This document shows positions 1 through 31,819 of a stretch of DNA of 31,819 nucleotides, piece after piece. How positions within the stretch are numbered: the stretch's first letter is position 1; each line of letters begins with the position of its first letter. Below the pieces are notes generated by a model, which saw nothing but the letters and a program-made list of their open reading frames with translations, made no database searches and was not told the origin of the DNA. This DNA comes from Octopus sinensis (Eukaryota): positions 1 to 31,819 of the forward strand of contig NW_021831723.1 of the NCBI RefSeq assembly GCF_006345805.1, read 5' to 3'. Made by a program: the position numbers and the translations under genes.

Positions 1-222
1 ATGTAATAAGTGTATATTATATATAATTACAAACAAGGATTTGTGAGATCAAATCACACAGGGAAATCATATTTAATTCCTATCTTTATATTTTATGTCA
101 ACACCAATATTTTGTTTAAATGCAAACAGATGTTCACCGTTCAATACTAAATTTAATATTTAATCAACGTTAATGATCATTATACTTATACTCTTAGAGA
201 TTTGATTTTTAATCCTTTTAAT
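1..222. repeat. Near-identical copy of intronic segment 2728-2950
   Basis: ATGTAATAAGTGTATATTATATA...GATTTGATTTTTAATC matches 2728-2941 with scattered substitutions. Confidence 0.92.
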
Positions 223-239
223 TTATAACAACGTTATTC

Positions 240-522
240 AGTGGTTTGTCGCAAGTTCCGCCTGACTGGTTCCCTGTGCTGGGGGAAAGTAAAAAGCACC
301 ATCCGAACGTGGTCAATGCCAGCCCCAACCTCAACTGGCTCCTGTGTCGGTGGCACGTAAAAAGCACCCACGACACTCTCGGAGTGGTTGGCGTTAGGAA
401 TGGCATACATATGTGGAAACCTTGCCAGATCACATTGGAGCCTGGCGTAGCCTACTGCCTTGCCTGTGAAATCGTCCGACCCATGCTACTATAAAAACGG
501 ACGTTAAACGATGATGATGATG
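240..522 (+). mobile_element. 5'-truncated RTE-type LINE 3' end (or RTE-tail SINE) with (GAT)n tail
   Basis: Homologous to the 3' UTR of the RTE copy at 17520-17742 (GGTGGCACGTAAAA..GGTTGGCGTTAGGAA..GGACGTTAAACGATGATGAT). Confidence 0.8.
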
Positions 523-775
523 AGTTCCGTGACCAAATGACAAAATTAACTCTATTGTGTCTTCTAATTTGAACATTATTACCAACAGTGCTATCCTCAA
601 TGGTTATTCCATAAACTTTCAATAATATCGATATCTTTAATAGAACTATTATACAGTTACTCTTTCAATCGTCAAGTCGGAATGTAACCTGTTTCCGGTT
701 ATTCTTTGAAGCACAATATGGCCAGGGGAAGTAAAACTTATAGAAATCAATTGGCAACTGTTATTTTATACTCAC

Positions 776-832
776 CAATTTCCTCAGACGCAACCTCTGT
801 TTGTACACACTTGTCTTCAGACTCTGGAGACT
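776..832 (-). CDS. Exon g, 57-nt symmetric exon (ESPESEDKCVQTEVASEEI), paralog of exon f
   Basis: Same acceptor and donor context as exon f; 21 nt shorter with frame preserved; phase 1-1. Confidence 0.8.
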
Positions 833-1007
833 CTGAAATAAATATTTCCAAGTTTTAGAATTAATAATAGAATTTCTTTATCGTTATTTTAAATAAACTC
901 TTTCTTGTTGTTGTGAGACATTCAATTCCTTTGAGTCAAGTAAAACCAAAAACCAGAAATCACAAATCAAAATCAAAACAAGATCGAAATCAAAATGGAA
1001 ATTGTAA

Positions 1008-1343
1008 TTATGGCCGATGCCAGTGCCGCCTGACTGGCACCCGTGCCGATGGCACGTAATAATTACCATTCAAGCGTGGTTTGTTACCAGTTCCGCCTGA
1101 CTGGTTCCCTGTGCAGGTGGCACGTAAAAAGCACCACCCAAATGTGGTCAATACCAGCTCCCACCTAAACTGGCTCCTGTGTCGGTGGCACGTAGAAAGC
1201 ACCCACCACACTCTCGGAGTGGTTGGCATTAGGAATGGCATACATATGTGGAAACCTTGCCAGATCACATTGGAGCCTGGCGCAGCCTACTGCCTTGCCA
1301 GTGAAATCGTCCGACCCATGCCACCATAAGAAACGGATGTTAA

Positions 1344-1377
<34 letters not shown>
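1008..1377 (+). mobile_element. Second copy of the same RTE 3' end with a longer (GAT)n tail
   Basis: Same sequence as 240-522 plus upstream CCAGT.CCGCCTGACTGG..GGCACGTAA subrepeats. Confidence 0.8.
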
Positions 1378-1628
1378 GTTCCATGACCAAATGACAAAAT
1401 TAACTCTATTGTGTCTTCTAATTTGAACATTATTACCAACAGCATTAACCTCAATGGGTATTTCATAAACTCACAGTAAATCGATATCTTTAATTCAATT
1501 ATTATACAGATAATCGTTCAATTGGAAAATAGGAATGGAAGCTGTTTTCAGTTATTCTTTCAAACACAATATACTCAGGGGATGAAAACCTTACAGAAAT
1601 CAATTGGGAACTATTATTTTATACTCAC

Positions 1629-1706
1629 CAATTGCCTGAGATGCAGCCCCTAATTCCTGACATGTAGCCTCTGTTTGTACCCACCTGTCCTCAAACTTTG
1701 GAGCCT
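1629..1706 (-). CDS. Exon f, 78-nt symmetric exon (EAPKFEDRWVQTEATCQELGAASQAI)
   Basis: TTTATTTCAG acceptor and GTGAGT donor; phase 1-1, open in the frame left by the RING exon. Confidence 0.85.
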
Positions 1707-3229
1707 CTGAAATAAATATTTCCAAGTTTTACATTTAATAATAAAATTTCTTCATCTTTATTTTTATTAAACTCTATCTTTTTATTGTGAGACATTCAAT
1801 TCCTGTCGTTACTGGTCAACCTTTGACCATTATGGTTTTGGTCAATATTTCTGTACTTTCTACAGTGGTCCCATGTAATAGCCCAATATGTCCACAATAA
1901 AACAGACTAACATTCCTAAGTCCACCCTCTCTCTCTCTCTAAGAACACATTAAATATTCTAACAATGTACCAATTATCTCATTTAATTAACACTTGATAA
2001 CAGTTTTCTCTTAGCTTTGTCTTTCTTTTCTTATAACTGCCAAATCTATGGCATGGCACTGTCCTCTCATCTCTAGAATTCACTAATCAACATTCCTCTC
2101 TAATTAAGTAAAACTGAGCCCATAAAGACATGTCCTTTATGTGCATACCCTCCACCCCGCACACAATCTGTCCCCTAAAAATCATCTCCACAAGCCAAAT
2201 TCCATACACCCTTCCCCAACATGATCCCTAACAAGGTGTAAAATGTAAGGTGAGGGTACACGATGTTCCTATGACAAAATAAGTTTACATTTCATACATA
2301 CAAATGTAAGAGAGTTAATGAATTATAGCTTATTAATTATCATGATAATTGGGTATATATGTGATACAATGGCACTGTGCTTGACGGTGCAATACTAGAT
2401 ATCAATATAGATTGTATATAATCTGAGTAAAGAACATATAACCTTCATTACAATGAATATGATTGTGTCTCAGCACAGCTAATATTATCGTAGTTCCATG
2501 AGCAAACGAAGAAAGATATAACCAAGTCCACTGCCAAATACTAATGATTAATTCATTTCCTGGTCAAATAACAATGACTATCTTTCATTAAAGAATTTGA
2601 ACGCAACAATCAAGACCAAAGGGTGAAACACTCAGAAAACTGTGCCTCTTTTAGCATTAATATCATCTAAAATCTAACAAGAGTGAGAAAAAGAATGACT
2701 ATATGGATGGTAAATGTTGTTCAAACAATGTAATAAGTGTATATTATATATAGTTACAAACAAGGATTTGTGAGATCAAGTCACACAGGGAACTCATATT
2801 TAATTCCTATCTTTATATCTTATGTCAACACCAATGTTTTGTTTAAATGCAAACAGATGTTCACCGTTCAATACTAAATTTAATATTTAATCAACGTTAA
2901 TGATCATTATACTTATAATCTTAGGGATTTGATTTTTAATCTTGTTAATTTCTCATAATTCAGGGTACGTACCTAAAGAGACATTCAGGGTACGTACCTA
3001 AACAACATATGCTGACAGACATCTTGAAGTGTGACATCTTAAAATTAGGTAAAGGCAATATTTAGTGGATATAGTGATAGATATACTGTCACAAAGAAAA
3101 GACCCCAGGAACACCTATCATAAATCTGTCCTATTATGAAGTACCTGGGTCTACACGAAAGCTTGAAGCACATTATTCCACACAATAAGGTCAACAAGAC
3201 AACAAACAGAACCCCAAAGATTGTCTTAC

Positions 3230-3372
3230 CAAATTCACTTTTGCTGAGGGTGTATTCTCGACACACGGGGCATCTCTTAAATGTCATTTCAGAAGAACAA
3301 TTCTCGCAGAGAACAAGATCTCCACATGGTTGCAGTCTCACGGTGGCCATGTTCTCATGACAGTAGCGACAT
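3230..3372 (-). CDS. Exon e: RING finger (CRYCHENMATVRLQPCGDLVLCENCSSEMTFKRCPVCREYTLSKSEF)
   Basis: C-x2-C-x11-C-x-D-x3-C-x2-C-x8-C-x2-C, MIB/IAP-type RING-HC spacing; TTCCATAG acceptor and GTAAGA donor; 143 nt, phase 2 to 1. Confidence 0.93.
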
Positions 3373-3716
3373 CTATGGAACAAAATATAAACACATTTCA
3401 TCAATAACATTCATGTATATCAATTTTTACATGGTATACATGTTTACAGGACAAAATATTATGAAACTCTGCAGTGACCTCCATGAGTGTCTCACAATTT
3501 CTATTTTAAAGAACCACGTTCGGACAGATTTATGTGTGTATAAGTGCTACGCAGACACACACACGTGTATATTTATACAGATTTTGTTAAATATACGTCT
3601 TGACTCTGATATATTACAAAAGCAGTGCACCACATATATTCCAAAACCATACTTCACTTCTAGACTCCATTTCTGCTGAACAAAACTATATATGTACACA
3701 ACTTTGTGTCTATATA

Positions 3717-4532
3717 CGAGGTCTGATCAATAAGTATCCAGACTGTTGCTATAGTAACGAAGCAAAAACACGCAGAGTGAAGCCGCTTGGCAAAGATTGA
3801 TCTCAATCTGTGCTGTACATGCGCACTAATTTTTATGTTCTAGCTCATATCCGCTGTTTACAGCAGTGCTTGGAAGCCTACGTAAAGTTGCAGAAAGTGT
3901 ATGGAGAGGAGTGTATGAGCCACACACACATGTAAGAGTGGTTCAGACATTTTAAGTATGGCCGAAAATGTCGATATTGACGAACATTCTGGAAGATCTG
4001 CAACGAGCAGAACTGAGAAAAAACATTGCTGATGTGCGTACAGTTGTGTGGGTAAACCATCGAATTACCATCCTTGAATTATCAGAGGATGTGCAGGTTT
4101 GTTACGGTTCGGGCCATTACCACTGAAGATTTGGGTTTGAGACGCGTGTCTACCAAATTTGTGCAAAAACTGCTTTCAGATGACCAAAAGGACACGCGGG
4201 TTTCAGATGCACAACATGTCCTTGATTGTGTCAGGGACGATAAAAATTTATTGAAAAATTTCTAGGGCCCTCTGAGTAGGAATCGTCAAACTTTTGACAA
4301 AATTTGATGCAGATTCTCTGCTCAGCTTTCTATATCATTGTCAATGTGACGATCACACACTACACACCTTCCGTCCAAGCACTGCTGTAAACAGTGGAAT
4401 TGCTCTAGAAAGTCAAAACTTAGCGTGCATGCACAACAGAGATAAAGGTCAATCTGTGCCAAGCAACTTTACTCTGTGTGCTTTAGCTTTGTTACTATGG
4501 CAACAGTCTGGATACTTATTGATAAGATCATG
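3717..4532 (+). mobile_element. Defective Tc1/mariner (mariner-type) element with about 160-bp inverted arms
   Basis: TA|CGAGGTCTGATCAATAAGTATCCAGACTGTTGC ... GCAACAGTCTGGATACTTATTGATAAGATCATG|TA; decayed transposase N-terminus (KLQKVYGEECMS..EWFRHFK.G; EDLGLRRVSTKFVQKLLSDDQK, the WVPxxL-linker equivalent); no DDD catalytic domain. Confidence 0.92.
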
Positions 4533-5860
4533 TACAACCATTAATATATGTATATATAAAACTCTTCATTGTATCTAATCTGTTTCGCAAGTCCTCTATA
4601 TTTAGACATCTGGTTTTGAATTTTATGGCTGGAGAGACGGGACACATTTGCTATAGCTTCATATATACGAGATCCGTATAACTAAACAAGTCACTGTTCT
4701 AAAATAGAAGAATGCTTTGAGAATACAATACAATGTATATGTACAAAACTGGAGAATATTTTAAAAACAGATGAGTTGTACTGAGTTTCTATGCACCATT
4801 AACTTCAGGCCAATCAAAGATGCATTATGGTTGTATGATCCCCACGGTGGCTGGCCCGTGTGTCTTTCCCCATCTTTGCAGTCGAACAAAATCTTACCAT
4901 CCACAGGAAAATTCTGGACATTTGTTGTGACGGATATTAAAAGAAAAGTTCCTTACGTAATCCGACATTAAAGGTCCATATAAGAAAACATCAGGTAAAA
5001 ATCTACCCCTAGTTATAGCTAAATCCAGGGACATTGAGAAATAAACCACTGATTCTGCCACACATGATGTAATTGTTATTGGTGTATCTAAAGAAATCAT
5101 TGATCTACAAACATGTTTTGACAACTTGTCCACTTCAAATGTATTTCTACCCAAAATTTTATCTGCCTAAATCGATTGTACCAAAACCTAGATTTTGCAG
5201 ATTTACCTTCTACTGAGGCACAGGCATACTGTTTAGTCTCCGGTAATCTTTCCTTTTTAATGTTTATAATAAATAAAGACACACATTTTACCTATTTCGG
5301 TATTGATACCATTTTTGACAATCTTAATTATATTTTTCATACAACATAGCAATATTGTTTATAAGCAATCACACATAATAAAATTTCGTCTGCATTAACA
5401 TCCTTGGTTTCTTTGCGCCTTGCCCCTTTAACTGGTAATCAACATCATGATTTAAAGTCTTACACTACTAAGCCTCTTTTTATGGACACTTACTTTATAT
5501 CCAATTGACTACCCCTAATGTCTTCTTTCTGCCTAGAGGAAAGGGAATACATACGACAACATTTATGACCATACCTAGCCATGAGCTGTCAACTCATTCT
5601 TGTCCTTTATTCAAAACAGGACACTGTCTTCTGGTCTTAGATTTAGTAGTTGATAAAGAGATAAATGAAATTAGAAATGAATTACAATCCTTTACAACAC
5701 TATGACTCCAATAGCCTCCATGCGATTCTTGGAAGTGTAGTTTTTTTTCTTAGCTACAATATCGATAACATTAATTTCTTCCATCTTCTTACTCTGTTAA
5801 AATAGTTTAGAAACATTACAGTAATGTATCCGAATGGTTAAAATTCTATTCATTTATTTC

Positions 5861-5946
5861 TACAGCTAAAGATGGCACTGCATTTAAATTGATGTATTGA
5901 TTGCATTGTTCAATTGAATGGAGGCGCTTGAAACGGTCGTATTGTA
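5861..5946 (+). ncRNA. Degenerate minimal hammerhead motif (G5A core mutation), same family as 7737-8072
   Basis: TACAG CTAAAGA TGGC..long stem II..GCTT GAAAC GGTC GTA TTGTA; stem I TACAG/TTGTA. Confidence 0.6.
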
Positions 5947-5992
5947 TCACGACTTGATATCCTGTTGCTTAATTTGATTATATATATATGAA

Positions 5993-6313
5993 GATGCAAG
6001 GCTCAGTGGTTAGAACCTCAGGCTCACACTCATGAGGTAGGGAGTTCGATTTTGTGCTTGAGCAAGACACAATATTTCCATGTTTTTCCAGTTCAATAGG
6101 CTTTAGAAGTGAGTTCTGATGCCACTGGTGTCAAGCTGTATCGGCCCTTGCCTTTCTCTTAGATGACATTGGTGGCGTGGAGAATGGAGTGTGGCATACA
6201 TAGGCCACTGTTTGTCTTCCATAAAAACATTACCCGGCCTCGTGCCCCGGAGTGTAACATCTAACATCCTGGGTGCTATCCGATGATCATTCATAACCGA
6301 ATGATTTCTTTAC

Positions 6314-6318
<5 letters not shown>
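5993..6318 (+). mobile_element. tRNA-derived SINE
   Basis: A-box-like GGCTCAGTGG and B-box-like GAGTTCGATT, followed by TGCTTGAGCAAGACAC, typical of mollusc SINE bodies; ends at (TA)n. Confidence 0.75.
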
Positions 6319-6374
<56 letters not shown>

Positions 6375-6387
6375 AATTCAGGGTGAA

Positions 6388-7186
6388 TCTCTCTATATAT
6401 AAACGGCAGTTTGTCTGTCTGTGTGTCTGTCAGGTTGTACCCTCACCCTGACCACGGTTTTCAACCGATTCTGATGAAACTTGACACACACATAGCCCAA
6501 TGTCATAATTCAAAACTAACGCAGCGAAAATTTTGAAAAGTTCCTCCAGTCCTGAAAAATAATCGATAAATTCGACAAGGGTCGAGAATCTAAGCTTTTT
6601 ATATGCAACACATTTTCTACAGACTGTCTAGGGGACGCAACTCGACCTTTTTAACTCTCGGAACACGTGGGGTAAGTATCCCAAAATGTATAAAGATGTA
6701 CAAAAACGGCAAAAAAGCGGGCAGCAATGTGAGTGACAACAACGAAAAAGTCAAAAGTGACCAAACTGAACAAGCGAATGGAAAAGGTTTGTTTGGTGCA
6801 CACGACAAAAGCGGTTTATAATAAACCACGAGTTTGCAAGTAGCGTCCGAGGACCCTTAGGGTACGTCAAAAATTTAAGGAAAAACGTTTGGGGTGGTAG
6901 TTATAAAGAAAGTGTAAACAAAAAAGTATTCGAATAACTTGCGGCTGCAGCAGCTATTAGCAGAAGTGGCGGTGTTGGGGGTAAAGTCTCGAATGTAATT
7001 TCTTCCTGGTAGGAATTGGTTGGGTTGAATTATCGATAGCTGTTTGATAGTTATTTGGGAGTGAAGAGAAGTCATTGCAACCTACACATGCGCCTTCGTT
7101 CCCTAGAGGGAAAGGACTAGATTGGGATTAGTCGTTGCCTACTAGGGGCTCTTACATACCCGGGCAACGCCGGGCTATGCTGCTAG
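6388..7186 (+). mobile_element. Non-autonomous Helitron-like element
   Basis: A|TC 5' end, subterminal (TGTC)n, 3' hairpin CCCGGGCAACGCCGGG followed by CTAG|T; no target-site duplication. Confidence 0.88.
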
Positions 7187-7278
7187 TACTTGATAAATGT
7201 AAGCACCTGTATATGCCAGCTAGTGGTATAGGTGATAGGATATATGTATCAAAAGAAAAACAGGACGTAAAGGATTTT

Positions 7279-7365
7279 GCGGTACATATGTTTCGGGCTT
7301 TATTGAACAACTTATATCAATGCATAATTGATATAACAGGTAGATCAAAAGCCTTCTTCAGCCAC
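7279..7365 (-). ncRNA. Minimal type I hammerhead ribozyme (Penelope-type), sense to host pre-mRNA
   Basis: GUGG CUGAAGA A GGCUUU..UUAUAUCAAU-UAUGC-AUUGAUAUAA..AAAGCC C GAAAC AUAU GUA^CCGC; palindromic stem III ACAUAUGU; predicted cut between 7283 and 7282. Confidence 0.8.
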
Positions 7366-7380
7366 GTACAATTACCACAC

Positions 7381-7645
7381 CAAAGACATGTATCACATTA
7401 TAGCATGTTTGAGAAAAGGTTTGAGAAAAAACCGAGTTTCATTGGGAAAGTAAATCCTCACAGGCGTATATGGCATTGCGAGACTCCAAAACAAATCGTC
7501 CTTACCGTTTTTTCACTCATTCTTTATCGAGTGAAAAAACGGTTTGTTTTGGAGTCTCGCAGTGTCATATACGCCTGTGAGGATTTACTTTCCCAATGAA
7601 ACTCGGTTTTTTGTCAAACCTGCTATAATGTGATACATGTCTTTG
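7381..7645. repeat. Near-perfect hairpin (arms 7381-7518 and 7529-7645, 10-nt loop) adjoining the hammerhead; probably the same Penelope-derived element (about 7245-7645)
   Basis: CAAAGACATGTATCACATTATAGCA...TTTTTTCACTC / GAGTGAAAAAA...TGCTATAATGTGATACATGTCTTTG; ORFs on both strands share KKPSFIGKVNPHRRI. Confidence 0.93.
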
Positions 7646-7687
<42 letters not shown>

Positions 7688-7769
7688 ATTTGTGTGTATG
7701 TGTGTGAGTGTGTGTGTGTGCGTGTGTGTGTGTGTGTAATCAAAATAAGCAACAGGATAACAAGTAGTA

Positions 7770-7857
7770 ATGCAGTACGACCGTTTCAAGCGACTCCATT
7801 TAATTGAACAAAGCAAACATTACATCAGTTTAAATGCAATTATATCTTCAGCTGCAC
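7770..7857 (-). ncRNA. Minimal hammerhead motif, sense to host; base of stem II degraded
   Basis: GUGCAG CUGAAGA ..stem II.. GAAAC GGUC GUA^CUGCAU; 6-bp stem I. Confidence 0.7.
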
Positions 7858-7952
7858 AAACTAACTGGAGTTTTTTAATAAATGGACACATAAACATGAT
7901 TTTTTAATATAACATTAATGTAGCCTACTAGTTAAAAAATAATATTTATTTT

Positions 7953-8040
7953 GTGCAGCTGAAGATAGCACTGCGTTTAAATTGATGTAATAATTGCATT
8001 TTTCAAGTCAATGGACTCGCTTGAAATGGTCGTACTGCAT
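7953..8040 (+). ncRNA. Minimal hammerhead motif, antisense to host
   Basis: GTGCAG CTGAAGA TAGC..GCTT GAAAT GGTC GTA^CTGCAT. Confidence 0.7.
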
Positions 8041-8188
8041 CACTATTTGATATCCTGCTGCATATTTTGACTTTATTCACCTTACTTCGATCCGCGCGGA
8101 TTATAACGGACTGACTTGGTGCTTCAACTTAAGAACTCAATTCAACTGAATCTGTATTATATATATATATATATATGTGTATATATAT

Positions 8189-9151
8189 TGTTACGGGGGA
8201 CCTCCGAACGAAAGCTGTTACGGAATCCCTCACACAGGCCCGATCGATCAGTAAATGTTCGCCACGGAAACTCGGAGAGGAGAGAGAGACAACTACTACA
8301 ACAACAGCCGCAAGAAGAGACACAGAGGCAATCGAGAGAGACACAAAGAAGGCAATTGGCCTACATTTAACGTACTAGTTTATAACACTTTATAATTGTT
8401 ACAACATCAAATACATATCAGATACATCAAAGAGGAAATACATGCAAGTAACAACACATCAAATGCAATAACAACAGCATTTAAAGAGTACACGTCGAAT
8501 TAAACATCAAGTCAATACATCATACAGTCCGGAGACAACAGTTCTGTTTCAAATCACATTAACGTTACAGTTCAAAGAACATTAAAGGCATATACAGTTC
8601 AATGTTCATTAAAGACTACAACAGAATCTCTCTCTTGCTTTAACAGTTCTGTAACACATATCAATACAGTTCACATTGTTCTTTTTACTGTTTCATTTCT
8701 TTTTCCAGCTTTTATAACACATCGACAAGTCCCTTACTCAATTCACGTATCGTTACATTAGCCAATGTCTCACATTGTAGTTCATCTCTCTTAGCACTGC
8801 TAAATCCAACTGCCAACCGCTAAATCCAACCGCCAACCGCTTGCCTTGAATACCAAATGCTCACTGCTGAATCCGACTGCCAACTGCTCGCCTTGACTCC
8901 CAAATACCGACTGATTTGTCACTACCCCAATCTCTCTGTCGCAATCTCCCTCTCTCTTAGCTCTGCAATACTCTCTGCCTGTCTTCCTCAGCCCCTCATC
9001 CTCTCTCACTGTCTCTCACAAACTGAACTCTAATTCACCTGACAGGGTCGGGGAGTTTCCCCAGAGCTAATTAATCAGCCCGCATCTGGCAGAACAATGG
9101 ATTCATCCCCAAAGTAGGTCGCCGGCTCTGTCCTTAAGCTGAACCACAACA
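8189..9151. mobile_element. Probable solo LTR (Gypsy-like) inserted in (TA)n
   Basis: TGTTACGG...CCACAACA termini (TG..CA, 6/8 inverted match); 963 bp; strong strand asymmetry; internal CTAAATCCAAC.GCCAACCG repeats; flanks ATAT and CTAT. Confidence 0.7.
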
Positions 9152-9162
9152 CTATATATATA

Positions 9163-9228
<66 letters not shown>

Positions 9229-9265
9229 GTATATATAATGTATATATATATATATATATATACAT

Positions 9266-9299
<34 letters not shown>

Positions 9300-9343
9300 A
9301 TATAACACTATATATATATATATTTATATATATATATATATAC

Positions 9344-9386
<43 letters not shown>

Positions 9387-9449
9387 ATATATATATATTT
9401 TCGGTATGTGGTTTTGAGCAATTTGTTGCAATTAACCCTTTATTATAAT

Positions 9450-9510
<61 letters not shown>

Positions 9511-9688
9511 TTATAATAAAGGGTTAATTGCAACAAATTGCTCAAAACCACATACCGAAAATATTAGAAATAGCAGCCAAATAAATCACTATTTCTTCTA
9601 CTAATAAGAGTCTCCAGAAACAAACAGAATTTGTAACTCGTATATGGTAAATAGAAAGAATATAACGAAATCCCTGCCTATTGGATTA

Positions 9689-9746
9689 ATCATAGACGTA
9701 TCGTTTCTGGATTAGAACCGAAGGCTCATTTCCTTGTCAATATAAT
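9689..9746 (-). ncRNA. Hammerhead-like motif with U3/A8 core variant, sense to host
   Basis: AUUAUA UUGACAA GGA AAU GAGCC-UUC-GGUUC UAA UCC A GAAACG AUA CGUC^UAUGAU; an atypical extra A precedes GAAA. Confidence 0.6.
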
Positions 9747-9917
9747 ATTTCCTATAAATCTAGAAATGCTAGGAAAAAAAACTCACCCATTACACCGGCT
9801 CGATCAAGCGACATCGAACGATCTAACGGACTGCTAGTATCTCTACATTTATATAGACAGGCGAATTCGTATCTCCCTCCAAAATTTTTTCCTAGCATTT
9901 CTAGATTTATGGGAAAT

Positions 9918-31819: not shown

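Follow-up and report, generated by a model that had tools for sequence, protein, structure and literature searches.

Tandem cassette exons with a putative LC8-binding motif link the RING and the Death domain in an Octopus ankyrin-repeat family

Introduction

LC8 binds short linear motifs of about [DS]-K-x-[TVI]-Q-[TV]-[DE] that are set in disordered sequence, as given in the cited part of PMC3078936. A hydrophobic residue at +2, an aromatic residue at −2 and many like charges are rated as unfavourable for LC8 in the available portion of PMC6607443, and weak LC8 sites can act cooperatively according to the section of PMC12803091 used here. The same section describes KANK1, which has ankyrin repeats too and whose linker is turned into a rod by LC8 (PMC12803091). 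Multivalent LC8 linkers are a known kind.

Death domains oligomerise, and the PIDD plan combines a repeat sensor with a Death domain. Dscam-type exon arrays are spliced in a mutually exclusive manner, with one exon per mRNA. In human MIB1, the coiled coil together with RING3 alone gives the dimer and all of the activity, and the ANK-RING1-2 segment is mostly monomeric and inactive, its internal RINGs being without activity with UbcH5B (10.1101/2024.03.01.582834, cited part).

The window analysed here is the entire 31,819-nt contig G000:C8194 (NW_021831723.1) of Octopus sinensis, on which the gene under study is cut at both ends. A first-pass annotation had claimed two duplicated symmetric cassette exons, f and g, each encoding an LC8-type motif, and had placed them as a multivalent tail on a Mind bomb-like E3, with valency tunable by exon skipping.

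Results

Anatomy of the cassette exons and their contig

Exons f and g were confirmed as duplicated symmetric phase 1-1 cassettes, held in a 730-bp duplication that includes both introns (Table 1). On the minus strand, AG precedes and GT follows each of them. Alignment of f with g placed the 21-nt length difference in a single gap just 3′ of the motif, so that the indel spares the motif, as had been proposed.

Table 1. Features of the window (positions on the 31,819-nt contig).
Feature	Positions	Strand	Remarks
Copy of intron segment 2728-2951 (96%)	1-224	.	contig end
Duplication unit with exon g and flanking intron	241-930	.	copy of 1076-1804
Cassette exon g	832-776 (57 nt)	(-)	phase 1-1; fits the published LC8 consensus in full
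Exon g motif codons −4 to +2	815-795	(-)	DKCVQTE
Duplication unit with exon f and flanking intron	1076-1804	.	83.6% identity to 241-930 over 730 columns
Cassette exon f	1706-1629 (78 nt)	(-)	phase 1-1; LC8-type motif, Arg at −3, private Trp at −2
Exon f motif codons −4 to +2	1689-1669	(-)	DRWVQTE
RING exon (zf-C3HC4_3)	3230-3372	(-)	phase 2-1; Mind bomb internal-type; joint 1706>3230
Last ankyrin-region exon	10925-11103	(-)	phase 0-2
Ankyrin-repeat exon	14599-14811	(-)	
Short ankyrin-region exon	19521-19562	(-)	approximate ends, tblastn
Ankyrin-repeat exon, hypervariable codons among paralogues	30072-30251	(-)	approximate ends

Elsewhere, the intron segment that is copied at the contig end stands 1.0-1.2 kb ahead of a cassette. 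Since the contig end repeats the post-RING intron, a further cassette is likely to follow it, suggesting that the assembly broke inside a cassette array and that more cassettes lie beyond the window. The contig stops before the Death domain of the f/g gene, and in the closest paralogue, on C12424, the RING is followed by f, g and then a Death-domain exon. RefSeq model XP_029654570.2 (P0006, Octopus sinensis) contains the ankyrin exons, the RING, f and g, and ends by read-through of the exon g donor; the 5′ part of the match at 30072-30251 is intron that the gene model reads as coding.

Two other features of the contig were noted. The intron between two ankyrin-region exons of the gene contains a 9.4-kb (ATC)n array of about 3150 units (20020-29441), and broken reading frames on the plus strand at about 15780-17310 resemble a reverse-transcriptase (LINE) fragment.

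The Trp of exon f is private to this copy. Among 66 78-nt copies, residue −2 is Cys in 62, Arg in three and Trp in one, the window exon f itself. At position 1681, the Cys base was read in four sequencing-run assemblies, at 100% of the depth in three of them and at 97% in the fourth. This Trp could reflect either a change confined to the copy or a mistake in the assembly.

Splicing of the cassettes

Eight public runs were used, all of them contig assemblies whose RNA status is guessed or unknown and which carry no expression level. Among the joints listed, RING>f was present in four runs (X3, X6, X8 and X13), f>g (832>1629) in three (X3, X6 and X13) and f>f in three (X3, X6 and X8), and the rows joined at exact sites skip CT..AC on the plus strand. 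None of these three joints was among those listed for X1, X16 (the 2.2-Gb run), X17 and X19. More than 31 letters on the shorter side were found only in the X8 RING>f row (41) and in two f>f rows (51), the others having 20-29. Joints at 90-95% likeness may come from paralogues or sister species; because the joints are possibly paralogous, they show splicing of family members and not of the window copy itself. At this family level, the predicted junctions 3230>1706 and 1629>832 were both found, and f and g are spliced in. In addition, loose ends in X8 and X13, read by eye, run from exon g into letters like those of the first Death-domain exon.

The junction 3230>832, which the first-pass annotation had named as the mark of skipping of exon f, was absent from the joints listed for the eight runs. 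One X8 loose end at 833, read by eye, continues into RING-exon-like letters and may represent either exon skipping or a paralogue that lacks f. Cassette skipping is also suggested by RefSeq isoform sets in which a single locus yields one to four cassettes (P0027, P0030, P0028 and P0029); short reads from paralogues could give rise to such sets too.

Dead splice sites were observed in whole cassette classes (14 with an AA acceptor, 10 with an AT donor and 11 with a CT donor). Where a donor is read through, the resulting model terminates ahead of the Death domain (P0002, P0004 and P0016), and such models are possible decoy isoforms.

An ankyrin–RING–cassette–Death-domain family

Proteins from O. 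sinensis, O. vulgaris and O. bimaculoides share the architecture ankyrin–RING–(cassettes)n–Death domain, and the motif is present in all three species. The cassettes form an internal linker ahead of the Death domain, and the idea of a tail was abandoned. Family members end in the Death domain or in intron read-through, and some gene models are without the RING exon or without any cassette. The MIB/HERC2, ZZ and SH3-repeat domains were found in none of the 15 family members scanned, several of them full-length models; the window itself is without the 5′ end of its gene. MIB/HERC2-ZZ/SH3-like REP domains are present in Octopus MIB2 P0174. A Mind bomb-like E3 as the host was likewise not upheld, as the family ends in a Death domain, is without the N-terminal MIB domains and has only an internal-type RING. 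The best solved relatives of the Death domain are PIDD Death domains (PDB 2of5 and 9tuf, E 0.001).

The genome holds many copies of the individual exons. Exon f with its flanks gave 291 genome candidates, of which 40 were scored, and its 17-base acceptor context occurred 205 times (control, 0). The RING exon had 23 genome matches and one ankyrin exon had 116 candidates. A Death-domain query gave 113 matches among 150 scored, some of which are intronless stop-ridden copies or matches to exon 1. Among the named matches, no protein with a RING and a Death domain came from outside Octopus; 20 of the new matches in one search were named, and squid and cuttlefish may be poorly represented, so that the apparent restriction to Octopus is provisional. 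Open-access literature searches returned no paper on an Octopus ankyrin-RING-Death-domain family or on an array with one motif per exon. A large Octopus family, filed as 'MIB2-like', is thus apparently undescribed.

The first-pass annotation had asked for motif number to be compared across paralogues, and this number was found to vary. The sampled arrays contain 0-7 live cassettes and 0-6 live motif-bearing cassettes, both lower bounds from 10-kb partial windows, and 46 of the 85 arrays sampled in such windows are without a live motif cassette. Two or more motifs occur on one chain, as indicated by P0006, which has two, and by the f>g and f>f joints; the count per protein record reaches four. 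In one ankyrin exon, pN/pS was 1.03 (0.59-1.84) among 27 copies, and seven hypervariable codons each encode four or more residues, which is compatible with a variable sensor or with positive selection.

Family Death domains were also seen in other settings. On G000:C1, tandem intronless copies with several stops stand 2-4 kb apart at 41.73-41.76 Mb and 107.08-107.10 Mb and look like amplified retrocopies. Records P0155 and P0065 show the Death domain joined, in O. bimaculoides, to an LRR adhesion-type GPCR and, in an O. vulgaris model, to LRR sequence.

A RING resembling the internal RINGs of Mind bomb

The type of the RING bears on whether LC8 would dimerise and activate it, making the protein an LC8-switched ubiquitin ligase. 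With a profile built from 23 family RINGs, the 28 internal RINGs of 17 Mind bomb-like proteins obtained scores of 20.9-65.2 and the 17 terminal ones scores of 7.9-26.3; the terminal RING ranked last in every one of the 17 proteins, five of which carry names. The family RING thus belongs to the type that is inactive in human MIB1 with UbcH5B, as reported in the cited part of 10.1101/2024.03.01.582834. Moreover, in the subfamily of the window RING, Asp takes the place of the His that serves as zinc ligand in relatives, and the RING exon or all cassettes are missing from some models. A ligase role would fit the short distance from the last RING cysteine to the first cassette, which begins about ten residues beyond it. 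It would also fit the RING cysteines, which are kept across the family, the pN/pS of the RING exon (0.68) and an Arg after the last Cys in the window copy, which is presumably the linchpin. Given the internal type of the RING and the Death-domain end of the protein, LC8 activation of a RING dimer is the weaker reading, and we consider it very unlikely.

Origin of the cassettes from a Death-domain exon

A DNA profile of the exon and its flanks gave 282 matches in 121 sequences, 1,160,915 bases near earlier matches and hence a non-random sample. Of these matches, 273 were parsed and nine were not; 258 of the 273 keep frame and 230 have AG/GT. The same profile finds both the cassettes and the 72-nt first exons of the Death domain, which account for 57 of the parsed units. 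Exon f and the best Death-domain exon 1 are identical in 48 of 78 columns, and the identity extends into the introns (36 of 45 bases upstream and 33 of 40 downstream). A midpoint-rooted tree built from 234 non-redundant units separates, with an SH-aLRT of 91, the 151 rows of motif cassettes from the Death-domain exons and from other, motif-less degenerate copies; support is weak at the deep nodes within the motif group. The motif was matched in 0 of 57 Death-domain exons and in 0 of 25 other degenerate copies.

These relationships indicate that the cassettes likely derive from the first Death-domain exon by repeated duplication, as judged from the sequence comparisons. We infer the direction, from Death-domain exon to cassette, from the Death domain being ancient and the cassettes being seen only in this family. 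Lys −3 is already present in Death-domain exons, and Gln 0 is found in 15 of the 57; Lys −3 is therefore inherited, and Val −1 and Thr +1 are new in the cassettes.

Such an origin raises the alternative that the cassettes are plain spacers, that is, degenerate copies of Death-domain exon 1 that set the distance from the RING to the Death domain, with an inherited look-alike of an LC8 motif. Two or three substitutions would turn some helix-1 sequences of the Death domain into the motif, Lys −3 and Gln 0 were in place beforehand as described, and gene models also splice in motif-less cassettes. What separates this explanation from a selected motif is the evolution of the motif codons, considered below.

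Fit of the motif to LC8

Exon g fits the LC8 consensus in full, and exon f fits it with Arg at −3 but has the unfavourable Trp at −2. The rules in the available portion of PMC6607443 also count against Val at +2, which many classes have, and against three acidic residues within eight. The claim that the motif lies in disorder-like sequence agrees with the AlphaFold2 model of one relative, P0073 (35 aligned rows), in which linker residues 329-375 and 382-401 have pLDDT <50, used here as a proxy for disorder, and most of the Death domain has 80-90. A canonical-looking intronless LC8 gene is present in the genome. Overall, the cassettes of the K/R-x-V-Q-T lineage are likely to bind LC8, a prediction from motif and context.

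The genome contains 22 matches to the dynein light chain family, several of them divergent and intact, and a specialised LC8 paralogue among the 22 could be the partner.

Selection on the motif

The published LC8 consensus with Arg allowed at −3 occurred 56 times in 2.32 million six-frame codons of family DNA. As 56 of the 273 parsed cassettes match this pattern (four of them strictly), the chance background is about zero.

To evaluate long-term constraint, in-frame rows were grouped on the tree by single linkage with a cut-off of 0.185, and the medoids of the resulting 16 classes were compared; exons f and g share a class, and classes 13 and 14 together make up a single subfamily. At −3, −1, 0 and +1, pN/pS was 0.21 (codon bootstrap 0.06-0.48), compared with 0.99 at the other nine codons; the bootstrap draws on four codons only, the classes lack independence, and the choice of motif pattern followed inspection of the data. 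For positions 1 and 2 of the motif codons, the mean pairwise difference among medoids was 0.19, against 0.38 for the remaining codons, 0.45 for third positions and 0.26-0.51 for intron blocks distant from splice sites. Synonymous variation is free inside the motif codons: at Val −1, the third position differs in 78% of pairs and the residue is identical in 76%. Furthermore, the motif is intact in 10 of 16 medoids, whereas neutral simulations that began with each intact medoid and followed intron-derived trees left on average 1.5 and 1.4 intact motifs, with 10 reached in 0 of 3600 runs each. In O. bimaculoides, as judged by eye, the motif is kept in three of four divergent cassettes of P0085 and in one of two of P0086, and P0084 has no full motif.

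The picture within young arrays is different. The three largest young classes gave motif pN/pS values of 0.85, 0.94 and 1.77, i.e., no protection. A flank-only tree was made from 125 live rows, 26 of the 151 having been removed because of a lost frame, a stop or a dead splice site. On this tree, 21 changes fall on Gln 0 and 23 on Thr +1, which is more than in intron columns. The tree is biased in favour of intron columns, and exon counts are raised by gene conversion; the finding still counts against selection. The first class-level test, on 18 oversplit medoids, was not significant (p 0.10). The first-pass expectation that Val-Gln-Thr is conserved among paralogues therefore holds across the 16 classes and fails within young arrays; among the 78-nt copies, Val-Gln-Thr is kept in 52 of 66. 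Our reading of these sequence patterns is that long-term purifying selection acted on the motif across classes, with redundancy and local loss in young arrays.

The spacer explanation is in line with the young-class values near or above 1, with a frequent Gln-to-Lys change and with whole subfamilies that have largely lost the motif (intact in 6 of 31 cassettes of class 13 and in 5 of 16 of class 14). Against it stand the protected motif codons, the excess of intact motifs over the 1.5 expected, the free synonymous variation and the retention of the motif in O. bimaculoides, and we regard plain spacers as an unlikely account of the arrays.

Selection could also have acted for another strand-adding partner or for a lysine acceptor, and not for LC8. 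Conservation among medoids is strongest for Lys −3, Val −1 and Gln 0. The buried anchor residue of the LC8 motif, Thr +1, is weak, with an identity of 0.38, and is missing in six of the 16 medoids (present in only 10), and the +2 residue is often hydrophobic, with Val in 8 of 16, which matches tight LC8 binders less well. The conserved positions are nevertheless exactly −3, −1, 0 and +1 of the LC8 consensus, with Asp or Glu at −4 in 12 of 16 medoids (consensus from the cited part of PMC3078936), and the motifs lie in a disordered, repeated context in which weak sites can cooperate, according to the section of PMC12803091 used here. This makes another partner quite improbable in our assessment, more so than the spacers. 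We also considered TRAF, SUMO, caspase and ATM-site motifs and set them aside, since they disagree with the conserved positions. We know of no other motif that fits the conserved positions −3, −1, 0 and +1.

Discussion

Taken together, we consider it somewhat probable that f and g are spliced linker cassettes derived from a Death-domain exon, one lineage of which carries a K/R-x-V-Q-T motif that likely binds LC8, which would clamp two chains. The host protein would then likely be an LC8-clamped adaptor and not a ligase with a tail. LC8 would hold these chains in register and thereby take over from two parts of the Mind bomb parent, its terminal RING and the coiled coil that dimerises it; supplying the missing dimerisation stepwise to a Death-domain adaptor is, to us, the most economical reading. 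More intact motifs would give a longer and more stable dimer and easier clustering of Death domains for immune or cell-death signalling. Tuning might operate through copy number from gene to gene, on/off point variants and, probably, exon skipping.

A wider picture is offered only tentatively. Octopus may possess a large and rapidly diversifying family of intracellular sensor-adaptors, with variable ankyrins and a Death-domain output, that carry a modular dimerisation dial, in which a Death-domain helix exon became an LC8-binding exon and in which 0 to 6 or more rungs, provided by copy number, variants and skipping, set the signalling threshold. The motif, having arisen within a folded domain, would have taken the place of the lost coiled coil and been multiplied exon by exon.

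If this is true, the family would be a traceable case of a linear motif that arose from the exon of a folded domain and was spread by exon duplication. The on/off variants are natural ones, and the motif-less copies and the parent exon are built-in negative controls. The cassette series could be used to test how motif number and spacing affect LC8 cooperativity, which is an open question in the section of PMC12803091 used here. DYNLL1 is needed upstream of TAK1 in TLR4/IL-1 signalling, at a step that is not known (PMC8608018, cited part), and a Death-domain adaptor with LC8 sites would be a concrete candidate link between LC8 and TLR/IL-1 signalling in a mollusc.

Compared with MIB1 and MIB2, the Octopus family has the same succession of an ankyrin array and an internal zf-C3HC4_3 RING, and P0006 is 45% identical to Octopus MIB2 P0132 over 261 residues (other Octopus MIB2 records are P0134 and P0174). 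Unlike MIB1 and MIB2, it is without their MIB/HERC2, ZZ and SH3-repeat domains, has the cassette linker and a Death domain in place of the coiled coil and catalytic terminal RING, and is represented by more than 100 genome copies of single exons. Like PIDD1-type adaptors, it joins a repeat sensor to a PIDD-related Death domain, but the sensor is ankyrin and not LRR, ZU5 and UPA are absent and an internal RING is present. For proteins with a cIAP-type RING and a death fold, the Atlas match was under the naming bar (TM 0.35), and searching the Atlas by features yielded nothing usable.

In having tandem-duplicated paralogous symmetric exons, the locus resembles Dscam-type arrays. Unlike those of Dscam, the Octopus cassettes are joined consecutively (f>f and f>g) and occur together in protein records, so that they increase length and valency where a Dscam array would swap exons. 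A close likeness is to the KANK1 L2 linker, ASCIZ/ATMIN and Nup159, multivalent clients covered by the section of PMC12803091 used here. What the Octopus family has in common with them is a linker, predicted to be disordered and placed between folded domains, in which motifs of the K/R-x-[VT]-Q-T type recur. Such clients have a self-association domain close by, often a coiled coil; in the Octopus family, a Death domain follows the linker. In contrast to these multivalent clients, each Octopus motif has its own phase 1-1 exon, likely derived from the exon of a folded domain, the number of motifs ranges from 0 to at least 6 between paralogues with a spacing of 17-26 residues, and LC8 binding is predicted. 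A linear motif from a Death-domain exon, one per exon, is a new form of the multivalent LC8 linker.
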